From contig JADFSP010000005.1 of assembly GCA_022560695.1 (NCBI GenBank), forward strand, positions 296 to 64,295: a DNA stretch of 64,000 nt. Reading direction: 5' to 3'. Source of the stretch: Pseudomonadota bacterium. GTDB taxonomy: Bacteria; Pseudomonadota; Gammaproteobacteria; Steroidobacterales; Woeseiaceae. The notes beneath the pieces were generated by a model. The model saw only the letters and a program-made list of their open reading frames with translations. It made no database searches and was not told where the DNA came from. Below, one piece after another: positions 1-64,000 of this stretch (the stretch's first letter is position 1; each line of letters begins with the position of its first letter). The translations under genes were made by a program, and so were the position numbers.

Positions 1-37
1 GTAGAGCCTCGTTGTCTATGGAGCTCGTCACGATCTC

Positions 38-646
38 TCACCTCTGCTGGTCGGGCAGCGCGGCGATACCGGGAAGCTCCTTGCCCTCCAGGTACTCCAG
101 GGCCGCGCCTCCGCCCGTGGAAACATGGCTCATTTTATCCCCCAGCCCCAGGGCCTCCACCGCCTCGGCGGTCGAGCCTCCGCCTACCACCGAAACGGCA
201 TCGCTCTCCGCGATGGCCCGGGCCACTTGCTCGGTGCCTGAACGAAATGCAGGTCGCTCGAACACCCCCATAGGCCCATTCCATATGATAGTCTTACAGC
301 CTTTCAGCGCCGTGCCGAAGCTGGCGGCGGTAGCAGGGCCAATATCCGCCACTCGCCACCCCTGGGGTACGGCTCGAACCTCTACCGTACGCCACGAACT
401 GTCTTCTGGGCCCAGGCTCTTGGCTACCGTCACATCTTGCGGCAGGAGCACCTGCATGCCCCGCGCGCTTGCCTGCCTCAAGAAAGCGGCAGCGAATTCT
501 AGCCGGTCCTCTTCAACCGCCGAGGCGCCCATGTCGTAGCCCTGTGCTTTGAGAAAGGTGGAGGCCATGGCACCACCGATGCAAATGCGGTCCACCTTTC
601 CCACCAGGTTGTCCAGGCCTGGTAGTCGCGCTCCCGGGCTGCCACA
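38..646 (-). pseudogene. pgk: phosphoglycerate kinase, C-terminal half only (5' half of gene absent)
   Basis: Translation LDNLVGKVDRICIGGAMASTF...IIWNGPMGVFE...STGGGAALEYLEGKELPG matches the C-terminal domain of PGK. The frame is closed by TGA at 656-658 and no N-terminal domain lies upstream. Confidence 0.8.
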
Positions 647-657
647 AGCTTGCCGTC

Positions 658-801
658 AGGAGCGGCGAAAAACACCGCCTCCAGTTCGGAGACCGACTCC
701 AGGTCTCCGAATAGATCGGCGAAGGCGTCCATGAGACCACGCAAAGCCTCCGGCGGAAGCTCTTCGGTGCCGATTTCGACGAGCAGGTCGGCCGGCTTCA
801 T
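658..801 (-). pseudogene. glyS: glycyl-tRNA synthetase beta subunit, first ~48 codons only
   Basis: [23 protein letters not shown]...FFAAP matches the GlyS N-terminus. The start overlaps the glyQ stop (ATGA). Similarity ends after FAAP near 658, and the frame then runs out of frame through pgk sequence. Confidence 0.75.
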
Positions 802-1742
802 TCAGCGTGCCCAGCATCGCCGACAGAGGCCGCCATCGGGAATCCCAGTGCTTCGCGGCTCTGGAAATATGCCGCGGCGACGGCACGGGCCATCGATCGA
901 ACGCGCAGGATGAAGCGTTGTCTTTCGCTGACCGAAATGGCCTGGCGCGCGTCGAGCAAGTTAAACGCGTGTGACGCGGCGAGCATCTGCTCGTAGGCGG
1001 GCAGCGCGAGATTCAAGTCAATGAGCCGCTCGCACTCATGCTCGGCGTGATCAAACGCGGAAAACAGATAATCGACATCGGCCACCTCGAAGTTGTACCT
1101 GGATTGCTCAACTTCATTTTGTCGATAGACATCGCCGTAGCTTATTCGTCCGAGCGGCCCATCGGTCCAGACAATATCGAAAATGCTTTCGACGTTTTGC
1201 AAATACATGGCGAGACGTTCGAGGCCATAGGTAATTTCGCCAGTGACCGGGCGGCACTCCAGGCCACCGACTTGCTGGAAATAGGTGAATTGGGTGACTT
1301 CCATGCCATTGAGCCACACTTCCCAGCCGAGCCCCCACGCGCCCAGCGTGGGCGATTCCCAGTTATCTTCGACGAAACGGATGTCGTGCACCTTCGGGTC
1401 GATTCCGATGGCGCGCAGCGAGTCGAGATAGAGGTCCTGGATGTCGTCCGGCGAGGGCTTGATAACGACCTGGTATTGATAGTAGTGCTGCAGCCGGAAC
1501 GGGTTATCGCCGTAACGGCCATCTGTCGGGCGGCGGCTGGGCTGGACGTAAGCTGCGCTCCATGGTTCCGGACCGATGGCCCGCAAAAATGTCGCCGGGT
1601 GGAACGTGCCGGCACCCATTTCCTTGTCGTAGGGCTGCATGATGACGCAGCCGCGCTCCGCCCAGTATTGCTGCAGCTTGAAAATCAGATCCTGAAAGTT
1701 AAGGCTTGCAGGTGCTTTGTCGGCACGCATCTGGGGCGTCAC
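798..1742 (-). CDS. glyQ: glycyl-tRNA synthetase alpha subunit
   Basis: 314 aa; [17 protein letters not shown]...[26 protein letters not shown]-type GlyQ signature along the full length. Confidence 0.95.
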
Positions 1743-1906
1743 GGTGTGTCAAAGGCGCGAAGTATAACGATTTTCCCGCCGGAAGAATCCAGGTACGGGC
1801 GCTATTGTCCGTCTTTATTCCGGGCCAGGAAAGTCTTTCGCCGGCAATCAACCCCGGGGCCGGGGCCGGGCACCGCATGAGCCGGGTTGGCAGGACCGCG
1901 GCAAAG

Positions 1907-1923
1907 CGCACCCATGTGGTGCA
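1907..1923 (+). promoter_or_regulatory. NtrC enhancer site (cGCACC-N5-GGTGCA)
   Basis: 16/17 match to the TGCACC-N5-GGTGCA dyad, about 100 bp upstream of the sigma-54 promoter of glnA. Confidence 0.6.
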
Positions 1924-1937
1924 ACGTCAAGCGGTTT

Positions 1938-1954
1938 TGCTCTAGAATGGTGCA
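1938..1954 (+). promoter_or_regulatory. second, weaker NtrC-like site (TGCtCt-N5-GGTGCA)
   Basis: The right half-site is perfect and the left is degenerate. Its centre lies 31 bp from the first site, similar to the paired enhancer sites at enterobacterial glnAp2. Confidence 0.45.
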
Positions 1955-2016
1955 GAGCGAAGCAGGCCGCAACAGAACAACGCTTGCAAAACAGTGGCTT
2001 GGTCGCGGTGCCGCAT

Positions 2017-2032
2017 TGGCATGCTTCATGCA
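2017..2032 (+). promoter_or_regulatory. sigma-54 (-24/-12) promoter of glnA
   Basis: TGGCATgcttcaTGCA against the consensus TGGCAC-N5-TTGCW, with correct GG/GC spacing, about 67 nt upstream of the glnA ATG. Confidence 0.6.
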
Positions 2033-2098
2033 GTAACAGGTCAATCAAGCCAGCAAGCGCTGGCTGTTTTTGTGTACATCGATTTTGGAGGATATTTC

Positions 2099-3508
2099 AT
2101 GAAGCCTGCAGAGGTACTCGCCCTGATCAAAGACAAGGGGGTCAAATTCGTCGACTTTCGGTTTACCGACACGATCGGCAAAGAACAACACATCACGGTA
2201 CCTGCCCATACGGTCGATGAGGACCTGTTCGAGGACGGCAAGATGTTCGACGGCTCATCGATTGCCGGATGGAAGGGCATCGACGAGTCCGACATGATTC
2301 TGCTGCCCGATGCGGCATCCGCGGTTCTGGATGTGTTCACCGACGAGGAAACACTCAATCTGCGCTGCGACGTTATCGAGCCAACGACCATGCAGGGTTA
2401 CGATCGCTGCCCGCGCTTGCTGGCCGGACGTGCGGAGGCGTATCTGAAATCGACGGGTGTCGCGGATACGGCCTATTTCGGGCCGGAGAACGAATTCTTC
2501 GTATTCGACCATGTGTCCTGGGACGACTCGATACAGGGCGCGTCCTACAGGGTCGATTCCGAAGAGGGCGCCTGGAATTCGGGCCGCAGCTACGAGGACG
2601 GCAACACCGGCCACCGCCCGACGATAAAAGGCGGCTACTTCCCGGTGCCGCCCGTCGACTCACTGCATGATATTCGGTCGGCCATGTGCCTGGCGATGGA
2701 GGACATGGGCCTGACGACAGAGGTTCACCATCACGAGGTCGCGACGGCGGGCCAATGCGAGATCGGCGTCAAGTTCGGCACGCTGGTACGCAAGGCGGAC
2801 GAAGTGCAGATCCTGAAGTATGTCGTGCATAACGTCGCGCACGCATACGGCAAAACGGCGACGTTCATGCCCAAGCCGCTGGTCAGTGACAATGGCAACG
2901 GCATGCACGTGCACCAGTCGCTGACCAAAAAGGGCAAGAACCTGTTTGCCGGCGATGGCTATGGCGGCCTGTCAGATATGGCGCTTCACTACATTGGCGG
3001 CATCATCAGACACGTCAAGGCCATCAACGCCTTCGCGAATCCGGCCACCAACAGTTACAAGCGCCTGGTGCCGGGATTCGAGGCGCCGACGATACTCGCA
3101 TACTCCGCAAGTAACCGATCGGCATCGATTCGTATCCCGTACGATTCGAACCCGAATGGGCGACGTATCGAAATTCGCTTTCCGGACGCTATGGCGAATC
3201 CGTACCTCGCATTCTCCGCGATGTTGCTGGCGGGCCTCGACGGCGTATTGAACAAGATTCATCCCGGTGACGCGATTGACAAAGATCTCTACGATTTGCC
3301 GCCGGAAGAGGAAAAAGATCTCGATGTCGTGGCACTTTCGCTCGAGGAGGCGCTGGCCGCGCTCGACGAAGATCGCGCCTTCCTGAGGGCCGGAGACGTG
3401 TTCGGTGACGGCCTTATCGACGCGTATATCGACCTCAAGATGGAAAACGTCACACGACTCCGGATGACAACGCATCCGGTGGAATTTGATATGTACTACA
3501 GCCTGTAA
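2099..3508 (+). CDS. glnA: glutamine synthetase type I
   Basis: The internal ATG at 2099 is preceded by [30 protein letters not shown]... and the remaining GS-I motifs are present. 469 aa. Confidence 0.95.
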
Positions 3509-3589
3509 AGGCGCCAAAAGTGTGACGTCGGCGACATTATGTCGTCCCGTCACTGGCTCGAATCCGGTCTACGCTGTTATGCTAATTAC

Positions 3590-4129
3590 ATGGAATCACG
3601 CCCGATTTTCGTTCTTCTCAGCCTTCTGGCGGCGTCCGCGGTCTTGGCGCAAGCCTATCGCTGGGTGGATGACGACGGCATTACGCATTATTCGGACCGT
3701 CCGCACGAAGGGGCCGAGAAGTTCGAGCTGCTGAAATACGATCGGCCACCGCCGGCGCCGCGCAAAAGGACAACCCAGCCGGCTCCGTTCCAGACACTCG
3801 AACAGCTGCAGCAGGAACAGGCCCGGTTTCGCTACGAAGTGCTGCGCATCTCAGCGCCCGGCGCGGAAGAGACGCTATGGAATATCGGCGGCACCCTGAA
3901 CGTCTCGCTGGCCGTGACCCCGGCGTTGCAACCCGGCCACCGGGTGCGAGTCTATTTCGACGGGAAGGCGCAGTTCGTGAACGGAGCAACATTCCAGCTG
4001 CAGGAAGTCTGGCGTGGTGTCCACAATCTGCAGGTTGAGATACTCGACGAAACCGGCAAGCTGATGATTCGCAGTCAGCCGAATCGTTTCTATGTGCAGC
4101 AGAACACCGTGACACAGCGGACGCCGTAA
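3590..4129 (+). CDS. DUF4124-like secreted protein
   Basis: Signal peptide followed by YRWVDDDGITHYSDRP, the DUF4124 hallmark. Same position between glnA and ntrB as in pseudomonads. Confidence 0.7.
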   Translation: MESRPIFVLLSLLAASAVLAQAYRWVDDDGITHYSDRPHEGAEKFELLKYDRPPPAPRKRTTQPAPFQTLEQLQQEQARFRYEVLRISAPGAEETLWNIGGTLNVSLAVTPALQPGHRVRVYFDGKAQFVNGATFQLQEVWRGVHNLQVEILDETGKLMIRSQPNRFYVQQNTVTQRTP

Positions 4130-4162
4130 GCGCCGAATTACGTACAAGGGGCTCCGGCGGCG

Positions 4163-5228
4163 GTGGGATCATCCGCCGGGAATCACGCAATATCCTCGAT
4201 AGTCTGAGTTCGGGAGTCATTCTGCTCGATCAGAATTTGCTGATCGTCGGCCTGAACCCGGCAGCAGAGAACATACTCGGCATCAGCGCACGTCGTGCGT
4301 ACGGTGAATCGCTGCAGCGGCTGGTCGACGACGAACCTGAGCTGCGAGACATCCTGAGTCGCGCCCTCGCGACGGGCGATCAATATGCGATGGAGCTGCG
4401 CCTGGGACCCACCGAAGTTCATGCCGACGAGCGCATTGTCGACTGCCACGTATCGCTAATTGTGAGCCAGGAGGCGAGCCTGCTCATCGAAATGACGGAC
4501 GTGACGCGGCGCGCCCGGATCAGCCGCGAAAACACCCTGCTCATTCAGTACGGCGCTGGACGACAGATGATTCGACGGCTGGCGCACGAAATAAAAAATC
4601 CGTCGGGGGCATTCGGGGGGCCGCGCAGTTACTCGAGCGGCAGCTTGTCGATGACGAACTCAAGGAATACACGCAAGTCGTCATCAGCGAGACCGATCGT
4701 CTTGCCGGGCTTGTCGATACGTTGTTGGGCCCGGGCGGACCACCGAACAAACAGCCTGTGAACGCGCATGAACTGATCGAGTACGTCGTCAAAATCGTTG
4801 CCGCCGAGGTCGGCAAGGGCGTGAAAATCGGGCGCGACTATGATCCCGGCCTGCCACAGATAAGCCTCGATCGAGATCAGCTTGTGCAGGCACTTGTCAA
4901 TCTGTTGCAAAATGCAGCCACGGCGCTTGATGGCCAGGGCCCGATAACGGTGCGTAGCCGCGCGGTCACAAATTTCACGATCGGCAATACGCACCACCGC
5001 GTCATCGCCAGCATCGAAATCGAGGACGACGGTCCGGGCATACCGATGGAGTTGCAAGGCTCGGTGTTTTACCCGCTCGTAACGGGCAACCCGCAAGGCA
5101 CGGGCCTTGGATTGCAAACGGCCCAGGAACTCGTCAGCCGTCATGGCGGGTTGATTGAGTTCGACAGCAGGCCGGGCCGCACCGTGTTTTATGTGCGCAT
5201 ACCGCTCGAGCAGAAGGACCCTGACTGA
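4163..5228 (+). pseudogene. glnL: nitrogen regulation sensor kinase NtrB, frameshifted
   Basis: PAS region (ILDSLSSGVILLDQNLLIVGLNPAAENILG) and H-box (LAHEIKNP) are in frame 1. The expected continuation GGIRGAAQLLERQL...ETDRLAGLVDTLLGP and the ATP-binding domain resume in frame 0 from 4605. One nucleotide is missing at 4603-4604, next to a G run. There is also no ATG/GTG/TTG in frame upstream of the PAS region. Confidence 0.8.
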
Positions 5229-5229
5229 G

Positions 5230-5455
5230 ATGGCGCGCTACGCAAGAGTGGACGCGCAGCCTGGCGGCCTGGGCCGAGCGGTAAATGAATTCAGGGACGA
5301 CCCCACTTTTGAATCTGGCGCTGCCCGAGTTCGATAAGACCTTGATTCGAATCGCACTGAGCCAGACAAAAGGCCACCGTCAGGACGCGGCCAAACTGCT
5401 TGGCTGGGGCCGCAGTACCCTGGCGCGCAAAATGAAAGTGCTGCATCTGGATTAG
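5230..5455 (+). pseudogene. glnG: NtrC remnant: start region joined to the C-terminal ~70 codons (receiver and AAA+ domains missing)
   Basis: EWTRSLAAWAER, in-frame TAA (5282), then MNSGTTPLLNLALPEFDKTLIRIALSQTKGHRQDAAKLLGWGRSTLARKMKVLHLD. This aligns with the extreme C-terminus of NtrC (WADRAL...QGHKQEAARLLGWGRNTLTRKLKELG). Only about 225 bp occupy the place of a gene of about 1.4 kb. Confidence 0.8.
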
Positions 5456-5463
5456 CGGGGTTT

Positions 5464-5546
5464 GGTAGCAGGTGGGGGAGTTATTCTGCGGAAGTAAAGC
5501 GCAGCGCAGCGAGCCATGACGCAGAATAACTCCCCCACCTGCTACC
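5464..5546. repeat. perfect 27-bp inverted repeat with 29-nt loop
   Basis: ggtagcaggtgggggagttattctgcg (5464-5490) is the exact reverse complement of 5520-5546. It lies between the convergent ntrC remnant and the pyrD-like gene. Confidence 0.9.
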
Positions 5547-5602
5547 CAAGTCGAAGGCAGTGCGATTGGCGAGGCAACGATTATTCGCGGAGTGTCCCTG
5601 CG

Positions 5603-6556
5603 CTAGAGAGCCAGCGTTCCGACTAACCCGGCAACCGATGACATTTCATGTCGCTTTAAATAGTCGCTAATGCCGGCATTGATCTTCACGCAAACCAGAG
5701 GATCGTAAAACAGCGCGGTGCCGACGCCGACGGTCGTTGCGCCGGCGATAAGGAACTCGAGCGCGTCCTCCGCTGTCACGATGCCACCCTGGCCGATGAT
5801 CGGCACATTGTGTGGTCCGGCCACTTCATACACTTCTTGTACCTTGAGCAGCGCGATCGGTTTGATGGCTGGTCCTGACAGGCCGCCGTGCACGTTGCCG
5901 ATGACGGGCTTGCGGCGTTCGACGTCGATCGCCATGCCCGTCACGGTATTGATGACAGCTAGTCCGTCGGACCCGGCTTCGATGCAAAGACGCGCATTCT
6001 CGCGTATGTCGGTCTGATTCGGCGACAGTTTGGTGATGATCGGTTTGCTCGTCTGTGCGCGACACGCCTCGACCACGCGGGCCGACATCTCCGGAACATT
6101 ACCGAATTGCACGCCGCCTTCCTTGATGTTCGGACATGAAATGTTGATTTCGATTGCGTCAATTGCCGAGTCGTCGAAACGTCGTGTTACCGCGGCATAG
6201 TCTTCGATCGTCGATCCACAGACGTTGGCCATGAAGCGGGTCTCGCTGAAGTCCAGGCCCGGCAGGATTTCGTCAACGACCGTGTCGACGCCCGGATTTT
6301 GCAGGCCGATCGCATTGAGCATGCCCATCGGAGTTTCAGAGATACGGTGTGGCGAATTGCCGAGCCGGGGCTCGAGCGTCGTCCCCTTGAGAACGACGGC
6401 GCCCACGTCGCGATTGGAAAAGCCCTTGACGCGCGTGTACTCCTCGCCGAAGCCGACACAGCCCGACAGCAACACGATCGGCGAGTCCATCGACAGGCCG
6501 CAATAGTCAATTCGCAAGCAGTCGTTGTTGAAGTCTGTGGCCTGGGCCATCGTCAA
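5603..6556 (-). CDS. class 1 dihydroorotate dehydrogenase-like flavoprotein (PyrD 1A/1B or DPD-B family)
   Basis: 317 aa. Motifs NAIGLQNPG, IEINISCPN (Cys catalytic base, class 1), GGLSGPAIKPIAL and GGI..AEDALEFLIAGA. Confidence 0.8.
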   Translation of the reverse strand: MTMAQATDFNNDCLRIDYCGLSMDSPIVLLSGCVGFGEEYTRVKGFSNRDVGAVVLKGTTLEPRLGNSPHRISETPMGMLNAIGLQNPGVDTVVDEILPGLDFSETRFMANVCGSTIEDYAAVTRRFDDSAIDAIEINISCPNIKEGGVQFGNVPEMSARVVEACRAQTSKPIITKLSPNQTDIRENARLCIEAGSDGLAVINTVTGMAIDVERRKPVIGNVHGGLSGPAIKPIALLKVQEVYEVAGPHNVPIIGQGGIVTAEDALEFLIAGATTVGVGTALFYDPLVCVKINAGISDYLKRHEMSSVAGLVGTLAL

Positions 6557-6664
6557 GGGCTGTCCCGATAATTAACGATAATCATGCGATGCGGCATTCT
6601 ACAGGCTCAAATCAGGCACTACATCCCGTGGAATTCCGCGTGTACGGCAACGGGTACCCACGCG

Positions 6665-8500
6665 CTACTGGTAGCCCCTCGCCTGCAGCGTGAACAGGTG
6701 TGCGTACACTCCGCCGAGCTCGAGCAGGCTGGTGTGGTCGCCACGTTCCACAATTGCGCCACTCCGCATGACAACGATCTGGTTGGCAGCGCGCACGGTA
6801 GAGAAACGATGGGAGATGAGAATGGTCATCTTGGTCGCACTTGCGTTTCGAAAATGATCGAATATGGCGGCCTCCGAGGCTGCGTCCATTGCCGCGGTCG
6901 GCTCGTCGAGAACCAGTATGTCGGCGTCGCTACGCATGAAGGCCCGGGACAATGCGATTTTCTGCCACTCCCCGCCCGACAATTCGCGCCCGCCCTTGAA
7001 CCAGCGTCCCAGCTGGGTCTCGTAGCCGTCGGGCATCTCTTCGATAAAGGGCGCCGCCATCCCGGTTTTGGCCGCTACCGCCCAGCGCTCGGCGTCGTCG
7101 ATATAACGGACATCACCCGCACCGATGTTTTCTCCGACAGAGAATTGATAGCGGCCAAAGTCCTGAAAAATAACGCCGATTCGCTGGCGCAGCGCATCGA
7201 TATCCCAGTCGTTCAGGTCGAGGCCGTCCAGCAGGATGTTGCCGCCGGTCGGCTCATAAAGCCGGGCGATCAGCTTGATCAGCGTCGTCTTGCCTGAACC
7301 GTTTTCGCCGACCAGGGCCAGGCTGTCGCCCGGTCGGATGTTGAGGTCTATGTTGCTGATTGCCGGCCGCGACGCGCCCGGGTATGTGAACGACACGTTC
7401 CTGAGTTCGAGGCCAAGCTTCGGCTCCGGCCCGCGGACAAGCCGCCCGCTGCGTTGCTGCACCTCCTGGCCAAGGTACTCATACAGGTTGGACAGGTACA
7501 GATTGTCTTCATACATGCCGCTGATCGAGGACAATATGGCGGCGACCGCCGTCTGACCCTGTCTGAACAGCAGCAGGTACATGGTCATTGCACCCAGCGT
7601 AATTTCAGCGTTGATCGTGGCGGTTACGATCCAGATGTAAGCACCGTAGAACGCTCCGGTCGAAATCAGGCCGAGTGCGAAGCCCCAGCCGTCTCGACGC
7701 AGTGTCAGGCGTCGATCCTCGGCAAACAACTTGTGGAAGATGTCCTGATATCGTTGCAGCAGCCGCGGCCCAAGCTGAAACAGTTTGACTTCCTTGACCC
7801 CGTCCTCCCTGGCGATCACGGTTTCGAGGTACATCTGCATGCGGGTGTCCGGGGAGCGCCAGCGAAACAGCTTGAAGGCATCCCCGGAAAACTTTGCCTC
7901 GGCAATGAACGCCGGCAAACCGGCGCCCATCAGGATAACGACTGCCCACGGGGAGAAGGTGAACAGCAACACGGCATAACTCGTTAGTGAAATGCTGTTT
8001 TGAACCAGGCCAAAAGTGCGATTGACCAGGCTGAGCGGCCGAGTCGATGCCTCACGCCGCGCTTGTGTCAGCTTGTCGTAGAACTCCGAGTCCTCGAAAT
8101 GCGCGAGCTGCAACGTCAGCGCCTTTTCAAGAATCATGACATTGACGCGCTGCCCGAGGAGTGCGCGCAGCAAGGACTGGCTTGCCGACAGGCCACGCTG
8201 ACTGGCCGCGACCGCCGTGACGACGAGGGCTTCGAGCACAACCAGCCACAAGATCCGGCGGGTGTCCGGCGAGTCGGATGACATCGCGGCCACAACCCCG
8301 TCGACGATGAGCTGCCCGATATAAGCGATCGCGGCAGGCAGTACGCCAGCGATCACGGTCAGGATAGCCAGCGTGAAGGTCAGGAACCGGCTCGTCGTCC
8401 AGACGAGCGTCATGGCGCGACGGCTGTACCCGAACACGCCCAGCGCACGCTGCAAAAACTTCACCGGACGTTCGTCCGTGATTGGTACGGCGTGAATCAT
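6665..8500 (-). CDS. ABC exporter, fused permease/ATPase (MsbA-like family)
   Basis: 611 aa. Six-TM N-terminal half, then Walker A GENGSGKTT, signature LSGGEWQKIALSRA and Walker B ILVLDEP. Confidence 0.85.
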   Translation of the reverse strand: MIHAVPITDERPVKFLQRALGVFGYSRRAMTLVWTTSRFLTFTLAILTVIAGVLPAAIAYIGQLIVDGVVAAMSSDSPDTRRILWLVVLEALVVTAVAASQRGLSASQSLLRALLGQRVNVMILEKALTLQLAHFEDSEFYDKLTQARREASTRPLSLVNRTFGLVQNSISLTSYAVLLFTFSPWAVVILMGAGLPAFIAEAKFSGDAFKLFRWRSPDTRMQMYLETVIAREDGVKEVKLFQLGPRLLQRYQDIFHKLFAEDRRLTLRRDGWGFALGLISTGAFYGAYIWIVTATINAEITLGAMTMYLLLFRQGQTAVAAILSSISGMYEDNLYLSNLYEYLGQEVQQRSGRLVRGPEPKLGLELRNVSFTYPGASRPAISNIDLNIRPGDSLALVGENGSGKTTLIKLIARLYEPTGGNILLDGLDLNDWDIDALRQRIGVIFQDFGRYQFSVGENIGAGDVRYIDDAERWAVAAKTGMAAPFIEEMPDGYETQLGRWFKGGRELSGGEWQKIALSRAFMRSDADILVLDEPTAAMDAASEAAIFDHFRNASATKMTILISHRFSTVRAANQIVVMRSGAIVERGDHTSLLELGGVYAHLFTLQARGYQ

Positions 8501-8709
8501 TGCAACTTCGGCGGGAGGTCAGCGATCGTCATGTGCTTGTTTCTACTTGCTACCGGGCCAAGGTGCAACTTGCGTGGGCGCCCGACGGGCGAAAATCGAA
8601 AGTCAGTCCCGCAGACATTGTTTCGGTTGCTCAGGACAGTCCGGCCGCCTCGGCACTTGCGACATGGACGATGTGCCGGAACGCTGCGCGGATACACTAC
8701 ACTCGGATA

Positions 8710-9186
8710 ATGTTCAGCCTGATTCTGTACGAACCCGAGATCCCGCCCAACACGGGCAATATCATTCGTCTGTGCGCAAACACGGGCGTCAGACTGCATC
8801 TTGTCGAGCCGCTGGGTTTTGAACTCGACGAGCCGCGCCTCAAGCGTGCCGGCCTGGATTACCGTGAGTTTGCACAGGTGACGACGCACTCGTCGCTCGA
8901 CAAATGTCTGGATGCTTTGGAAAGTCCGAGGGTGTTCGCGCTGAGCACTCGCGGCCAGACGTGTCATGACACTCCGGTCTATGCAGCGCACGACGCATTC
9001 CTGCTGGGCCCGGAAACGCGCGGCCTTCCCGCCGAGGTGCTTGAATCGTTACCACCCGAACAACGGCTCAGACTGCCGTTGCGCAAGGGCAGCCGCAGTC
9101 TGAACCTGTCGAACGTTGCCGCTGTCATTATCTACGAGGCGTGGCGGCAGCTCGACTTCGAGGGTGCCGTGCGATCGGGCGGCTAG
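8710..9186 (+). CDS. trmL: tRNA (cytidine/uridine-2'-O)-methyltransferase TrmL
   Basis: MFSLILYEPEIPPNTGNIIRLCANTG...SLNLSNVAAVIIYEAWRQ SPOUT motifs. Internal ATG at 8710. Confidence 0.85.
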   Translation: MFSLILYEPEIPPNTGNIIRLCANTGVRLHLVEPLGFELDEPRLKRAGLDYREFAQVTTHSSLDKCLDALESPRVFALSTRGQTCHDTPVYAAHDAFLLGPETRGLPAEVLESLPPEQRLRLPLRKGSRSLNLSNVAAVIIYEAWRQLDFEGAVRSGG

Positions 9187-10142
9187 CGAACCAGAATGGT
9201 CTGCGGGTGAAACGTAAACCAGGCAAACCAGAACAAACGAATTGGCGCGTAGCGTTCGCCGGAGCTACCGTCCTCGAGGCTCACCGAGCCGTCGTCTTTT
9301 AACGTAACTGTCAGCGTGCGACCGCTTTGCTCATAGGCGTAGCTGCCGTGTTTCTGCAACAGCGACTCAGTGAACGCGACCGGCTGCCCAGAGAGCTCAA
9401 ATCCGTAAACAACAGTCTTGGGCGGTATGCGGTCGTCTTCGCGCATGACCGGAAACATGGTTGCCGTGGACCGGCGGTAACTGGCGTATGGATCGCTGGC
9501 GTAGTCCTTGTCAAAGCCCGTGTCCGTGGACAACACGAGCGTGTCGGGATGCGCCGTGCGCCAGCGCGACCAGCGCGTTGTCGTTACCGGGATAAGCTTG
9601 AGCTTCGTGCCCGTCATCGGACCGACGATGCCGGTAGCCTCGATCTGGTCCCAGAGCGTTTCCGTCGCCCGGTCGTAGAGTACGAGATCGCTGTTGTAGA
9701 GCACGCCGGACACGCCAAATTCGGTAACCCGGCTGCCGATATCGCGATGAATGGCGACGCCGGAGCCACACAGGGGACACCACGTAATCGCTATCGGCGT
9801 TCCCGCGATCGTGTCGTTAACGATCTCGTGGTGATCGAGGATGCGCGACGGATAAGCGCGATGCTCGCCTTTCCAGGAGATGGCGATAACGACATCGTCG
9901 TCCACAATGTGGCTCGCGCTGTCCGCGTCAACAAACTTCGGATTGTCGATCGACGGTATGCAATCGCGAGCCGGGCAGCCCTGATGCAGGTCGGCGAGGG
10001 CAACGCTCTTCGCCGTCGTCTCATCGAAGCCGAAGGTCTCGCCAAGGATATCGACTTCAAAGGTGCGCTGCGCCAGGGACGCACCCGCCACAACGACAGC
10101 GGCGGCGCCGGCAATTACGCCGGCAAAGGTGCGGTGGTTCAT
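9183..10142 (-). CDS. DUF3179 domain protein (secreted)
   Basis: Signal peptide. ITWCPLCGSGVAIHR and the surrounding pattern are typical of DUF3179. Confidence 0.65.
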   Translation of the reverse strand: MNHRTFAGVIAGAAAVVVAGASLAQRTFEVDILGETFGFDETTAKSVALADLHQGCPARDCIPSIDNPKFVDADSASHIVDDDVVIAISWKGEHRAYPSRILDHHEIVNDTIAGTPIAITWCPLCGSGVAIHRDIGSRVTEFGVSGVLYNSDLVLYDRATETLWDQIEATGIVGPMTGTKLKLIPVTTTRWSRWRTAHPDTLVLSTDTGFDKDYASDPYASYRRSTATMFPVMREDDRIPPKTVVYGFELSGQPVAFTESLLQKHGSYAYEQSGRTLTVTLKDDGSVSLEDGSSGERYAPIRLFWFAWFTFHPQTILVR

Positions 10143-10145
10143 CGA

Positions 10146-11135
10146 TTACTCTCCATCGTGTTCCGATTTGAGCTCGCGGCGCATCAGCGCACCGACAGCG
10201 TCTCGCGGAGATACGCCTTGATAGAGTATGCGATAGACCTGGCGACATATCGGCATTTCGATCTGCATCTCGTCGGCGACCTCCTTGACCGCTTCGGCCG
10301 CCATGACGCCCTCGACAACCTGCCGGATTTCGCGTTGAGCTTCGTCCACCGTTTGGCCGCCCGCGAGCGCGAGCCCCATGCGGCGATTACGGGACAAGTT
10401 GTCGGTACAGGTCAGCACGAGGTCGCCCATGCCCGCAAGACCCATGAACGTTTCCTTCCTGGCGCCGACGGCTACTCCGAGGCGGGTCATTTCCACGAGC
10501 CCGCGCGTGATCAGCGCGATTCGTGTATTGGCGCCGAAGCCGAGCCCATCCGACATGCCGGCGCCGATTGCCAGCACATTTTTCACGGCGCCACCGACCT
10601 CGACGCCGATCATGTCATCCGATGTATAGGCGCGGAAGTTGTCGCCCGACAACGCGACCGCGAGGTCTTGCGCCAGTTCGGGGTCATTTGCGGCGATGGT
10701 CAACGCGGTCGGCAGCCCCGCACCGACTTCCTCGGCGAACGTCGGGCCCGACAATACGGCCATTGGCCGTTCTCCACCGAGCACATCGGCCGCGACCTGG
10801 TGTGGCAGCATTCCGGTGTGCAGCTCGAAGCCCTTGGTCGCCCAGCTGACACGCGAAGCAGCGGACAGCCACGGGCTGACAGCCGTCAGTGTCTCGCGCA
10901 AGCCATGGCTCGGCACGGCGATCAACATGTCGCGCACACCGTTCAGACATTGTTCGAGATCGGTGGCGACAACGAGGTGGGACGGAAAATCCACGCCGGG
11001 CAGGTATCGGGAATTGACGCCGTCGCGCGTCATGGCTTCGAGCTGTGCCCGGTCTCGCCCCCAAAGTCTCACTTCGCGACCGCTGCGCGCGAACTGCAGT
11101 GCCAGCGCAGTTCCCCAGGAGCCCGCGCCGATCAC
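10146..11135 (-). CDS. gpsA: NAD(P)H-dependent glycerol-3-phosphate dehydrogenase
   Basis: VIGAGSWGTALA Rossmann motif and full-length GpsA similarity. GTG at 11135 is chosen because the longer ORF would overlap secB by about 170 nt. The start is uncertain. Confidence 0.85.
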   Translation of the reverse strand: MIGAGSWGTALALQFARSGREVRLWGRDRAQLEAMTRDGVNSRYLPGVDFPSHLVVATDLEQCLNGVRDMLIAVPSHGLRETLTAVSPWLSAASRVSWATKGFELHTGMLPHQVAADVLGGERPMAVLSGPTFAEEVGAGLPTALTIAANDPELAQDLAVALSGDNFRAYTSDDMIGVEVGGAVKNVLAIGAGMSDGLGFGANTRIALITRGLVEMTRLGVAVGARKETFMGLAGMGDLVLTCTDNLSRNRRMGLALAGGQTVDEAQREIRQVVEGVMAAEAVKEVADEMQIEMPICRQVYRILYQGVSPRDAVGALMRRELKSEHDGE

Positions 11136-11164
11136 AGCGATTGCCGGTGAAGAATCGATCTTTA

Positions 11165-11650
11165 TCAGTGCGTCTCCGGCTTGGTGCCATCGCCCTTTTG
11201 CTGCTGTTGCTGCAGGGACTGCATGTACAAGGCGTCGAAGTTGATCGGCTGCAGCACAAACTCGGGAAAACCGCCCTTCTGGATAATGCCGGCAATCGAT
11301 TCGCGCGCATACGGAAACAGGATGTTGGGGCAAAAACTTCCTATCAAAGCGCCGAACTCTTCCCGGCTGAAGCCGCCTATCTCAAACAGGCCGGCCTGAT
11401 GCAGCTCGACCAGAAACAGCGTCTTCTTTTTCTCGCTGTCCTTGGCCTCGACTGAAATTGTCAACACGACTTCGTGATGCTTGTCGTCAACCGCGGTATG
11501 GGCGCTACGCATGTTCAAGCTCGTTTGCGGAGCCCAGTCGCTCTCCTTGAACACCTGGGGAGCCAAGGGCGATTCGAAGGAAAAGTCCTTGAGGTAAATT
11601 TTCATGATCGCGAGGCGCTTCTCGGAGTCACCCTGGTCTTTTTCTGCCAT
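11165..11650 (-). CDS. secB: protein-export chaperone SecB
   Basis: 161 aa; IYLKDFSFESP...CPNILFPYARE motifs and an acidic/Q-rich tail. Confidence 0.9.
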   Translation of the reverse strand: MAEKDQGDSEKRLAIMKIYLKDFSFESPLAPQVFKESDWAPQTSLNMRSAHTAVDDKHHEVVLTISVEAKDSEKKKTLFLVELHQAGLFEIGGFSREEFGALIGSFCPNILFPYARESIAGIIQKGGFPEFVLQPINFDALYMQSLQQQQQKGDGTKPETH

Positions 11651-11684
11651 TTCAATTTCCTGTTTTCAAAAGGAGCCCGCTCAA

Positions 11685-11948
11685 TCAGTCCTCGGCGAGC
11701 AATTTGTCCAATTCTCCGCTCACGTCGAGCGCAGAGAGATCATCGAAGCCGCCAACGTGAGTATCGCCGATGAATATTTGCGGCACCGACCGGCGGCCGC
11801 TTAGTCGCTGCATTTCGGCGCGTCGCTGCGGATCGGCAGAGACCGAGATGTCTTCAAATTCTATGCCTCTTCGCGTCAACAACATGCGCGCTGCCATGCA
11901 ATAGGCGCAGCCGTCATTGCCGTAAATTTTCACTGTCGCGCTGCTCAC
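11685..11948 (-). CDS. grxC: glutaredoxin 3
   Basis: 87 aa; CAYC active site, SVPQIFIG and GGFDDL. Confidence 0.9.
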   Translation of the reverse strand: MSSATVKIYGNDGCAYCMAARMLLTRRGIEFEDISVSADPQRRAEMQRLSGRRSVPQIFIGDTHVGGFDDLSALDVSGELDKLLAED

Positions 11949-11964
11949 CGGTACTCCGTGGTGC

Positions 11965-12408
11965 TTACTTCTTGCTCTTGGTCTTTTTTCCGGTGACGAC
12001 CGGAAGACCGGCCTGACTCCAGGCCGTCATGCCACCCTTGAGGCCATAGACGCTCTTGAAGCCGGAGTTGCGCAGTGAATTGGCCGCCTTCGTCGAGGTC
12101 ACGCCCGTCTCGCAGACGGTCACTATCGGCTTTTTGGCGAGCTTGCTGACCTGGTCCATGCGCGCGTCGAGCTCGTCGTAAGGGATGTGCCTGGCGCTCA
12201 CGATGTGGCCACGTGCAAATGCTTCGGCGCTGCGCAAGTCGATGACCGTGGCATCCTTGTTGATCAACGCGACCGCAGCGGTCGGCTCAACGGCCACGAC
12301 GCTGCGCGCTTTGCGCCGTAACTCAGTGATGATCAGCACAAAAAAGCTGACCAGCAGGGCAAACACCAGCAACGTGTGATTGCCCGCGAACTCGAGATAT
12401 TTATCCAT
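11965..12408 (-). CDS. membrane-anchored rhodanese-domain protein (YibN-like)
   Basis: N-terminal TM helix plus a rhodanese fold with a CETG active-site loop. Sits in the conserved yibN-grxC-secB-gpsA order. Confidence 0.8.
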   Translation of the reverse strand: MDKYLEFAGNHTLLVFALLVSFFVLIITELRRKARSVVAVEPTAAVALINKDATVIDLRSAEAFARGHIVSARHIPYDELDARMDQVSKLAKKPIVTVCETGVTSTKAANSLRNSGFKSVYGLKGGMTAWSQAGLPVVTGKKTKSKK

Positions 12409-12565
12409 GAATCAACATAAGTGGCGCCGAGGAGGGGCGCCGTGGTGGCGGCAAAGGCGGCAGTATAGCAGCGTGTCCGGCCGGAACTACCCCGATGCGA
12501 GCGGCCGCGACGGAAGTTGCCGCAACAATTCTCCACCGGGTGCAAACCCACTACACTGTGCGGCC

Positions 12566-13735
12566 ATGAGAAGGCCTGCATTCTGTTTGCTCGTGCTGGT
12601 TGCGGTGCAGTCGCCGACGCCTTTGGCATCCGGGGCGGAGGCCGACGGCGAGCTCGCCAAAGTCAGGGAGCTTGAACTCGCGGAGGTCCGTGAGCGCATT
12701 AGCGAGCTCAAGAAAAGCATGGATGCGAGGGCCGCGGATCGTGATCGACTGACGGCCGAGCTTCAGAACGCTGAGATCGAGATTTCCGGAAAGCGCATCC
12801 GGCTCAGGGAAATCGAGCGCGAGCGCCAGTACACCGCAAGGCGCAAGGTTGACCTTGATGCAGAGATGACCGAGAGAGCGGCCGCGCTTGATGAAGAGTC
12901 AACCGAGCTGGCGGCGCAGGTCCGCGCGGCGTACATGAGCGGTAGCCATGAAAAAATAAGGATGCTGCTGAATCAGGACGACCCCGCAACTCTGGGTCGC
13001 CTGATCAGCTATTACGCGTACCTCAACCAGTATCGCGCCAGAAACATCGAGACAGTGTCGGCTCGTATCCGCGAGCTGGTGCAACTGCAGGGCCGCGTGG
13101 TGGCCGAGGAGGCCCGACTTTCCGACATTCGTTCGCGGCGGCAGGTGGAGCTGACAAGAGTCAGCACGGCGCAGGAGCGGCGGCAGCAATTGCTGGCCAG
13201 GCTGAACAGCAAGATTGCCGACGAGGGCACCGAAATCGATCGTCTGGCGGCACAGGAAAAGGACCTTGCGCGCCTGATTTCCGAGCTGACGAGCATCCTG
13301 TCGGATTACCCGATCAGCTCCGAAAACCCTTTCAGCGAACATCGCGGCCAACTTACATGGCCCGTCGCCGGTACCTTACTGCACGATTTCGGTCAGCCGC
13401 GTGTCGGTGGAAAGTTGAAATGGAATGGTGTTGTGCTGGCGGCGCCGCGGGGCCGCGAGGTGCGCTCCGTATACCACGGACGCGTGGTATTTGCAGACTG
13501 GCTTGCCGGCATGGGTCTGTTGGTTATCGTCGAACACGGCGAGGGCTATATGACGCTTTATGGCTATAACGAGACGATACTCAAGAATACCGGCGATTGG
13601 GTCGCGCCCGGCGACGTTATTGCGACGGTCGGCGACAGCGGCGGACAGACACAAGCCGGTCTCTATTTCGAGGTGCGTCATGGCACGGCCCCCGTGGATC
13701 CGAATCGTTGGGTCACGCGCCGCCCCGGCGGCTAA
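12566..13735 (+). CDS. envC: murein hydrolase activator EnvC (coiled-coil + LytM/M23 domain)
   Basis: Signal peptide from the ATG at 12566, a long coiled-coil, and a C-terminal M23-like domain (GYMTLYGYNETILKNTGDWV..GD.IATVG). Confidence 0.85.
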   Translation: MRRPAFCLLVLVAVQSPTPLASGAEADGELAKVRELELAEVRERISELKKSMDARAADRDRLTAELQNAEIEISGKRIRLREIERERQYTARRKVDLDAEMTERAAALDEESTELAAQVRAAYMSGSHEKIRMLLNQDDPATLGRLISYYAYLNQYRARNIETVSARIRELVQLQGRVVAEEARLSDIRSRRQVELTRVSTAQERRQQLLARLNSKIADEGTEIDRLAAQEKDLARLISELTSILSDYPISSENPFSEHRGQLTWPVAGTLLHDFGQPRVGGKLKWNGVVLAAPRGREVRSVYHGRVVFADWLAGMGLLVIVEHGEGYMTLYGYNETILKNTGDWVAPGDVIATVGDSGGQTQAGLYFEVRHGTAPVDPNRWVTRRPGG

Positions 13736-13737
13736 GG

Positions 13738-13825
13738 AAAAAGTGGGGTCGAACCGAAGTTTTTGGCAAGAACTGGTGATTAAAAAACTCCATCGAACAA
13801 AAACTTCGGTTCGACCCCACTTTTT
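13738..13825. repeat. REP-like palindrome (family A): 27-bp arms AAAAAGTGGGGTCGAACCGAAGTTTTT
   Basis: The left arm 13738-13764 is perfectly complementary to 13800-13825. Between envC and ctp. Confidence 0.9.
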
Positions 13826-13921
13826 CAACCGTGACGGCCGTGCATAGGCGCATAATCGCCGCTGTGCTATCGTCGAGTGACACGTCCGGGCGGCCGTCGG
13901 GGCGGGGTACTGGAGATGTGT

Positions 13922-15142
13922 ATGTCATTGAAGACCAGAGCAATTCTGGTTGTTGTTATCGGCATGGTCATGGGACTCAGCCTTTCGATTGGCGGGGGAC
14001 TTCTGTCACGGGCGGACAGGCCCGATGCCGATGAACTGGCCTGGGAGCAGGCACGGCTGTTCGCCGAGGTCATGGCGCGGGTCAAGCAGGAGTACATCGA
14101 GCCGATCGATGATAACGAGCTTCTCGAAAGCGCCATTCGCGGCATGATTAACAATCTCGACGCGCACTCCCAATATCTCGACGCGGACGAATATCGCGAC
14201 ATCCGCATCAGCACAACAGGCAATTATTCGGGCGTCGGAATCGAAGTCGGTCAGGTTGACGGCGCCATCAGGGTCATTACACCGATTGCCGGTTCGCCCG
14301 CCGCGCGTTCCGGCATGCGCAGCGGCGACCAGATCATCGCGGTCGATGGCGTATCGGTCGAAGAAAGCAATATTCACGACATCGTCGACCGCATGCGCGG
14401 CCGGCCAGGGTCGAAAATCAGCATCACAGTCCTGCGTGACGGCGACGCGATCATCCATGACATGCGTCGAGAGATCATACGCGTCGCGAGCGTGCACTAC
14501 GAAATTTTGAGCCCGTCGTTCGGCTATGTCCGCCTGAGCCAGTTCAGCGAGGCGACGGCCCGTGAATTGAGCCGGGCGATCGACGCCATGCAGGACACGA
14601 ACGACGGCATGCTCGATGGCCTCATCCTGGACTTGCGTAACAATCCGGGCGGCGTGCTCGATGCAGCCGTCGATGTATCGGATCTGTTTCTGGACAGCGG
14701 CATCATTGTCACGGCGGATGGGCGCACAAGCGATGCGAGATTTACGCGGTCAGCGCATCGAGGTGACGTCCTGGATGGCGCTGAGCTCGTCATCCTTGTT
14801 AACAAGGGTTCGGCATCGGCCTCTGAAATTGTTGCCGGCGCGCTGCAGGATCATGGCCGCGCTGTCGTTATCGGTACCACGACATTCGGCAAGGGCCTCG
14901 TGCAAACCGTAATGCCGTTATCGCAGGGGCGTGCGATCAAGTTGACGACGTCCCGATACTACACTCCGTCGGGCGACTCCATTCACGAGACGGGAATAAC
15001 ACCTGACGTCTATGTCGAAGGCACGCCGGGCCATCCGGACCTGAGCTTGGGTGCTCAAATCGATCGGGAAAATGATGCGCAGCTAATCGAGGCGCTGGCC
15101 CGCCTGCAGCGGCGGCGCGTAATGCACAGTAACGCGCAATGA
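13922..15142 (+). CDS. ctpA: S41 carboxy-terminal processing protease (PDZ domain)
   Basis: PDZ segment (GIEVG..DG.IRVITPIAGSPAARSGMRSGDQI) and the S41 catalytic region (LVNKGSASASEIVAGALQD...TFGKGLVQ). Start may be 13916 or 13922. Confidence 0.9.
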   Translation: MSLKTRAILVVVIGMVMGLSLSIGGGLLSRADRPDADELAWEQARLFAEVMARVKQEYIEPIDDNELLESAIRGMINNLDAHSQYLDADEYRDIRISTTGNYSGVGIEVGQVDGAIRVITPIAGSPAARSGMRSGDQIIAVDGVSVEESNIHDIVDRMRGRPGSKISITVLRDGDAIIHDMRREIIRVASVHYEILSPSFGYVRLSQFSEATARELSRAIDAMQDTNDGMLDGLILDLRNNPGGVLDAAVDVSDLFLDSGIIVTADGRTSDARFTRSAHRGDVLDGAELVILVNKGSASASEIVAGALQDHGRAVVIGTTTFGKGLVQTVMPLSQGRAIKLTTSRYYTPSGDSIHETGITPDVYVEGTPGHPDLSLGAQIDRENDAQLIEALARLQRRRVMHSNAQ

Positions 15143-15966
15143 TGCCGGGCGTATTCCACCTCGCAGTGGTCCTGCTGTTGTTCGTGTCGCAATGCCTGGC
15201 GGAGTCGCCGCCGCGCATCGCAATTATCATCGATGATCTCGGTTACCAGCTCGATGCGGGTCGACGTGTCATCGATCTGCCGGGACCCGTTGTCTGTGCC
15301 ATCCTGCCCGGGACACCGCGCGCCAGGCAACTGGCAAAACGTGCACACGACAATGGCAAGGAAGTGTTGTTGCATCTGCCCTTGCAGGCGATCGAGCACA
15401 GTGGGCCGCCGGAGCCTGGCGGCATTACCCTCGATATGAGCCGGGAACGTTTTGCGGCGGTGTTTGCCGAAGCGATCGAGTCCGTCCCGTATGCGGCGGG
15501 CGTCAACAGCCACCGCGGCAGCCTGTTGACGCGCCATCCCGGGCACATGCTCTGGCTCATGGAGGATATCCGCGCGCATGAGGGGCTGTTCTTTGTCGAC
15601 AGCTACACGACGCACGCAAGCGTTGCCTTGAGAATCGCGGCGGAAACCGGCGTCGGGGCATTGAAACGGGATGTTTTTCTGGACGCGGACCCCGCGCCGG
15701 AGGCGATTCGGCGAGAACTGGAGCGCCTTAAGGCCATAGCCACCCAGCGCGGTCACGCCATTGCGATTGCGCATCCCTACACGGCGACGCTGGAGATTCT
15801 GGAGTATGAACTGCCGCGGCTGCGAGCCGCGGGATTCGAGCTCGTGCCGGTCAGTGAACTGATCGATGCACCAGCTTCGTCAGCCGACATGGCTTCCGCA
15901 GGAAAATCGGTGAACCGTAGCGGACCGGGCGACTCAAAGACAAAAAGCAGCGTGAGAGGGACATGA
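15139..15966 (+). CDS. yibQ: divergent polysaccharide deacetylase family protein (YibQ)
   Basis: IAIIIDDLGY...LLHLPLQ...GVNSHRGS pattern. Overlaps the ctp stop. Confidence 0.8.
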   Translation: MMPGVFHLAVVLLLFVSQCLAESPPRIAIIIDDLGYQLDAGRRVIDLPGPVVCAILPGTPRARQLAKRAHDNGKEVLLHLPLQAIEHSGPPEPGGITLDMSRERFAAVFAEAIESVPYAAGVNSHRGSLLTRHPGHMLWLMEDIRAHEGLFFVDSYTTHASVALRIAAETGVGALKRDVFLDADPAPEAIRRELERLKAIATQRGHAIAIAHPYTATLEILEYELPRLRAAGFELVPVSELIDAPASSADMASAGKSVNRSGPGDSKTKSSVRGT

Positions 15967-16829
15967 TCAGTAGATTGTCAGTGACAATAAAGGCCGCCTG
16001 TATCCTGATGCCAATCGTATTTGGGTCGGCAGTGAGCCTCGCCGGGGACGATGGTGTCAAAACGTTGTTTACAAACGACCGCGGAACGAGCGTTGCGCAG
16101 GAGGACGGGATTGCCTGCACGATGCAATACAGTCCCGTTTGCGGCGTCGATGGCCAGACATACAGTAACGAGTGTGTCGCAGGCGCCGCCGGGGTGGAGG
16201 TGGCCAGGCAGGGAATTTGCGCGAACACCAGCAATGGTTGCCCGGAGGACCTGGATCCGGTTTGCGGCGTCGACGGCAATACCTACATCAACGAATGTTT
16301 TGCAGGCAAGTCGGGCATCGAGATCGCAGGCCTCGGCGCCTGCACGCCACGTGGTTGCCCGAGCGTCCGTGATCCGGTTTGCGGCATGAACGGCCGCACT
16401 TACATCAATCGTTGCGAGGCAAACGCCGAACGCATCCCGGTACAGCGCCACAGCAATTGCGATATTGGGAATTGCCCGAAAGTGTTCGCCCCGGTGTGCG
16501 GCGATGACGGCGAGAGTTATGACAACGCCTGCTACGCCGACAAGGCCAGTGTTGCGACGTTCACCGAGGGCATGTGCAATCAGCGCCGATGCCCTGCTCT
16601 GTTTGTTCCGGTCTGCGGATCCGACAGCGTAACCTACGGCAATGCCTGCTACGCCGAACGGCGCGGTATCCGCATAGACTATGCGGGTGTCTGTGAAGAT
16701 CAGGGACGCAACTGTCCGCGAGCCTATCTGCCCGTTTGCGGCATGGACGGCGTTACCTATGACAACGACTGTCAGCTGGGCAACGCCGGCGTCACGAAAG
16801 CCTATGCCGGCAGTTGCCTGGGCGACTAG
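15963..16829 (+). CDS. secreted protein with six tandem Kazal-like serine-protease-inhibitor domains
   Basis: Signal peptide, then six repeats of C-x7-C-x10-C-x14-C with a PVCG.DG.TY.N.C core (aa 52-86, 93-127, 132-166, 171-205, 210-244, 251-285). The ATGA start overlaps the yibQ stop. Confidence 0.85.
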   Translation: MISRLSVTIKAACILMPIVFGSAVSLAGDDGVKTLFTNDRGTSVAQEDGIACTMQYSPVCGVDGQTYSNECVAGAAGVEVARQGICANTSNGCPEDLDPVCGVDGNTYINECFAGKSGIEIAGLGACTPRGCPSVRDPVCGMNGRTYINRCEANAERIPVQRHSNCDIGNCPKVFAPVCGDDGESYDNACYADKASVATFTEGMCNQRRCPALFVPVCGSDSVTYGNACYAERRGIRIDYAGVCEDQGRNCPRAYLPVCGMDGVTYDNDCQLGNAGVTKAYAGSCLGD

Positions 16830-16834
16830 CGAAA

Positions 16835-16862
16835 AGAAAAACTGCGGTTCGACCCCTTTTCC
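16835..16862. repeat. solo arm of REP family A
   Basis: aaaaactgcggttcgacccctttt matches the right arm of the 13.8, 38.2 and 56.1 kb palindromes. No partner arm is visible. Confidence 0.7.
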
Positions 16863-16864
16863 GA

Positions 16865-18661
16865 CTACCAGCCGCAGCTGCGGCCTTTGTTCTGCTCCCG
16901 CAGCCAGGCCATCAGGGGCGCGAAGTAATCGATGATGGCACTGGCGTCCATCTCGCGCGTACCGGTCAGTTTCTCGAGAGTGTCTTGCCAGGGCTTGCTT
17001 TGGCCGACCTCGAGCATCGCCTGCAGGCGCGCGCCGGCTTCCTTGCTGCCATACAAAGAGCAGGCGTGTAGTTCGCCTTCATGACCGGCTACTGCGCACA
17101 GCGCGCGCTGGAACTGGAACTGCAGGATCCGCGCGAGAAAGTAACGCGTGTAGGAAACATTCGACGGAATGTGATATTTGGCGCCCGGGTCGAAGTCGGC
17201 CTCGGTGCGTGTGACGGGCGGGGCGATGCCCTGGTAGCGCGTGCGTAACTCCCACCACGTCTTGTTGTAGTCTGCGGGCCGAATCTCGCCCGAGAATACG
17301 TCCCAGCGCCACTCGTCGATGAGCTTGCCGAACGGCAGGAAGGCGATTTTGTCCAGGGCCCGCATCATTTGCCGATTGATGACGGCCTCGCGACTTTGCG
17401 CTGCCGATGCGACGAGACCCACTTCGAAAAGATACCCGGGCGTCATCGACAAGGTCACGGTGTCGCCGATTGCTTCGTGGAAACCGGAGTGCGCGCCGCC
17501 CTGGAACAACGGTGGCTGATCCTTGTAAGCACCCTGGTAATAATTGTGGCCAAGCTCGTGGTAGATAACACGCAGCTCATCATAGGTTTGCTTGATGCAC
17601 ATCTTGATGCGCAGATCGTTGCCGCCATCGAGACCCCAGGCACTCGCGTGACAAGCGACTTCGCGGTCGGGCGGCTTCGAAAACATCGAGCGCTCCCAAA
17701 ACGTGTCAGGCAGTCGCGGCAGGCCCAGTGACACGTAAAAGCTTTCGGCCGAGCGCACCATCTCCTGTGGCGAGTACGCTTTCGTCTTCAGTGTCCTGTC
17801 GACGTCGAGATCCGACTCGCCGGGGTACGGCTCCATGATGTCGTAGATGAAGCCCCACTCCTGCGACCACATATTGCCCAGAAGATGCGCGGGTATCGGC
17901 TGGTCCTGCGGTACCTTGTCTTCGCCATAGAAGTCGCCCAGTTTGGCGCGTACGTGACAGTGCAGCTCTTCGTAAAGCGGCTTTACCTGCTCCCAGAGTC
18001 GCGATGCTTCTTGCTGAAAATCCGCGTCACTCATGTCGTAACCGGAGCGCCACATCGCGCCGAGGTCGCTGTAACCCAGTTCGCGCGCGCCTTCGTTCGT
18101 CAGCTCGACGAAATGCTGGTACTTGTCGCGCATGGGCGGGGACACCGTGCGCCAGCCCTGCCATGCCTCGAGCAACTCATCGTAATCACGACTTTGCGCC
18201 ATGATGTCCTCGAGTTCCGGCCGCGACAGGCAGTCGCCGTCGTTGCGGCAATACTTGCCCTCGCCGTACATGCTGGCGAGGTCTGTCAGGATCCGGGAAA
18301 GTTGCTTGCGCTTCGCCGCGTCATTGGGCGCAGGTTTTGTCGTGCCGAGCTTCAGAAGATCGAGTGCGCGACGTGTTTGAGGCGCAAGTTCCTGGCCATC
18401 GTATTGCAATGACTGGGCAACCATGCTGCTGTGCCACTCCGCATAATGCTCGTTGGCCCGCGCGCTGGCGGCAGCGGTATCCTCGGTAATGTTGGTTCTC
18501 CACTCCCAGTCGGCCGCGCCGACCTCTTTGCGCAATTCCTTGAGCTCACTGTTGGCACGTGCAACGAAATCATCCGCCGTCTCATCGGTGGCTGGCGGCG
18601 AACAAGCCGTGAGGAATGCGACGAGCGATGCGCTCGTAACAATGAGTGCGAGATTTTTCAT
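16865..18661 (-). CDS. M2 family peptidyl-dipeptidase (angiotensin-converting-enzyme-like), lipoprotein
   Basis: 598 aa. HELGH zinc motif followed by GFHEAIGD (ACE-type third ligand region). Lipobox LTAC in the signal peptide. Confidence 0.85.
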   Translation of the reverse strand: MKNLALIVTSASLVAFLTACSPPATDETADDFVARANSELKELRKEVGAADWEWRTNITEDTAAASARANEHYAEWHSSMVAQSLQYDGQELAPQTRRALDLLKLGTTKPAPNDAAKRKQLSRILTDLASMYGEGKYCRNDGDCLSRPELEDIMAQSRDYDELLEAWQGWRTVSPPMRDKYQHFVELTNEGARELGYSDLGAMWRSGYDMSDADFQQEASRLWEQVKPLYEELHCHVRAKLGDFYGEDKVPQDQPIPAHLLGNMWSQEWGFIYDIMEPYPGESDLDVDRTLKTKAYSPQEMVRSAESFYVSLGLPRLPDTFWERSMFSKPPDREVACHASAWGLDGGNDLRIKMCIKQTYDELRVIYHELGHNYYQGAYKDQPPLFQGGAHSGFHEAIGDTVTLSMTPGYLFEVGLVASAAQSREAVINRQMMRALDKIAFLPFGKLIDEWRWDVFSGEIRPADYNKTWWELRTRYQGIAPPVTRTEADFDPGAKYHIPSNVSYTRYFLARILQFQFQRALCAVAGHEGELHACSLYGSKEAGARLQAMLEVGQSKPWQDTLEKLTGTREMDASAIIDYFAPLMAWLREQNKGRSCGW

Positions 18662-18675
18662 GAAAAATTCCTGAG

Positions 18676-20490
18676 TTAGTGCACGCCGTGCATGCCGCGT
18701 TTTAGCAACGGCGAAATCACGAGCATAAACACGCCGAAAGCGACGCCGAAGTACATGAGGAACTCGAACAGCTCCGTGTACCTGGCGAGTGCCGTGGCTA
18801 TGTCGGCCGTTTCGCCACCGTCGACGCTGATAGCGGCCATCTTGCCCATGCGTGTCGCGACCGTTTCCGATAGTGCGGTGGCCAGAAACCAGGTTCCCAT
18901 GCTGACGCCGACCACTTTACCGATCGACAGCTTCGTCACCGCGGAAAGGCCGACCGGCGAGAGACACAGCTCGCCGGTCGTATGCAGCAGGTAAGCGAGC
19001 GCCAGCCAGATCGCCGCGACCTGACCGGATTGGTCCGGGAAGTGCGAGCCAATGACCAGCGCACCAAAACCGATGCCAACCTGAATGATGCCGAGGGCGA
19101 ACTTCATGGGCGTCGACGGCTCCAGATTGTGTTTTGCCAGCCAGATCCACAGCGTTGCGAACGGAATGGCGAGCAAAAAGATGAATATTGCGTTTAGCGA
19201 CCCGAATTGTGCGGCCGTAAAGGTAATGCCCCCGACCTCACGATCGACCACGCGGTCCGCGTACAGCGTCATTGATCCGGCCGATTGCTCGAACAATGCC
19301 CAGAAAACCACGGTTGAAAGTATCAGGATCATGAGCACGACCGTGCGGCCAAATTCCGCGGAGTTATGCGTCCTGAATCCGTAGATGACGAAGCCGGTGA
19401 TCACGAGCATTGCAGCGTACACGGCGTACTCGGCGAGATTTTCGTTACCGGGCAGGAAACCCAGACTCGCACCGGCTGCGTAAATGCCGATCACGATTGC
19501 GCTGGCGGCAAATGTGTACGCCGTTGTATTGCTGCTCCCGGTCTTGCGGTAGACCATCGAGTAGAGAACGATAGCGACGATCGATACGATCAGGAACACG
19601 TTCTGCGTCAACAAGACGACCGGTTCGTGCTGCACGAGCAGCCAAATAACGCTGAGCACGGGCAGGCTCAACAAGTAGATAGACCACTCGCGGTTGACCG
19701 GGCCGAACACTTTTTCTCTGAGGCTTTCGGCGTCTGCCGGTTCCGCATGACCCTTCAGGTATTTCTGGCCGTACATGAACGTGCACAAACCGAAGATCAT
19801 GCCGATGCCTGCCGCGCCAAAGCCGTACTTCCAGCCGAAAGTCTCGCCGAGGTAGCCGCATAACAACGTGGCCGTGAAGGAGCCGATATTGATGCCCATG
19901 TAGAAAATCGTGAAACCCGAATCACGGCGCGGATCATCTTTCGCGTAAAGCTTGCCGACGATTGTGGATATGTTCGGCTTCAGGTAGCCAACGCCCATGA
20001 CGATCAGCGCCAGCGCAAAATAAAATACGTTCAGCGCGGCCGTGTCACGGAAGGTAATGCTTTCCGTCAGCACGGTGCCCGCGGTCAGGATCTCACCCGA
20101 CGCAAGCGCCAGGCTTTCCGTCAGCTTCGTTCCCGCGGCGTAGAAAATCGCCTTGTGGCCCTCGACGGCCATCAGAAGGTGACCGATGGCCAGCAGGGTG
20201 CCGCCAAACAGTACTGACTTGCGCATGCCGAGGTAGCGATCGGCGATCAGGCCACCGATGACGGGCAGCGCATACACGAGGCCCGCATAGGAGCCGAGCA
20301 CGTCGAGGCCCGCTTCGTCGCTGAACAAGTGGTATTTGGTCAGGTACAGAAGCAACAGGTACTTCATTCCGTAGAATGAGAAGCGCTCCCAGAGTTCGGT
20401 CGTGAAACAGACGTAAAGGCCTTTCGGATGGCCCCAGAGTTCCGCGTCGTGCGCGTAGTTGTCCGCCGTGACGGCATCGGAGTCACTCAT
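18676..20490 (-). CDS. POT/PTR2 family di-/tripeptide:proton symporter
   Basis: 604 aa polytopic protein with the ELWERFSFYGMKYLLLLYL PTR2 signature. Confidence 0.85.
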   Translation of the reverse strand: MSDSDAVTADNYAHDAELWGHPKGLYVCFTTELWERFSFYGMKYLLLLYLTKYHLFSDEAGLDVLGSYAGLVYALPVIGGLIADRYLGMRKSVLFGGTLLAIGHLLMAVEGHKAIFYAAGTKLTESLALASGEILTAGTVLTESITFRDTAALNVFYFALALIVMGVGYLKPNISTIVGKLYAKDDPRRDSGFTIFYMGINIGSFTATLLCGYLGETFGWKYGFGAAGIGMIFGLCTFMYGQKYLKGHAEPADAESLREKVFGPVNREWSIYLLSLPVLSVIWLLVQHEPVVLLTQNVFLIVSIVAIVLYSMVYRKTGSSNTTAYTFAASAIVIGIYAAGASLGFLPGNENLAEYAVYAAMLVITGFVIYGFRTHNSAEFGRTVVLMILILSTVVFWALFEQSAGSMTLYADRVVDREVGGITFTAAQFGSLNAIFIFLLAIPFATLWIWLAKHNLEPSTPMKFALGIIQVGIGFGALVIGSHFPDQSGQVAAIWLALAYLLHTTGELCLSPVGLSAVTKLSIGKVVGVSMGTWFLATALSETVATRMGKMAAISVDGGETADIATALARYTELFEFLMYFGVAFGVFMLVISPLLKRGMHGVH

Positions 20491-20551
20491 TACTTTACTC
20501 CCCCGGTTCTTTCGCTGTTGGTTGCTCGCGCCGAATGCCCGGCATTAAACA

Positions 20552-21319
20552 CTATTTCTCTGGCAACTTGCTACCTTCGCGATCTGGTACGAAAAAGCGC
20601 GACATGAGGATGCCGAGTTCGTAGAGTAGGTACACGGGCACCGCAAGCAGCGTCTGGCTGATGATATCCGGTGGCGTCAGAAACATGCCCATGACAAACG
20701 CCAGCAGGAATACATACGGCCGTGCCTTGGCGAGCTTCGCGGGTGTGGTCAGTCCGGTCCAGACGACCAAGACGGTCGCCACTGGCACCTCGAAGGCGAT
20801 GCCGAACGCAAGCACGATCATGGAGATGAAGTCGAGGTAGGAGGCAATGTCGGTCATGACCTCGACGCCGTCGGGCGCGACGGCCGTGAAAAAGCCGAAC
20901 ATGAGGGGAAACACGACGAAGTAGGCGAACGCGATACCCGCGTAAAAAAGCAGGATGCTCGATGCGAGCAGCGGCACTGCGAAGCGCTTTTCCTTTTTGT
21001 ACAAGCCAGGAGCGACGAAGGCCCAGGTCTGATAGAGCACGACCGGCATCGCGATGAACAGCGCGACGAAGAACGTCAGTTTGAACGGCGTCAGCAATGG
21101 CGACGCCACAGCCGTTGCAATCATCTGGTTGCCGGGCAATACCTCCCGCAACGGCTGAGATACGAGTGCGAATATTTGTCGCGCAAATGGCAGCAACACG
21201 ATGAATACGGCGACGATCGCGGCAGCGACTTTGAGCAGCCGGCTGCGGAGTTCAACCAGATGCGAAAGCAAGGTGCCCTCGGCAAGCGACTCTTCTGTCT
21301 TATTCGTCTCGCTCGCCAC
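20552..21319 (-). CDS. tatC: twin-arginine translocase subunit TatC
   Basis: 255 aa; [12 protein letters not shown] start and six TM segments. Confidence 0.9.
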
Positions 21320-21644
21320 CGGTTATCTCGTCGTTCTTCCTGGTGCGGTTCCCGGCGCTGGGCTCGGCGGTGGTTCGCTCATCGGCGAGCTTTTCAATAC
21401 TGGCATCCGTCGCAGGCGTGGCTGTGTCAACGTGCGGCGCCTGCAGCGCCGGCGGCTGTATGCGCAACTCTTTTTCGAGGTCGAGTTCATCTTCGAGCTG
21501 TTGCTTCATCATGCGAGTCATGCGCCGCGCCTGGCCGATCCAGCTGCCAATCTGGTTCGCGACACGCGGGAGTCGCTCGGGCCCCAGGACGATGAGCCCG
21601 ATGAAAAACAGGATGATGAGTTCGAAAAAGCCGATGCCGGACAT
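21300..21644 (-). CDS. tatB: twin-arginine translocase subunit TatB
   Basis: [27 protein letters not shown]-terminus. Confidence 0.85.
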
Positions 21645-21656
21645 CGTGGACGTCGA

Positions 21657-21899
21657 TCAGGATTCGTTTTCTTTGCGGTTCTCTTCAACCGGCGTGTTGT
21701 CGAAGTTTGCCTCCTGCTGCGATGTTTCTTCGATCTGCTCGGCTTCGTCGGATTTTTCGGCCTCGCTCATCGCAGAACGAAAGCCTTTGACGGCACTACC
21801 GAGGTCGGAGCCCAGCGTGCGCAGGCGTTTCGTGCCGAATATGGCGAGCACGATGACAAGCACGATCAGCAACTGTACCGGGCCGATGTTGGAAAACAT
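21657..21899 (-). CDS. tatA: twin-arginine translocase subunit TatA
   Basis: 80 aa; [17 protein letters not shown] followed by an amphipathic helix and an acidic tail. Confidence 0.85.
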
Positions 21900-22031
21900 C
21901 TCTAGTCTCCTGGGGCGTGACCCCGTAACGTGTTTTCAGAAAAGCACCGGGCCAGGCCAGGCGCTATGCGGCCATAATACCTCCGGCGACGCAACAAGTC
22001 CGCGCCAGCATCGCGCGCCCTGGGCGCGTCC

Positions 22032-22469
22032 TCAGCTTTCGAGCCAGAACGTAACAGGGCCATCATTGATGAGACTCACCTGCATATGGGCGCCGAATTG
22101 CCCTGTCTCGACGCGCTCGAGCCGTGCCCGGCACAGCTTGATCAGCTGCAGGAAGAATCGCTCGCCGGTGTCCGGCGCGGCAGCGCGTGTAAAACTCGCC
22201 CTGGTGCCTTTTTTGGTGTCGGCGGCCAGCGTGAATTGCGGTACGAGCAGGATGGCCGCGGTCTCGTCGAGCACGCTGCGGTTCATGCGGCCAACGGAGT
22301 CGGGAAAAACACGATAGGTCAGAATGCGCTCCGCGAGCCGGCCAACATCCTTTTCGGTGTCGTCGCGATGCACGCCGACAAGGACGAGCAGGCCGCGGCC
22401 GATCTCACCCGTCGTTTCGCCATCGACGCTAACGCTGGCACGCGTCACGCGTTGCAGCAGGCCGATCAT
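22032..22469 (-). CDS. dtd: D-aminoacyl-tRNA deacylase
   Basis: 145 aa; MIGLLQRV...LLVPQFTL...GAHMQVSLINDGPVT motifs. Confidence 0.9.
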   Translation of the reverse strand: MIGLLQRVTRASVSVDGETTGEIGRGLLVLVGVHRDDTEKDVGRLAERILTYRVFPDSVGRMNRSVLDETAAILLVPQFTLAADTKKGTRASFTRAAAPDTGERFFLQLIKLCRARLERVETGQFGAHMQVSLINDGPVTFWLES

Positions 22470-22911
22470 TTTTCGCTTATTTCTCCAGATTCCGGTGCAA
22501 GCAGGTCTTTATTAATGCATCAACGAGTTACGAATAGCCATAGCGGCGCGGCATCAATGCGAAGCTGATCGGACCGGCCGGGAGGTGGGGCTGGCTCGGG
22601 CATGCCGGCGTGAGCCCCACCAGGGGCCAGGCCATGGAAGGTAGGCCCGGGCGCCAGCCTGCCGGCCGGACCAGGGACGGACGGGCCCCGGTCATCCGAC
22701 CGGGGCCCACATCGGCATTGTGATCCAATGGCAGGCGAGCAGAAAGCTGCCTGTCGGCCGCGATGTCTGCCGCCTGTCAGATTACCGATATCGGCGTCGT
22801 TTGAATGGCCGCTTCGGGCAAGATCGCAGGTTTACGTCCGAACCCGGGCCGTGTATTCGTGTCTGATAATACGAGCTAACAACACGATCTGATGATAAGG
22901 AGGAGCGCGAA

Positions 22912-24675
22912 TTGCGGCTGTCAGCTTCAACAGCAGCGATGGCATTATTGATGGCCGCATGCGGTGGCGGTGGTTCCACCGCGATTCCCCCCGTGCCGCC
23001 CGACGCGGCGAAAATTCTTGACATCAACGGTCTGGAATCCGGAAATGGCTTCTTGCGCGTTTCGGGATCGGCATCGACCGGACAATTCGGCGTCCCGGTA
23101 GCCGGTGGCTGGGATTGCGACGGCGACGGAAATGTTGACTTTGCGATGTCGGGCATGCAGGCATCTCCATTCGGCAGGGATCGTGCCGGTCAGGTCGATC
23201 TGATATTCGGCAACGGCCAGATTCAGCAAAGTCTCGACACAGCACAAGCAAACACGGACGTTCTGCGGATAGCCGGTGCCGGGCCGCAAGAGGCTGCCGG
23301 CGGAGAAATCTGGATGGACGATGTCACCGGCGACGGGCTGGGCGATCTCATTATCGGCAGGCCGAATTATCGCGCGTCTGCGCCGGACCGTATCGGTGCG
23401 GGCGCGCTGACGATCGTTGTGGGCGGACAGGGTTTGCGGGACCTCGCAGGCGCTGGCATGATGCTCGACCTGGCGGCGCCGCCGTCCAGCGTAACCGTGT
23501 TCACGATTGCCGGGGCAGCCGAACTGGACCGGCTTGGTTTCTGGATGCGAACCGGAGATGTCAGCGGCGATGGTGTTGCCGACATACTGGTCGGTGCGGA
23601 CCAGGAGGACATCGCCGGTGAGACCGATCGCGGCGCGGCGTATCTCGTTCGAGGCGGCTCGCACCTCAACGCGAACGCTGTCATAGACCTGCTGGACTTC
23701 GGATCGACAATGATCGCCGGGCACGTTCTCAAAATTACGCCGCCCCCCGGTTCTGCCGGATATCATTTTGGCGCGACCGTGGATATTGCGGATCTCGATG
23801 ACAATGGTCGTGGCGACATCCTGATTGCGGCGTCACTGAAACGCGTGGGTGGCGAACTTCTTGCTCAGGACGCCCCTGCGGGCTCCGCTGTCGCCATCGG
23901 CGCAAATCCTGGCGGCAGCCTTTTCATCGTGTGGGACGACAACATCAGCGCCGCTGGTGTCTGGGCCCCCGGTCTGAGTTTTTCGACCGACACCGCGCCG
24001 GCTTCGACAACGCGCATCGACGGCGGCGGTGTCGCCGGCGTATTTACTAGCCACAGTTTTGCCGAGGAAATACTGGGCGGGCTCGATTACAACGACGATG
24101 GCGAAGCGGATCTGTTTCTCGGCGATATTTGGGGAATCGCCAGGTCGGATCGGGACAGAGGCGGCGTCGGACACCTGTTCTTTTCCGCGGCAAGCCTGAA
24201 GAACCGAAGCTTCTCGGTGAGCAATGTACCGGGCGACCTCGTGGTTACGACCATTCTCGGTCCGGAAGCCGGGACGATTACTAATGATACGTCCTTGCAC
24301 GGAGATTTTGACGGCGATGGCATCGCCGATCTCGCAATCGCATCTCCGCTTGCATCGCCGTTGGCACGCATTCACGCCGGAACGATTCACGTGCTATGGG
24401 GCAGGAGCGGGACATGGCCATCCATTATCGATCTGGCGGACGGCATGCGACCCGACCCTGCTTCGTTTCCAATTACCGATATCTATGGCGCGAATGGCGA
24501 GCAGTCCGTGAATGATACCGGGGATACTCTGATGTACAGTGCCGCCGCCGCTGATCTCGATGGTGACGGCCGAACGGATCTCATCGTCAATGAAATGCGC
24601 GGCAATGGCATCTCTGCTGCTGCGCTGGACGTGGGCAATCTCCTGATCATCGGCGGCGCACGAGTACCGAAGTAA
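22912..24675 (+). CDS. FG-GAP (integrin-alpha-like) seven-repeat lipoprotein
   Basis: TTG start 7 nt after AAGGAGGA. Lipobox LMAAC. Seven Ca-binding-type DxDxDG..D loops (CDGDGNVD, DVTGDGLGD, DVSGDGVAD, DLDDNGRGD, DYNDDGEAD, DFDGDGIAD, DLDGDGRTD). Confidence 0.75.
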   Translation: MRLSASTAAMALLMAACGGGGSTAIPPVPPDAAKILDINGLESGNGFLRVSGSASTGQFGVPVAGGWDCDGDGNVDFAMSGMQASPFGRDRAGQVDLIFGNGQIQQSLDTAQANTDVLRIAGAGPQEAAGGEIWMDDVTGDGLGDLIIGRPNYRASAPDRIGAGALTIVVGGQGLRDLAGAGMMLDLAAPPSSVTVFTIAGAAELDRLGFWMRTGDVSGDGVADILVGADQEDIAGETDRGAAYLVRGGSHLNANAVIDLLDFGSTMIAGHVLKITPPPGSAGYHFGATVDIADLDDNGRGDILIAASLKRVGGELLAQDAPAGSAVAIGANPGGSLFIVWDDNISAAGVWAPGLSFSTDTAPASTTRIDGGGVAGVFTSHSFAEEILGGLDYNDDGEADLFLGDIWGIARSDRDRGGVGHLFFSAASLKNRSFSVSNVPGDLVVTTILGPEAGTITNDTSLHGDFDGDGIADLAIASPLASPLARIHAGTIHVLWGRSGTWPSIIDLADGMRPDPASFPITDIYGANGEQSVNDTGDTLMYSAAAADLDGDGRTDLIVNEMRGNGISAAALDVGNLLIIGGARVPK

Positions 24676-24804
24676 GCATCGCCGATTCCTGTTGTCATGC
24701 GGAGAAAGCCGCCTGTGGAACTCGATCACATCGAACACTGCCTGTACGATTAAGTCCCGGCTGTTACATCAGCCCGGCACTCTTGAATCCCATCAGGATC
24801 GACT

Positions 24805-25896
24805 ATGAAAAGACGACAATTTGTTGGCGGCCTTGCCGCGGCAACGGGGCTTGCGGCATGTGCACCGACTGAAAGTGATTGCGCAGCCGGTACCGAGCGC
24901 CTGGCAGAGTCCTTCGAATGGTCGATAGTGACCTCGTGGCCGCCGAAATATCCCGGGTTGGGCAGCGGCGTAGACAATCTTGCAGATTACATCGCGGCCG
25001 CATCGGGCGGACGATTGAAGATCAAGGTCTATGCGGCCGGCGAGCTGGTACCGGCATTCGAGGTATTCGATGCCGTGAGTCGCGGCGCCGTCGAGATGGG
25101 CCACGACGCCTCTTATTATCACAGGGGCAAAGTGGACGCCGCCCAGTTCTTTACGGCGATCCCGTTCGGCATGAATTACCTCGAAATTAATGGCTGGCTC
25201 TACTACGGTGGCGGTCTCGAGTTGTGGCGCGAGCTTTACGAGCCGTTCAACCTGGTGCCGTTCCCGTGCGGTAACACGGGTGTTCAAATGGGCGGTTGGT
25301 TCAACAAGGAGATCAACTCGGTCGCAGACCTGAAGGGCCTGAAGATGCGCATTCCAGGCCTCGGCGGCGAGGTGCTTCGCCGCGCCGGCGGCACACCGGT
25401 GATGCTGCCGGGCGCCGAGATTTTCACGTCACTGCAGACCGGGGCGATCGATGCGACCGAGTGGGTTGGTGCTTACAACGACATGTCTTTCGGACTGCAC
25501 AAAGCAGCAAAGTATTATTACTACCCGGGATGGCAGGAACCCGGGCCGGCGCTGGAGTGCATCGTGAACCGGACCGCGTGGGAATCATTGCCGCCGGACC
25601 TGCAGTCTATTATCGGCATCGCCTGCCAGGCGATCACGACAGACATGACGGCCGAGTACACGCATGGCAATGCGCTTTCGCTGCATCTGCTAATGGAAGA
25701 TCCGAACGTCGAAATCCGCCGTTTTCCGAAGGATGTGATGCAGCATCTGAAGTCGATCACCGATGAGGTGATTGCCGACCTGGTAGCGTCAGATCCTGCC
25801 GCGGCAAAAATCCATGCATCGTATTCGGAGTTCTTGAGGAAGTCAGTCGATAATCAGCGCATTACCGAGCAGGCGTTTCTCGAAACCCGGCAGTAG
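24805..25896 (+). CDS. TRAP transporter substrate-binding protein (DctP family)
   Basis: Tat-type signal MKRRQFVGGLAAATGLAAC. DctP-family body similar to the COG4663 type. Confidence 0.8.
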   Translation: MKRRQFVGGLAAATGLAACAPTESDCAAGTERLAESFEWSIVTSWPPKYPGLGSGVDNLADYIAAASGGRLKIKVYAAGELVPAFEVFDAVSRGAVEMGHDASYYHRGKVDAAQFFTAIPFGMNYLEINGWLYYGGGLELWRELYEPFNLVPFPCGNTGVQMGGWFNKEINSVADLKGLKMRIPGLGGEVLRRAGGTPVMLPGAEIFTSLQTGAIDATEWVGAYNDMSFGLHKAAKYYYYPGWQEPGPALECIVNRTAWESLPPDLQSIIGIACQAITTDMTAEYTHGNALSLHLLMEDPNVEIRRFPKDVMQHLKSITDEVIADLVASDPAAAKIHASYSEFLRKSVDNQRITEQAFLETRQ

Positions 25897-25905
25897 GAGG
25901 TCCTC

Positions 25906-27279
25906 CTACGGCCCATAAATCTTGCCCGGCAACCAGGTAACGAGCCCGGGAAAAATGGCCAACAGCAGCAACGCGAAGAGCTGAATCGCGACGAATGGAA
26001 TCACGCCGCGATAGATTTGCGCTGTCGTCACACTCGGCGGCGCAACACCACGCAGATAGAAAAGCGCGAAGCCGAACGGCGGCGTCAGGAACGACGTCTG
26101 CAAGTTGATCGCGATCATGATGCCGAGCCAGACCGGGTCGAGACCCATCGACAGCAGCACCGGGCCGACGATCGGCACGACGACGAACGTGATCTCGATG
26201 AAGTCGAGCACGAAGCCGAGCAGGAACATGACGAGCATGACGACGATGACGGCACCGACGACACCGCCGGGCAGAACTTCCAGTATGGCCCTGACACCGT
26301 CATCCCCGCCGTAGCCGCGAAACACGAGCGAGAAGATCGACGCGCCGATCAGAATCAGAAATACCATGCTACTGATGCGCAGCGTACTGAGCATGATTGA
26401 CTGCAAGCGGGCGAGCCCCAACTGGCGGCGCATCAGGGCCAGCAGCAGCGCACCCATGCCGCCGACGCCGGCCGCCTCTGTCGGGGTTGCGACACCCGCA
26501 AGAATCGAGCCCAAAACGGCAAAGATCAAACACAGCGGCGGCAAGAGCGCACGCAATATCTGGCCGAGGGATACCCGGTCACCCGGTTCGCGCTCATGCG
26601 GCGGCATCACCGACGGCCGGATCAATGCCGTAATCAGGATGTACGCGATGTAGAAAACGACGAGCAGCAAGCCGGGTATCAAAGCGCCGGCGAACAGATC
26701 ACCGACCGACACGGTCCTGGGCGAGAAGTTGCCCATCTCGAGCTGCGCCTGCTGATAGGCGGACGCCATGACGTCGCCAAGCATCACCAGGATGATTGAC
26801 GGCGGAATGATCTGGCCCAGCGTGCCGGACGCGCAGATGATTCCAGTCGAAATTTCGGCTGAATAGCCCCGCCGCAGCATGGTCGGCAGGGACAGCAGGC
26901 CCATCGTCACGACCGTCGCACCGACAATACCCGTGCTCGCCGCAAGCAGCATCCCGACCACGGTCACGGATACGCCAAGCCCGCCGCGCAACGAGCCGAA
27001 CAAGCTGCTCAGCGTTTCGAGCAATTCCTCGGCGATGCGCGCTCGCTCGAGTGTGACGCCCATGAAAACGAACAACGGCACGGCGACAAGCGTTTCATTG
27101 GTCATGATGCCGAAGATGCGATTCGGCAAACTGGACAGCAACGCGTCGTTGAAGACTCCCGCCGCGATGCCGACGCCCGCGAACACCAGCGCGGTGCCGC
27201 CCATCGTGAACGCAACCGGAAAGCCCGCCAGAAGGACCATGATGACCGCGGCGAACAGCAGTAGTGCAACCCACTCCAT
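25906..27279 (-). CDS. TRAP transporter large permease (DctM)
   Basis: 457 aa polytopic membrane protein with a typical DctM pattern. Confidence 0.85.
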   Translation of the reverse strand: MEWVALLLFAAVIMVLLAGFPVAFTMGGTALVFAGVGIAAGVFNDALLSSLPNRIFGIMTNETLVAVPLFVFMGVTLERARIAEELLETLSSLFGSLRGGLGVSVTVVGMLLAASTGIVGATVVTMGLLSLPTMLRRGYSAEISTGIICASGTLGQIIPPSIILVMLGDVMASAYQQAQLEMGNFSPRTVSVGDLFAGALIPGLLLVVFYIAYILITALIRPSVMPPHEREPGDRVSLGQILRALLPPLCLIFAVLGSILAGVATPTEAAGVGGMGALLLALMRRQLGLARLQSIMLSTLRISSMVFLILIGASIFSLVFRGYGGDDGVRAILEVLPGGVVGAVIVVMLVMFLLGFVLDFIEITFVVVPIVGPVLLSMGLDPVWLGIMIAINLQTSFLTPPFGFALFYLRGVAPPSVTTAQIYRGVIPFVAIQLFALLLLAIFPGLVTWLPGKIYGP

Positions 27280-27281
27280 CG

Positions 27282-27803
27282 TCAGCCCTTCCTGATGATG
27301 GCCAGCGAGCGCAGCAACAGCGCCACACCCTGAAGCGCAACGGCGATTGGCATCAGGAGCACCATCGACTTGAGCATCGGTATCAGGGGATAAGGCAGGC
27401 CGCCGGATTCACGCGACGCCTCGTGCAGCGACCACGATACGGCGACGAAGTCATATGCCTGATAAGCCAGGAATGCGCACAGCGGCAGCAGGAACAATAC
27501 GGACCCGGCAATGTCGATCCACGCACGACGCGTGACGCTCAGCTCGCGATAGAAGATGTCGACGCGCACGTGATCTTCTCGTTGCAAGGTGTACGCGGCG
27601 CCCATCATGAAGACCGCCGCGTGCATCCAGATCACCGACTCCTGCAGCCAGATGAGGCCGGCATCGAATACATAACGCATGACGACAATGACGAATGTCG
27701 TGATGACCATGATCAGCGTCAGCCAGGAGATCACCCGGCCCGTAGCAATGCTGATACGGTCGAGCAGCTGCGCCGCCGCCTCGTTAGCCGATGGAGCGCT
27801 CAA
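27282..27803 (-). CDS. TRAP transporter small permease (DctQ)
   Basis: 173 aa, four TM segments, immediately upstream of dctM. Confidence 0.8.
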   Translation of the reverse strand: MSAPSANEAAAQLLDRISIATGRVISWLTLIMVITTFVIVVMRYVFDAGLIWLQESVIWMHAAVFMMGAAYTLQREDHVRVDIFYRELSVTRRAWIDIAGSVLFLLPLCAFLAYQAYDFVAVSWSLHEASRESGGLPYPLIPMLKSMVLLMPIAVALQGVALLLRSLAIIRKG

Positions 27804-27813
27804 GCGGCTGCCC

Positions 27814-29265
27814 TCAGTGGCGCCAGAATGTTGGCGTGATCAGGACAAGTAAGGTGAAGATCTCCAGGCGGCCGAGCAACATTCCGGTAATTGCAATCCA
27901 CTTCGCCGCGTCACTCAGCGACATGAAGCCCGATGCAACATCGCCCAGCCCCGGGCCGAGATTATTGAGCGTCGCCGCGACGGCCGAAAACGCCGTCACC
28001 TGATCGAGGCCCGTCGCCATCATCGCGAGTAACATGACGCCGAACACGATGATGTAGACGGAGAAAAACCCCCAGACCGAGTCGACGACACGATGGGGAA
28101 CGATGCTGTTGCCGAGCTTGACCGGGATTTCCGCGCTCGGGTGCACGAGCCGGACAATTTCGCGCATGCCCTGTTTGTAAACCAGCAACCAGCGAATCAC
28201 CTTAATGCCGCCCGCCGTCGATCCCGCGGAGCCACCGATGAAACTGGAAAAAATCAGCAACACCGGTATCACGGCGGGCCATGCTGCGAAATTCGCTGTT
28301 GTAAAACCCGTTGTTGTTGCGATAGACACCGCCTGGAACAAACCCTTTATAAAAGTGTGGCCCGGGTCGTCGAAGGTCTGAAACTGAAAAAGTGCGGCGA
28401 TGACGATGACGGACAAGCCGATCAACATCACGACATACGCCCGGAACTCGGGATCACGGCCGTAATGTCTCAGCGATATGTTACGCCAGGCGAAAAAATG
28501 CAGGGAGAAGTTGATGCCGGCGGCAAACATGAAAACGACCGCTACAAGTTCAACTGCCGGATTTTCGAAGTAGCCCATGTTCAGGTCGTGCGTGGAAAAG
28601 CCGCCGATAGCCACCGTGGAAAATGCATGGCAAAGCGCATCGAACCAGCCCATGCCGGCCGCCTTGTAGCTGACCGCGCAGGCTACCGTAAACGCCACAT
28701 ACACATACCAGAGGGCCTTGGCGGTCTGGGTAATGCGCGGCGTCAGCCTCGTGTCTTTGACCGGGCCGGGTGTTTCGGCACGATACAACTGCATGCCGCC
28801 GATGCCCAGCATTGGCAAGACGGCGACGGCCAGGACAATGATGCCCATGCCGCCAAGCCACTGCAGCTGATGCCGGTAATAGAGTATCGATTTCGGTAAT
28901 TCGTCGAGCCCGGTCAGTATTGTGGCGCCCGTTGTGGTCAGGCCGGACATCGACTCGAAGACGGCGTTCGTGAAGGAGATGGACGGCATGTCCGCAAAGT
29001 ACAACGGCGCCGCGCCGAAGGTACCAAGAACGGCCCAGAATGAAGCGACGACAAGAAAACCGTCGCGCAGCCGCAGGTCTTTGCGCGAGCCGTGAACCGG
29101 CAGCCAGCAAACGACGCCTGCGGCAAGCGTCAGCCCGAAGCCCTCTACGAACGGCAGCCACGAGTGGTCGTCATAAAGCAGAGAGATGATTACGGGGGGC
29201 AGCATCGTAAAGCTGAACATCATGAGCAGCAACCCGAGGATTCGTTGTACGGCGGTCCAGTTCAT
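27814..29265 (-). CDS. trkH: potassium uptake protein TrkH
   Basis: 483 aa; repeated M-P-M pore-loop motifs (SGLTTTGATI, GGFSTH, TTTGFTT, AVAATLNNLGPGLG). Confidence 0.9.
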   Translation of the reverse strand: MNWTAVQRILGLLLMMFSFTMLPPVIISLLYDDHSWLPFVEGFGLTLAAGVVCWLPVHGSRKDLRLRDGFLVVASFWAVLGTFGAAPLYFADMPSISFTNAVFESMSGLTTTGATILTGLDELPKSILYYRHQLQWLGGMGIIVLAVAVLPMLGIGGMQLYRAETPGPVKDTRLTPRITQTAKALWYVYVAFTVACAVSYKAAGMGWFDALCHAFSTVAIGGFSTHDLNMGYFENPAVELVAVVFMFAAGINFSLHFFAWRNISLRHYGRDPEFRAYVVMLIGLSVIVIAALFQFQTFDDPGHTFIKGLFQAVSIATTTGFTTANFAAWPAVIPVLLIFSSFIGGSAGSTAGGIKVIRWLLVYKQGMREIVRLVHPSAEIPVKLGNSIVPHRVVDSVWGFFSVYIIVFGVMLLAMMATGLDQVTAFSAVAATLNNLGPGLGDVASGFMSLSDAAKWIAITGMLLGRLEIFTLLVLITPTFWRH

Positions 29266-29280
29266 CGCTGGATAATAGTC

Positions 29281-30657
29281 TCAGACGAAGGAAACACTGA
29301 CCTGGAACAACTGCTCGAGACGCTCGATCTTGCGCCGGTCGGTCATGAACAAAATAACGTGATCGTCAGTCTTGATGACTGTGTCATGGTGCGCGATGAT
29401 CACCTGATCACGGCGCACCAGAGCAACAATCGCAGTTCCCTTTGGCAGCTCGATGTCCTCGATTTTTCGACCAACGACCTGTGACTGCTCCGGATCACCG
29501 TGCGCGATCGCCTCGATCGCCTCCGCCGCGCCGCGCCGCAACGAATGAACTTTCGCTACGTCGCCGCGACGCACATGCGCCAGCAACGAACCGATCGTCA
29601 CCTGTTGCGGCGAGATCGCGATATCGATGCTGCCTGACTCAACGAGCTCGACGTAGGAAGCGCGATTGATGAGCGCCATGACTTTGTGCGCGCCGAGCCG
29701 TCGGGCGAGCATCGAACTCAGAATGTTGGCCTCCTCGGAATTCGTCAGCGCACAAAATACATCGACGGTGTCGATGTTTTCTTCCAGCAGCAGCTCTTCG
29801 TCCGCTGCGTCCCCGACCAGGACAATGGCCTTGTTAAGCTTTTCGGAAATCACTCGTGCGCGCTTCGGGTCTCGCTCGATGATCTTGACCTGATTGGTTT
29901 GTTCGAGCGCGAGCGCGAGCCGTACGCCGATGTTTCCGCCGCCAGCAATGACTACGCGCCGAACCGGGTCCTCAAGACGCCGCATCTCGATCATGAAGAC
30001 ACGAATGTCCTTGCGGTCGGCGATGAAAAAGACCTCATCGCCTTCCTGTACGACCGTGTCGCCGTCGAGCAGCATGGCCTTTCCCTTTCGATAAATCGCT
30101 GCGATGCGGACTTCGGTATTCGGCACGTGTTCCCTGAGTGTGGCAATACGTTGCCCGACAAGCAGGCCGTCGCGATCCGCGAATACACCGACGAGGCGCA
30201 CACGACCGCCGGCAAAGTCCAGTACCTGGGTTGCGCCCGGATAGAGAATCAATTGCTCGATGTACTCACAAACGAGTTGCTCGGGGCTGATACGAACATC
30301 GATCGGAATTGCGTCCTGTGTAAACAGGATCTCCGAACGCATGTACTCGGCTGCGCGAATTCGGGCGATCTTGGTTGGCGTGTGAAACTTCGTATAGGCG
30401 ACCTGGCAGGCGACCATATTGGTTTCGTCGGAATCCGTCAGTGCGACCACGATGTCCGCGTCGTTGGCGCCGGCGCGTTCGAGTACTTCCGGGTAGGCGG
30501 CGTGACCGACGACGGTGCGTATGTCGAGCCGGTCCTGCAATTCCCTTAGCACGTCTGCTCGCAGGTCAACGACGGTGACTTCATTCGCTTCCTCGCGCGA
30601 CAGATGATAGGCCGCCGAAGAACCAACCTGACCGGCGCCGAGTATGATTATTTTCAT
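29281..30657 (-). CDS. trkA: potassium uptake regulatory protein TrkA
   Basis: 458 aa; duplicated RCK/NAD-binding domains (MKIIILGAGQVG..., VVIAGGGNIG). Confidence 0.9.
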   Translation of the reverse strand: MKIIILGAGQVGSSAAYHLSREEANEVTVVDLRADVLRELQDRLDIRTVVGHAAYPEVLERAGANDADIVVALTDSDETNMVACQVAYTKFHTPTKIARIRAAEYMRSEILFTQDAIPIDVRISPEQLVCEYIEQLILYPGATQVLDFAGGRVRLVGVFADRDGLLVGQRIATLREHVPNTEVRIAAIYRKGKAMLLDGDTVVQEGDEVFFIADRKDIRVFMIEMRRLEDPVRRVVIAGGGNIGVRLALALEQTNQVKIIERDPKRARVISEKLNKAIVLVGDAADEELLLEENIDTVDVFCALTNSEEANILSSMLARRLGAHKVMALINRASYVELVESGSIDIAISPQQVTIGSLLAHVRRGDVAKVHSLRRGAAEAIEAIAHGDPEQSQVVGRKIEDIELPKGTAIVALVRRDQVIIAHHDTVIKTDDHVILFMTDRRKIERLEQLFQVSVSFV

Positions 30658-30711
30658 TTTTGTTGACAGGCCTCAGTGCGGCGCATCGAGTGCCGCCACC
30701 GGGATGATACT

Positions 30712-32871
30712 CTACATCAGATCCAGATTTGCATAGCTCAGAACAAGCCATTTCGTGCCGGCGGTCTCGAAATTTACCTCGACCCTGGTGTGTGCGCCCT
30801 GCCCCTCGCAATTAAGTATGACGCCGTCGCCGAACTTGCGATGCCGCACGCGCTGGCCGAGCCGGATGCCCGGATGTTCCTGCAGTGCGCTCGACTTCGA
30901 GCGGCGCGCCGAGCGCACCGGTCTCGATACCTGCACCCTGGGTCGAATTTCCTCGATGAATTCGTCCGGCACCTCGGCGATGAACCGCGAAGGATGTGAT
31001 AATTTGTCCATGCCGTGCAGGCGGCGCTGTTCCGCGTAGGTCATGTACAGGATCTGCTTGGCGCGTGTTATGCCGACATAGCAAAGCCGCCGCTCCTCCT
31101 CGAGCCCGCCCGGGTCGGCGATGGAGCGTTGATGCGGAAATAATCCATCCTCCATGCCACACAGAAACACGAGCGGAAATTCGAGGCCCTTGGCCGAGTG
31201 CATCGTCATGAGTTGCACGCAGTCGTCCCAGGCGTCCGCCTGGCCTTCGCCTGCCTCGAGTGCGGCGTGCGAAAGAAACTCATCGAGTGGCGACATTTCC
31301 TCGGCCAGGTCGGGCGTGAAACTCTTTGCCGCGCTGACCAGTTCCATCAGGTTCTCGACGCGCGTCTCGCCACGTTCACCCCTGTCCTTCCTGAAAAAAT
31401 CGATCAGACCACTCGCATGAATGGCGTGATCGACCTTGTCCTGCAGATCGAGACCGGAGGTCTCGCGGGCCATGCTCTCGATGAGATTCAGGAAGGCGAG
31501 TACGGCGTTGGCCGCCCGGCTGTTGAGCTCGTCGCTGGCGATTGCCCCGGCGGCGCGCCACATCGAGCAACTGTTTGCGCGTGTGTGTGCACGCATTGCC
31601 TCGACAGTGCGCGCGCCTATGCCACGCGTCGGCCGATTGACGACGCGCTCGAATGCGCTGTCATCATCGCGGTTGGAGATCAGCCGGAGGTAAGCGAGGG
31701 CGTCCTTGATCTCGGCGCGCTCGAAGAAGCGCAGCCCGCCGTAGACCCGATACGGTATTCCTGCGTTGATAAGCCCCTCTTCGAGCACGCGCGACTGCGC
31801 GTTGGAGCGATACAGGACCGCCGCGTCGGCGCGGACGTTACCCTGATCAATCCAGTCGCGCAGGCGGGCGATCACAAAATCCGCTTCGTCGCGTTCGTTG
31901 TAAGCGGCGTACAGCTTGATCGTCTCGCCGTCGGCGCCGTCGGTCCACAGGTTCTTGCCCATGCGAGAATTGTTGTTCGCGATCAGGGCATTCGCGGCAC
32001 CGAGTATCGTGGCCGTGGAGCGATAGTTCTGCTCGAGCTTGACGATCTTCGCGGCAGGGAAATCTTTCTGAAACCTGAGAATGTGCTCGACTCTTGCGCC
32101 ACGCCAGCGATATATGGACTGGTCGTCGTCGCCGACGACAAACGGCACGCCGGTATCTCCGGCGAGCAGCCGCAGCCAGGCGTACTGAATCGCGTTGGTG
32201 TCCTGAAACTCGTCGACGAGCAGATGGCTGAAGCGACGCCGATAGTGCGCGAGCAGTTCCGGATTGTCGCGCCACAGCTCATGCGCCCGCAACAGCAGCT
32301 CCGCGAAATCGACAAGGCCACCGCGCTCGCACAATTCCGCGTAGGCGGCGTACAGTGAAATCATCTGCCGCCGATCGAGGTCTCCGTCGTCGTCGAGATG
32401 CTGATGCCGCAAGCCCTCGTCTTTCTGAGCATTGATGAAATACTGGATTTCGCGCGGCACCCAGCGACTGTCATCGATCTCGAGACTCTTCAGGAGGCGT
32501 TTGATGAGCCGCAACTGATCGTCGGAATCGATGATCTGAAAATTCTGCGGCAACCGGGCCTCGCGCCAGTGCCGCCGAAGCAGGCGATGGGCCAGGCCGT
32601 GAAACGTGCCGATCCAGAGGTGATTGACGGGCATACCGAGCAGAGCCTCGATGCGCCCGCGCATCTCGGCAGCGGCCTTGTTCGTGAACGTAACGGCCAG
32701 CAAGCTTTGCGGTGCAATTCCCACGACATCGATGAGCCACGCGGCTCGATGCACGAGCACGCGCGTCTTGCCGCTGCCGGCGCCCGCAATGACAAGCATC
32801 GGCTCGGCGGGCGACGTCACGGCCTGACGTTGCGCGTCGTTCAGGGACTCGAGGATCGGTGAAACGTCCAT
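30712..32871 (-). CDS. uvrD: DNA helicase II
   Basis: LNDAQRQAV...AGAGSGKT..., DEFQDTN, and a C-terminal HRKFGDG..L motif. ATG at 32871. Confidence 0.9.
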   Translation of the reverse strand: MDVSPILESLNDAQRQAVTSPAEPMLVIAGAGSGKTRVLVHRAAWLIDVVGIAPQSLLAVTFTNKAAAEMRGRIEALLGMPVNHLWIGTFHGLAHRLLRRHWREARLPQNFQIIDSDDQLRLIKRLLKSLEIDDSRWVPREIQYFINAQKDEGLRHQHLDDDGDLDRRQMISLYAAYAELCERGGLVDFAELLLRAHELWRDNPELLAHYRRRFSHLLVDEFQDTNAIQYAWLRLLAGDTGVPFVVGDDDQSIYRWRGARVEHILRFQKDFPAAKIVKLEQNYRSTATILGAANALIANNNSRMGKNLWTDGADGETIKLYAAYNERDEADFVIARLRDWIDQGNVRADAAVLYRSNAQSRVLEEGLINAGIPYRVYGGLRFFERAEIKDALAYLRLISNRDDDSAFERVVNRPTRGIGARTVEAMRAHTRANSCSMWRAAGAIASDELNSRAANAVLAFLNLIESMARETSGLDLQDKVDHAIHASGLIDFFRKDRGERGETRVENLMELVSAAKSFTPDLAEEMSPLDEFLSHAALEAGEGQADAWDDCVQLMTMHSAKGLEFPLVFLCGMEDGLFPHQRSIADPGGLEEERRLCYVGITRAKQILYMTYAEQRRLHGMDKLSHPSRFIAEVPDEFIEEIRPRVQVSRPVRSARRSKSSALQEHPGIRLGQRVRHRKFGDGVILNCEGQGAHTRVEVNFETAGTKWLVLSYANLDLM

Positions 32872-32939
32872 CGGCGGCGAGAATAGCGGCGTTGGTGAAG
32901 CGCGGCAGTTTAGCAAACATAAGCAAACAGATGGCCCTC

Positions 32940-34562
32940 CTACTGTTCCCAGACCACACCGATGACGAACTGGTTACGACTGTAGTCGTTGCGTGTGTCG
33001 TTCGATACCGAGTCACGAAGTTCGAACTCGGCAAGCAGGCTCAGGCGATCCGTCATCCTGTAAGTCGCAGCAACTTCCGCGCGCGTGGCTTCCAGCGTCT
33101 TGTTGCCGATGGCCGGGTCGTTGAAAGCGAACGCATTTGCAAAGTCGTAACTTCGATGGGAGGCCGATACGTCAAGCTTGAAGCGTGCGCCCGCCGACCA
33201 GTGAAATTCGACTTCAAAGGCGTTGCGGATGTAATCATTGTATCCGGCATGTTTGTCCTGTCGGTCGGTACGTTCGTAACCGAAGCCGAACCACATGTTT
33301 GGTGTAATCCGTTGCCGCGCCAGCAGGCCCAGCCCGATATAGTCGTAACGCAGCGTCGCGTTGCCCAGCCGCTGTTGTCCGTCGAGATCGAAGGAGGGGC
33401 GATCACCATAGCGGCGACTCTGTTTTTCGACCGTGAGGCGCAGCAGCGATGACGGCGCGAAACGGTACTGCACGTCGACGCCGAGCAGAAAATACTCGTG
33501 GTCATACCCGGGGGCCGCAACAACATCCTCGTAATTCCACAATTGGCCTTTTAACCGTGCGCCGACTGAAATCTTCTCATGCGACTGGCGGAACTTGATC
33601 TCGGGACCGTAGCGCAGGTAATTCAAGCGATCCCCCACACTGACGCCGCCGACGTTGCGGATGGCGCCGTCATCCGGGTCGTAGTAGGTCTCGTCATGCT
33701 GCGCAACCTTGAAGGCGCTGTACACCTCGCGAGTCCGTGTGCCTTGCTGGCGCCGAAAATGACTGCCGAAACTCGCCTCGTGCACGAACTCGTTGGCGTT
33801 CGTCAGCGCCTTGTCCTGGTAGTAACGGCCCCTGAGACGGTAGGCACCGAAAAACGACTCATGCGGAAGGCTGTTGATCGTGTACTTTGCACGCAGATCG
33901 ATCGGCAGGTACGCGCCGGACTGAATGACGGGAGTGACAAGTGGCAGATTCGGGTCCGCAAAATCGACATACGATATGTCCGGTGCCCGGAATACGTTGC
34001 TGTCATTGCCAAAACTGACGCTGGCACGAAAGTCGAACTCGCCGAGCTTCTTGTGCTTGCGCTGCTGCCCGGGACGCGCCGCGGCAGCATCCGCCTGTCT
34101 GCGCCGCGAGCTTAGCCGGGCGATGGCGCGCCGCGCCAGCTGCGCAATTTTCGTGTTCTGCTGTTGATCGCGCGCCAGCCGGAACCAGCGCAGCGCCTCA
34201 TCGGTATCACCGCCAGCGTACGCATTCAGACCGAGATTGTAGTGCGCCAGGACCCGAAGTCTCGGCGACTCCGCGGCCTTCCGCAGTGACTGCTGCGCAC
34301 GTACGTGTTGTTGCGCGCGGTAATGGGCGACGCCGCGGTTGTAGTGCAACAGCGGCGTGTCCATGCCCTGTTCGGCAGCCTCTTCGTAGCGCAGAAGCGC
34401 GGCCCAATACAGGTCGTCGCGAACCAGCCGGTTGCCCTCGGCAAACAGCTCGCGGGCGGTCTGGGCTAGCGCCGGGCTGACGGCGAGCGAGCATGCCAGG
34501 ATCGCCGCCAGCGCCGCTACGCTACCGGGATACCGGCGCTTCGATGGATTGGTCGTCAACAA
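32940..34562 (-). CDS. outer-membrane protein: signal peptide + TPR domain + large C-terminal beta-barrel
   Basis: TTG start at 34562 or 34559 gives MTTNPSKRRYPGSVAALAAILACSLAVSPALA/QT. TPR-like helices cover about aa 40-170. A basic linker is followed by about 370 aa of alternating-hydrophobicity strands rich in Y/F/R/D/N (SVSFGNDSNVFRAPD...RNQFVIGVVWEQ). Confidence 0.7.
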   Translation of the reverse strand: MLTTNPSKRRYPGSVAALAAILACSLAVSPALAQTARELFAEGNRLVRDDLYWAALLRYEEAAEQGMDTPLLHYNRGVAHYRAQQHVRAQQSLRKAAESPRLRVLAHYNLGLNAYAGGDTDEALRWFRLARDQQQNTKIAQLARRAIARLSSRRRQADAAAARPGQQRKHKKLGEFDFRASVSFGNDSNVFRAPDISYVDFADPNLPLVTPVIQSGAYLPIDLRAKYTINSLPHESFFGAYRLRGRYYQDKALTNANEFVHEASFGSHFRRQQGTRTREVYSAFKVAQHDETYYDPDDGAIRNVGGVSVGDRLNYLRYGPEIKFRQSHEKISVGARLKGQLWNYEDVVAAPGYDHEYFLLGVDVQYRFAPSSLLRLTVEKQSRRYGDRPSFDLDGQQRLGNATLRYDYIGLGLLARQRITPNMWFGFGYERTDRQDKHAGYNDYIRNAFEVEFHWSAGARFKLDVSASHRSYDFANAFAFNDPAIGNKTLEATRAEVAATYRMTDRLSLLAEFELRDSVSNDTRNDYSRNQFVIGVVWEQ

Positions 34563-34641
34563 GAAAAGCTGCGCTCCCGCCGCCTGCGTTATGTCAGCTG
34601 CAAGAATCACCGAAAATGCGCGCAAAAACCATGACGTAGCG

Positions 34642-34679
34642 CAAGAAAATCCCCCCCGCCTGTAAATCAGGCGGGGGGG
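34642..34679 (-). terminator. strong GC hairpin + T-tract (terminator/attenuator) between the acidic-protein gene and the OMP gene
   Basis: 12-bp stem cccccccgcctg/caggcggggggg with a 5-nt loop. On the minus strand it is followed by ATTTTCTT. Confidence 0.6.
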
Positions 34680-34735
34680 CAGTTGTTCGGAGTCGTGTGT
34701 TGATCGGCCAGCCGATCAATGATTGCCCTGGCGGC

Positions 34736-35170
34736 TCAGTCGATGCCGTCACCACTCTCGTCACCCGATTCTTCGCCGCTCATGCCGTCCTCGACGACAT
34801 CGTCTTCGACATGCTCGTCATCCTCGAAATCACCGTCTTCCTCGAGGTCATCTTCTTCCTCGAATTCACTCTCGCCATCGAAGCCATCGTCGCCGTCGCC
34901 GTCATCGTCCAGCTCATTCGCGAGGTCGTCATCGACATCGCCGTCATCAGCCTCGTCGCTTTCGTCGTCGCCGTCGGTGCCGCCATTCGACTCGTTGCTC
35001 TCGGGACCACGCATTTCGGCCATCATGCCGTCGAGATCGGCATCGTCATCGAGAACCTCCATCGTGACGTCGAAACCCTCGAGGTCGTCATCGTCGGCAC
35101 GCACAGTGGCCGGAAACATAGCCAGGCACGTCAGTGCCAGTGTCCAGACAAACACGTGTAAATGTTTCAT
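34736..35170 (-). CDS. secreted hyper-acidic low-complexity protein
   Basis: GGAG is 7 nt before the ATG. Signal peptide MKHLHVFVWTLALTCLAMFPATVRA. The mature 119 aa contain 61 Asp/Glu, one Arg and one His. Confidence 0.6.
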   Translation of the reverse strand: MKHLHVFVWTLALTCLAMFPATVRADDDDLEGFDVTMEVLDDDADLDGMMAEMRGPESNESNGGTDGDDESDEADDGDVDDDLANELDDDGDGDDGFDGESEFEEEDDLEEDGDFEDDEHVEDDVVEDGMSGEESGDESGDGID

Positions 35171-35216
35171 GGCATTACTCCATTAACAATTTGCGGACAT
35201 CCGGTCCGCCTTGAAT

Positions 35217-35852
35217 TCAGGATACGTCCACGCGCAGGCGGAACGTCCGGTTGCGCTCATTGTGTTGCAAGTGCGCGATCAGCTCGCCGCCTGTCGGGGT
35301 CAGCGCCACGAGCGTCAGTGGCAACAGGTTTCGGCCCGCCTTGAGGCTTGTTGTCCACGTAATCTCGCGCTGCCCCGGGAAACCGGCAAGTTCGATGCCG
35401 TCGGGCAACGACAAGGTCAGCGTCGCACCGTCCAGCGCTGTTGCCGATGCGAACACGAGGTTGATCGTGCGCTCCTCTTCGAGCGCAATGGTCACGCCCG
35501 GTATCGACGCGAGCGCGTCGGGCGTCTGCGGCACATCCGGCAACAGGCCGAAGATCACCCAGGCAGCGAGCCCCGCCGCGACGGCCGAGCCAAAGCCACT
35601 CAATAGCCAGCGATTGCGCTGCCGGCGGCCGCCTTTGTGCGTTGCGCGCACAAGGGCTCGATCGTAGAAACCTGCCTGAGCCTGTGGCACGGGATAATCT
35701 CCTAGCAATCCACGCAGTTCGCGCGCGCGCTCGATGACGGCGCGGCAGGTCTCACAGGTTCCGGCATGGCTTGCAATCGCCTCTGCTGTCGCCTGATCCA
35801 GACCACCATCCATGTAGTCATCGAGCTTCTCGGTTAAGTCTTTGCAGTGCAT
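35217..35852 (-). CDS. anti-sigma factor (zf-HC2), single-pass membrane protein
   Basis: N-terminal H-x3-C-x2-C (HAGTCETC), a TM helix (WLLSGFGSAVAAGLAAWVIFGLL) and a periplasmic domain of about 110 aa. Confidence 0.8.
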   Translation of the reverse strand: MHCKDLTEKLDDYMDGGLDQATAEAIASHAGTCETCRAVIERARELRGLLGDYPVPQAQAGFYDRALVRATHKGGRRQRNRWLLSGFGSAVAAGLAAWVIFGLLPDVPQTPDALASIPGVTIALEEERTINLVFASATALDGATLTLSLPDGIELAGFPGQREITWTTSLKAGRNLLPLTLVALTPTGGELIAHLQHNERNRTFRLRVDVS

Positions 35853-35887
35853 AGTGTTTTCCTGCTTATTCCCTTACACGCAGCAGC

Positions 35888-36427
35888 TCAGGAAAAGGTT
35901 CCATCGGGGCTCAATATATCCCGCAGACGCGCCCTGGCGCGGTGCAGGCGTGACTTGATGGTGCCGACCGGAACACCGGTAATATCCTGAATTTCCTTGA
36001 GTTTATAGCCTTCGGTATCGTGCAGTAGCACGATCAGGCGATGCTCCTCGCTGAGCTGACCCAACGCCGCGTCGAGCCGCATGAGGTTCTCCAGGCGCTC
36101 GATGTCGGTCACAGGATCCAGGTCGCCGGCGAGGTCCGCCAGCCCCGCTCCCGGCAAATGCCCCTCATCAACGAGGTGCATGCGCTGGCGCGTGTAGCGC
36201 CGGTGCTGATCCACGAACAGGTTGTACATAACACGGCTGAGCCAGGAGCCGGGCTCCTCGATCGCAACGAGATCGTCAAGCAAGCCGTAGGCCTTGACGA
36301 GCAACTCCTGGAAAAGATCCTCGGCTTCGGCCTTGTTGCCGGTCAGCCGCCACGCGAGGCGATACAGGCGGTCGAAATGCGGCCGCACGATGCGCTCGAA
36401 GTTGAGATTCTGCTCCGCATTGCTCAT
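35888..36427 (-). CDS. ECF-family RNA polymerase sigma factor
   Basis: Region 2 (FDRLYRLAWRLTGNKAEAEDLFQELLVKAY) and region 4 (GYKLKEIQDITGVPVGTIKSRLHRARARL). ATG at 36427. Confidence 0.85.
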   Translation of the reverse strand: MSNAEQNLNFERIVRPHFDRLYRLAWRLTGNKAEAEDLFQELLVKAYGLLDDLVAIEEPGSWLSRVMYNLFVDQHRRYTRQRMHLVDEGHLPGAGLADLAGDLDPVTDIERLENLMRLDAALGQLSEEHRLIVLLHDTEGYKLKEIQDITGVPVGTIKSRLHRARARLRDILSPDGTFS

Positions 36428-36563
36428 TGTGCGATCGAGTGTATCGTCAGGCAGGCTTGCCGCAAGGATGCGTTCGGCACTTCGTAGCGATCGCTGCAGC
36501 CGCCAGGCTGTACGATCTGCGAGGTGCGCGGACCATGAGCGCAGGGCGGGATGAGGGATTTTC

Positions 36564-37364
36564 ATGATCGATCAATGCAGACTGTGTGGGGGCGGCAATC
36601 TGCGCCAATGGATGCTGGACGGCCGCAATCGTGACCTCGTCTACTACAAATGCGCCGACTGTTCGCTGTGGAACTACGATCTCGACTGCGGCGTCGATCA
36701 AACCCAGTACACGGAAACCTACGTCAGCCCGGAGGACACGGGCCACAAGTTCAATGTCGGCATTCGGCAGAGCTGGGAGTTTCTGCGCAAGTATGCACCG
36801 GTACCAGGTTCGATCATGGATATCGGTTGCGGCAGCGCCTGCCTGCTTTATCTTGCGCGAAAAGAGGGATGGCGCGTGCGCGGCATGGAACTGACGCAAC
36901 AGGCGGCGGACGATATCCGCGAGGACCAGGGCATTGACGTCATCGTCGCGAACTTCCTCGAATACGACAATCCCGACGCGGAGTTATACGACGTTGTCGT
37001 GTTACGCCACGTACTCGAGCATCTCCCCGATTCGATCCTGGCCATGCAAAACATTGGCCGCCTGTTGAAGGACGACGGCCTGGCGCTGCTGGAGTTTCCG
37101 AATACACGTTCGTACAGCTATGCAGTCAAACGAATTCTGAAGAATCGCGGCCTCAGAAACAAAAAATTCTCGGCGGACTGGCGGCCCGGCCACTGCAACG
37201 AGTTTTGCCGCGAGTCGTTTGAATATCTGCTCGCCAGGACCGGCTTCGAGCTGGTGATCTGGCGAACTTACTCGAGCAAGCCGTTCGCGAACGTGTTCTA
37301 CCGGTACGTCCCGATAGCCAGCAAGGCGCGCGCTCTGGTACGCAAGAAAGCGACAGCAGCTTAA
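36564..37364 (+). CDS. class I SAM-dependent methyltransferase with N-terminal CxxC...CxxC zinc ribbon
   Basis: CRLCGG...CADCSLWNY, then IMDIGCGSACLL (motif I) and VVVLRHVLEHLPD. Confidence 0.75.
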   Translation: MIDQCRLCGGGNLRQWMLDGRNRDLVYYKCADCSLWNYDLDCGVDQTQYTETYVSPEDTGHKFNVGIRQSWEFLRKYAPVPGSIMDIGCGSACLLYLARKEGWRVRGMELTQQAADDIREDQGIDVIVANFLEYDNPDAELYDVVVLRHVLEHLPDSILAMQNIGRLLKDDGLALLEFPNTRSYSYAVKRILKNRGLRNKKFSADWRPGHCNEFCRESFEYLLARTGFELVIWRTYSSKPFANVFYRYVPIASKARALVRKKATAA

Positions 37365-37368
37365 GAGA

Positions 37369-38220
37369 GTGCGATCTGCGAACACCATAATTCTGACCGC
37401 GGCGGCAATGCTGGCGTTCGCTGCCAACTCGGTATTGTGTCGGCTGGCGCTGGGACAGGGGCTCATCGACGCGGCGAGCTTCACGGCAGTACGGGTGGTT
37501 TCCGGAGCGGCCGTCCTTGGCCTGATCCTGCTATTGAGGAAGGATCGTGCGCAGGCTGCGCCCGACTGGCGGTCGGTCATCACGTTGTTCATCTACATGG
37601 CGTTTTTCTCGTTTGCGTACCTGTCGCTTGCTGTGGGTACCGGCGCATTAGTGCTGTTCGGCTGTGTGCAATTGACGATGTTCATCGTCGCGCTGAAGTC
37701 GGGCGAGAACTTCTCAGCCATCTCATGGGCCGGGCTGGCGCTGGCCATGGCCGGGCTGATCTATCTTGTCTCGCCGGGGTTGACGGCGCCCAATCCACTC
37801 GGTGCCGGACTCATGGCGATTGCCGGGATCGCGTGGGGGCTCTATTCCCTGATCGGCAGGTCAGCGACAGACCCGGTGCGGGCGACTGCATACAACTTTA
37901 TTTATTCGGTACCGCTGGTCATCGTGACAAGCCTGATATTCATCGCCGACCTCCAGGTCTCGATGAGAGGCGCCAGCCTCGCGGCAGCGTCAGGCGCCAT
38001 CGCCTCGGGCATCGGCTACGTTATCTGGTATGCGGCGCTGCGTGGCCTGCGTGCAACCAGTGCCGCAACCGTGCAGCTTTCCGCGCCGGTCATCGCCGCC
38101 ATCGGCGGCGTCATCTTGCTGTCCGAAGAAGTGACGCCGCGGTTGCTGTTCGCATCCGCGGCTACGCTGGGAGGCATCGCGCTCGTGCTTGGCCAGCGGG
38201 CAGACAAGGGATCGAACTAG
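37369..38220 (+). CDS. DMT superfamily (EamA-type) transporter
   Basis: 283 aa, ten predicted TM segments, duplicated EamA-like halves. GTG start. Confidence 0.75.
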   Translation: MRSANTIILTAAAMLAFAANSVLCRLALGQGLIDAASFTAVRVVSGAAVLGLILLLRKDRAQAAPDWRSVITLFIYMAFFSFAYLSLAVGTGALVLFGCVQLTMFIVALKSGENFSAISWAGLALAMAGLIYLVSPGLTAPNPLGAGLMAIAGIAWGLYSLIGRSATDPVRATAYNFIYSVPLVIVTSLIFIADLQVSMRGASLAAASGAIASGIGYVIWYAALRGLRATSAATVQLSAPVIAAIGGVILLSEEVTPRLLFASAATLGGIALVLGQRADKGSN

Positions 38221-38334
38221 AAAGTGGGGTCGAACCGCAGTTTTTCTTGGAATTCGGCGAAATCACCTTTCCGCGTACGAACGCAAAAGTGCGGTTCGAC
38301 CCCACTTTCCAAAAGTGCGGTTCGACCCCACTTT
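38221..38334. repeat. REP family A: one left arm plus two tandem right arms
   Basis: aaagtggggtcgaaccgcagttttt (38221-38245) faces aaaagtgcggttcgaccccacttt at 38285-38308 and again at 38311-38334. Confidence 0.9.
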
Positions 38335-38338
38335 CCGT

Positions 38339-39238
38339 TTATATGTTTATCTGATAAAGCAGGTAATGGTCTATCAGCAATGCAGTGAACAACAGCGTGA
38401 GGTACGTGATCGAAAACCTGAACGTGCGCATCGGTAATTCGAGGTCCTGCTCGTCCCGTCTCATCCGTATCGCGTAATACAGGAATACGGCGCCGAGAGG
38501 CAGCGCGGCAAAGAGGTAAATCAAGCCGCTCATGCCGGTGAGATACGGCATGATCGTAATGACGACGAGCAGGATCGTGTACAGCAGTATGTTGAGCCGT
38601 GTGTAGGCCTCGCCGTGCGTGACCGGCAACATCGGGATACCGACTTTTGCATACTCTTCTTTTCTTGCGATCGCGAGCGCCCAGAAGTGGGGCGGTGTCC
38701 ACAGGAAAATGATCAGGAACAGCAGTAATGCGTTGCTGTGTATCTCACCCGTAACGGCAGTCCAGCCCAGGATGGGCGGAGCAGCACCTGCGGCGCCCCC
38801 TATGACAATGTTTTGCGGCGTTGCACGTTTCAGGAACACGGTGTAGATGACCGCGTACCCGATCAGTGATGTAAACGTCAATACCGCGGTCAGCGGGTTG
38901 ACCAGAAACCACAGGATGATCATCGAAATCACGCCGATCACCCAAGCGAAGCCCAGTGCAGAGCGTTCGCTGACACGACCCTGCGGCAGAGGCCGCCCGC
39001 GTGTACGCAACATGTGAATGTCGATGCGAGCATCGAACACGTGATTGAAAACCGCAGCTGATGAGGCGGCGAGGCCGATGCCCAGCGTGCCGAAAACGAG
39101 TGCCGGCAGACCGGGCCAGGCCGGCACGGCTAAAAACATGCCGACGATAGCGGTAAATACGATCAGCACGACGACACGAGGCTTCGTCAGCTCGTAGTAG
39201 TCGCGCCAGTCCGTAAAGGTTTCTACACTCGTATTCAA
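38339..39238 (-). CDS. ctaB: protoheme IX farnesyltransferase (heme O synthase)
   Basis: 299 aa; [10 protein letters not shown]... and a UbiA-fold pattern typical of CyoE/CtaB. Confidence 0.9.
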
Positions 39239-39253
39239 TTCAGTCAGTTCCGG

Positions 39254-39829
39254 TCAGCCGATTCGCGACAATCTAAGCAGGTGCCCGATGTCATCGACCA
39301 TGTCGCGCGGATCGATATCGGGGCCGAAGTACATCACCAGGTTGCCAAACGGATCGATCAGGTAATAACCGCCTGCCGGGAGCCCTGCGGGCTTTTTGTT
39401 GGTGAGTACGCCATGCAGCTCAGCGTCCTCAATCATGACCAGGCCCTTGTGCTCGTCGGCGAGACACAGGGTATCGGGAGTGATGTCGCCATGCAAGAAG
39501 ACGCGTTTGATGCGATCCATGTCTTTGCCCAGCAAGAGCCGTGACTGTCGAATCGTAAATAAGGCATCATGGCAGGCGTCGCCGCACTGATCGCGCGACG
39601 CGTACAAAAGCAACCAGCCGCCTTCGCCGAGGTCGTGTACCTTCGAATCGGGCAATTCGTCATTGAGATTGAGGATAGGCTCCAGTAATGCACCGTGGTT
39701 GCTGCGGGCGCTCGGTTGGATCAGGCCACCCGCGAAGTAGAGCCAGACAGCGAAAATCAACGGGCCGAAGAACACGGCCGCCATCAGGGATAACTGCAGG
39801 CGTCCGGATGCCTGCCTCGTGTCAGTCAT
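39254..39829 (-). CDS. membrane-anchored thioredoxin-fold/SCO-like protein, putative cytochrome oxidase assembly factor
   Basis: N-terminal TM helix and a CGDAC (CxxxC) motif. The start ATGA overlaps the SURF1 stop. The assignment is tentative. Confidence 0.45.
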   Translation of the reverse strand: MTDTRQASGRLQLSLMAAVFFGPLIFAVWLYFAGGLIQPSARSNHGALLEPILNLNDELPDSKVHDLGEGGWLLLYASRDQCGDACHDALFTIRQSRLLLGKDMDRIKRVFLHGDITPDTLCLADEHKGLVMIEDAELHGVLTNKKPAGLPAGGYYLIDPFGNLVMYFGPDIDPRDMVDDIGHLLRLSRIG

Positions 39830-40548
39830 CGGCGCAGGCCCCTGCGGCGAAAATTCCAGACCAGCATCGCGGCCAGGACAGCGCCCATGGCGAACCACTG
39901 AAATGCATAGCCGAAATGCCTGCCAGGACCCATGACTTCGGGCACCCAGTGCCGCAGGAGACCATGATCATCGTCCGGATCCATGAGCAGCACGAACGGT
40001 TGCACCTCCTGGCCCAGCGAGGCGGCGATTTCATCCAGCGTGGGGAACGCCGCGTGTTGCGGCCAGGTCGCAGCAGGAAGAATGGCCTCACCCATGCGAT
40101 AACCTGCCCGCGGAAGTGAGCCGACCCGACCGCGTACGGTAACGCGCGACTCGGGCAAAGCGATCGACTGTGTATCGAAATCCCGGCCGGCTCGTTCGAT
40201 CCAGCCGCGATTCACGATCAACAGCGGTTCGCCGTCGCCAACGCTCAGAGGCGTCAGCACATAATGGCCGTAGCGACTGTTGAGCATGATGTTGTCGAGC
40301 AGGAACTGCCGCGCGGCATCAAACCGACCCGTCGCGCGAAGACGTTGATACGGGCGCACCTCCATGCCCGAGGTAAAACCGGCGGCGCTGTGTTGATCCC
40401 TGAAAGCGTCCCGGTCCGCTTGCTTCTCCAGGCCGCGACTGATTTGCCACACACCGAGGCCGGCAAACTGGATAACCAGTAATGCGCCGACGGCGAACGG
40501 CACCCAATCGGGCATCGATTTTCCCGGATTTTTGATCATGTCAAGCAA
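39826..40548 (-). CDS. SURF1 family cytochrome oxidase biogenesis protein
   Basis: 240 aa; VGALLVIQFAGLGVWQISRGLEK, VNRGWI and a C-terminal TM helix. Confidence 0.8.
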   Translation of the reverse strand: MLDMIKNPGKSMPDWVPFAVGALLVIQFAGLGVWQISRGLEKQADRDAFRDQHSAAGFTSGMEVRPYQRLRATGRFDAARQFLLDNIMLNSRYGHYVLTPLSVGDGEPLLIVNRGWIERAGRDFDTQSIALPESRVTVRGRVGSLPRAGYRMGEAILPAATWPQHAAFPTLDEIAASLGQEVQPFVLLMDPDDDHGLLRHWVPEVMGPGRHFGYAFQWFAMGAVLAAMLVWNFRRRGLRR

Positions 40549-40626
40549 AGCTTGCGGAAATTGAGGAGGCTTCGATCATGCGTATAGAGTTGTTCTTTCT
40601 CACCTAGCCATGCGGCCTGCTGTCGC

Positions 40627-40743
40627 TCAGAAGCGCGCCGCGCCCATCAAGATAAAGCTTGTGTAAGACACGAGGGCAATGGCGGCGAAAAACCGTGCCG
40701 TGCGGACGATCCGTTTGCGCCTGGCGGCGTTATTGGCGTTCAT
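40627..40743 (-). CDS. small (38 aa) single-TM protein, possible cytochrome oxidase small assembly protein
   Basis: MNANNAARRKRIVRTARFFAAIALVSYTSFILMGAARF. Called on position upstream of SURF1 only. Confidence 0.35.
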   Translation of the reverse strand: MNANNAARRKRIVRTARFFAAIALVSYTSFILMGAARF

Positions 40744-40925
40744 GCGAAGGCGTCCTTGCGGCCAAAAAAGCTTGCGCAGTGTACTGAAACCGGGGCTTGC
40801 AGGCAATCCTCGCGGGTCGCATGGCACAAACAGAACTTTCTTGTTTTACAAGGAGTTGTGGAACCCCCGGTTCATTATTTCGCGGCCGCACCCGGGCGCC
40901 CGAAACGATTGTGCCTCGTTTGGCA

Positions 40926-41828
40926 TCACGTCCCGCGGAGCGGGATGTCGCCGGCATCGATGTGAATATCTCCGGCCGGTGCTGCCGCACCACGACCCCA
41001 GCAATGGCCGTAGACCAGCTCCAGATCGAGAGCAATCAGGTTGCCGTCGCCCGGCGCGCACAATGCATCTGTCATGACGCCAAAATGCCGCCTGCCCACC
41101 AGGCCGGGATTGCGCAACGCAAGACAATTTCGTGCACCCATGGCGGTCAAATCGCGAAACAGCGAGTCCGCGCTTGCATAGCTGACCGCGAGCCGATCGA
41201 CGTCGAGAACAGGCTCCCTGAGGCCAGCGCGAACGAGCGCGTCGCCGACGTCGTGCATGTCGAAAAACCGGTTTACGTGCACGCTGGCGTCAGCTGCCGC
41301 CCACGCGCGGCGCAATTCGAGCAAACTGTCCGGGCCCAAAGTCGCAAACGCAAACAGCCCGTCTTCGCGCAAGACACGCGATACCTCATTGAACACGGCC
41401 GCAGGCGTATCGATCCAGGGCAACAGTAAACTGGACGCCACGACATCGACACTCTGGTCTGCAAACGGCAACGCACAGGCGTTCGCCTGCACGACGGATA
41501 CCCGCGAAAACCAGGACTTTGCCGTACGGCATTTGCAGAGCATGTTGCGGGAAATGTCGACGGCGATGACTCGCGCGCGTCGAAAATGCCGCGCAAGCAT
41601 GTGGCTACCGGTCCCCGTCGCTGAGCCAAGGTCGATGACGGTGCGGGCGTCGATGGTCATGGGCGCGAGTCTGGCCAACAGGCCGTTACGCGCGACCCGA
41701 TGTACGAAGTCGACGTCATCGAAGGTATCGGCGGCGAGGTCAAAGCGGCGCCGAACGTCGCGGACATTCAGCCTTGCGATATCGTCTTCGGAATACATGG
41801 CAGGAAATCGAGCGAGTGCGTATTTCAA
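40926..41828 (-). CDS. bioC: malonyl-ACP O-methyltransferase BioC-like
   Basis: SAM motif VIDLGSATGTGS, LPFADQSVDVV, REDGLFAFATLGPDSLLELRRAW and HVNRFFDMHDVGD, as in BioC. Confidence 0.7.
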   Translation of the reverse strand: MKYALARFPAMYSEDDIARLNVRDVRRRFDLAADTFDDVDFVHRVARNGLLARLAPMTIDARTVIDLGSATGTGSHMLARHFRRARVIAVDISRNMLCKCRTAKSWFSRVSVVQANACALPFADQSVDVVASSLLLPWIDTPAAVFNEVSRVLREDGLFAFATLGPDSLLELRRAWAAADASVHVNRFFDMHDVGDALVRAGLREPVLDVDRLAVSYASADSLFRDLTAMGARNCLALRNPGLVGRRHFGVMTDALCAPGDGNLIALDLELVYGHCWGRGAAAPAGDIHIDAGDIPLRGT

Positions 41829-41902
41829 ATTACCACGCTTTCTGGATAAAGGGCGTCATTTCGTGGCTTCCGTGACTGCCTTGAGATAGCGACAATGACA
41901 GC

Positions 41903-42649
41903 ATGCTCCGGGTTCAGGCAGTCAATGTTCGGCAACTTCTCGAACAAGCCGGGCGCGCGATCGAGTCCAGCCTCATGCCCAGGCGCTGCGTGTTTTGTGG
42001 CGTCGATTGCGAAGACGACGAGAGATTCGTCTGTACCGGTTGTGCTGATGATCTTCCGCGCATCGAAAATGCGTGCCCGCGATGTGCACAACCGGCGAGC
42101 GCGCCCCTTCGTTCCGGAGTTGAGTGTGCCGATTGCCAGATTCGGCCGCCGCCCTTTGTCGCGGCACGGGCCCCGTTTGCGTACGAGTTTCCGGTCGATG
42201 CAGCTATCAAGGCGTTCAAGTTTCGTCACAAGCTATTCTATGTGCCGGCCCTTGGCGCGCTTCTCGAAAACGCATTCGCAGAGCTGCCGCACGATATCGA
42301 CGCGCTGCTGCCGGTGCCGCTGCACTGGCGGCGGCACGCCGTTCGTGGATTCAATCAGGCGCGGGAGCTGTGCAAGCCGCTGCGAAAATCGACGGGCTTG
42401 CCGATACTCGAAGCTGTCGTGCGGTCACGCCCGACACCCTACCAATCCGGACTGAACGCGAAACAGCGTCGACGCAATCTGCGACGGGCCTTCGAAGTGC
42501 GCTCCGCCATCGATGCGGCCCACGTGCTGATCGTCGATGACGTCATCACGACCGGAGAAACCTGTCGCGAGCTGGCGAATGTATTGCTGCATGCCGGCGT
42601 CGATAAGGTCAGCGTCCTTGCCGTCGCGAGAGCGACCCGGATTCTGTAG
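41903..42649 (+). CDS. comF: ComF family protein (phosphoribosyltransferase fold)
   Basis: N-terminal Cys-rich zinc finger (CVFCG...CTGC...CPRC...CADC) and the PRT motif VLIVDDVITTGET. Confidence 0.85.
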   Translation: MLRVQAVNVRQLLEQAGRAIESSLMPRRCVFCGVDCEDDERFVCTGCADDLPRIENACPRCAQPASAPLRSGVECADCQIRPPPFVAARAPFAYEFPVDAAIKAFKFRHKLFYVPALGALLENAFAELPHDIDALLPVPLHWRRHAVRGFNQARELCKPLRKSTGLPILEAVVRSRPTPYQSGLNAKQRRRNLRRAFEVRSAIDAAHVLIVDDVITTGETCRELANVLLHAGVDKVSVLAVARATRIL

Positions 42650-42774
42650 GAGCGGCTTCGCCACTACAGGGTGCCGTACCGGGTCGGGCCTGAAGGCCTT
42701 CCTACCGTGCTGGTCGAGGATCGTAGGAGCGGCTTCAGCCGCGACCCGTTATTTGGGTCTGAAGAGCTTCCTAC
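42646..42774. repeat. two tandem GTAGGA...TCCTAC REP hairpins (family B)
   Basis: In unit 1 (42646-42705), gtaggagcggcttc pairs with gaaggccttcctac. In unit 2 (42723-42774), gtaggagcggcttcag pairs with ctgaagagcttcctac. Confidence 0.8.
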
Positions 42775-43676
42775 GCTGGCGGCGGTGTAAAACTGTAATC
42801 AAGCGCGATGCCGATGAACACGACCATGCCGATGTGATGGTTGTGCCGGAACGCGGCGAAGCAACCAGCCGGCTGCCGTTCGCGGGCCAGCCATTGGTGG
42901 TAACCCATCAGTGCGGCAACGATGGCGACCGATGCGTAGTACGTGAATCCGAGCTCGGCGCTGGTACCGATGAGGACAAGAGCCAGCACCATCAGCAACT
43001 GCAGGCCGGCGATCACGAACAGGTCGGTGTCGCCGAAAAGCAAAGCGGTGGACTTGACGCCGATCTTGCGATCGTCGTCGCGATCGACCATCGCATAAAA
43101 TGTGTCGTAGATGACGGCCCAGATCAGCGCCGTGCCAAATACCAGCCAGGCGAGCTGCGATGTCTTGCCGGTCTGTGCCGCGAAGACCATCGGCACGGCC
43201 CAGCCGAATGCCGCGCCGAGCACGAGCTGCGGAATCGAAATGTAACGCTTGATGAACGGATAGGCGAGCGTAAGCGCCGCCGCGACGATCGCGAGCAGTT
43301 GCGCCGGCCGATTCAGCATCGTGGCAAGGCCAACCGCCACCAGTGCGAGGATGACGAACAGCGTCAGCGCTTCCGCCGGCGAAACTGCGCCGGATGCAAT
43401 CGGGCGCGATCGCGTGCGTTCGACGTATGGATCAATATTGCGGTCTGCGAAATCGTTGAGCACGCAACCGGCAGAGCGCATGAAGAACACGCCGAGGACG
43501 AATACGACGAACAGACCCCCATCCGGGTGTCCTGCGCCGGCAAGCCACAATGCCCACAGAGTCGGCCACAACAGCAACCAGATTCCGATCGGTTTGTCGA
43601 TGCGCATCAGCTTGCCGTAATTGCGCAGCTGTGCGGCGATGACTGGCGGCAGGGAGCGGGAGAACATCTTCTTCAT
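42771..43676 (-). CDS. ubiA: 4-hydroxybenzoate polyprenyltransferase
   Basis: MRIDKPIGIWLLLWPTLWAL..., NDFADRNIDPYVERT. ATG at 43676 is preferred because the upstream TTG lies inside a repeat. Confidence 0.9.
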   Translation of the reverse strand: MKKMFSRSLPPVIAAQLRNYGKLMRIDKPIGIWLLLWPTLWALWLAGAGHPDGGLFVVFVLGVFFMRSAGCVLNDFADRNIDPYVERTRSRPIASGAVSPAEALTLFVILALVAVGLATMLNRPAQLLAIVAAALTLAYPFIKRYISIPQLVLGAAFGWAVPMVFAAQTGKTSQLAWLVFGTALIWAVIYDTFYAMVDRDDDRKIGVKSTALLFGDTDLFVIAGLQLLMVLALVLIGTSAELGFTYYASVAIVAALMGYHQWLARERQPAGCFAAFRHNHHIGMVVFIGIALDYSFTPPPA

Positions 43677-43680
43677 CACA

Positions 43681-43780
43681 ATAAAAGGGGTCGGATCCAA
43701 TTCTTCAAAGCGTGGCCTTGTTCGTCAGGGGCGGCGCCAAGGAAAATTGGATCAAGGAAAATTGGATCCGACCCCTTTAT
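43681..43780. repeat. REP variant palindrome ATAAAAGGGGTCGGATCCAATT, with internal 15-bp tandem duplication
   Basis: The left arm 43681-43702 is complementary to 43760-43780. aaggaaaattggatc is duplicated at 43739-43768. Confidence 0.8.
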
Positions 43781-43812
43781 TAAACTAACACACTGATCTG
43801 ATGTCGCGCCTT

Positions 43813-45900
43813 TCAGACCTTGCCGTAGCGGCCGGCGTCGCCGAGCCAGCGGCGGATGATGGCCGCTGCGTCGGCAGCCGGCGACTGACGAAGGGCTTCG
43901 GCCGCAAGCTGCACCTTGGGCATCAGCGATGCATCGCGCACGAGATTCGCGATGCGGTAGTCCGGCAGACCGGTCTGGCGCGTACCGAGCAACTCGCCGG
44001 GGCCGCGCAATTCCAGGTCACGCTGGGCGACAACGAAGCCATCGTTGGTGTCGCGCAGCACCGCGAGGCGGGTGCGCGAATTGCTGCCCAGCGGAGGCTT
44101 GTAGACGAGCACGCAATGGCTTTGCATTGGGCCCCGCCCAACCCGGCCGCGCAACTGGTGTAGTTGCGACAGACCCATGCGCTCGGCGTTCTCGATAATC
44201 ATCAGGCGCGCGTTAGGCACGTCGACGCCGACCTCAATGACGGTCGTTGCAACGAGCAACTGAATCACGCCGTCTTTGAACGCCTGCATGCCGCGCTCTT
44301 TCTCGGCGGCTCGCATGCGGCCATGGACAAGGCCAACACGCAATTCCGGCAGTGCTTCGGTCAGCATCGCGTAGCTTGCCTCGGCTGCCTGGAAATCGAG
44401 CACGTCCGACTCCTCGATCAACGGGCAGACCCAGAATGCCTGTTGCCCGGCCGCACACGCCGACCGCACACGCGCAATGATTTCGTCGCGCCGCGTAGCA
44501 GGTATCGCAACCGTCTTGACGGGCTGGCGGCCGGGTGGCAGTTCATCGATGATCGATGTATCCAGATCGGCATACGCGGCCATCGCAAGCGTGCGTGGAA
44601 TCGGAGTCGCGGTCATGACCAGCTGATGCGGATGCCCGAGCTCACTGGCGCCCTTGTCGCGCAACGCCATGCGCTGGTGAACACCGAAACGGTGTTGTTC
44701 GTCGATGACGACAAGGCCGAGATTGTGAAAATCGACACCTTCCTGGAATAGTGCGTGCGTGCCGACGACAAGCTGTGCACTGCCATCGGCGATCGACGCC
44801 AGGGTCTTGCGCCGCGCGGCTGCGCGCTGGCTGCCCGCGAGCCAGGCCGGTTCGATTTCAAGCGGCCGCAACCACTCGGAAAAACTGCGCCAGTGTTGCT
44901 CGGCCAGCAGCTCGGTTGGCGCCATGATCGCAGCCTGCACGCCGCAAACAATTGCCTTGAGACAGGCTATTGCCGCGACCACGGTCTTGCCGGAGCCGAC
45001 GTCGCCCTGGATCAGTCGCATCATGGGATGCGGTCGCGCGAGATCGACGAGTATTTCATCAACGACACGCTGCTGTGCGGAGGTAAGGTCGAATGGCAAG
45101 CCGTCAATGAACCGGGCAACCTCCACTTCGCCGTTGCGCAACGCCGGAGCGGCTTTGGTATCCGCCAGCGTCCGCAGGTTTCTGAGGCTCAGGTAGTGCG
45201 CCAGCAATTCCTCGAATGCTAGGCGTTGCTGGCAGGGATGGAGGCCCTGTTGCAGGAGCTCAACGTCGGCCTCGGGCGGTGGCCGATGCAGATAGTCGAT
45301 TGCGTCGGCAAGCGACGGCATGGAGAGCTCGTCGCGGATGTCGCGCGGCAACAGCTCTGGCGGTGGCGACTGATGCAACACGCGTAAAGCCTGGTCGGTC
45401 AGGTTTCGCAGCCGGCCTTGCTGCACGCCCTCGGTCGCCGGATAAATTGGCGTCAGTGACTCGTTGATCGCCGCGTCCTGACCTTCGCGCAACAATCGAT
45501 ATTCGGGATGAATCATCTCGAACCCGGCGGCGCCTTGACGAGCGTCGCCGAAGCATGTGACGCGAACCCCGGGCTGGAATTGTGCCTGCTGAGATCTGGA
45601 GAAGTGAAAAAATCGCAGCGTGAGCTGACCGCTGCCGTCGGCGATGCGGACCAACAGGTTGCGGCGCCCCCGATAGACGGTCTCGGCGAGCAGAACCTCG
45701 CCGCTTACGAGGCAGCGCGTACCTGCAACCAGCGCACCGAGCCTGACGAGTTGCGTTCGGTCCTCGTAGCGCAGCGGCAGCAGAAAGAACAGGTCCTCGA
45801 CCCGGAAAAGGCCGAGCCGCTCGAGCTTGATTGCGAGCGCGGGTCCGACGCCCTTGAGAACCGTCAGCGGCGACGCCGCGTCAATCTGTTCCTCCGACAC
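43813..45900 (-). CDS. recG: ATP-dependent DNA helicase RecG
   Basis: 695 aa; wedge domain, GDVGSGKT, DEQHRFG and the remaining helicase motifs. Confidence 0.95.
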   Translation of the reverse strand: MSEEQIDAASPLTVLKGVGPALAIKLERLGLFRVEDLFFLLPLRYEDRTQLVRLGALVAGTRCLVSGEVLLAETVYRGRRNLLVRIADGSGQLTLRFFHFSRSQQAQFQPGVRVTCFGDARQGAAGFEMIHPEYRLLREGQDAAINESLTPIYPATEGVQQGRLRNLTDQALRVLHQSPPPELLPRDIRDELSMPSLADAIDYLHRPPPEADVELLQQGLHPCQQRLAFEELLAHYLSLRNLRTLADTKAAPALRNGEVEVARFIDGLPFDLTSAQQRVVDEILVDLARPHPMMRLIQGDVGSGKTVVAAIACLKAIVCGVQAAIMAPTELLAEQHWRSFSEWLRPLEIEPAWLAGSQRAAARRKTLASIADGSAQLVVGTHALFQEGVDFHNLGLVVIDEQHRFGVHQRMALRDKGASELGHPHQLVMTATPIPRTLAMAAYADLDTSIIDELPPGRQPVKTVAIPATRRDEIIARVRSACAAGQQAFWVCPLIEESDVLDFQAAEASYAMLTEALPELRVGLVHGRMRAAEKERGMQAFKDGVIQLLVATTVIEVGVDVPNARLMIIENAERMGLSQLHQLRGRVGRGPMQSHCVLVYKPPLGSNSRTRLAVLRDTNDGFVVAQRDLELRGPGELLGTRQTGLPDYRIANLVRDASLMPKVQLAAEALRQSPAADAAAIIRRWLGDAGRYGKV

Positions 45901-45906
45901 TGCTGG

Positions 45907-46290
45907 CTAGCCCACAACAAGGATCGCGTCCGCTTCTATGTCGGCGCCTTTGGGCAACGATGCGACACCCAGTGCCGCACGTGCCGGATACGGCACGGCG
46001 AAGTAGTCCTCCATGACTCGATTTACCGCTGCGAAGTTATCGAGATCGGTCAGATAAACGGTCAGCTTGACGATCTGATCTAGGCTGCCGCCTGCCGCCG
46101 CCGCAACCGCGGTCAGGTTATCGAATACGCGTCTTGCGCGGGCCTCGAAATCTCCGCCGACGAGTTCCATCGTTGCAGGGTCCAGTGGAATCTGACCTGA
46201 CAGAAACACGAACTCGCCAGCCCTGATGGCTTGTGAATAGGTGCCGATGGCGGCCGGCGCATTGTCGCTGTGAATGGCTTCTTTGTTCAT
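45907..46290 (-). CDS. ridA: RidA family reactive-intermediate deaminase
   Basis: 127 aa; [18 protein letters not shown]...[18 protein letters not shown]. Confidence 0.9.
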
Positions 46291-46309
46291 TGACGCTCCG
46301 TACGGCGTG

Positions 46310-48466
46310 TCACGCGCAGTCGCGACTTACGCGAATCACATTCTTCATGTTGCGGACATTGCGCATTATTTGTGCGAGGTGAGTGCGGTCTCTGACCTGC
46401 AACAGAAACGACAACACCGAGCAATCCTCGTGGCGCCCGAGCACCTCGACCTGCTCGATATTCGAGCCGCAATCGGCGATCGTTGCCGCGACCTCGGCGA
46501 GCACGCCCGGCCTGTTCTGCGTATCGGTCTGAATCTGGCTGGCGAACTCGATGTCGATGTCCTTCTCCCAGCTGATGGCGATCCACTTTTCCGGCTGTTT
46601 GCGAAAGTTAATCAGGTTGCCGCAGCAGTTGCGGTGAATGACGACGCCGCGCCCGGAGCTGAGGTATCCCATGACGTCATCACCCGGAATCGGGTAACAG
46701 CATTTCGCATAACTGACGACCATGCCCTCGGTGCCGGCGATCACCAGGCTCGCCTTGCTGGTCTCGGCCACGCCCTCGGCGTTGATGCCGAGCAGAAAAC
46801 GCGCTGTCAGAGGCGCAAGACGTTCGCCAAGCCCGTGCTGCTCGAACAAGTCCGAGGTCTCTTTGAGACCGAGCTCTTCGAGCGCTGCCTTCATGCGCAC
46901 CTTGCCGACCTTGCGCAGAGATGACCCGAGGTCCTTGAGTGTGCGATCGAGCAAACGTTTACCGAGATCAATCGACTCGCTGGAACGCATTTGTTTCATG
47001 TACTGGCGTATCGCGGTTCTTGCCTTGGCCGTGCGCACAAATGTAAGCCAGTTGGGATTCGGCTTGGCGCCGCGACCTGTGATGATTTCGACGGACTGGC
47101 CATTCTCGAGCGGGGTTCGCAATGGCACCAGGCCGCGATCAATCTTTGCGGCGACACAACGATTGCCGATATCGGTGTGCACGGCATAAGCAAAGTCCAC
47201 GGTCGTGGCGCCTTTCGGCAGCGGCATGATGTCGCCCTTTGGCGTGAACACGTAAATCCTGTCAGGGAACAGGTCGACCTTGACGCTTTCCAGAAACTCT
47301 TCGGACGTGCCGGAGCGCTGCAGTTCGTCGAGGTTTGCCAGCCATTCCCGGGCGCGGCGCTGTGGTGTCGCATCGGCCGGATCGTCTGCCTTGTATTGCC
47401 AGTGAGAGGCGACGCCGGACTCGGCAACGCGATCCATTTCGCGAGTGCGAATCTGTATTTCGAGGGGCAGCCCCTTCGGGCCAAACAACGTGGTGTGCAA
47501 AGACTGGTAACCGTTAACGCGCGGAATGGCGATGTAGTCCTTGAAACGGCCGGGCACCGGCTTATACAGCCCGTGAACCAGACCGAGGACCTTGTAGCAA
47601 TTGCCGACGTCATCAACGATGATGCGAAAGCCGTAGACGTCGACAATATCGCGCAGGGTGCGTCTTTTCTCGGCCATCTTCTTGTAGATGCTGTAGAGAT
47701 GTTTTTCGCGGCCGACGATGTCGCCCTCAATGCCTTCATCTGACAGCGTCTTGCTGAACTCTTCGGAAATGCGCTTGACGATCTGGCGCTGGCTGCCCTT
47801 GCTCTTGCGCAACGCCCTGTCCAGCACGCGATAACGCATCGGGTAGAGGTAGCGAAAGCCCAGGTCCTGGAGCTCCACTTTCATGCGGTTTATGCCCAGT
47901 CGGTTGGCGATTGGCGCGTAGATGTCGAGCGTCTCCCGCGCAATGCGCGTGCGCTTCTCTGCGGGCATCGCGTCAAGCGTCTTCATGTTGTGCAGTCGAT
48001 CCGCTAACTTGACGAGGATGACACGAATATCCCCGATCATCGCAAGCATCATTTTGCGAAAGCTTTCAGCCTGTGCCTCGGCCCGGCTCCTGAACTGAAT
48101 TTGATCGAGTTTGCTGACGCCATCGACGAGCTGTGCAATCTCTGCGCCGAATTTCTCCTCGACGTCGTCAAGGGAAGCGTCGGTGTCCTCGACGACGTCG
48201 TGCAGAATAGCCGCGGCGATCGCCTGCGCGTCGAGGTGCATCTCGGCGAGGTTCTGGGCGACCGCCACCGGGTGGGAAATGTATGCTTCGCCGGTCTTGC
48301 GCCGCTGGCCGGCATGTGCGGCCGCGCCGAACTCGTAGGCCTGCATGATCATGCTGATCTGCCCGGGCGGCAGGTAGGATTCCAGCGAGGCGATCAGGTT
48401 CCGCAGACCGTGGTCGCGCCGGGACGCGCCCGGCAATCTGGAAAGCAATGTCGCGGCGTAATCCAT
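46310..48466 (-). CDS. spoT: bifunctional (p)ppGpp synthetase/hydrolase
   Basis: 718 aa; HD domain ([14 protein letters not shown]), synthetase domain, TGS and ACT regions. Confidence 0.95.
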
Positions 48467-48602
48467 GACCCGATAATAACCGCGAATAGGCCGTGCGGCG
48501 GGGAATCTGTCGCAGTGCCGGAGCGCTGTGCTGGAGCGCGTCAGGTCAGGCTCTCGTCCCCACGAGCGCGGCCCCGGGGACGAGGCGGCGGTCGGTCGTC
48601 AG

Positions 48603-48884
48603 TCAGCCGCCAATGGAAATTCCGCGCATGGGCAGGGCCTCGTCAGCAAGGTCCGTTTGTAACAAGTCTTCCATCACCGGCTGGTCGATCTCATCGAGAA
48701 TCGCCGGCGTCACGTGGCCTGCGGCGATTTCCCTGAGGGCGATGACCGTCGGCTTGTCGTTCTCCAGCTCGACCATCGGCTCAGCGCCATGGGCAAGGCG
48801 GCGCGCGCGCTTTGAAGCAACGAGCACCATCTCGAATATGTTGCCGATGTTGTCCAGGCAGTCTTCGACCGTGATTCTGGCCAT
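48603..48884 (-). CDS. rpoZ: RNA polymerase omega subunit
   Basis: [30 protein letters not shown]. Confidence 0.95.
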
Positions 48885-48999
48885 GCGGTTTCTTCCTCCG
48901 GTATGGGCTATCGGGCGCCTGGCCCGTCTTCAGTACACAAGACCCACCAGTTTAGCGCAGGTTGACCCGTCAGTGCCAGACATTGCGGGCAAATGATGC

Positions 49000-49620
49000 T
49001 CAGGGAAGGATTCGCATTACCGCGTCGCGCACTGCCGCGTCTGACGTAGCGCAGGATTCGCCCGCGCCGGCGACGATCGCCTCGAGGTCGTCGACTGCCC
49101 GCTCGAGGTCGTCGTTGATGATCGCGAAATCGAATTCCGACCAATGCGACATGTCGCTCAATGCGTCCCGCAGCCGCCGCCGAATGACGTCATCGCTGTC
49201 GGTGTGCCGGCTGCGCAGTCGATGCTCGAGCTCATCCGTCGACGGCGGCAGAATGAATATCGTAGTGCACGCGGGTTTCGCCTCGCGGACCTGGGCGGCG
49301 CCCTGCCAGTCGATCTCGAGAATGACGTGATGACCGTCCTGCAGATGCTGCTCGACCTGTTTGCGGCCCGTTCCATAGTGGTTGTCGAACACCTCGGCGG
49401 ACTCGAGCAGGTCGCCTCGGGCGCGCAGGCGTGCAAATTCGTCGACACTGACGAACAGGTAGTCGACGCTCTCGACCTCGTTGCTGCGCTTCTTGCGCGT
49501 CGTGTAGGAAATGGAGAAGCGCAACCCTGGACGGCGCACCACCAGCGCCTTGACGAGCGTTGTCTTGCCGGCGCCGGACGGTGCGGCGACGACGAATAAC
49601 CTGGCTGAAGAATCATTCAT
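49000..49620 (-). CDS. gmk: guanylate kinase
   Basis: P-loop APSGAGKTT and SYTTRKKR motifs. Confidence 0.95.
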   Translation of the reverse strand: MNDSSARLFVVAAPSGAGKTTLVKALVVRRPGLRFSISYTTRKKRSNEVESVDYLFVSVDEFARLRARGDLLESAEVFDNHYGTGRKQVEQHLQDGHHVILEIDWQGAAQVREAKPACTTIFILPPSTDELEHRLRSRHTDSDDVIRRRLRDALSDMSHWSEFDFAIINDDLERAVDDLEAIVAGAGESCATSDAAVRDAVMRILP

Positions 49621-49628
49621 CGCGGGGC

Positions 49629-50501
49629 TTACTCGACGTTTTGAATCTGTTCGCGCATCTGTTCGATCAGGACCTTGAGCTCGACGGCCGCCTTCGTCGT
49701 CTCCGGGTCGGCGGATTTGGAGCCCAACGTGTTGGCTTCGCGATTGAGTTCCTGCATCAGGAAGTCCAGCCTGCGGCCGACGGCGCCGCCGTTGCCGACA
49801 ATGCCGCGTATCTCGGTCACGTGACTGTCGAGCCGGTCGAGCTCTTCGTCAACGTCGAGTTTCTGGGCGATCAATGCCAGTTCGACTTCGAGGCGGGCGG
49901 GGTCGGCCACGACATCGAGCCGCTCAATGCGTTCGCGCTGCCTGCCGTTTACGGCCTCGAGCACCTGCGGCATGCGCTCGCGAACAGAGTGCGCAAGCGC
50001 ATCGATATCGTCACAGCGTGAATGGAGCATCTCCGCGATCCGTTCGCCCTCGCTGGCGCGCATCGCGGCCATCGAATCGAGCGTCTGGCCGAGCAGCGCG
50101 CCGGCCGCGCTGAGCAGTGGCTCGACGTCGACGTCGGATTGCTGCACGATGCCGGGCCAGCGCAGCAGGTCGAGCGGGTTCAACGGTGCGAGGTCGCTTA
50201 TTGTCGCCGCCATTTCACTGACTCGCCTGCCGACAAGCGCAACGAGTTCGTCATTCAATTGCAGTTCGGTTTGCTGATCGAACGCGCGACGGAAGTGGAG
50301 CACGCAGTCGACCTTGCCACGGTGCAGGACCGCAGTGACCTGCTGGCGAAACACCTGCTCGCTGGGCCGCAATTCGTCGGGCATGCGAAATTGCACGTCG
50401 AGATAGCGGTGATTGACGGCGCGCAGCTCCCACGTCAGCGTGCCGATCTTCGACTCGGCGGACTGTCGCGCAAAGCCTGTCATACTGTGTAACATCAGCA
50501 T
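49629..50501 (-). CDS. yicC: YicC family stress-induced protein
   Basis: SMTGFAR N-terminus and C-terminal EIQNVE. 290 aa. Confidence 0.85.
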   Translation of the reverse strand: MLMLHSMTGFARQSAESKIGTLTWELRAVNHRYLDVQFRMPDELRPSEQVFRQQVTAVLHRGKVDCVLHFRRAFDQQTELQLNDELVALVGRRVSEMAATISDLAPLNPLDLLRWPGIVQQSDVDVEPLLSAAGALLGQTLDSMAAMRASEGERIAEMLHSRCDDIDALAHSVRERMPQVLEAVNGRQRERIERLDVVADPARLEVELALIAQKLDVDEELDRLDSHVTEIRGIVGNGGAVGRRLDFLMQELNREANTLGSKSADPETTKAAVELKVLIEQMREQIQNVE

Positions 50502-50714
50502 CGGTCTCCGGTTATGCCGCTTCGGTCACGGTATTCAGCGGTGCAGGGCGGCATACTTCGCGCGGCGTGACCGCAGAAACGGGTGAATATTTCGAGGATC
50601 GAACATTCTAAGCTCTGCTCGCCATCGGTCGCCAGCCGTTTGATGGCGGCTTGTCGTTGACATCAGCGAGCCCGGCATCGGACGCTGTCAGGAATAACGC
50701 GAAACCGAATCAAC

Positions 50715-51461
50715 ATGCAGGTCGAATACGCCAAAGTCTCCGCGCTCGGTGACCGCCAGGACAACCAGGACCGGGCTGCGGTCGTCGTTGCCGACGAGGC
50801 GGTAATCATGATGGTGTTCGACGGTATGGGCGGCCATACGGACGGCGCACGTGCTGCCGAAACAGGTTTGCAAGTCGTACAGGACAGCTTCATGTCGGCG
50901 ACGCTGCCGTTGTTCGATCCGCAGGGTTTCCTGTACTCGGTGCTCACGCGCGCGCACGATGACGTCGTTGGGCTGGGTCGCGATCTCGCCGTCGACTTCC
51001 GGCCGAGGGCGACGTGCGCCATTTGCCTGATCCAGGAGGGTGGCACATTCTGGGCGCACATAGGGGACAGTCGAATTTATCTGGTGCGCGACGGCCGCGT
51101 TCTGACACGATCCCGGGATCACAGCCATGTGGAGGTCCTGATTCAGGAAGGTGCCATTACCGAGAAGGAAGCGCTGGACCACCCGATGCGCAACTTCGTC
51201 GAGTGCTGTATCGGTGGCGACGCGCCGGTTCCGGACATGAGTATCACGGGCAAGAAGACATTGCAGCCCGGCGATGTGCTGCTCGCCTGTTCCGACGGCC
51301 TGTGGTCCGGCCTCAGCGACGCTGACATGGCGGACATAGCGCGGCCCGGTGAGGACATTCTCGCCGAAAATCTCAAGGCGCTGAGTGTGAAAGCATTGAA
51401 CGTGAACTCCCCGTACAGCGACAATACGACCGGGACCGCTGTAAGGTGGTTGAGTTCTTGA
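50715..51461 (+). CDS. PP2C-family Ser/Thr protein phosphatase
   Basis: [22 protein letters not shown] and ACSDGLW metal-binding motifs. Confidence 0.8.
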
Positions 51462-51487
51462 CGGAGTACCAGCGCAGGAGCATGGCA

Positions 51488-52210
51488 ATGCGACCAAGCG
51501 GCCGCGCAGCGGACGAAATTCGAGCGCTGCGATTCACCACCGATTTCACGTGTCACGCCGAGGGCAGCGTCCTTGCCGAGTTCGGTGACACGCAGGTTTT
51601 ATGCACGGCGAGTGTCGAGAACCGGGTTGCGCCATGGTTGCGCGGCAGCGGCGGCGGATGGGTCACCGGCGAATACGGGATGTTGCCGCGCGCGACGCAT
51701 ACACGCAGCGTGCGCGAGGCGGCGCGCGGCAGGCAAAGCGGCAGGACTGTGGAAATCTCGCGCCTTATCGGCCGTTCTTTGCGTGCGGTAGTGAAGCTCG
51801 ACGCGTTTGGTGAGCGCACGATCACGCTGGACTGCGATGTCCTGCAGGCCGACGGCGGTACGCGCACGGCGGCGATCAGCGGTGCCTATGTCGCGCTGGC
51901 CCTCGCAATGGCGCGCTTGACGCGGGCGAAAACGATCAAGAAGAATCCACTGTGTGGTCAGGTCGCCGCTGTTTCGGTCGGCATCCATGACGGCCAGCCG
52001 GTGCTCGACCTCGACTATGCGGAAGACTCCGCCGCAGAAACCGACATGAATATCGTCATGAATGACGCCGGACGTTTCATCGAGGTGCAGGGTACGGCGG
52101 AGGGCCACGCATTCAGCAGCGAGGAGTTCGCGGCAATGCTCGACCTCGCACGCGGCGGTATCGAATCGATTATTGCAGCGCAGAACGAAGCGCTTGCGTC
52201 CGCACGCTGA
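51488..52210 (+). CDS. rph: ribonuclease PH
   Basis: [12 protein letters not shown]...[14 protein letters not shown]...[16 protein letters not shown] lies 7 nt upstream of the ATG at 51488. Confidence 0.95.
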
Positions 52211-52217
52211 CGACGCA

Positions 52218-52829
52218 TTGCGATTTCCGCGAAAAATCATTCTTGCCAGCGGCAACGTGGGCAAGTTGCGCGAGATCATGCGCCTGTTGAGCGAACTCGA
52301 CGCGCAGATCGTGCCGCAATCGGAATTCGGTGTCCGCGCCGCCGAGGAAACCGGCACGAGCTTCGCGGAGAATGCCCTGATCAAGGCACGCCACGCGGCC
52401 GCAGTGGCGGGCCTTCCGGCGATCGCCGATGATTCCGGGCTGGTCGTTGCAGCGCTGAACGGCCGGCCCGGTGTTTACTCGGCCCGGTACTCCGGCCCGG
52501 ACGCTACAGACGACTCCAACATTGACAAGCTGCTGGCCGAAATGCGCGACCTCCCGGAGGCCAGCCGTGGGGCAGCGTTTCAGTGCGTTGCGTGTTTCGT
52601 CATGCCCGACGACCCTGAACCGCTGATCGCCGAGGGGCAATGGCGCGGGCGCATACTGGAAGAGCGTCGGGGCGATCGCGGTTTCGGCTACGATCCGGTG
52701 TTCTTCGACCCCGAATCCGGTAAGAGCGCGGCCGAATTATCGGCCGCCGGAAAGAACGCGCGCAGCCATCGCGGCAAGGCCTTTGCAGCGCTTGGGTCCT
52801 TACTGCGGGCGCGCTTTGACGGGGATTGA
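52218..52829 (+). CDS. rdgB: dITP/XTP pyrophosphatase RdgB
   Basis: KIILASGNVGKLREI...ADDSGL...GFGYDPVF. A TTG start at 52218 is inferred. Confidence 0.85.
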   Translation: MRFPRKIILASGNVGKLREIMRLLSELDAQIVPQSEFGVRAAEETGTSFAENALIKARHAAAVAGLPAIADDSGLVVAALNGRPGVYSARYSGPDATDDSNIDKLLAEMRDLPEASRGAAFQCVACFVMPDDPEPLIAEGQWRGRILEERRGDRGFGYDPVFFDPESGKSAAELSAAGKNARSHRGKAFAALGSLLRARFDGD

Positions 52830-52876
52830 CGCAACGTAACTCGCGCACGCGGACGAAGTGCTGCAATAATCGCCCT

Positions 52877-54031
52877 ATGCGCCGCGAGGTTCCGCCACTG
52901 TCGTTGTACGTTCACCTGCCCTGGTGCGTGAAGAAGTGCCCGTATTGCGATTTCAATTCGCACGCGGCGGGCAGCAACGCGCCTCGCGGCCGCTATCTCG
53001 ATGCCGTGCTTATCGACCTGAAAAACGAAGCTGCAACCGCGACCGGACGGCCACTGATCAGTATTTTTATCGGCGGGGGCACGCCGAGCCTGTTCTCGCC
53101 GGACGAGATCGCACGACTTCTCGATGCCATCGAACGATGCTTCGCATTGGTGGACGACGTCGAGGTGACCATGGAGGCGAATCCCGGCACGGTCGAGTGC
53201 GGCAAGTGTTCGGGATATTTCCGTGCCGGCGTCAATCGGCTGTCGATCGGAGCGCAGTCGTTTGATGATGCGTCACTCGCGACGCTCGGACGAATCCATA
53301 CATCCGGTGACATCGCGCGAGTTGTTGCTGAGGCGCAGAATGCTGGCTTCGGGAACATCAATCTCGACCTGATGTATGCGCTGCCGGGGCAGGACGTCGG
53401 CGCTGCGCTCGATGACATCGAAGCGGCCGTGCGCCTCGATCCGGCGCACATCTCCTGGTATCAGCTGACGCTCGAGCCAAACACCGTCTTCCATGCGCGG
53501 CCACCGAACGGGTTGCCGGACGATGAGCTGTGCTACGACATTGAAAATCGCGGGCAGGCGCTGCTACGCGAGTGTGGCTTCGAACAGTACGAAGTCTCGG
53601 CCTATGCGAGAGACGGCCACGTGTGCGTGCACAACCTGAATTACTGGTCGTTCGGTGACTACGTTGCCGTTGGTGCGGGTGCTCACGGCAAGATATCGAA
53701 CCAGGACGGGGTGCGCCGCTACACGAAGGCGGCGCATCCGCAGCAATACATGGCGTCGATGGAGCGTGGCATTCCTGACGGCACGCCGCGGGCGCTCGGG
53801 GACCGCGATTTGCTGTTCGAGTTCATGATCAATGCGTTGCGGCTGAACGCGGGTTTTGATGAGCAACTTTTCGAGGCGCGCACCGGTTTGTCGCGCGACG
53901 CGTTGCGACAGCGATTGCAAGCGCCGTTGCAAAAAGGGCTGATCGCGTCGGCAGCAGACGATGTCTGGCGGCCGACCGCGATGGGCCGCCGCTTCCTGAA
54001 CGATCTGCAGGCGGATTTTCTGCCTGAGTGA
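52877..54031 (+). CDS. hemW: radical SAM heme chaperone HemW
   Basis: LYVHLPWCVKKCPYCDF (CxxxCxxC) and an HemN-like C-terminal domain. Confidence 0.85.
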   Translation: MRREVPPLSLYVHLPWCVKKCPYCDFNSHAAGSNAPRGRYLDAVLIDLKNEAATATGRPLISIFIGGGTPSLFSPDEIARLLDAIERCFALVDDVEVTMEANPGTVECGKCSGYFRAGVNRLSIGAQSFDDASLATLGRIHTSGDIARVVAEAQNAGFGNINLDLMYALPGQDVGAALDDIEAAVRLDPAHISWYQLTLEPNTVFHARPPNGLPDDELCYDIENRGQALLRECGFEQYEVSAYARDGHVCVHNLNYWSFGDYVAVGAGAHGKISNQDGVRRYTKAAHPQQYMASMERGIPDGTPRALGDRDLLFEFMINALRLNAGFDEQLFEARTGLSRDALRQRLQAPLQKGLIASAADDVWRPTAMGRRFLNDLQADFLPE

Positions 54032-54128
54032 GGCCGCAAAATGGTGGCGGATCAGCCGCAAAATTCGCATCTTTGGGCGCCATTTCCGGAATTATGGCCA
54101 CTGTGCGGGCATGAATTGGCGCGCTGCC

Positions 54129-54137
54129 TTATGCACA
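54129..54137 (+). promoter_or_regulatory. DnaA box, 8/9 match (TTATgCACA)
   Basis: Direct reading against the TTATCCACA consensus. Confidence 0.5.
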
Positions 54138-54318
54138 ATGCCTCGTGGAGGCCTGTTTTTTCAGCGCGAGACGCCATCACATTCACGCTCAGCGTCGAGA
54201 AAAGCTCGTAACTCTTTGATTATAGTTATATTAAGAAAATGGCCACAAAATAGTCATATTGACAACGGTGCTTGAAAATCCGCATCTTAGGACACTCACT
54301 CAATTTTCTTCCACAACC

Positions 54319-54341
54319 TTATCCACAGCTTCTGTGGATAA
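54319..54341. promoter_or_regulatory. two perfect consensus DnaA boxes in inverted orientation (TTATCCACA-gcttc-TGTGGATAA)
   Basis: Exact 9/9 matches at 54319-54327 and 54333-54341. A 7/9 box (tcttccaca) lies at 54307-54315 and an AT-rich tract at about 54215-54262. Confidence 0.7.
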
Positions 54342-54425
54342 CAATTCCTGGCTTGCGGCAATGGGCGCTTCGCTATATGCTACGCGGCCTTTTCGCACCG
54401 CAACGCCCGCTCCGGAGAGCCTGAA

Positions 54426-54629
54426 ATGAAAGCCGACATCCATCCCGACTACGCCGATATCAAGGTAACCTGTAGTTGCGGCAACGAGTTCACGACACGA
54501 TCGACGCTCGGCGAAGACCTCTCCATAGAGGTGTGCTCCTCCTGCCATCCTTTTTATACGGGCAAGCAGAAAATCGTCGATAGTGGCGGCCGCGTCGACA
54601 AATTCCGTCGCAAGTACGGCATAGGCTAA
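54426..54629 (+). CDS. rpmE: 50S ribosomal protein L31 (zinc-binding type)
   Basis: MKADIHPDY...CSCG...[13 protein letters not shown]. Confidence 0.95.
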
Positions 54630-54845
54630 CCGCCGGGCATCTGGCGGAGCCGTATCCCGGCAAAACCAGGAGTCTTTTAACGATTTCCGGGGCTACGGGC
54701 CGCGGGGCTTTGATATGCTGCGGGAGTTCAGTTTTCGACGACGACCCGTGCGGCCTGTACCGGCATTGCACGGAACGCCGAATGAGCGCCTGTTGCGTCG
54801 GCCCGGCGACAACGAAGTACGGCCAGATGTGGCCAAGGAATGAGG

Positions 54846-56144
54846 ATGACGAAGAGCCAGGATGCCTACCGCCTGATCAGCCCCAGCGGCATTGAAACGG
54901 AATTGCCGGTGCTGCGCGGGTCCACGGGACCCGACGTCATCGACATCGGGCGCCTGTACCAGGAACAGGGCGTCTTCACCTACGATCCGGGTTTCGTTGC
55001 GACAGGCAGTTGCACTTCGGACATCACGTTCATCGATGGCGAGAAGGGAGTCCTGATGTATCGGGGTTACCCGGTCGAGCAACTCGCCGCGCACTCGAGC
55101 TTCATCGAAGTTGCGTACCTGTTGCTTCACGGTAATCTGCCGAAGGCGTCCGAGCTGGAGACTTTCACCGAGACGATTCGCACACATACGATGCTCAACG
55201 AAGGCATGATGCGATTCTTCGGCGGCTTTCGTTATGACGCGCACCCGATGGCGATGTTGTCGGCCGTCGTCGGATCGATGTCGGCGTACTACCACGACAC
55301 GATGGACGTCAATGATCCCATGCACCGCGACATCTTCGCGCATCGAATTCTTGCCAAATTGCCGACGATCGCGGCGGCCGCGTACAAGCTGAACATCGGG
55401 CAGCCTTTCATCTATCCGCGTAACGATCTGACCTATTGCGAGAACTTGTTGCACATGTTTTTTGCGGTACCGGCGGAACCCTATGAAATCGATCCGATTG
55501 CGGCCGATGCGCTGGATCTGCTGTTCATATTGCACGCAGATCACGAGCAGAACTGTTCGACGTCAACGGTGCGCATGGCTGGCAGCTCCGGCGCGAACCC
55601 GTATTCAGCGATCGCCGCCGGCATAGCGGCGCTTTGGGGGCCGGCTCATGGCGGCGCAAATGAAGCGGTACTGAACATGCTCGGAGAGATTGGTAACGCG
55701 GCCAACATTCAGAAGTACATCGACAAGGCCAAGGACAAGAACGACCCGTTTCGCCTGATGGGCTTCGGCCACCGCGTGTACAAGAGTTTCGATCCGCGCG
55801 CGAAGATCATCCGAAAAATGACGCACAAGGTTCTGGCGAGACTCGGACGCAAGGACACGCCGTTGTTCGATTTGGCGCTTGCGCTCGAAGAAATCGCCCT
55901 TAAGGACGAGTACTTCATCGAGAAGAACCTGTACCCGAATGTGGATTTCTACTCGGGCATCATTTACAAGGCACTTGGAATCCCGACCTCGATGTTGACG
56001 GTCATGTTTGCCATCGGCCGATCCGTTGGCTGGACTGCGCACTGGCGCGAAATGATCTCGGATCCCGACGGCCGCATCAGCCGTCCGCGACAGTTGTACT
56101 CGGGACCGACGGAACGCGGATTCGTCGCGATCGGCGAACGCTAA
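54846..56144 (+). CDS. gltA: citrate synthase (type II)
   Basis: Full-length GltA similarity ([24 protein letters not shown]). An alternative ATG lies at 54840. Confidence 0.95.
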
Positions 56145-56227
56145 AGTAGGGTCGAACCGAAGTTTTCTCAGCAAGGCCCCGGGAATGACGCGCAGCTTTA
56201 AGAAAACTTCGGTTCGACCCTACTTTT
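56143..56227. repeat. REP family A palindrome
   Basis: aaagtagggtcgaaccgaagttttct (56143-56168) is complementary to agaaaacttcggttcgaccctactttt (56201-56227). Confidence 0.9.
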
Positions 56228-56827
56228 CAGAAGATCGCGCACACTCTTTTCATCCGCCCGCCGCATAGGCTTGCCATCGACGGGGCTGATTGGCGCCTGT
56301 CGAATGCCATCGACCGGAAATACGGTCGCCTCGACCGAGGCGCTCTCGTGGTGAAATTGAAATCCCGCGTAACGGTCGGCGCAATCGCGACGTCTTTTCA
56401 GTCGACGTTCGTACGGCCGGTAACTGACGCCGAGCTCGGACAGCCAGAGGGCGACAGCCTCGGCACTGTCGGTGAAGACGTGTAAGTCAACAGGAGCGTT
56501 TGCGTCTGCAGTGCCATGCAACACCGGGCCGACCAGCCGCGGCGTAAACGGCGATAGCAGGCTCATGGCGGACAATGCCGTGACGCGCATCATGCGCAGA
56601 ACGTCCGCGTGCGAATCACCACTGAACAGTTGCAGACGTTCGCCGACCGCACGTTCAATCTCGACGTTCCCCGGCAAGGAGCCGCGTGCATTTAGTCCCA
56701 GACGCTCAGCGGCCTTGATCTTCGCGACATGATAATCGCGAAGGCCGTGATCGACGATGATGCGCGCGGCTTCCTGGGCAACCATCTGTCGTGCCCGATC
56801 CGTGCCAATGGCGTTTTTCTTGCTCAT
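56198..56827 (-). CDS. conserved-looking hypothetical protein downstream of ponA
   Basis: ATG at 56827, 5 nt after the ponA stop. Protein-like composition but no motif I recognise. The last ~10 codons are encoded by the REP arm. Confidence 0.5.
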   Translation of the reverse strand: MSKKNAIGTDRARQMVAQEAARIIVDHGLRDYHVAKIKAAERLGLNARGSLPGNVEIERAVGERLQLFSGDSHADVLRMMRVTALSAMSLLSPFTPRLVGPVLHGTADANAPVDLHVFTDSAEAVALWLSELGVSYRPYERRLKRRRDCADRYAGFQFHHESASVEATVFPVDGIRQAPISPVDGKPMRRADEKSVRDLLKSRVEPKFS

Positions 56828-56831
56828 GGTT

Positions 56832-59480
56832 TCAGAACAGCGAGTCAGACTCGTCCCGGTCGTCGTCCTGATTCTCGCCCGCGGCATCGTCGGGCGCAAT
56901 ATTTGGGACATCGCCCGGCACGGCGCTCGGCGCGTCGCCGGCGCTGTCATCGATCCCGGTCGCGTCATTGAAGACGTCAGGTGGCGCCTCGGCGCTCTCG
57001 CATTCGGGGATGTGGTCCACGCGGAACACCTCGAAGGTCACGTTGCTCTGACCGTGGATGGCGGGACACCCGGTATCCCTCCCGATGCGGACGGTGGTCA
57101 GGCCATCCGGCATCGGCATCTGGTTCTCGGCTACGCCGGCCAGCGCGACACGCAAGAATTCGATCCAGATCGGCAAAGCGGTACGCGAGCCCTCTTCGCC
57201 GGGCCCCAGCGGCAAGTCGTCGTCATAGCCGACCCAGACGATGCTGGCGAGGTCGCTGTTGAAGCCGCCAAACCAGGCGTCGCGCCTGTCATTCGAAGTT
57301 CCGGTCTTGCCGGACAGATCGCGGCGCCCGAGTACCAGGGCACGGCGGCCGGTGCCGCGACGAATGACGTCACGCATCATGTCCTGGATCAGGTAAACGT
57401 TCTGCACCGGTATGGCGCGCGGCGCGAGATTGATGTCCGCAAACAAGTCAGGCGCTGCGCGCGCATCCGGCTGATAGCTCAGCGCAACGTTGGCCATCTC
57501 TTCCAGCGACATGTCGTCGAAGGTATCGCCGGCATACTTATCTGCGGGTTCGGCCACGCAGCGCTCGCAAACGACCGCCGGCTCGGCACGATACAGAGTT
57601 TGGCCATCCGCTCCATAAATCGCATCGATCACATAGGAGCTGATGGCGTGCCCGCCATTGGCAATCGTCGCATAACCCTGCGCCATGTCGAGCGGCGAAA
57701 CCGAGCCGCCGCCCAGGGCCAGCGAGCCATTGCGCGGCAGCGCTGCGTCGCCAAAGCCGAATTTGGCGATGTGTCGCACCGCATTACCGATTCCGGTCTC
57801 GAACAACAGCAGGCGGACAGACACGAGGTTCATGGAGCGCACGAGGGCCTCGCGAAGTCGCGTCGGACCATAAAAACGGCCGCTGTAGTTGATCGGGCGC
57901 CACACGGCTTCGAGTTCTGAAGAATTGATGACGACCGGAGCATCGAGAACGATGGTTGCAGCGGTATTGCCATGTGCGAGCGCGGCCGAGTAAATGAATG
58001 GCTTGAAGGACGAGCCCGGCTGCCGCTGGGCTTGTGTTACACGGTTGAACTTCGTCATCGCGAAGTCGAAGCCACCGACAAGGCTGGTAATTGCGCCGTC
58101 GGCCGGGTCCATGGAAACGATAGCGCCCTGGGCCTCGGGCGCATCGGCCAGGGCCCAAATACCGATCGTCGTCGGCATGATATGAATTACGTCGCCGATC
58201 TTGAGTACGTCGGCTACAGTCTCCGGTTCAGCCCCGGCGGTCTCACGATCAATGAACGGCCTGGCCCAGCTGATACCGGCCCACGGAATGATCGCTTGTT
58301 CACCGTCGGCCAATACGATGCTGGCGCTGTTGTCGTCGTTGACGGCGGTCACCAGCGCGACCGACAGGCCGCCGGGCGCATACTGACCGAGAGTCTGGCG
58401 GATCTCGACCGGCCACTCCGAAAAAGGTGTTTCCAGTAACTCGGGCGTCAGCTCGATTTCATCGATGGCGCCGCGATATCCGCGGCGGCGCGTGAATTCG
58501 AGCAAGCCGTTACGCAGCGCATAATTTGCGGATCGCTGCAGTCGCGAATCAAGAGACGTCACAACCTGGTAACCGGCCGTATAAGTCTCTTCTCCGTAAC
58601 GCGTCAGCATTTCACGCCGCACCATTTCGGCAACATACGGCGCGTTGAGTTCAACCGCAGCGCCATGCAGTTGCGACTCCATCGGCTCGGCGACGCCTTG
58701 TTCATACGCTGCTTCGTCGATGTAGTCGAGATCGAGCATGCGGCCGAGAACGTAAGCGCGGCGGGCTTCTGCGGCAATGGGGTTGCGTACAGGGTTATAG
58801 TCCGACGGTGCCGGGAGCACGCCCGCCAGCGTCGCGGCCTCGCCAACGCTGAGTTCATCCAGTGATTTGTTGAAGTAGACCTGTGCGGCGGCGGCTACGC
58901 CGTAAGCGCGCTGACCGAAGAACATCTTGTTCAGGAACAACGCCATGATTTGTTCCTTCGAGAATGCCTGCTCGATCTTGTAGGCGAGAAAAGCCTCCTT
59001 GAGCTTGCGCGCAAAAGTCTGCTCGCGAGTCAGAAAGTAGTCGCGGGCCAGCTGTTGCGTCAGCGTGCTGCCGCCGCCGCTGATCTTGCCGTAGCGCGCA
59101 AGCCGGAGCAGCGCACGCAGGGTGCCCTGATAGTCCACGCCCGGGTGCGCGAAGAAGCGGCGATCCTCGGCGGCGATAAACGCTTGCACGACGTGTATCG
59201 GCAAGTCATCGAATTCAATGAGTACCCGGCGGCGCTGCCCGATCTCCGAAATCAGGTGACCGTCGCGACTGAAAATCCGCAAAGGGATCTGCAGAGGGAT
59301 GTCGCGAATCGTCTCGGCCGCCGGAAGCCCGGGAGAGACGAAATAGTAGGCGCCGATAACCGCGGCCACGCCGCTGATCGTTGCGATCAGCGCAAGTCCT
59401 GTTAGGACGATCAGCCAACGTGCAAGGCGGCGCCTCGATTTCTGCTCGAATTTCCTGTGCCGCTTCACTTTGTCTTGCAT
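56832..59480 (-). CDS. mrcA: penicillin-binding protein 1A (bifunctional transglycosylase/transpeptidase)
   Basis: 882 aa; glycosyltransferase motifs (AAEDRRFF, GGSTLTQQ) and transpeptidase motifs (SSFKP, SMN, KTGT). Confidence 0.95.
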   Translation of the reverse strand: MQDKVKRHRKFEQKSRRRLARWLIVLTGLALIATISGVAAVIGAYYFVSPGLPAAETIRDIPLQIPLRIFSRDGHLISEIGQRRRVLIEFDDLPIHVVQAFIAAEDRRFFAHPGVDYQGTLRALLRLARYGKISGGGSTLTQQLARDYFLTREQTFARKLKEAFLAYKIEQAFSKEQIMALFLNKMFFGQRAYGVAAAAQVYFNKSLDELSVGEAATLAGVLPAPSDYNPVRNPIAAEARRAYVLGRMLDLDYIDEAAYEQGVAEPMESQLHGAAVELNAPYVAEMVRREMLTRYGEETYTAGYQVVTSLDSRLQRSANYALRNGLLEFTRRRGYRGAIDEIELTPELLETPFSEWPVEIRQTLGQYAPGGLSVALVTAVNDDNSASIVLADGEQAIIPWAGISWARPFIDRETAGAEPETVADVLKIGDVIHIMPTTIGIWALADAPEAQGAIVSMDPADGAITSLVGGFDFAMTKFNRVTQAQRQPGSSFKPFIYSAALAHGNTAATIVLDAPVVINSSELEAVWRPINYSGRFYGPTRLREALVRSMNLVSVRLLLFETGIGNAVRHIAKFGFGDAALPRNGSLALGGGSVSPLDMAQGYATIANGGHAISSYVIDAIYGADGQTLYRAEPAVVCERCVAEPADKYAGDTFDDMSLEEMANVALSYQPDARAAPDLFADINLAPRAIPVQNVYLIQDMMRDVIRRGTGRRALVLGRRDLSGKTGTSNDRRDAWFGGFNSDLASIVWVGYDDDLPLGPGEEGSRTALPIWIEFLRVALAGVAENQMPMPDGLTTVRIGRDTGCPAIHGQSNVTFEVFRVDHIPECESAEAPPDVFNDATGIDDSAGDAPSAVPGDVPNIAPDDAAGENQDDDRDESDSLF

Positions 59481-59933
59481 GTTGGTTGCCGTTTTCAGTC
59501 AAACGCCGCGAATACGCATGACGTTGACACACTATATTAGAGGGTAGTCTGGTGTCCGAATTGTGCGGAAATAGTGGCTTTCCCACGGCAATTACCACTG
59601 CCCAGGGGTGCTGCCGCGGCTGATGATAGCCACGCAGCGGCGCACGCTGCAATGCCCCTGCGAAAAAATACGTGACGGTCCCGAAGGCGTGAGCCTGGCA
59701 GCGGCCCCGCCTGGTGCCACGGCCGAAGGAGCCGAAGCGGCGTGGCCGCCGGTCTCAATGCGAGCCGCCGACTAGTTCACGGACTGCCATAGCAATCCAG
59801 CAGTACCATAGGATCGCTGGATCGTGAACAAAGTCACGTTTTATTTGACATTTTATTGATATATAGTTAAATCGATTTGCTCAGGTCAAGACTACATTTG
59901 ACCTGCAACCTACCGACATAGAAGGGAAAAAGA

Positions 59934-60995
59934 GTGTTTTTTGGCAAGAAAACTCAACCACTGTTGGGCCTCGATATCACGACATCGTCGGTCAAGCTCA
60001 TTGAGCTTTCGCAAAGCGGCAAGCGCTTTCGCGTCGAGTCTTATGCGGCGGAACCCACACCACCCAGCTCGGTTAGCGAAAAGGCGATCGTCGATGCCAA
60101 GGCAGTCGGCGAAGCGATCCGCCGCGCCGTCAAACGGGCAGGCGCCAAGGCGACCGACGTTGCGGTGGCAATCAGCGGCGATGCGGCGATCACCAAGGTC
60201 ATTCAAATGCCCTCGAGCCTGTCTGAAAGAGACCTCGAAGGGCAGGTCGAAATTCAGGCGGACCAGTACATTCCTTTTCCGATGGAGGAGGTCAGCTTCG
60301 ACTTCGAAGTTATCGGACCGAATGAAAAAGATCCCGAACTCATGGACGTGTTGCTGGTTGCCACACGTACTGAAAATGTGGAGCAGCGCGAGGCCGCCGT
60401 ACACGCTGCCGGCCTGAATACGATGGTTGTCGACGTCGAGGCCTTCGCGCTCGAGAATGCATGCATTCTGCTGAGTCATCAGATTCCGGACGGCGGCATG
60501 GGGCAGTGCGTCGCCGTTGTCGACATCGGCGCCAGCAGTACAACATTCAGCGTATTGCAGGATCTCAAGGTCATTTACACACGCGATTTCAACTTCGGCG
60601 GCCAGCAGCTGACCGAGGAAATCATGCGTACTTACGGGCTGTCGATGGAAGACGCGGGCCGCGCCAAGAAACAGGGTGGCTTGCCGAGCAACTATCAGCC
60701 CGAAGTTCTTGAACCGTTCATCGATGACATGACGCAGCAGGTCAGCCGATCACTGCAGTTTTACCTGGCATCGGGCGGCGGACGCGAGCAACCGGACATG
60801 GTTCTGGTATGCGGCGGTTGCGCGAACATTCCGGGAATCTCCGACGTAATATCGAGCCGCGTCGGCGTCCCGACCGAGATCGGCGACCCGCTAGGCCAGA
60901 TGAAGATCTCGTCGAAAGCCAAGTCGCAGGGAGTGCACAAGGATGCGACGGCTCTTTTGACCGCATGCGGTCTTGCATTGAGGAGCTTCGACTAA
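59934..60995 (+). CDS. pilM: type IV pilus assembly protein PilM
   Basis: 353 aa actin-like ATPase fold. GTG start. First gene of pilMNOPQ. Confidence 0.9.
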   Translation: MFFGKKTQPLLGLDITTSSVKLIELSQSGKRFRVESYAAEPTPPSSVSEKAIVDAKAVGEAIRRAVKRAGAKATDVAVAISGDAAITKVIQMPSSLSERDLEGQVEIQADQYIPFPMEEVSFDFEVIGPNEKDPELMDVLLVATRTENVEQREAAVHAAGLNTMVVDVEAFALENACILLSHQIPDGGMGQCVAVVDIGASSTTFSVLQDLKVIYTRDFNFGGQQLTEEIMRTYGLSMEDAGRAKKQGGLPSNYQPEVLEPFIDDMTQQVSRSLQFYLASGGGREQPDMVLVCGGCANIPGISDVISSRVGVPTEIGDPLGQMKISSKAKSQGVHKDATALLTACGLALRSFD

Positions 60996-60996
60996 G

Positions 60997-61563
60997 ATGC
61001 CGCGCATTAATTTACTCCCCTGGCGCGAGGCAGACCGCAAGAAGCGCCAACGAGACTTCGGTGTTGCGATGGGCGGCGGCGTGGTTACTGCCGTTACAGT
61101 AGTACTGGCTACAATATTTGCGTTCTCGCAGATGATTTCGAACCAGGAAGACCGCAACCGGAGGTTGACGGATGAAATCGCCGAACTCGAGAAGAGCATC
61201 AAGGAAATCGACGGCCTCGAGGCGCAGAAGGAAAGATTGCTCGCTCGCATGGAAATTATTTCCGAGCTGCAGAAAAGCCGTCCGGAGATCGTGCATCTGT
61301 TCGACGAACTGGTGCGTCAGCTTCCCGAGGGCGTGTACCTGACCGGCATGAAGCAGACGGGTGCGAGCGTCGAAATTCGAGGTGTCGCTCAATCGAGCAC
61401 GCGTGTGTCTGCTTTGATGCGGCGGATCGACGCGTCCGAGTGGCTTGCCGATCCCGAGGTCGACCGGGTGGAGACCACAACCGCCGGTGCGTCCCGCCAG
61501 GCTGAATTCATCGTCAATCTGAAGCAGGTTCGCAAGGACGATGAGATGGAGGGCGCGCAATGA
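60997..61563 (+). CDS. pilN: type IV pilus assembly protein PilN
   Basis: MPRINLLPWRE N-terminus and a single TM helix. Confidence 0.9.
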   Translation: MPRINLLPWREADRKKRQRDFGVAMGGGVVTAVTVVLATIFAFSQMISNQEDRNRRLTDEIAELEKSIKEIDGLEAQKERLLARMEIISELQKSRPEIVHLFDELVRQLPEGVYLTGMKQTGASVEIRGVAQSSTRVSALMRRIDASEWLADPEVDRVETTTAGASRQAEFIVNLKQVRKDDEMEGAQ

Positions 61564-62159
61564 ATCTCGTTGACGAGCTCAGAAACCTGGATGTCAACGA
61601 CGTCGGTCGCTGGCCATTGCTGTTTCGCGCGGGCGTTATCCTGCTCGTGTTCCTGATGGTCGCCGGTCTGGGAATCTACTGGTTTATCATCGAGGATGCC
61701 GCGCCGCAACTCACGCGCGCGCGGAACGATGAACTGACGCTGCGCGTGACGTTCGAGAACAAACAACGCAAGGCGGCGAACTACGATGCCTACAAGGCAC
61801 AGCTTTCACAGATAGAGCAATCGTTCGGCACGATGTTGCGGCAGTTGCCCGGTGAGACGGAGATACCGAGCCTCATCGTCGACATTTCGCAGACCGGCCT
61901 TGCGGCGGGACTGCAGGAGAAACTGTTCCAGCCGCAGCCCGAGATACCGAGGGATTTTTACGCCGAGAAACCCATCAGGATTCGGCTGTCCGGCGGCTAT
62001 CATGAGATCGCGAATTTCGTCAGCGGCATCGCTTCGCTACCGCGCATAGTGACATTGCACAACATCAACATTACGCCCGAGGAAAGCGGCACCTATGACT
62101 TGTTGAGCCTGGAGGTTACGGCTCAGACCTATCGATACATCGAAGAGGAGACAGAATAA
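61560..62159 (+). CDS. pilO: type IV pilus assembly protein PilO
   Basis: Position, TM helix and coiled-coil pattern. Confidence 0.85.
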   Translation: MNLVDELRNLDVNDVGRWPLLFRAGVILLVFLMVAGLGIYWFIIEDAAPQLTRARNDELTLRVTFENKQRKAANYDAYKAQLSQIEQSFGTMLRQLPGETEIPSLIVDISQTGLAAGLQEKLFQPQPEIPRDFYAEKPIRIRLSGGYHEIANFVSGIASLPRIVTLHNINITPEESGTYDLLSLEVTAQTYRYIEEETE

Positions 62160-62161
62160 CA

Positions 62162-62692
62162 ATGTACGCTTCTCTGAAATTTCGAACCTTCGCGCTGTTG
62201 ACGCTGGTTGCGATCGGACTGACAGCCTGTGGCGGCGGCAATGATGATTTGGACCAATACATCAATAAGGTCAAAGCGCGCCCGGGTGGCCGCATTGATC
62301 CATTGCCGGAAATTGCGCCCTACGAGATTTTTACGTACATAGCGGACGCCGAGGGCCTGCGTTCGCCGTTCATTCCCGATACGCCACAGGCTATTGTTGG
62401 TTCGGCCGCGGCCGGAATGCGCCCGGATCTGGATCGCAGCCGCGAATTTCTCGAGGGCTATCCACTCGACACTTTACGCATGGTCGGCACGCTCGATATC
62501 GCTGAAACGGTTTACGGTCTCATACAGACCTCTGACGGCCTTATCCATCGTGTCGTACCGGGCAATTACATGGGCCAGAACGATGGTCGTATTACGAATA
62601 TCTCGGAATCGGAAGTCGGACTGGTTGAAATTATTTCCGACGGAATTGGCGGCTATGTTGAGAGAGATGCCGCTATCGGTCTTTCGGACTGA
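62162..62692 (+). CDS. pilP: type IV pilus assembly lipoprotein PilP
   Basis: Lipobox LTAC and position in the operon. Confidence 0.85.
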   Translation: MYASLKFRTFALLTLVAIGLTACGGGNDDLDQYINKVKARPGGRIDPLPEIAPYEIFTYIADAEGLRSPFIPDTPQAIVGSAAAGMRPDLDRSREFLEGYPLDTLRMVGTLDIAETVYGLIQTSDGLIHRVVPGNYMGQNDGRITNISESEVGLVEIISDGIGGYVERDAAIGLSD

Positions 62693-62720
62693 TACCTGAA
62701 TGGAACTGGGAGTGGTAGGA

Positions 62721-64000
62721 ATGATCGTCAAAACGAAACCGACGCAGGAGTACCGGCGTACGGTGTTAATAATGGTTGCAATATTGCAGGCGGCATTCCT
62801 GATGTTTGCAGGCGTAACCGCAAATGCGCAGGAAGGCAACCGGCTGCAGGACATTCAGGTTCGAAGTCTGCCCGGAGCGCGGGTCGAGCTGCGATTGATC
62901 ATGTCCGGTACCGCGCCAGAGCCGCTGGCGTTCACGATCGAAAACCCGGCGCGAATCTCCATCGATCTACCGGATACGGTACTCGGGCTGAGTTCACGTC
63001 GTCGAGACGTCAATTTGGGTCCGCTGGACACGATTTTGACCGCTGAGGCAAATGGGCGCACTCGTGTCGTATTAAACCTCGACTCGATGGTTGCCTACGA
63101 GACGCGGCGCAGCGGCAATGTCTTGATCATCACACTGGGGGACGGCGATGATTACAGCGCCGATGCCACTCAATTTGCCGGTACAGCGCCTGCGGCACAG
63201 ACGTCTTCCTATGCTGCACCGGGTGATCGTGCGATTACGGGCATCGACTTCCGCCGGACACGCGATGGCGGCGGCCGCATTGTTATCAATCTGAGCGATC
63301 CTTCGACGCCGGTCGACATTCAGCAGGAAGGTGGGCGCGTCGTCGCCGTATTCAAGGAAACGTCATTGCCTGCCGAGCTGATGCGCCGCCTCGACGTCAT
63401 GGATTTCGCGACGCCGGTATCGACCGTCGATGCGATGCGTACCAATCGCGATGCGCGCATCGTGATTTCCGCCATTGGCAGTTATGAACAGTTGGCGTAT
63501 CAGTCCGATAACGAATTTACGATCGAGATCAATCCGGTTGCTGCCAAGGATGAGGTGTCATCGAGCCTTTTCTCGGAGACGAAGGAATACGAAGGTCAAC
63601 GCCTGACGCTGAACTTTCAGGACATCGAAACGCGTGCAGTACTGCAGCTTCTGGCAGAGACGTCAGGAAAAAATATCATCGTCTCCGACACCGTGACGGG
63701 CAACGTAACGCTGCGCTTGCGCAATGTTCCATGGGACCAGGCACTCGATATCGTCATGACGACCAAGGGTCTCGACATGCGCCAGAATGGCAATGTCATC
63801 ATGGTGGCCCCGGCCGAGGAAATCGCGGCACGCGAGACAGCCGACTTGACGGCGAAGCAGGCTATCAATGAACTCGAGCCGTTGTATTCCGAGTTTCTGC
63901 AGGTCAACTATGCCAAAGCAAGCGACCTGGCGACGTTGCTCAGCGGCGACGGCAATACGATGATGTCTGAACGTGGCAATATCGCGGTCGATGACCGCAC
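62721..64000 (+). CDS. pilQ: type IV pilus secretin PilQ (5' part; runs off the window)
   Basis: Signal peptide, two AMIN-type domains, then LTLNFQDIETRAVLQLLAETSGKNIIVSD...NVPWDQALD (secretin N0). The frame is open to the window end. Confidence 0.9.
   Translation, partial: MIVKTKPTQEYRRTVLIMVAILQAAFLMFAGVTANAQEGNRLQDIQVRSLPGARVELRLIMSGTAPEPLAFTIENPARISIDLPDTVLGLSSRRRDVNLGPLDTILTAEANGRTRVVLNLDSMVAYETRRSGNVLIITLGDGDDYSADATQFAGTAPAAQTSSYAAPGDRAITGIDFRRTRDGGGRIVINLSDPSTPVDIQQEGGRVVAVFKETSLPAELMRRLDVMDFATPVSTVDAMRTNRDARIVISAIGSYEQLAYQSDNEFTIEINPVAAKDEVSSSLFSETKEYEGQRLTLNFQDIETRAVLQLLAETSGKNIIVSDTVTGNVTLRLRNVPWDQALDIVMTTKGLDMRQNGNVIMVAPAEEIAARETADLTAKQAINELEPLYSEFLQVNYAKASDLATLLSGDGNTMMSERGNIAVDDR

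Follow-up and report, generated by a model that had tools for sequence, protein, structure and literature searches.

A six-domain Kazal protein of the two-disulfide type encoded beside ctp and sddA in Woeseiaceae: a candidate periplasmic serine protease inhibitor

Kazal inhibitors are textbook animal proteins. What might an array of six Kazal domains do when it is encoded directly behind the envC, ctp and yibQ (sddA) genes of a gammaproteobacterium? The question is raised by a gene in the window (the whole 64-kb stretch of DNA analysed here) from a member of the Woeseiaceae, a family that according to the literature occurs widely and abundantly in marine sediments. The answer that we favour, with somewhat better than even confidence, is that the product is an exported, probably periplasmic, multi-headed inhibitor of S1 and S8 serine proteases that acts in the canonical manner and is co-expressed with ctp and sddA. 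The domain type is a known one, already annotated automatically in bacteria. The original prediction had called bacterial examples scarce. This is so for characterised proteins, and a search of the literature on bacterial, Woeseia and prokaryotic Kazal proteins turned up no functional work on any bacterial example, but bacterial MAGs contain many homologues, to which NCBI assigns Kazal names automatically.

Architecture, cysteine framework and predicted fold

The gene is present as originally described, at positions 15963 to 16829 of the plus strand (stop codon included), and encodes 288 amino acids (ORF list; Pfam Kazal_1). A Shine-Dalgarno-like GAGAGGG, read directly from the sequence, lies on the same strand at 15954–15960, within the 3′ end of yibQ. 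Residues 1–27 (15963–16043, plus strand) form a predicted Sec signal peptide, MISRLSVTIKAACILMPIVFGSAVSLA, with a probable cleavage site before GD and a hydrophobic core at about residues 10–24. Comparable leader-like N-termini are found in most of the orthologues that have a complete called N-terminus. We infer that the protein is exported and that its disulfides form. A lipoprotein was considered and rejected on reading the sequence, in which the sole early cysteine (C13, in K-A-A-C) is not part of a lipobox.

Behind the leader lie six Kazal domains, all encoded on the plus strand: domain 1 at residues 52–86 (16116–16220), domain 2 at 93–127 (16239–16343), domain 3 at 132–166 (16356–16460), domain 4 at 171–205 (16473–16577), domain 5 at 210–244 (16590–16694) and domain 6 at 251–285 (16713–16817). 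Each repeat has the form C-x7-C-x10-C-x14-C, the linkers between repeats are 4–6 residues long, and the tail that follows domain 6 is LGD. A signal peptide and six such repeats had been predicted, and in a six-frame translation of the 64-kb window the cysteine motif occurs six times in the Kazal frame and nowhere else. Profile searches bear out the family assignment (MEROPS I1), with 167.4 bits for Pfam Kazal_1 (PF00050; cutoff 21, E 6.4e-50, six stretches) and 128.1 bits for Kazal_2 (PF07648; cutoff 22.8). A chance or low-complexity artefact was rejected on the grounds that the motif appears in one frame only, six times, with an HMM E value of 6e-50.

The protein is not a classical Kazal inhibitor, because each repeat has four cysteines only in place of the classical six-cysteine framework (Cys1–5, Cys2–4, Cys3–6); the positions aligned to Cys8 and Cys38 of OMTKY3 are occupied by other residues. 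From the alignment, and by analogy with GmSPI-2, the absent pair would be classical Cys1 and Cys5, with Cys2–Cys4 and Cys3–Cys6 kept, and the fold match suggests that within each repeat the first cysteine pairs with the third and the second with the fourth. This agrees with the predicted loss of two of the six classical cysteines and retention of two disulfides, a framework supported by HMM, sequence and fold. All six repeats have the 7/10/14 spacing of the two-disulfide Kazal subgroup formed by GmSPI-2 and CrSPI-1-D1. In GmSPI-2, a strong inhibitor of subtilisin and proteinase K, the four cysteines (Cys5, Cys13, Cys24 and Cys39) are bridged as Cys5–24 and Cys13–39, and CrSPI-1-D1 has two disulfides only (PMC4169406). 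The likeness to GmSPI-2 extends over the cysteine number and spacing, the two disulfides without a Cys1–Cys5 bridge and the beta-beta-alpha-beta fold, with 49–51% identity and an rmsd of 0.9–1.0 Å to our models. However, GmSPI-2 is a single 36-residue domain from insect silk with proven activity, whereas the candidate inhibitor described here is bacterial, strings six domains together behind a Sec leader and belongs to an envelope operon.

Other relatives are likewise short tandem non-classical Kazals with short linkers and a C-P-X reactive-site motif. They include CrSPI-1 of the horseshoe crab (3pis and 3qtl, the latter titled as a CrSPI-1–subtilisin dual-inhibition complex), LDTI (1an1), rhodniin (1tbq), infestin (2f3c and 2erw) and dipetalogastin-like proteins, and they compare with the window protein at a sequence E value of 5.5e-9 and structural rmsd of 0.5–1.3 Å. 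These arthropod and leech inhibitors come from animal haemolymph, saliva or gut and have three disulfides in most domains, whereas all six domains of the gammaproteobacterial protein are of the two-disulfide kind. The best PDB match by sequence is ovomucoid (1yu6_C, E 3.9e-12). Ovomucoid and ovoinhibitor are classical Kazals that are also multi-headed, with a P1 residue that differs from domain to domain. Their domains contain six cysteines and span some 56 residues, in contrast to the 35 residues from first to last cysteine, without Cys1 and Cys5, found here.

AF2 models the full chain with a mean pLDDT of 81.7 (85–97 in the domains; 86.9 for a model of a single domain) and predicts a beta-beta-alpha-beta pattern in each domain. 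The modelled single repeat, which the original prediction had offered as a check on the Kazal assignment, has a hairpin, helix and strand that superpose on solved inhibitors. Its best PDB match in Foldseek is GmSPI-2 (4hgu; E 2.4e-4, TMq 0.76, rmsd 0.9 Å, 51% identity), LDTI on trypsin (1an1_I) matches with TMq 0.83 and rmsd 0.5 Å and 2f3c_I with TMq 0.85, and all of the top 50 matches are Kazal-domain structures (50/50). Four of the five best-ranked are inhibitor structures, either free (4hgu, 2kmo and 2erw) or bound to a protease (1ldt); rhodniin, a two-domain inhibitor, stands at rank 5 (TMq 0.82, TMt 0.36). Many OMTKY3 or SPINK1 complexes occur at lower ranks, as do follistatin-type modules (FSTL-3, 2kcx, rank 25; Fstl1, 6jza, rank 42; hevin FS-EC, 7kbu, rank 50).

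Reactive loops and their conservation

HMMER alignment with ovomucoid (1yu6_C) places C52-T53-M54-Q55-Y56 on C-T-L-E-Y and N69 on the spacer Asn, residues which we take to be C16-T17-L18-E19-Y20 and N33 in OMTKY3 numbering. It is because of this alignment that P1 is assigned to the second residue past the first cysteine, in agreement with the original prediction, and the same register therefore yields M54, E95, S134, K173, A212 and R253, the predicted series of Met, Glu, Ser, Lys, Ala and Arg. The P2-P1-P1′ residues are T-M-Q in domain 1 (P1 codon 16122–16124), P-E-D in domain 2 (16245–16247), P-S-V in domain 3 (16362–16364), P-K-V in domain 4 (16479–16481), P-A-L in domain 5 (16596–16598) and P-R-A in domain 6 (16719–16721). 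The loop register is identical to that of ovomucoid (C-T-P1-x-Y...P-x-C-G...T-Y-x-N-x-C), and the P, V, C, G, Y and N positions are invariant across the six window repeats and conserved in orthologues. The loops have the canonical features of a P3 Cys, a P2 Thr or Pro, an aromatic P2′ and a spacer Asn equivalent to Asn33 of OMTKY3, with the exception of an Arg at P2′ in window domain 3.

Variability at P1 was measured as column entropies over 78 orthologue sequences. The 7/10/14 spacing holds in 465 of the 468 domains (six in each of the 78 sequences), and the orthologues also conserve the spacer Asn, a Pro or Thr at P2 and a Tyr or Phe at P2′. The P1 residue is fairly conserved in domains 1–3 (Met, Glu and Ser/Gly) and variable in domains 4–6. 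Met occupies P1 of domain 1 in 56/78 orthologues; in domain 2, P1 is Glu in 73/78 and P3′ is Asp in 77/78; domain 3 has G-C-P at P4-P3-P2 in all orthologues and Ser, Gly or Ala at P1 in 76/78. In domain 4 (entropy 2.6 bits; P4, P2 and P1′ invariant) and domain 5 (2.5 bits; P5, P2 and P2′ invariant), P1 is among the most variable columns and is flanked by near-invariant positions, while Arg is found at P1 of domain 6 in 49/78 orthologues. The 'deliberately broad' target spectrum originally proposed is upheld in part: P1 drifts in domains 4–6 but is conserved in domains 1–3, where the strict P1 Glu of domain 2 and Ser/Gly of domain 3 suggest specific partners.

Glu, Ser/Gly and Ala are poor P1 residues for most S1 and S8 enzymes, which counts against an inhibitor. 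We consider it improbable, however, that the repeats are non-inhibitory and instead form a binding or spacer module stabilised by disulfides, whether for glycan strands or as a divisome or peptidoglycan tether beside SddA. In favour of such a module, Glu, Ser and Ala at P1 suit common proteases poorly, agrin matches by sequence with an E value of 3.6e-8, the top matches of a whole-chain Foldseek search are follistatin complexes, and in one lineage the array is fused to a glycan-strand deacetylase (see below). Follistatin, agrin and SPARC contain Kazal-like modules that do not inhibit proteases. Yet the whole-chain follistatin matches have a TM of only ~0.19 and arise solely because both chains are multi-domain, whereas the best matches of a single domain are mostly inhibitor structures. 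Matches to the PDB by sequence are almost all protease inhibitors too (ovomucoid at 3.9e-12, CrSPI-1 at 5.5e-9, SPINK1, LDTI and rhodniin). The window protein has no match to the FOLN or EGF-like subdomain in Pfam and only 4–6 residues between its domains, as opposed to follistatin, agrin and SPARC FS modules, and the full canonical loop and spacer Asn are kept in all six domains across orthologues.

Operon context, synteny and fusion with SddA

Immediately upstream of the Kazal gene lies a yibQ/sddA homologue (15139–15966, plus strand; Polysacc_deac_2, Pfam PF04748, 241 bits), a 275-residue protein with a signal peptide of its own. Its stop codon overlaps the Kazal start as ATGA at 15963–15966, just as predicted, and its own start overlaps the ctp stop in the same way at 15139–15142. 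The ctp gene (13877–15142, plus strand) encodes an S41 C-terminal processing protease with a PDZ domain (Peptidase_S41, 187 bits; NCBIfam TIGR00225, 326 bits); it may in fact begin at the ATG at 13916 or 13922. Further upstream is an EnvC-like M23/LytM amidase activator (12566–13735, plus strand, with 12566 as its probable start; Pfam Peptidase_M23), which reaches 194 bits with the NCBIfam EnvC model PRK11637, whose cutoff is 270. The gap of ~140–185 nt between envC and ctp contains a perfect 29-bp inverted repeat with a 32-nt spacer (13737–13826), a copy of a dispersed intergenic repeat that could act as a terminator or attenuator separating envC from ctp–yibQ–Kazal. Given this gap, tight coupling is confined to ctp, yibQ and the Kazal gene. 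The co-expression originally proposed is supported for these three genes by overlaps, synteny and fusion; the tight coupling leaves out envC. A solo half-copy of the dispersed repeat (CGGTTCGACCCC; 16845–16856, plus strand) begins 16 nt past the Kazal stop, in the 35-nt spacer that separates the latter from a convergent gene for an ACE homologue.

Judged from the sequence, the Kazal gene would share a transcription unit with ctp and sddA: the three are adjacent on one strand with no room for a promoter or terminator between them, and no sigma-70-like site was found in 11900–17200. Co-expression is further supported by the ATGA overlaps, by YibQ upstream in 75/75 loci and by one SddA::Kazal fusion. 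In P. aeruginosa, envC-ctpA-yibQ is a mapped operon (PMC12569750). Its genes (envC-ctpA-PA5135, the last being yibQ/sddA) are the same three in the same order as those upstream of the Kazal gene, and E. coli has envC-sddA; yibQ/sddA is the last operon gene in both species, whereas here the Kazal gene follows. The GC content of the Kazal gene (0.597; GC3 0.696) matches that of its neighbours, and a recent horizontal gain or mobile element was rejected in view of this match, the core housekeeping surroundings and a position kept in at least 75 genomes.

Six domains with unvarying spacing are encoded by the Kazal gene in at least 80 species-level genomes (of 125 matches in the genome scan the best 80 were kept, and all 80 are MAGs). 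The orthologues are 56–77% identical, such that synonymous sites are likely saturated. The gene has been inherited vertically and is part of the Woeseiaceae core. The original prediction had pointed to the yibQ 3′ end of relatives. The envC-ctp-yibQ(sddA) genes are directly 5′ of the Kazal gene in 75/75 testable loci, with YibQ immediately 5′ in every one (26 of them with inserts of 440–690 nt), but the start/stop overlap is found in 8/75 only and is not conserved. In 23/75 loci an unrelated, cytoplasmic-type SAM methyltransferase gene lies between yibQ and the Kazal gene, and the 3′ end of the operon therefore tolerates unrelated insertions. The tail past the last cysteine is three residues long in 77/81 sequences (80 orthologues and the window), commonly [ILV]-G-D. 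Among the best 80 of 125 matches, a Kazal gene 3′ of yibQ is confined to Woeseiaceae and unclassified gammaproteobacterial relatives; a general bacterial linkage of Kazal genes to ctp/yibQ was rejected, the genes of a myxococcotal genome (P0045) and of one from another lineage (P0085) being in unrelated contexts. One relative (P0002), recovered from three independent samples, carries an in-frame SddA::Kazal fusion in which the tail of SddA and the signal peptide of the Kazal protein are precisely deleted, leaving the mature array on the C-terminus of SddA. Since SddA bears a signal peptide, the fusion places it in one compartment with the Kazal array.

This arrangement invites a different reading, in which the array serves Ctp, the S41 protease of the operon, and/or SddA as a dedicated partner, restraining the former or protecting the latter and thereby tuning septal peptidoglycan processing. 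We regard this as unlikely. SddA deacetylates denuded glycan strands in the periplasm and, in E. coli, is degraded by the S41 protease Prc (bioRxiv 10.1101/2025.02.18.638797). A dedicated partner would also fit the universal ctp-yibQ linkage (75/75 testable loci, at least 80 species-level genomes), the ATGA coupling in the window, the fusion in three independent samples, the status of Ctp as the sole serine protease gene found near the locus, and the high conservation of the loops of domains 2, 3 and 5, as for a fixed endogenous partner. One way in which SddA might be protected is by capping of the C-terminal end that is read by PDZ-guided tail-specific proteases. The acidic Kazal C-terminus, commonly [ILV]-G-D, would suit this, being unlike the apolar tails that such proteases prefer. 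On the other hand, we know of no Laskowski-type inhibitor that acts on the Ser-Lys-dyad S41 family, and we found no canonical inhibitor of S41 in the literature. Moreover, six differing heads, three of them with a drifting P1, are superfluous for one target, the methyltransferase insertion in 23 loci indicates that the 3′ end accepts unrelated genes, synteny within one family can stem from vertical inheritance alone, and the multi-Kazal genes of other bacteria do not adjoin ctp or yibQ. The narrower claim that the array controls proteolysis by Ctp, by direct inhibition or by protection of SddA, as a component of septal peptidoglycan processing, seems to us improbable.

The same observations bear on where the protein acts. 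Release past the outer membrane, where it would neutralise the serine proteases of competitors or grazers and where the site behind yibQ would merely be convenient for constitutive expression, has in our estimate a small chance of being correct. It shares the evidence of family, fold and GmSPI-2 with a periplasmic shield, and that closest solved relative is a secreted silk protein directed against microbial subtilisin and proteinase K. The P1 drift in domains 4–6 is as expected for changing external targets, the Woeseiaceae live in attached, protein-degrading benthic communities, and the operon 3′ end has also taken up an unrelated gene. However, the leader is of the Sec type only, with no secretion-system signal or dedicated exporter nearby, the P1 residues of domains 1–3 are conserved, and the fusion to periplasmic SddA favours periplasmic residence, at least in that species.

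Proposed function and significance

We therefore return to a periplasmic inhibitor of S1 and S8 proteases. The six tandem non-classical two-disulfide domains of an exported protein, most probably staying in the periplasm, would each offer a rigid loop, C-(T/P)-P1-x-(Y/F)-x-P-V-C-G, braced by the spacer Asn. They would bind serine endopeptidases of the S1 (chymotrypsin) and S8 (subtilisin) clans tightly and in the manner of a substrate, as Laskowski-type inhibitors do, and the P1 set of Met, Glu, Ser, Lys, Ala and Arg could cover hydrophobic, acidic, small and basic specificities. Because the gene at the 3′ end of this cell-division and peptidoglycan cluster would be transcribed with ctp and sddA/yibQ, and is probably translationally coupled, the protein would be made whenever envelope is built. 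It may guard envelope proteins against digestive proteases that the cell itself exports, while these are in transit, or against foreign ones in protein-rich sediment. S1 and S8 peptidases are encoded in every Woeseiales genome of one study and trypsin- and chymotrypsin-like activity was measured in W. oceani, which makes these enzymes plausible targets (PMC7082342). Against a shield, no S1 or S8 gene was found among the 20 large ORFs in the window, and the linkers of 4–6 residues may prevent simultaneous occupancy of the six heads.

The role proposed here resembles that of ecotin (MEROPS I11), a pan-serine-protease inhibitor of the E. coli periplasm that guards the envelope from S1-type proteases. 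The likeness is one of proposed role only, with no relationship in sequence or fold, and Pfam reports Kazal families only. Ecotin is a dimer with one flexible loop of broad specificity, whereas the window protein would gain its breadth from six rigid heads that differ in P1.

As a conserved core gene of the Woeseiaceae, it provides a defined, easily expressed 261-residue target for work on bacterial Kazal function, and its 35-residue domains, all with two disulfides and natural variation at P1, are compact scaffolds for inhibitor engineering. If the array were a partner of the S41 protease or of SddA, septal cell-wall cleavage would gain a new level of regulation; control of Ctp in particular would make the array the first canonical-type inhibitor of S41 and the first Kazal protein tied to cell division in bacteria. 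If it is instead a periplasmic shield of six specificities, it would represent a second, independent answer to the problem that ecotin solves, and would bear on how benthic protein-degraders survive their own and their neighbours' proteases.

Domain identity, fold and reactive-site register

The Kazal gene (15963-16829, +) encodes a 288-aa product with a hydrophobic N-terminus (MISRLSVTIKAACILMPIVFGSAVSLA, followed by GD), a linker of ~24 residues and then six repeats which, as originally predicted, conform exactly to C-x7-C-x10-C-x14-C (aa 52-86, 93-127, 132-166, 171-205, 210-244 and 251-285; d1 to d6 below). The joints between repeats are 4-6 residues long and the tail after the sixth is three. 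A six-frame translation of the 64-kb window contains six matches to this pattern, all in the Kazal frame, and none elsewhere. Pairwise identity among the repeats is 37-57%, which indicates old duplications rather than a recent tandem array; P, V, C, G, Y, N and the four cysteines are identical in all six.

Profile searches confirmed the family, with Pfam Kazal_1 scoring 167.4 bits across six stretches (E 6.4e-50, cutoff 21 bits) and Kazal_2 128 bits. The top PDB sequence matches are ovomucoid (3.9e-12) and horseshoe-crab CrSPI-1 (5.5e-9), with further matches to agrin, SPINK1, rhodniin, LDTI and GmSPI-2. HMMER aligns C52-T-M-Q-Y...N69 with C16-T-L-E-Y...N33 of the ovomucoid third domain OMTKY3, thereby placing P1, the residue before the predicted cleaved bond, second after the first cysteine of each repeat. 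The six P1 residues are thus Met, Glu, Ser, Lys, Ala and Arg, in the register first proposed.

AlphaFold2 modelled each domain as beta-beta-alpha-beta (pLDDT 85-97). A single-domain model (pLDDT 86.9) is nearest to GmSPI-2 (4hgu; E 2.4e-4, TMq 0.76, rmsd 0.9 A, 51% identity), then to LDTI, infestins, rhodniin, PSTI/SPINK1 and OMTKY3 complexes, and all 50 top structural matches are Kazal-domain structures. Whole-chain matches to follistatin (TM ~0.19) arise simply because both chains are multi-domain, and Pfam found no FOLN/EGF subdomain in the protein.

The classical Cys1 and Cys5 are missing, and the six-cysteine framework is the one classical feature that the protein lacks; in every respect open to examination it belongs to the non-classical two-disulfide subgroup, with the pairing presumed. 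Such a loss has precedent. The wax-moth silk inhibitor GmSPI-2, a strong inhibitor of subtilisin and proteinase K, has four cysteines (5, 13, 24 and 39) paired 5-24 and 13-39, and domain 1 of CrSPI-1 likewise has two disulfides (PMC4169406). The 7/10/14 cysteine spacing is common to GmSPI-2 and our repeats.

Genomic setting and inheritance

Upstream lie genes for an EnvC-like M23 protein (12566-13735), an S41 Ctp with a PDZ domain (13877-15142) and YibQ (Polysacc_deac_2; 15139-15966). The predicted overlap of the yibQ stop with the Kazal start is present as ATGA (15963-15966), preceded by a Shine-Dalgarno-like GAGAGGG (15954-15960), and ctp and yibQ also overlap by ATGA (15139-15142). The proposed coupling therefore holds for ctp-yibQ-Kazal but does not extend to envC, which is parted from ctp by a perfect 29-bp inverted repeat (13737-13765/13798-13826, spacer 32 nt) with A/T-run flanks, REP- or terminator-like in character. 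The mapped envC-ctpA-PA5135(yibQ) operon of P. aeruginosa has an internal ctpA promoter and ends with yibQ (PMC12569750), whereas here the Kazal gene follows.

Copies of an intergenic repeat whose core, CGGTTCGACCCC, resembles a tRNA T-arm are dispersed in the window, with eight matches against 0.56 expected, mostly as inverted pairs. The inverted repeat between envC and ctp is made of this element, further copies lie at 38226-38329 and 56148-56221, and a solo half-copy lies 16 nt past the Kazal stop (16845-16856). Convergent with the Kazal gene, and with 35 nt between stop codons, is a full-length 598-aa ACE homologue (16865-18661, −; Peptidase_M2 743 bits, profile 3-581 of 581) with a lipoprotein-type leader (…FLTAC), directly followed by a POT/PTR2 di/tripeptide transporter (18676-20490, −). 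In many Woeseiaceae loci this pair, whose functions are peptide-scavenging, is again found downstream of the Kazal gene, at a distance of 2-8 kb; ACE is a metallopeptidase and not an expected Kazal target. Further away, a DUF3179 protein with a signal peptide (9183-10142, −) adjoins gpsA-secB-grxC-rhodanese, a block syntenic in both relatives with called genes examined (L005 and L006).

A protein search returned 918 homologues. The nearest are unnamed metagenomic proteins, 54-70% identical to the query along most or all of its length, and a fragment at 98%; one is named Woeseiaceae, and distant homologues (~27-40%) occur in Myxococcota, insects, birds, oomycetes and chytrids. The exact sequence is absent from a 15-billion-protein collection. 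Scanning one genome per GTDB species gave 125 relatives, the best 80 of which (56-77% identity) are all MAGs, labelled mostly Woeseiaceae or unclassified Gammaproteobacteria/Proteobacteria, with a few Chromatiales or uncultured bacterium. Among these 80 loci, 75 have a YibQ homologue immediately 5' of the Kazal gene, and the other five have <1.2 kb of upstream sequence; Ctp and EnvC precede YibQ wherever the contig extends far enough. The yibQ and Kazal genes overlap by 1-4 nt in 8 loci, are separated by 2-165 nt in 39 and have 440-690 nt inserted between them in 26. The window lies in core chromosome, and the gene's GC and GC3 equal those of its neighbours; together with the conserved position, this marks the gene as one that joined the ctp-yibQ unit of Woeseiaceae long ago and has been inherited vertically. 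Multi-Kazal genes of a Myxococcota MAG and another lineage sit in contexts unrelated to ctp/yibQ. In an unrelated bacterial lineage (L089, 3590-7191), genes for a PDZ-domain protein and a YkuD L,D-transpeptidase precede that of a four-domain, four-cysteine Kazal protein (P0085), a cell-wall neighbourhood that may be coincidence.

One relative, identical in three independent samples, carries an in-frame 501-aa fusion of SddA (YibQ) to six Kazal domains (L001 2849-4354; also L002 and L003). Here ...SELFR runs straight into DIDGRSIFP..., without the YibQ tail and Kazal signal peptide; the mature array is complete, and envC and ctp remain upstream. Downstream, an ECF-type sigma-70 gene replaces the ACE homologue. 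In E. coli the YibQ orthologue, now called SddA, deacetylates denuded glycan strands in the periplasm; it is expressed together with envC, and the S41 protease Prc degrades it (bioRxiv 10.1101/2025.02.18.638797). The array might be dedicated to Ctp and/or SddA as a partner, given the universal linkage to ctp-yibQ, the fusion and the degradation of SddA by an S41 enzyme. We consider this improbable, however: Kazal inhibition of S41 enzymes is without precedent, the six heads differ, and 23 of the 26 inserts hold a methyltransferase gene of ~205 aa. Regulation of the S41 protease or SddA by the array seems slightly less probable again. The inserted enzyme is class I SAM-dependent, occurs in about one third of Woeseiaceae genomes (for example L005 7353-7970, L006 7212-7823 and L016 7276-7890) and is absent from the window; in P0005 the N-terminus of this enzyme is joined to a Kazal array that lacks domain 1 and the beginning of domain 2, a chimera that probably reflects a deletion or an assembly frameshift.

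Reactive-site variation and proposed function

We compared P1 in 78 distinct six-domain sequences (77 orthologues and the window), in which the 7/10/14 spacing holds in 465/468 domains. P1 is Met in 56/78 for d1, Glu in 73/78 for d2 (P3' Asp in 77/78) and Ser/Gly/Ala in 76/78 for d3, where P4-P2 is invariantly G-C-P. It varies in d4 (Lys 38/78; entropy 2.6 bits) and d5 (Asn 30, Arg 20; 2.5 bits), and is Arg in 49, Asp in 11 and Asn in 7 for d6. Few columns vary as much as P1 of d4 and d5, while P2, P1', P2' and P3' of this canonical loop are nearly invariant, a pattern consistent with a specificity residue exposed on an unchanging scaffold. The alternative that the array is a binding module without inhibitory action strikes us as quite unlikely. 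Conservation of P1 in d1-d3 suggests fixed targets, so that the 'deliberately broad spectrum' first suggested is plausible but has partial support only.

Ahead of domain 1 by ~10-20 residues, after the signal peptide, 19-24 of 81 sequences (depending on regex stringency, with several near-variants missed) carry G-D-V-D-L-Q-S-I-F-P (for example L010, L021, L045 and L054). The fusion keeps it as DIDGRSIFP, and the window has a degenerate counterpart, DDGVKTLFTN (aa 28-37; 16044-16073). It may be a docking peptide.

Our literature search found no published work on any bacterial Kazal protein. Kazal-type proteins in bacteria are already known as database annotations, and NCBI names the Woeseiaceae and Myxococcota homologues 'Kazal-type serine protease inhibitor domain-containing protein'. 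New here are the host, the uniform six-fold two-disulfide architecture, the conserved placement after sddA in the ctp operon and the occasional fusion to sddA.

All Woeseiales genomes examined in an earlier study have genes for S1 and S8 peptidases, which would be available as targets, and trypsin- and chymotrypsin-like activity is shown by W. oceani; that report explicitly omitted peptidase inhibitors (PMC7082342). Our data directly show the homology, fold, cysteine framework, canonical loop, conserved synteny and fusion, from which export, disulfide pairing, inhibition, targets and role are deduced. An extracellular action on competitors' proteases seems to us a minor possibility. We lean instead, with some reserve, towards an exported, probably periplasmic inhibitor made together with Ctp and SddA, whose six heads would act on S1/S8 serine proteases by the standard mechanism. 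Ecotin is unrelated, but its manner of working may be similar: inhibition would protect envelope proteins against proteases of the cell itself or of foreign origin.

Follow-up and report, generated by a model that had tools for sequence, protein, structure and literature searches.

In a 64,000-nucleotide stretch of DNA from a Pseudomonadota bacterium (hereafter the window), genes for an ECF sigma factor, an anti-sigma factor, a small and strongly acidic secreted protein and an outer-membrane protein (OMP) follow one another, raising the question of whether they form an export system and what its cargo would be. The first-pass annotation had described four co-directional minus-strand genes, and all four open reading frames (ORFs) were found, in the order sigma, anti-sigma, acidic ORF and OMP gene, at the following positions counted from the window's first letter.

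36438..36468, minus strand: candidate promoter of the sigma operon, TCCTTGCGG-N16-TACACT, from motif recurrence across loci
35888..36427, minus strand: ECF sigma factor, 179 aa (Pfam Sigma70_r2, r4_2 and Sigma70_ECF)
35217..35852, minus strand: single-pass anti-sigma factor, 211 aa (Pfam zf-HC2, 31.9 bits)
35742-35846, minus strand: zf-HC2 domain of the anti-sigma factor (H29-x3-C33-x2-C36)
Residues 82-104 of the anti-sigma factor, minus strand: transmembrane (TM) helix, one helix
35220-35540, minus strand: periplasmic domain of the anti-sigma factor, 107 aa, conserved in both clades
34736..35170, minus strand: small secreted polyanionic protein, 144 aa, identified by its place beside the OMP gene and its conserved motif
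35096-35170, minus strand: signal peptide of the acidic protein
35003-35083, minus strand: conserved motif of the acidic protein, LEGFDVTMEVLDD...EMRGP
34739-35002, minus strand: variable D/E-rich tail of the acidic protein
34641..34679, minus strand: intrinsic-terminator-like hairpin (34679-34651) and T-run, from a terminator scan
34586..34645, minus strand: conserved non-coding stretch 5′ of the OMP gene, with a TTGCGCTACGTCATGGTTTT box, then CGGTGATTCTTG, then CTGACATAACGC
32940..34562, minus strand: outer-membrane protein, 540 aa (AF2 model, homologs)
34467-34562, minus strand: signal peptide of the OMP
34092-34457, minus strand: TPR domain of the OMP, eight helices (about 3-4 TPRs), residues 36-157
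32943-34043, minus strand: beta-barrel of the OMP, predicted 16 strands, residues 174-540

The conserved core of this locus is two genes, encoding the small acidic protein with its Sec signal and the OMP. The two were adjacent at every locus examined except L172, where one gene was inserted. Within the Woeseiaceae clade, a motif-bearing acidic ORF lay upstream of the OMP gene at all loci with enough upstream sequence, and when the motif only was used for searching, an OMP gene lay downstream at all 37 testable loci. The acidic ORF also stood beside the OMP gene in a distant clade of about 37% identity and unrelated flanks (4/4 loci). Conservation of the acidic ORF as a reading frame, a check named beforehand, was borne out by its conserved motif and its position beside every OMP examined; previously regarded as the lone candidate cargo, its product is indeed the only credible partner or cargo. 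The hosts of this gene pair are abundant marine-sediment bacteria (Woeseiaceae and relatives).

The ECF sigma/anti-sigma pair is frequent but accessory to this core. In a first set with 71 testable loci, 67 had both genes upstream of the small ORF; in a motif-anchored set, the anti-sigma gene was found in 66 of 68 loci and the sigma gene in all 45 testable ones. The pair had been counted among the four genes of the system, but it is not an essential part: L037, L041, L069, L081, L086, L089 and L172 lacked it while keeping the small ORF and the OMP. In the distant clade, two of the four loci were without it. We call the pair accessory because the acidic ORF and the OMP gene remain together at such loci. 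The methyltransferase and EamA genes, at first considered possible members of the same regulon, neighbor the sigma gene in just 5/90 and 8/90 loci, respectively, and were rejected as parts of the module. No description of the combination of sigma factor, anti-sigma factor, acidic ORF and OMP was found in the T11SS (type XI secretion) or ECF literature examined, in agreement with its having been called undescribed.

Asp and Glu (D/E) made up 42% of the acidic protein overall and about 50% of its 119-aa mature part, which matches the earlier estimate of about half, and a GGAG Shine-Dalgarno sequence lies 8 nt upstream of its ATG. Homologs from both clades were 102-224 aa long with 26-58% D/E, and D34, T36, M37 and D41 were invariant. 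The motif LDVTMxVLDD at the N terminus of the mature protein was invariant, and LDVTMxVLDD...MRGP forms an alternating hydrophobic/acidic segment; the acidic tail was length-variable, of low complexity and poorly conserved in composition. The protein matched no family in Pfam or NCBIfam. Judged from sequence, the succession of signal peptide, invariant motif and variable tail would fit a recognition handle joined to a disordered payload.

The four genes had been read as a single compact transcription unit, but a conserved terminator splits them into two: the sigma, anti-sigma and acidic-protein genes are co-transcribed, and the OMP gene is a separate unit behind the terminator. The hairpin that separates the acidic ORF from the OMP gene has a 12-bp stem with 11 G-C pairs and, being terminator-like, would end the sigma/anti-sigma/acidic-protein operon. 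A strict pattern detected it in 70 of 76 loci, and inspection by eye added three more; its stems covary across loci, and it was also seen at the distant locus L087. The conserved region 5′ of the OMP gene may act as a promoter or operator or form a 5′ leader. Its TTGCGCTACGTCATGGTTTT box was present in 76/76 Woeseiaceae-clade loci, occurred a single time within the 64-kb window and was absent from the distant clade; no Rfam family matched the region. The candidate promoter of the sigma operon ends 10 nt upstream of the ATG, so the leader of that operon would be almost absent. The pattern TCCTTG-N17-TA(C/G)ACT was found at the same site in 26 of 68 loci (strict pattern), and the candidate looks like a sigma-70-type rather than an ECF-type promoter. 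A longer sigma ORF reaching 36565 was rejected, given that homologs are 170-179 aa long and that, in a subset of loci, a promoter-like motif lies inside the extension. Upstream of the sigma, acidic and OMP genes, no sequence could be confirmed as an ECF-type promoter, and no motif common to the upstream regions of the sigma and OMP genes was found; GGATT-N18-GTT, spanning the terminator arm and the box, is a possible reading of an ECF promoter.

The sigma factor lacks region 3 but has regions 2 and 4, and its gene adjoins that of an anti-sigma factor with an H-x3-C-x2-C motif; its closest solved relatives were SigH and SigE of M. tuberculosis (E about 1e-24). The zf-HC2 domain, single TM helix and periplasmic domain of about 110 aa attributed earlier to the anti-sigma factor were all recovered, the last measuring 107 aa; by sequence this domain had no Pfam family and no solved relative. 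Only 17 of 122 distinct relative sequences carried H-x3-C-x2-C, and the zinc-finger N terminus was lost in 105 of the 122; thus classical sigma sequestration may be weakened, with the pair nonetheless kept. The locus resembles the FecI-FecR-FecA and SigX-CfrX-CmpX-OprF clusters in that genes for an ECF sigma factor and a membrane anti-sigma factor stand together with one for an outer-membrane protein. Unlike in FecIRA, however, the OMP does not belong to the TonB-dependent transducers, the anti-sigma factor is of the zf-HC2 rather than the FecR type, and the sigma factor is nearest to SigH/SigE; the Plug, TonB_dep_Rec and FecR profiles, which mark FecIRA-type signaling, gave no matches. Furthermore, unlike in either cluster, the sigma/anti-sigma genes are dispensable for the pairing of the small protein with the OMP.

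The signal peptide, TPR domain and C-terminal barrel ascribed to an OMP of about 540 aa were all found in the 540-aa protein. Its AF2 model (mean pLDDT 79.6) showed a barrel of 16 long strands with 8 loops and 7 turns. A relative with 37% identity, modeled independently (pLDDT 84.5), had the same topology, so that structure prediction, proposed earlier for counting the strands, gave 16 in two independent models. At E ≤ 1e-3, a homology search with the OMP gave over 1,300 cluster representatives. A PDB profile search returned TPR proteins only, over residues 33-135, and left the barrel without a match. In Foldseek searches, BcsC was the best whole-architecture match of the window's OMP model, and BcsC followed by AlgE were the best matches of the relative's model, with TM-scores to BcsC/AlgE of 0.34-0.46, generic porins scoring about equally.

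BcsC, PgaA and AlgK/AlgE combine a periplasmic TPR module with a barrel of 16-18 strands that conducts a linear, often polyanionic polymer. The OMP likewise pairs a TPR module with a predicted 16-strand barrel, and some related barrels are, as in AlgK/AlgE, split from a large TPR protein and adjoin polymer-synthesis genes. It differs from BcsC and PgaA in that its TPR domain is only about 120 aa long and its candidate cargo is ribosomally made. The BcsC, PgaA and AlgE families in Pfam and NCBIfam gave no match at E ≤ 0.1. No inner-membrane polymer synthase was found in the window's locus, from which a polysaccharide synthase had already been reported missing, or in any TPR-fused locus examined; polymer-synthesis genes were co-located with barrel-only homologs alone. 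Weak similarity to the C-terminal barrels of BBP2_2 and EpsL, putative barrel porins of exopolysaccharide loci and thus families with a polymer-export context, was seen in 13 of 23 members (BBP2_2, PF10082, E < 0.01) and in distant relatives; the window's OMP scored 14.5 bits against a cut-off of 23.7 for BBP2_2 and 23.4 bits against 275 for EpsL (TIGR03014). These matches, however, span the last strands only, and neither family has a fused TPR.

Comparison with Slam/DUF560 gave a divided result. The SlipAM profile (PF04575) matched the window's OMP above its gathering cut-off (30 versus 22 bits, profile positions 2-229 of 288), but among 23 close family members the window's own protein was the only one matched (E < 0.01); among distant relatives, P0131 scored 27 bits and the others had no match. 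TPR_Slam (PF24575) did not match the OMP at E ≤ 0.1. T11SS is defined by 14-strand barrels, its curators excluded 16-strand PgaA-like proteins with weak PF04575 matches, and its known cargo shares a C-terminal 8-strand barrel (PMC8406197). Like Slam and NilB, the OMP has a short N-terminal TPR domain, a C-terminal barrel and a neighboring Sec-dependent candidate cargo; its eight helices (residues 36-157) correspond to the periplasmic TPR domain, about 140 aa long and N-terminal, that characterizes T11SS, and the module is similarly without an evident ATP source. Unlike in T11SS, the barrel has 16 rather than 14 strands in predicted structures, the acidic partner is not a lipoprotein and has no 8-strand barrel (TbpBBD or hemophilin-like), and the locus has no TonB-dependent receptor context. 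The T11SS literature examined held no mention of ECF control or acidic cargo. Bona fide Slam/T11SS identity was judged unlikely on the predicted strand number, the unshared SlipAM match and the missing cargo barrel, and the Slam/DUF560 membership suggested at first found no support.

Pore charge had been singled out for inspection at the outset. Eight basic positions, presumed to face the lumen, were at least 80% basic in both the full-length and the barrel-only groups (six of them at least 90%), and a crude net lumen charge was +3 to +12 in 23/23 Woeseiaceae-clade OMPs. The presumed lumen charge was negative, however, in P0131 (-11), P0275 (-6) and P0394 (-4), and it did not covary with partner acidity (rho 0.12, p 0.26, n=83). 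Positive TPR charge was a peculiarity of the window's OMP. The electrostatic tests of polyanion export were weak or negative.

Homologs consisting of the barrel only, such as P0177 (E 4e-45, 31% identity over residues 173-539 of the OMP), pointed to a second genetic context. At L170, L171 and L173 the barrel gene closes an operon whose preceding genes encode an RloB-like protein (7TM_transglut), an RloC-like protein of the RimK-type ATP-grasp kind (ATPgrasp_ST) and a large TPR protein of 618-633 aa. A fourth barrel-only locus, L174, adjoins a gene for a 795-aa TPR protein and four glycosyltransferase genes. RloABC of Pseudomonas aeruginosa comprises secreted retropepsins, the 7TM inactive transglutaminase RloB and the ATP-grasp protein RloC (PMC11957051). 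That preprint links RloB and RloC genetically to secreted proteases that cleave runs of at least 8 Glu (PMC11957051). The product, which the preprint does not identify, is suspected of being a polyglutamate-like species of the envelope. Based on three loci and this one preprint, the RloB/RloC/TPR operons with related barrels likely make poly-glutamate-like polymers. The window is comparable in that related barrels follow RloB-like/RloC-like genes and that the suspected Rlo product is chemically similar to the D/E-rich tail. It differs in that no RloB or RloC homolog was found in it, and in that the polyanion of the window's lineage is gene-encoded. The rlo operon described for P. aeruginosa includes no gene for an OMP.

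From adjacency and analogy, we favor, with a probability of roughly 0.45, the reading that the OMP exports polyanionic polymers across the outer membrane and that, in this case, its cargo is gene-encoded. The acidic protein, as its signal peptide suggests, would be exported to the periplasm by Sec, where the conserved LDVTMxVLDD...MRGP segment may be a recognition handle for the TPR domain or the barrel of the OMP. From there, the disordered polyanionic tail would cross the outer membrane through the 16-strand barrel for release or surface display, in the mode of the TPR-plus-barrel polymer exporters BcsC, PgaA and AlgK/AlgE and not in that of Slam. The barrel family appears to be specialized in polymer export, the polyanion of the window's lineage being gene-encoded. 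The ECF sigma factor and membrane anti-sigma factor would be an optional regulatory layer coupling the system to some envelope signal; for the OMP gene, a separate unit with its own conserved upstream box, sigma control is only conceivable. Counting against the export reading, the proposed cargo gene sits in the regulator's operon, and a strong conserved terminator precedes the exporter gene.

Co-transcription of the acidic gene with the sigma/anti-sigma genes and the terminator before the OMP gene also suit a regulatory module, in which the acidic protein would be a periplasmic anti-sigma ligand or co-regulator (cf. RseB, MucB and CpxP) and the OMP a sensor or regulon member, implying a four-part envelope-stress signaling system. 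Its case is helped by the conserved 107-aa periplasmic domain, which has no assigned ligand, and by the frequency of the pair (67/71; anti-sigma 66/68 and sigma 45/45). Such a module is nevertheless unlikely, given that the small ORF and the OMP persist at the seven loci without the pair, that no locus with sigma/anti-sigma and the small ORF was seen to lack the OMP (37/37), and that 105/122 anti-sigma homologs have no zinc-finger N terminus. Somewhat more improbable is that the OMP exports a polymer made elsewhere (a polysaccharide or an ATP-grasp product), with the acidic protein as a periplasmic plug, chaperone or gate. Homologous barrels do accompany enzymatic polymer-synthesis genes, the terminator separates the acidic and OMP genes, and the tail varies in length and composition (26-58% D/E); yet the TPR-fused loci examined have no linked gene for a synthase, a glycosyltransferase or an ATP-grasp enzyme, the window has no RloB/RloC homolog, and the small protein is the only invariant neighbor.

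We give little credence to the OMP being a divergent Slam/DUF560 type XI member with the acidic protein as a new type of T11SS cargo. The SlipAM scores of the window's OMP and P0131, the short N-terminal TPR domain as in NilB and Slam and the adjoining Sec-dependent candidate cargo gene speak for it, but SlipAM matches 1/23 members against 13/23 for BBP2_2, both models have 16 strands instead of 14, as in the PgaA-like proteins that the curators set aside, and neither TPR_Slam nor a C-terminal 8-strand barrel in the partner was found. That the adjacency is merely synteny inherited within one bacterial family, with no functional link, is very improbable. The Woeseiaceae region is indeed syntenic throughout, with cox/UbiA on one side and UvrD/TrkA/TrkH on the other (uvrD downstream of the module in 72/77 loci), but among Woeseiaceae the segment from UbiA to sigma differs between loci and the module is nonetheless kept whole. 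Moreover, the order sigma, anti-sigma, small ORF and OMP, or the two-gene core, recurs in the ~37%-identity clade with entirely different flanks; the inherited-synteny reading is thereby largely refuted, and the neighborhood conservation, a check proposed in the first-pass annotation, is no synteny accident.

A broader version of the export reading, which we regard as possible but doubtful, is that the barrel family, with its TPR modules either fused or encoded separately as partners, may define an undescribed route of outer-membrane secretion for polyanionic polypeptides. Its cargo would be gene-encoded, disordered D/E-rich proteins in Woeseiaceae and relatives, or ATP-grasp-made polyglutamate-like chains in the case of RloBC operons. 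If true, the Rlo system would gain its missing outer-membrane step and a clue to its product, and Gram-negative bacteria would gain a proteinaceous polyanionic surface layer.

All four minus-strand open reading frames of the module proposed in the first-pass annotation were confirmed in the window, where they are followed by uvrD.

35888-36427, minus strand: ECF sigma factor, 179 aa, with Sigma70_r2 and r4_2 domains
35217-35852, minus strand: anti-sigma factor, 211 aa, with a zf-HC2 domain (35742-35846)
34736-35170, minus strand: acidic ORF, 144 aa, with a D/E content of 42% overall and about 50% in the mature part
32940-34562, minus strand: outer-membrane protein (OMP), 540 aa, with a signal peptide, TPR matches and a C-terminal barrel (32943-34043)
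30712-32916, minus strand: uvrD, starting 24 nt past the OMP stop codon

For the sigma ORF, the 179-aa version was preferred to one of 225 aa, which was rejected. Antisense to the acidic gene, long ORFs of 154-155 aa on the plus strand (34697-35186), one of them Ser-rich, were not regarded as genes; they are a by-product of its GA-rich codon repeats. Relatives of the OMP came from Woeseiaceae and unclassified gammaproteobacterial MAGs and were present in at least 190 species-level genomes, so that the module is close to core-genome status in the family. The source organism is itself a member or a near relative of the Woeseiaceae.

To examine the conservation of the module, homologous loci were compared. 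The gene order in the Woeseiaceae clade was sigma, anti-sigma, acidic ORF, OMP, uvrD and trkA; the sigma and anti-sigma genes were found in 67 of 71 testable loci, and in 72 of 77 loci of this clade, though not in the distant clade described below, uvrD followed the OMP gene within 3 kb. Because the flanks of the Woeseiaceae-clade loci are also syntenic, gene order there proves little by itself. There is, however, a second clade with OMPs that share about 37% identity with the window OMP. Two of its loci (L087 and L088) have flanks fully different from those of Woeseiaceae, with LysR, a solute-binding protein and DUF4404 on one side and TonB_C proteins and a two-component system on the other, and keep the ECF sigma factor, zf-HC2 anti-sigma factor, ORF of about 145 aa and OMP in the same order. 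The four-gene module thus recurs in relatives. The other two loci (L086 and L089) lack the sigma/anti-sigma pair, yet a small ORF still immediately precedes their OMP gene. The small ORFs of all four distant loci encode a signal peptide and, after it, DGLDVTMxVLDDVxDVD, the same motif as in Woeseiaceae.

The small ORF and the OMP gene were also kept without sigma and anti-sigma genes in four Woeseiaceae-clade loci (L037, L041, L069 and L081), and with one gene between them in L172, a long contig of Woeseiaceae-like synteny that lacks the pair as well. Furthermore, a metagenome scan seeded solely by the small-protein motif yielded 80 loci, with the OMP downstream in all 37 testable loci, the anti-sigma factor upstream in 66 of 68 and the sigma factor in 45 of 45. 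Taken together, the second clade with its different flanks, the sigma-less loci and the motif-seeded scan indicated that the conserved core is the small protein and the OMP, whose genomic pairing is obligate, and that the ECF sigma/anti-sigma pair is a frequent but dispensable accessory. Its proposed membership in the module therefore held for most loci but not for several that carry the core. The divergent methyltransferase and EamA genes, which had been suggested to belong to the same regulon, lie next to the sigma factor gene in just 5 and 8 of 90 loci, respectively, and were dropped as module members. Two irregular loci were observed. In L172 (4825-7629), an opposite-strand RibD_C gene separates the motif-bearing small ORF (LEDLEVTMEVVD) from the OMP gene. 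In L086 (6560-7000), the signal peptide, the DGLDVTMRVLDD motif and the acidic C terminus of the small ORF each lie in another frame, which is either a pseudogene or an assembly error.

The small protein belongs to no Pfam or NCBIfam family. Conservation covers the signal peptide and roughly the first 30 residues of the mature protein, among which D34, T36, M37 and D41 are invariant, and its tail is highly variable, giving total lengths of 102-224 aa. Most Woeseiaceae-clade members have a D/E content of 39-58%, and those of the distant clade one of 26-36%. This pattern fits a short recognition element followed by a disordered polyanionic payload. The small protein was not considered a lipoprotein, because the Cys of its signal peptide is neither conserved nor set in a lipobox.

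The anti-sigma factor carries H29-x3-C33-x2-C36, a transmembrane helix at residues 82-104 and a 107-aa periplasmic domain, for which a PDB sequence search found no solved relative. The zinc-binding H-x3-C-x2-C is present in the window, the distant clade and a minority of Woeseiaceae, amounting to 17 of 122 distinct sequences (about 212 aa) from loci L001-L169. The remaining 105 homologs, of about 181 aa, lack the N-terminal 30 or so residues that bear it, and in these forms the transmembrane helix and periplasmic domain are still conserved. The closest relatives of the sigma factor are mycobacterial SigH and SigE.

Transcription of the module was then inferred from the intergenic DNA, which holds two conserved elements between the acidic and OMP genes.

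34679-34651, minus strand: terminator-like hairpin followed by a T-run, with a 12-bp stem containing 11 G-C pairs
within 34586-34645, minus strand: box TTGCGCYACGTCATRGTTTT (also written TTGCGCYACGTCATRGTTT), directly after the terminator and upstream of the OMP gene

The gap of 46 nt between the anti-sigma and acidic genes, with a GGAG Shine-Dalgarno sequence, indicated a single operon of the sigma, anti-sigma and acidic genes. A strict pattern detected the hairpin in 70 of 76 loci, and 3 more were recognized by eye; its stems covary across loci, and it also occurs in the distant locus L087. The architecture is therefore one of two transcripts, the acidic operon and then the OMP, and not the single compact unit first described, since a conserved terminator-like hairpin parts the acidic gene from the OMP gene. 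Box TTGCGCYACGTCATRGTTTT is invariant in all 76 Woeseiaceae-clade loci, is followed by two further conserved blocks, CCGGTACTCTT and CTGACATAACGC, and is kept where the sigma gene or the hairpin is missing (L069, L073 and L081); it is absent from the distant clade. An Rfam search of 32500-37000 at E ≤1 returned nothing relevant, so the box is not a known RNA family, and its single occurrence in the window means that no regulon can be defined. Upstream of the sigma gene, TCCTTG-N17-TACACT, which ends 10 nt before the ATG and occurs in 26 of 68 loci, resembles a sigma-70 promoter and would leave hardly any leader. At the sigma gene (36425-36443), TACACT is a candidate -10 element and a Shine-Dalgarno sequence is absent; the gene appears to be nearly leaderless. 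The suggested search for an ECF-type promoter demonstrated none, as no AAC...CGT-type motif is common to the upstream regions of the sigma, acidic and OMP genes. GGATT-N18-GTT upstream of the OMP gene was set aside as a speculative promoter, its -35 part being missing in L073 even though the sigma gene is present there. No terminator was found between the OMP stop codon and uvrD, and co-transcription of the two genes is possible.

Next, the OMP was compared with known families. The window OMP scored 30 bits on SlipAM (PF04575, DUF560), for which the gathering score is 22; SlipAM was matched by 1 of 23 close family members, 13 of the 23 matched BBP2_2 weakly, and distant relatives showed a weak match to one or the other or no match. 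Two independent AlphaFold models, of the window OMP (pLDDT 79.6) and of its 37%-identity relative P0131 from a two-clade alignment (pLDDT 84.5), both predicted eight helices and then 16 long strands with a regular set of 8 loops and 7 turns. In Foldseek searches, BcsC was the best whole-architecture match of the window OMP model, and BcsC followed by AlgE headed the matches of P0131, while no Slam entry occurred among the 50 best matches of either model. Given that TM-scores were at most 0.46 for both models and that porins scored similarly, this structure comparison is suggestive only and too weak for family assignment. A PDB sequence search with the OMP profile recovered only TPR proteins, and none of the matches was a barrel relative. 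In the OMP (window 32943-34043), the eight loops predicted to be extracellular are Asp-rich, with 16 Asp and a net charge of -9, in contrast to the basic residues inferred to face the lumen; cation binding at the surface is possible.

Lumen-facing positions were inferred from the alternation of hydrophobic residues in the barrel. The inferred net lumen charge was +3 to +12 in all 23 Woeseiaceae-clade members, and eight basic lumen positions were at least 80% basic, six of them at least 90%, across the full-length and barrel-only groups. An electropositive-pore argument thus holds in the Woeseiaceae clade; it fails in the homologs P0131, P0275 and P0394, where the charge is negative, and lumen charge did not co-vary with partner acidity (rho 0.12, p 0.26, n = 83). 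The OMP of L086, at -6, was among the most negative, and the positive charge of the TPR domain is peculiar to the window protein. Electrostatics therefore neither support nor refute the export model.

A representative search further detected many proteins of about 400 aa that match OMP residues 173-539 at 25-32% identity, such as P0177 (E 4e-45). In three of the four barrel-only homologs with readable context, from Mariprofundaceae (L170) and other MAGs, the barrel gene is the last of a four-gene operon (L170:1525-7212, L171:1628-7224 and L173:2588-8194), which encodes a 7TM protein with inactive transglutaminase domains, an ATPgrasp_ST/RimK-like ligase, a protein of 618-633 aa and the barrel of about 400 aa. 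The third protein is multi-TPR in L170 and L171, the two copies scanned; the L173 copy has 633 aa. The counterparts of the first two genes in Pseudomonas aeruginosa are RloB and RloC. Mutants without secreted retropepsins, proteases that cut stretches of at least 8 glutamates, have their defects suppressed when either RloB or RloC is lost, and a polyglutamate-like envelope substrate was suspected by the authors (PMC11957051). The four-gene operon with its barrel seems to be absent from that paper, and it looks like a complete trans-envelope pathway for the Rlo product. Among the barrel-only homologs examined, the most distant one (28% identity to P0177; L174:3872-13131) has a 795-aa TPR protein and four glycosyltransferase genes as neighbors, a context suggesting that part of the barrel superfamily may serve polysaccharide export. 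The barrel family is thus repeatedly tied to a TPR module and polymer-making machinery, the polymer apparently being a polyanionic polypeptide in three of the four cases. This coupling parallels the gene-encoded D/E-rich partner in the window lineage, and we regard it as the strongest independent support for an export role. The 64-kb window itself contains no RloB or RloC homolog.

In the best reading of the module, which we hold tentatively at a probability of about 0.45, the OMP exports the polyanionic tail of the small protein. The OMP would recognize the N-terminal motif, its barrel would conduct the disordered tail across the outer membrane, and the ECF pair would tune expression upon an envelope signal; the proposed mode is the TPR-coupled outer-membrane polymer export of BcsC, PgaA and AlgE. 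A regulatory role of the small protein is unlikely, and somewhat less likely again is that another polymer is exported with the small protein as an accessory.

That the OMP belongs to a divergent T11SS, for which its above-threshold SlipAM score speaks, is improbable. T11SS barrels are defined as 14-stranded, with cargo bearing a C-terminal 8-strand barrel, and 16-stranded PgaA-like proteins with weak PF04575 matches were removed by Grossman et al. (PMC8406197). Since the 16 predicted strands and the cargo type fail the Slam test, the system was not filed as T11SS, and Slam/DUF560 membership of the OMP was not supported. Mere synteny without a functional link could account for the Woeseiaceae-clade loci, whose flanks are conserved too, but is very improbable given that the core recurs amid different neighbors at about 37% identity.

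A combination of DUF560 with a sigma factor was not found in the literature searched. Neither the T11SS papers nor the ECF reclassification paper, in its main text, mentions such a module context, and a Woeseiales transcriptome paper was uninformative. The view that the four-gene combination is not a described system therefore stands for the literature searched. For annotation, a SlipAM match above the gathering score is insufficient by itself to call a T11SS component.

If the pair exports a gene-encoded polyanion as we favor, it would be a simple two-gene route by which a highly charged disordered protein is placed beyond the outer membrane, with plausible roles in binding Ca, Mg, Fe or Mn, surface-charge control, hydration, or protection against cationic compounds. 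In Pseudomonas aeruginosa, both stress tolerance and the formation of biofilms are influenced by the Rlo system (PMC11957051), and barrel homology to the RloB/RloC operons offers a testable lead on the Rlo product and its export path. The module thus matters both through the abundance of its lineage and through this lead on the Rlo system.

Follow-up and report, generated by a model that had tools for sequence, protein, structure and literature searches.

A conserved, extremely acidic and putatively exported protein of Woeseiaceae, encoded beside an ECF sigma/anti-sigma pair and a predicted TPR-barrel

Background

In two-partner secretion the cargo, TpsA, carries its recognition element directly behind the signal peptide, and its dedicated barrel, TpsB, which has a periplasmic recognition domain, is encoded by the adjacent gene. 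RseB/MucB, CnrX and MucE are periplasmic partners of anti-sigma factors. Calsequestrin, the Asp-rich matrix proteins of shells and corals, poly-D/E chaperones of the DAXX and Hero type, and the anionic loops of Neisseria LbpB all act through dense negative charge; the functions served by such charge are low-affinity, high-capacity cation binding, interaction with minerals, neutralisation of cationic peptides and the solubilising of clients. Woeseiaceae, to which the DNA studied here belongs, are among the most abundant bacteria of marine sediments.

Our search of the literature on acidic periplasmic proteins with ECF systems or in Woeseiaceae yielded only papers on type XI secretion and one on a Caulobacter protein, CaBP. 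In type XI secretion, the cargo has a C-terminal, eight-stranded, TbpBBD-like beta-barrel as its targeting domain, and 16-stranded, PgaA-like matches to PF04575, a family that also catches PgaA, are set apart from the 14-stranded type XI proteins (TXISS) (PMC8406197). In Caulobacter vibrioides, CaBP is a Sec-exported, periplasmic acidic protein with three EF-hands that is genetically coupled to SigV (PMC13171946). The locus described here appears from its sequence to be a module of four envelope genes, the parts of which are named in databases just 'hypothetical protein' or 'TPR protein'.

The acidic gene and its product

The gene lies at 34736..35170 on the reverse strand of the window, by which we mean the whole stretch of 64,000 nucleotides that was analysed. 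It starts with ATG, has its stop codon within this span, and encodes 144 amino acids including the signal peptide. An earlier note on this DNA, made from the letters alone, had cautioned that all three antisense frames were open and that the coding call needed support. The caution was justified because antisense frames are open in the window, two of them fully (34697-35161 and 34719-35186) but the third for only 114 codons. Comparison with relatives bears out the coding call: the sense frame is intact in 67 of 67 orthologues, whereas the antisense frames are mostly broken (intact in 23, 20 and 5 of the same 67). Furthermore, the start codon, the Shine-Dalgarno site, the signal peptide and the motifs described below are kept in the sense frame only, and length differences among intact copies always preserve that frame. 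Third-position wobble is present, with codon-position entropies in motif 1 of 0.73/0.62/1.46; one antisense frame comes close in synonymous fraction (0.42), as it shares its wobble position with the sense frame. The codon-usage comparison that had been proposed points the same way, as the choice of Asp and Glu codons and the GC3 of the gene resemble those of its neighbours. The ORF is a real, conserved protein-coding gene. Its Shine-Dalgarno sequence, GGAG (35178..35181, reverse strand), is exactly 7 nt 5' of the ATG, as had been claimed, and a similar site is found at -17 to -4 in 64 of 68 orthologues.

Cleavage after TVRA (residue 25) would leave a mature chain of 119 amino acids. Recounting gave 39 Asp and 22 Glu, one Arg, one His and no Lys, the same as the 61 acidic residues and the basic residues reported before, together with 17 Gly and only 22 aliphatic or aromatic residues; the chain has a GRAVY of -1.40 and a charge of -60. 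This extreme acidity is conserved and is not an accident of a single sequence, for 62 intact orthologues have a like composition, with mature-chain medians of 36% Asp, 22% Glu, 0% Lys and 2.5% Arg and net charges ranging from -48 to -125. The identical protein is present on 23 metagenome contigs and is indexed in 31 collection blocks.

The signal peptide (35096..35170, reverse strand; residues 1-25) starts with MK, continues with a hydrophobic core (hydropathy 1.66 in a 19-residue window) and ends in V-R-A followed by Asp. The Sec signal with TVRA cleavage that had been proposed thus has the n/h/c layout of Sec/SPase I substrates. The family consensus is MKxLxxFxAxLALTCxAxFPAxAxA, and position -1 of the cleavage site is Ala in 54 and Ser in six of the 60 copies scored. 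No orthologue has RR within its first 12 residues, the feature looked for as a sign of Tat export. A lipoprotein signal (SPase II) was rejected, since Cys occurs in just 29 of 61 copies and has no lipobox context: it stands in (A/V)LTC, with Thr at -1, and more hydrophobic residues and the A-x-A come after it. AlphaFold2, run with a 47-sequence alignment, predicts a helix at residues 2-26 (pLDDT 86) and otherwise no fold and no strands; the mean pLDDT is 61, values past the signal peptide are 52-62, and a weak helix is placed at residues 43-52. The description of the protein as an exported, intrinsically disordered polyanion holds, because the signal layout, the conserved sense frame and the lack of a predicted fold agree with it, as does the acidic composition; by sequence and model, the product is predicted to be Sec-exported, disordered and polyanionic. 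No EF-hand or other Ca-binding domain was matched in Pfam even at E<=10. The DADLDG of the window's motif 1 was considered against the canonical 12-residue EF-hand loop, D-x-[DNS]-x-[DNS]-G-x-[ILV]-x-x-x-E, and rejected: the family does not conserve its first and third Asp or its Gly, and position 12 has no Glu.

A profile of the signal peptide plus motif 1 retrieved the family as 194 clusters at 50% identity from 70 species-level genomes, and the genome loci compared in this study are those recovered by this motif-1-based search. All 70 genomes are labelled Woeseiaceae/Woeseia or only at higher ranks; judged from these sequences, the family was previously unannotated and appears to be confined to Woeseiaceae. 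Neither Pfam nor NCBIfam has a domain that matches the protein, a homology search by N-terminal profile returned unnamed short fragments only and no cultured representative, and a sequence search of the PDB gave no match at E<=10. Orthologous ORFs vary from 123 to 258 amino acids, leaving out one frameshifted copy of 61 amino acids (locus L081).

Three parts of the chain are conserved. Motif 1 (35000..35095, reverse strand; residues 26-57, DDDDLEGFDVTMEVLDDDADLDGMMAEMRGPE) is the best-kept part of the family, with the N-terminal family motif DDLDDLDVTMEVLDD..D.DG..EMRGP; L33, V35, T36, M37, V39, M53 and P56 are at least 90% conserved in it, and G55 is invariant. A variable poly-Asp/Glu/Gly linker follows (34889..34999, reverse strand; residues 58-94), in which the alignment consists mostly of gaps. 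Next come hexad repeats, each of one hydrophobic and about five acidic residues, that end in motif 2 (34787..34888, reverse strand; residues 95-128; the degenerate copy in the window is DFEDDEHVEDDVVED), and the DNA of the hexad region has an 18-nt period, repeated three times at 34816-34869 and 2.1 times at 34872-34909. This second family motif, the hexad/"FEDGEDVDDDEFD" motif, has the consensus E(E/D)DFE(D/E)GED(V/I)D(D/E)DE(F/Y)D, and its core is found in 57 of 68 orthologues. The C-terminal tail (34739..34786, reverse strand) ends in GDGID; the third conserved piece is this D-D-hydrophobic end, of the family form D-D-[V/I/A]-x, with Asp at -3 in 45 and Val or Ile at -2 in 25 of 68 copies. 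The earlier picture of a polyanion with almost no hydrophobic core is therefore right as to the scarcity of hydrophobic residues, but the chain is not featureless: it appears to be more than low complexity, with three short motifs set in variable poly-Asp/Glu sequence. Composition drifts while the motifs stay, as in L083, which has 30% Asp plus Glu and keeps motifs 1 and 2, and in P0008 (37%), which keeps motif 1. Disordered proteins with a folded binding partner typically show such a pattern.

Operon context

Upstream of the acidic gene lies a gene for an anti-sigma factor (35217..35852, reverse strand) with a zf-HC2 match, the H-x3-C-x2-C signature and one TM helix (around residues 82-104). 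Its periplasmic domain of 107 amino acids, at residues 105-211, matches no known family, gave nothing useful in a sequence search of the PDB, and is acidic in all species (net -1 to -9). The ECF sigma gene (35888..36427, reverse strand) encodes 179 amino acids from a conserved ATG, with Pfam matches to Sigma70_r2, r4_2 and ECF, and has also been gene-called in metagenomes. The anti-sigma gene is upstream of the acidic gene in 65 of 70 loci, and the sigma gene is present in 64 of 70. The gap between the anti-sigma and acidic genes is 46 nt in the window, with a median of 31.5 nt and a range of -4 to 87 nt in 66 loci, so that in some species the two genes overlap by 4 nt. A sigma-70-like promoter, TTGCGG-N16-TACACT (36438..36465, reverse strand), ends around 13 nt 5' of the sigma ATG; it is a conserved block in an alignment of more than 60 upstream regions, and the corresponding regular expression has 29 matches upstream of sigma and two elsewhere. 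At the other end, 57 nt past the stop of the acidic gene, there is an intrinsic terminator (34643..34679, reverse strand), CCCCCCCGCCTG-loop-CAGGCGGGGGGG plus ATTTTCTT, in which a hairpin of 12 bp, 11 of them G-C, precedes a T-run. Orthologous intergenic regions have an equivalent C-run/G-run hairpin and T-run, with different stem sequences. The genes are co-directional, with a short or overlapping gap and a terminator behind them. The operon membership that had been claimed therefore stands, but the gene is not in the interior, and comparison of the loci indicates that it usually closes a three-gene operon, behind the ECF sigma and zinc anti-sigma (ZAS) genes.

Three species appear to have lost the sigma/anti-sigma pair at this locus and to have kept the acidic and barrel genes. 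Their loci (L079, L082 and L083), all on long contigs, have no similarity to sigma or anti-sigma within 7 kb even at E=10, and what they retain is the terminator, the conserved intergenic element described below, the barrel gene and an acidic gene in which both motifs are present; in L082 the operon promoter still stands ahead of the acidic gene.

The downstream outer-membrane protein

The next gene (32940..34562, reverse strand) encodes a putative outer-membrane protein of 540 amino acids with a signal peptide, three TPR repeats and a predicted 16-strand beta-barrel; the TPR domain spans about residues 36-161. Pfam gives SlipAM/PF04575 at 29.9 and 31.2 bits (cutoff 22) and TPR_2 at 29.1 bits; the PF04575 match is marginal, because most orthologues have only TPR or BBP2_2 matches in precomputed tables. 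The AlphaFold model has 16 long strands at residues 174-539 (mean pLDDT 81), and Foldseek matches it to porins and BcsC; the BcsC structure 9b8a matches it over its full length (593 columns, E 7e-10), with a TM-score of only 0.35. The best 120 matches listed in a homology search with this protein are all orthologues. The barrel gene is 3' of the acidic gene in 69 of 70 loci, and the single exception is cut by a contig end. The junction between the two genes exceeds 400 nt in two of 67 loci, one of which is L081 with its frameshifted acidic gene, and the junction between the barrel and UvrD genes does so in 18 of 64, with extra ORFs where examined.

A conserved element 5' of the barrel gene (34586..34640, reverse strand) is a candidate promoter or regulator site: CGTCAT[AG]GTTT was matched 36 times here and once at another place in the 1.7 Mb scanned on both strands. 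Because the terminator and this separate element lie between them, the acidic and barrel genes are not simply co-transcribed. The element matches no Rfam family, and a structured RNA or riboswitch was set aside on that ground; a Pho box was rejected as a misfit, the Pho-box-like half-sites being around 42 nt apart. A promoter shared by the sigma and barrel genes was likewise rejected, since their conserved upstream blocks differ. We also discarded the idea that a basic barrel binds the polyanion electrostatically. In the window the barrel protein has a pI of 9.44 and a net charge of +13, but in 59 species the median is -7 (range -21 to +14) and the correlation with the charge of the acidic protein is rho 0.06; positive charge is not conserved, so there is no general electrostatic match between the two proteins.

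Possible roles of the acidic protein

We tentatively favour, at somewhat less than even confidence, the reading that the acidic protein is a partner or cargo of the TPR-barrel, as suggested by sequence comparison and structural models. The barrel gene is next in every testable locus and is retained after regulator loss, and its product is built like the porins that export polymers or proteins (TPRs and 16 strands, the BcsC match and the weak PF04575 match). Covariation of motif 1 is weak with the TPR domain and absent with the anti-sigma factor. In partial Mantel tests on 46 species, with UvrD divergence controlled, motif 1 gave r=0.18 (p=0.009) against the TPR domain and r=0.14 (p=0.05) against the barrel, a weak signal drawn from four comparisons, the other two being sigma (r=-0.07) and the anti-sigma periplasmic domain (r=-0.03). 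Against a partnership, gene order conserved within a single family could be due to shared ancestry alone, and known type XI cargo, with its C-terminal eight-strand barrel, is unlike the acidic protein (PMC8406197).

If the two proteins are partners, we infer that three parts of the acidic protein would dock on the periplasmic TPR domain of the barrel protein: motif 1, immediately past the site of signal-peptide cleavage, the hexad repeats with motif 2, and the D-D-hydrophobic end. The barrel might then thread the acidic chain, still unfolded, through to the surface or the medium, or keep it on the inner side of the outer membrane, in the way that linear charged polymers are handled by TPR-porins of the BcsC/PgaA/AlgE type, or, alternatively, as in a two-partner or type XI system with adjacent cargo. 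Once placed, the poly-Asp/Glu chain would work by bulk charge on Mg2+/Ca2+, metals, mineral surfaces or cationic compounds, and the ECF pair would couple its production to an envelope signal. A more specific and distinctly unlikely version makes the protein a gene-encoded polyanionic polymer, a protein counterpart of alginate, which would dock by the motif behind its signal peptide, be threaded unfolded by the exopolysaccharide-porin-like TPR-barrel, and bind Ca2+/Mg2+, metals or mineral grains on the surface.

None of the described export systems fits fully. As in type XI (Slam/DUF560) systems, there is an outer-membrane protein of around 540 amino acids with N-terminal periplasmic TPRs and a barrel above the PF04575 cutoff, and a Sec-exported protein is encoded adjacent to it. 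However, the barrel here is predicted to have 16 strands rather than 14 (PMC8406197), the acidic protein lacks both a C-terminal eight-strand barrel/TbpBBD domain and a lipobox, and the host is free-living in sediment and not host-associated. A canonical Slam/type XI pair was rejected on the absent cargo domain and the 16 predicted strands. The exopolysaccharide export porins (BcsC, PgaA, PelB; AlgK/AlgE) share the TPR and 16-strand barrel arrangement, with 9b8a as the Foldseek match, and a presumed substrate that is a linear, unfolded, highly charged polymer. In contrast to these, the barrel protein here has three TPRs only and low TM-scores (around 0.35), the candidate polymer is a ribosomally made polypeptide, and no synthase or polysaccharide genes were found among the called genes of the 12.4-kb loci around the acidic gene. 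Two-partner secretion is similar in the element behind the signal peptide, the dedicated barrel with a periplasmic domain and the gene adjacency, but here TPS and POTRA domains and an Omp85 fold are all absent, and the cargo gene comes first; no homology to two-partner secretion was detected. A handover to the TPR-barrel, if true, would mean that small TPR-porins can handle disordered polypeptides and would join exopolysaccharide export with type XI secretion, and threading would be a new minimal route of outer-membrane protein secretion with a new class of cargo.

It is rather unlikely that the acidic protein instead stays in the periplasm as a soluble polyanion, an output of the ECF system that is independent of the barrel. 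It could there serve as a buffer for divalent cations or metals, as fixed negative charge (compare the anionic periplasmic glucans), as a sponge for polyamines or cationic peptides, or as a holdase of the poly-D/E kind that maintains the solubility of envelope proteins; Ca/metal buffering, mineral control, a cationic-peptide decoy and a matrix role, as listed in the earlier note, are all possible. A signal peptide without a recognisable outer-membrane targeting domain, the tight sigma/anti-sigma operon with its short gaps and 3' terminator, and the extreme, conserved net charge with Lys almost absent are consistent with such a role, and in Caulobacter an ECF sigma factor is genetically coupled to an acidic, Ca-binding protein of the periplasm (PMC13171946). 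CaBP resembles the present protein in being small, acidic, Sec-exported and genetically coupled to an ECF sigma factor, but it is folded (PMC13171946), whereas the acidic protein here is EF-hand-free, predicted to be disordered and unrelated in sequence. Bulk charge leaves the three sequence motifs unexplained, and the two orthologues that have lost much of their acidity still keep motif 1, one of them motif 2 as well. Neither an EF-hand nor another binding domain was found in the Pfam search, and the acidic gene stays with the barrel gene where the regulators are lost. The eukaryotic polyacidic proteins and the LbpB loops have no homology to this protein, which would be a bacterial envelope protein with motifs of its own. 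If it does remain periplasmic, it would be a dedicated protein polyanion controlled by a stress sigma factor, a rarity among bacteria, and would bear on how cells in sediments balance cations, attach to minerals and resist cationic compounds. Whichever reading holds, the family is a clean test case of function in short motifs inside extreme low-complexity sequence.

A role as a signalling accessory of the anti-sigma factor is improbable. In such a role the protein would resemble RseB/MucB, CnrX or MucE: as a ligand or co-regulator in the periplasm, it would govern how the anti-sigma factor is proteolysed, either by binding or through cation-dependent release. Like those partners it would be periplasmic and encoded by the third gene of an ECF operon, a position it holds in 64 loci out of the 67 whose upstream sequence is long enough to tell, and its short motifs could bind the family-less periplasmic domain of the anti-sigma factor. 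That domain is itself acidic, however, and motif 1 co-varies neither with it nor with sigma, although strong covariation links these two (partial r 0.58). The acidic protein has no sequence or predicted structural similarity to RseB/MucB, CnrX or MucE, neither Pfam nor NCBIfam showing any similarity to RseB/MucB or CnrX, and it is kept without the regulators in three species. Finally, the explanation that the ORF is a chance product of GAN-rich DNA, or that an antisense ORF is the true gene, draws on the open antisense frames of the window and is extremely improbable, being already contradicted by the conservation and codon usage of the sense frame.

Surrounding genes

The neighbours of the acidic and barrel genes are, besides the sigma and anti-sigma genes, those for UvrD, TrkA/TrkH, a methyltransferase, EamA, CtaB and SURF1. 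Elsewhere in the window, a peak of AT skew at 26-28 kb corresponds to two TRAP transporter membrane genes.

Coding status of the acidic ORF

On the minus strand, the ORF at 34736-35170 is a real gene. Its product is an exported, disordered, motif-bearing polyanion; within an ECF operon the gene comes last, and its place beside the gene for a TPR-barrel protein is fixed. The 144-aa product begins MKHLHVFVWTLALTCLAMFPATVRA and continues DDDDLEGFDV...GDGID. Cleavage at residue 25 leaves a mature chain of 119 aa, with 39 Asp, 22 Glu, one Arg, one His and no Lys (GRAVY -1.40), and a GGAG lies 7 nt ahead of the ATG; the coordinates, residue counts and GGAG spacing given in an earlier note were all reproduced.

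Because every frame of the antisense strand also has a long ORF, the coding call required independent support, as that note had cautioned. The sense frame proved to be the conserved one: it contains no stop in 67 orthologues, whereas only 23, 20 and 5 of the 67 lack stops in the respective antisense frames. In the ungapped motif region, nucleotide entropy by codon position is 0.73/0.62/1.46, and 64 of 68 copies have an SD-like site. Asp and Glu codon choice (GAC 0.64, GAG 0.59) and GC3 (0.68) are like those of the neighbouring genes. The identical protein was read on 23 metagenome contigs and is indexed in 31 collection blocks.

Many metagenome copies shift frame into tails rich in Thr/Lys/Met or Arg (proteins P0009, P0030 and P0053; loci L031 and L046). 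These copies fit error-prone assembly of GAN repeats and are no argument against coding; such repeat DNA appears prone to sequencing and assembly frameshifts, and family members are often mis-predicted as a result.

Extent of the family

A word-seeded homology search found eight relatives with a common signal peptide and a motif of about 30 residues, followed by acidic tails of differing length. An exhaustive profile search using the first 55 positions only yielded, at the 50% identity level, 194 clusters with E<=1e-3, of which 115 reached E<=1e-10. Nearly all matches start at residue 1 of proteins of 80-226 aa, and in the cluster tails D+E makes up a median 48% and K+R 4%. A scan of one genome per species gave 70 loci. 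All are in metagenome-assembled genomes labelled Woeseiaceae/Woeseia (Woeseiaceae being a family in the gammaproteobacterial order Woeseiales) or given only as unclassified Gammaproteobacteria/Proteobacteria, with one labelled Chromatiales. The family is larger than 70 loci, because the scan relied on a single peptide pattern that misses even the window's own EGFDVTMEV; for the same reason the scan does not show the family to be missing from cultured Woeseia. The acidic protein matched nothing in Pfam and NCBIfam or in a PDB sequence search, and family members, where named in the sources at all, are called 'hypothetical protein'. The family is unannotated and lineage-specific.

Signal peptide, motifs and disorder

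N-termini in the family are consistent with a Sec/SPase I signal, with Lys at residue 2 in 50 of 62 copies and Ala (54/60) or Ser (6/60) at position -1; none of the N-termini contains a twin arginine. A lipoprotein signal was ruled out, Cys being present in only 29 of 61 copies and in a context that is not a lipobox. AlphaFold2, run on a 47-sequence alignment, predicted no more than the signal helix and a weak second helix (43-52), and pLDDT elsewhere was 52-62. The Sec-type signal, the computed charge of -60 of the mature chain and the lack of a predicted fold past the signal helix support the disordered secreted polyanion described in the earlier note.

Three conserved pieces stand within the variable poly-Asp/Glu/Gly chain. 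Motif 1, immediately past the cleavage site, reads DDLDDL(D/E)VTMEV(L/I/V/F)DD..D.DG...EMRGP(E/D); conservation is at least 90% at L33, V35, T36, M37, V39, M53 and P56 and complete at G55. The second piece consists of six-residue repeats, each of one hydrophobic and about five acidic residues (an 18-nt period in the DNA), ending in motif 2, E(E/D)DFE(D/E)GED(V/I)D(D/E)DE(F/Y)D, the core of which is found in 57 of 68 orthologues; the window has a degenerate copy, DFEDDEHVEDDVVED. The third is the C-terminal end, D-D-[V/I/A]-x, with D at -3 in 45 of 68 copies. In 62 intact orthologues the mature chain has 100-207 aa, a net charge of -48 to -125, and median contents of 36% D, 22% E, 0% K and 2.5% R. 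The motifs appear to be under stronger constraint than the composition, because two less acidic relatives retain them: L083 (30% D+E) has both motifs and P0008 (37%) has motif 1.

Two aberrant relatives were also seen. P0002 (L085, 3001-3276) is a 91-aa allele of the window protein without residues 30-82, motif 1 included, with a DDDL-coding repeat on either side of the deletion. As it occurs on only one 5.7-kb contig, 280 nt from the contig end, a collapsed assembly or a rare variant is the probable explanation. In P0033 the family N-terminus (signal peptide and motif 1) is fused to a sequence like sigma-70 region 4, probably in a chimeric contig.

Gene order and control regions

All genes of the locus lie on the minus strand, in the order ECF sigma factor (35888-36427), anti-sigma factor (35217-35852), acidic gene, barrel gene (32940-34562), and then UvrD and TrkA/TrkH. 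The anti-sigma factor combines a zinc motif (H-x3-C-x2-C) with a single transmembrane helix and a periplasmic domain of 107 aa that matched no known family. This order is common to the 70 loci (sigma 64, anti-sigma 65, barrel 69, UvrD 66, TrkA 55), and absent genes are accounted for by contig ends except in three species (L079, L082 and L083); the window's upstream neighbours are rare (methyltransferase 5, EamA 3). Median gaps are 30 nt for sigma/anti-sigma, 31.5 nt for anti-sigma/acidic (down to a 4-nt overlap), 156 nt for acidic/barrel and 127 nt for barrel/UvrD. Of 64 barrel/UvrD junctions, 18 are longer than 400 nt, and the gaps examined hold extra ORFs; of 67 acidic/barrel junctions, only 2 are that long. 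From these junction lengths and neighbour counts, the four genes from sigma to barrel act as one unit whose flanks vary. An additional small gene, beta-barrel-like and encoding about 200 aa (MKF...AYRFGGSF...), lies after the barrel gene and ahead of UvrD in at least four species (L016, L056, L071 and L076); the window has no copy of it.

A putative operon promoter, TTGCGG-N16-TACACT (36438-36465, minus), ends about 13 nt before the sigma ATG. The corresponding block, CCTTG-N16/17-TAnACT, is kept in at least 29 species, with a conserved AAAnTGCCAAC block further upstream. It resembles a sigma-70-type promoter, and its short distance to the ATG would leave the mRNA nearly leaderless.

A strong terminator (34643-34679, minus) follows the acidic gene, and a strongly conserved element of about 55 nt (34586-34640, minus) lies between it and the barrel gene, with equivalent sites in loci L015-L081. 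Across species the spacer contains a C-run/G-run hairpin with differing stems, a T-run, and then GCCACGTCATAGTTTTG-N~14-cGGTAaCCTTgc-ATCTGACATAAC. The element's core, CGTCAT[AG]GTTT, occurs 36 times at the spacer position and once elsewhere in 1.7 Mb. Its half-sites look like Pho-box repeats but lie about 42 nt apart, and it could instead be an ECF-type promoter; an Rfam search with it gave no match. Because this element differs from the block ahead of sigma and a terminator follows the acidic gene, the regulators and the acidic gene appear to share a transcript, and the barrel gene to be under its own putative control region. In L028 the spacer has, about 170 nt past the acidic gene, some three tandem units of about 45 nt that include the C-run arm of the terminator hairpin.

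The barrel protein

AlphaFold (38-sequence alignment, mean pLDDT 81) predicted three TPRs at about 36-161 and 16 long strands at 174-539 of this 540-aa outer-membrane protein. Foldseek against the PDB returned generic 16-strand porins and a full-length alignment to BcsC, the cellulose export subunit; TM was low for all of them, about 0.35. The cutoff of 22 bits for Pfam SlipAM/PF04575, the 'Slam' family of type XI secretion, was passed weakly (29.9-31.2 bits), and this model also picks up the 16-strand PgaA (Grossman et al., PMC8406197). Type XI barrels have 14 strands, and type XI cargo carries a C-terminal 8-strand barrel (Grossman et al., PMC8406197). The protein is thus Slam-sized but, with 16 strands, PgaA/BcsC-like in predicted topology. 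No polysaccharide genes were found among the called genes of the 12.4-kb loci around it.

The candidate partner of the acidic protein

Three observations favour the barrel protein over the anti-sigma factor as partner. First, L079 (218-kb contig), L082 (103 kb) and L083 (236 kb) retain the acidic gene, terminator, element and barrel gene, and a search of 14 kb around each gene detected no similarity to sigma or anti-sigma at a cutoff as loose as E=10. L082 still has the operon promoter, about 190 nt ahead of the acidic gene; it also has a VOC/glyoxalase-like ORF where the regulators would sit (region ~5500-7000 in the three loci). Second, the acidic/barrel junction is the most stable. Third, in partial Mantel tests over 46 species, with UvrD distances controlled, the covariation of motif 1 was r=0.18 (p=0.009) for the TPR domain and r=0.14 (p=0.05) for the barrel, and there was none for sigma (-0.07) or for the periplasmic domain of the anti-sigma factor (-0.03); positive controls behaved as expected (anti-sigma/sigma 0.58, TPR/barrel 0.41). 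This covariation is suggestive only, because it is weak and four tests were run. Simple electrostatics do not account for a pairing: the basic pI of 9.44 in the window's barrel protein is exceptional, the median net charge over 59 species being -7, and all species have an acidic anti-sigma periplasmic domain.

We tentatively favour, at somewhat less than even chances, a mechanism in which the motifs would dock the acidic chain on the TPR domain, the barrel would export the chain or hold it at the outer membrane, and the chain so placed would act by its charge on cations, minerals or cationic compounds. This would work like TPR-porin polymer export, and like type XI and two-partner secretion with their adjacent cargo, although the acidic/barrel pair falls outside all three classes. 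Of the readings considered, export of a protein polyanion over the outer membrane via a mini EPS-type porin is the most novel, and it is improbable. Relative to the earlier note, which was made from sequence only, the new findings are the conserved motifs, a four-gene module kept throughout the family and the candidate barrel partner.

Apparent co-transcription with the regulators would also suit a periplasm-resident polyanion that is simply the ECF output, the barrel not being involved; we consider this unlikely, about one chance in four. A role as co-regulator of the anti-sigma factor, the immediately preceding gene, is more doubtful still in view of the three species that keep the acidic gene without the regulators. 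That the ORF is a non-gene or masks an antisense gene is scarcely credible with a sense frame open in all 67 orthologues. The remaining probability goes to something else.

Elsewhere in the window, an AT-skew peak (0.29, 26-28 kb) corresponds to two very hydrophobic TRAP-transporter genes (DctM- and DctQ-like; 25906-27803, minus); it reflects the composition of membrane proteins and is not unusual.
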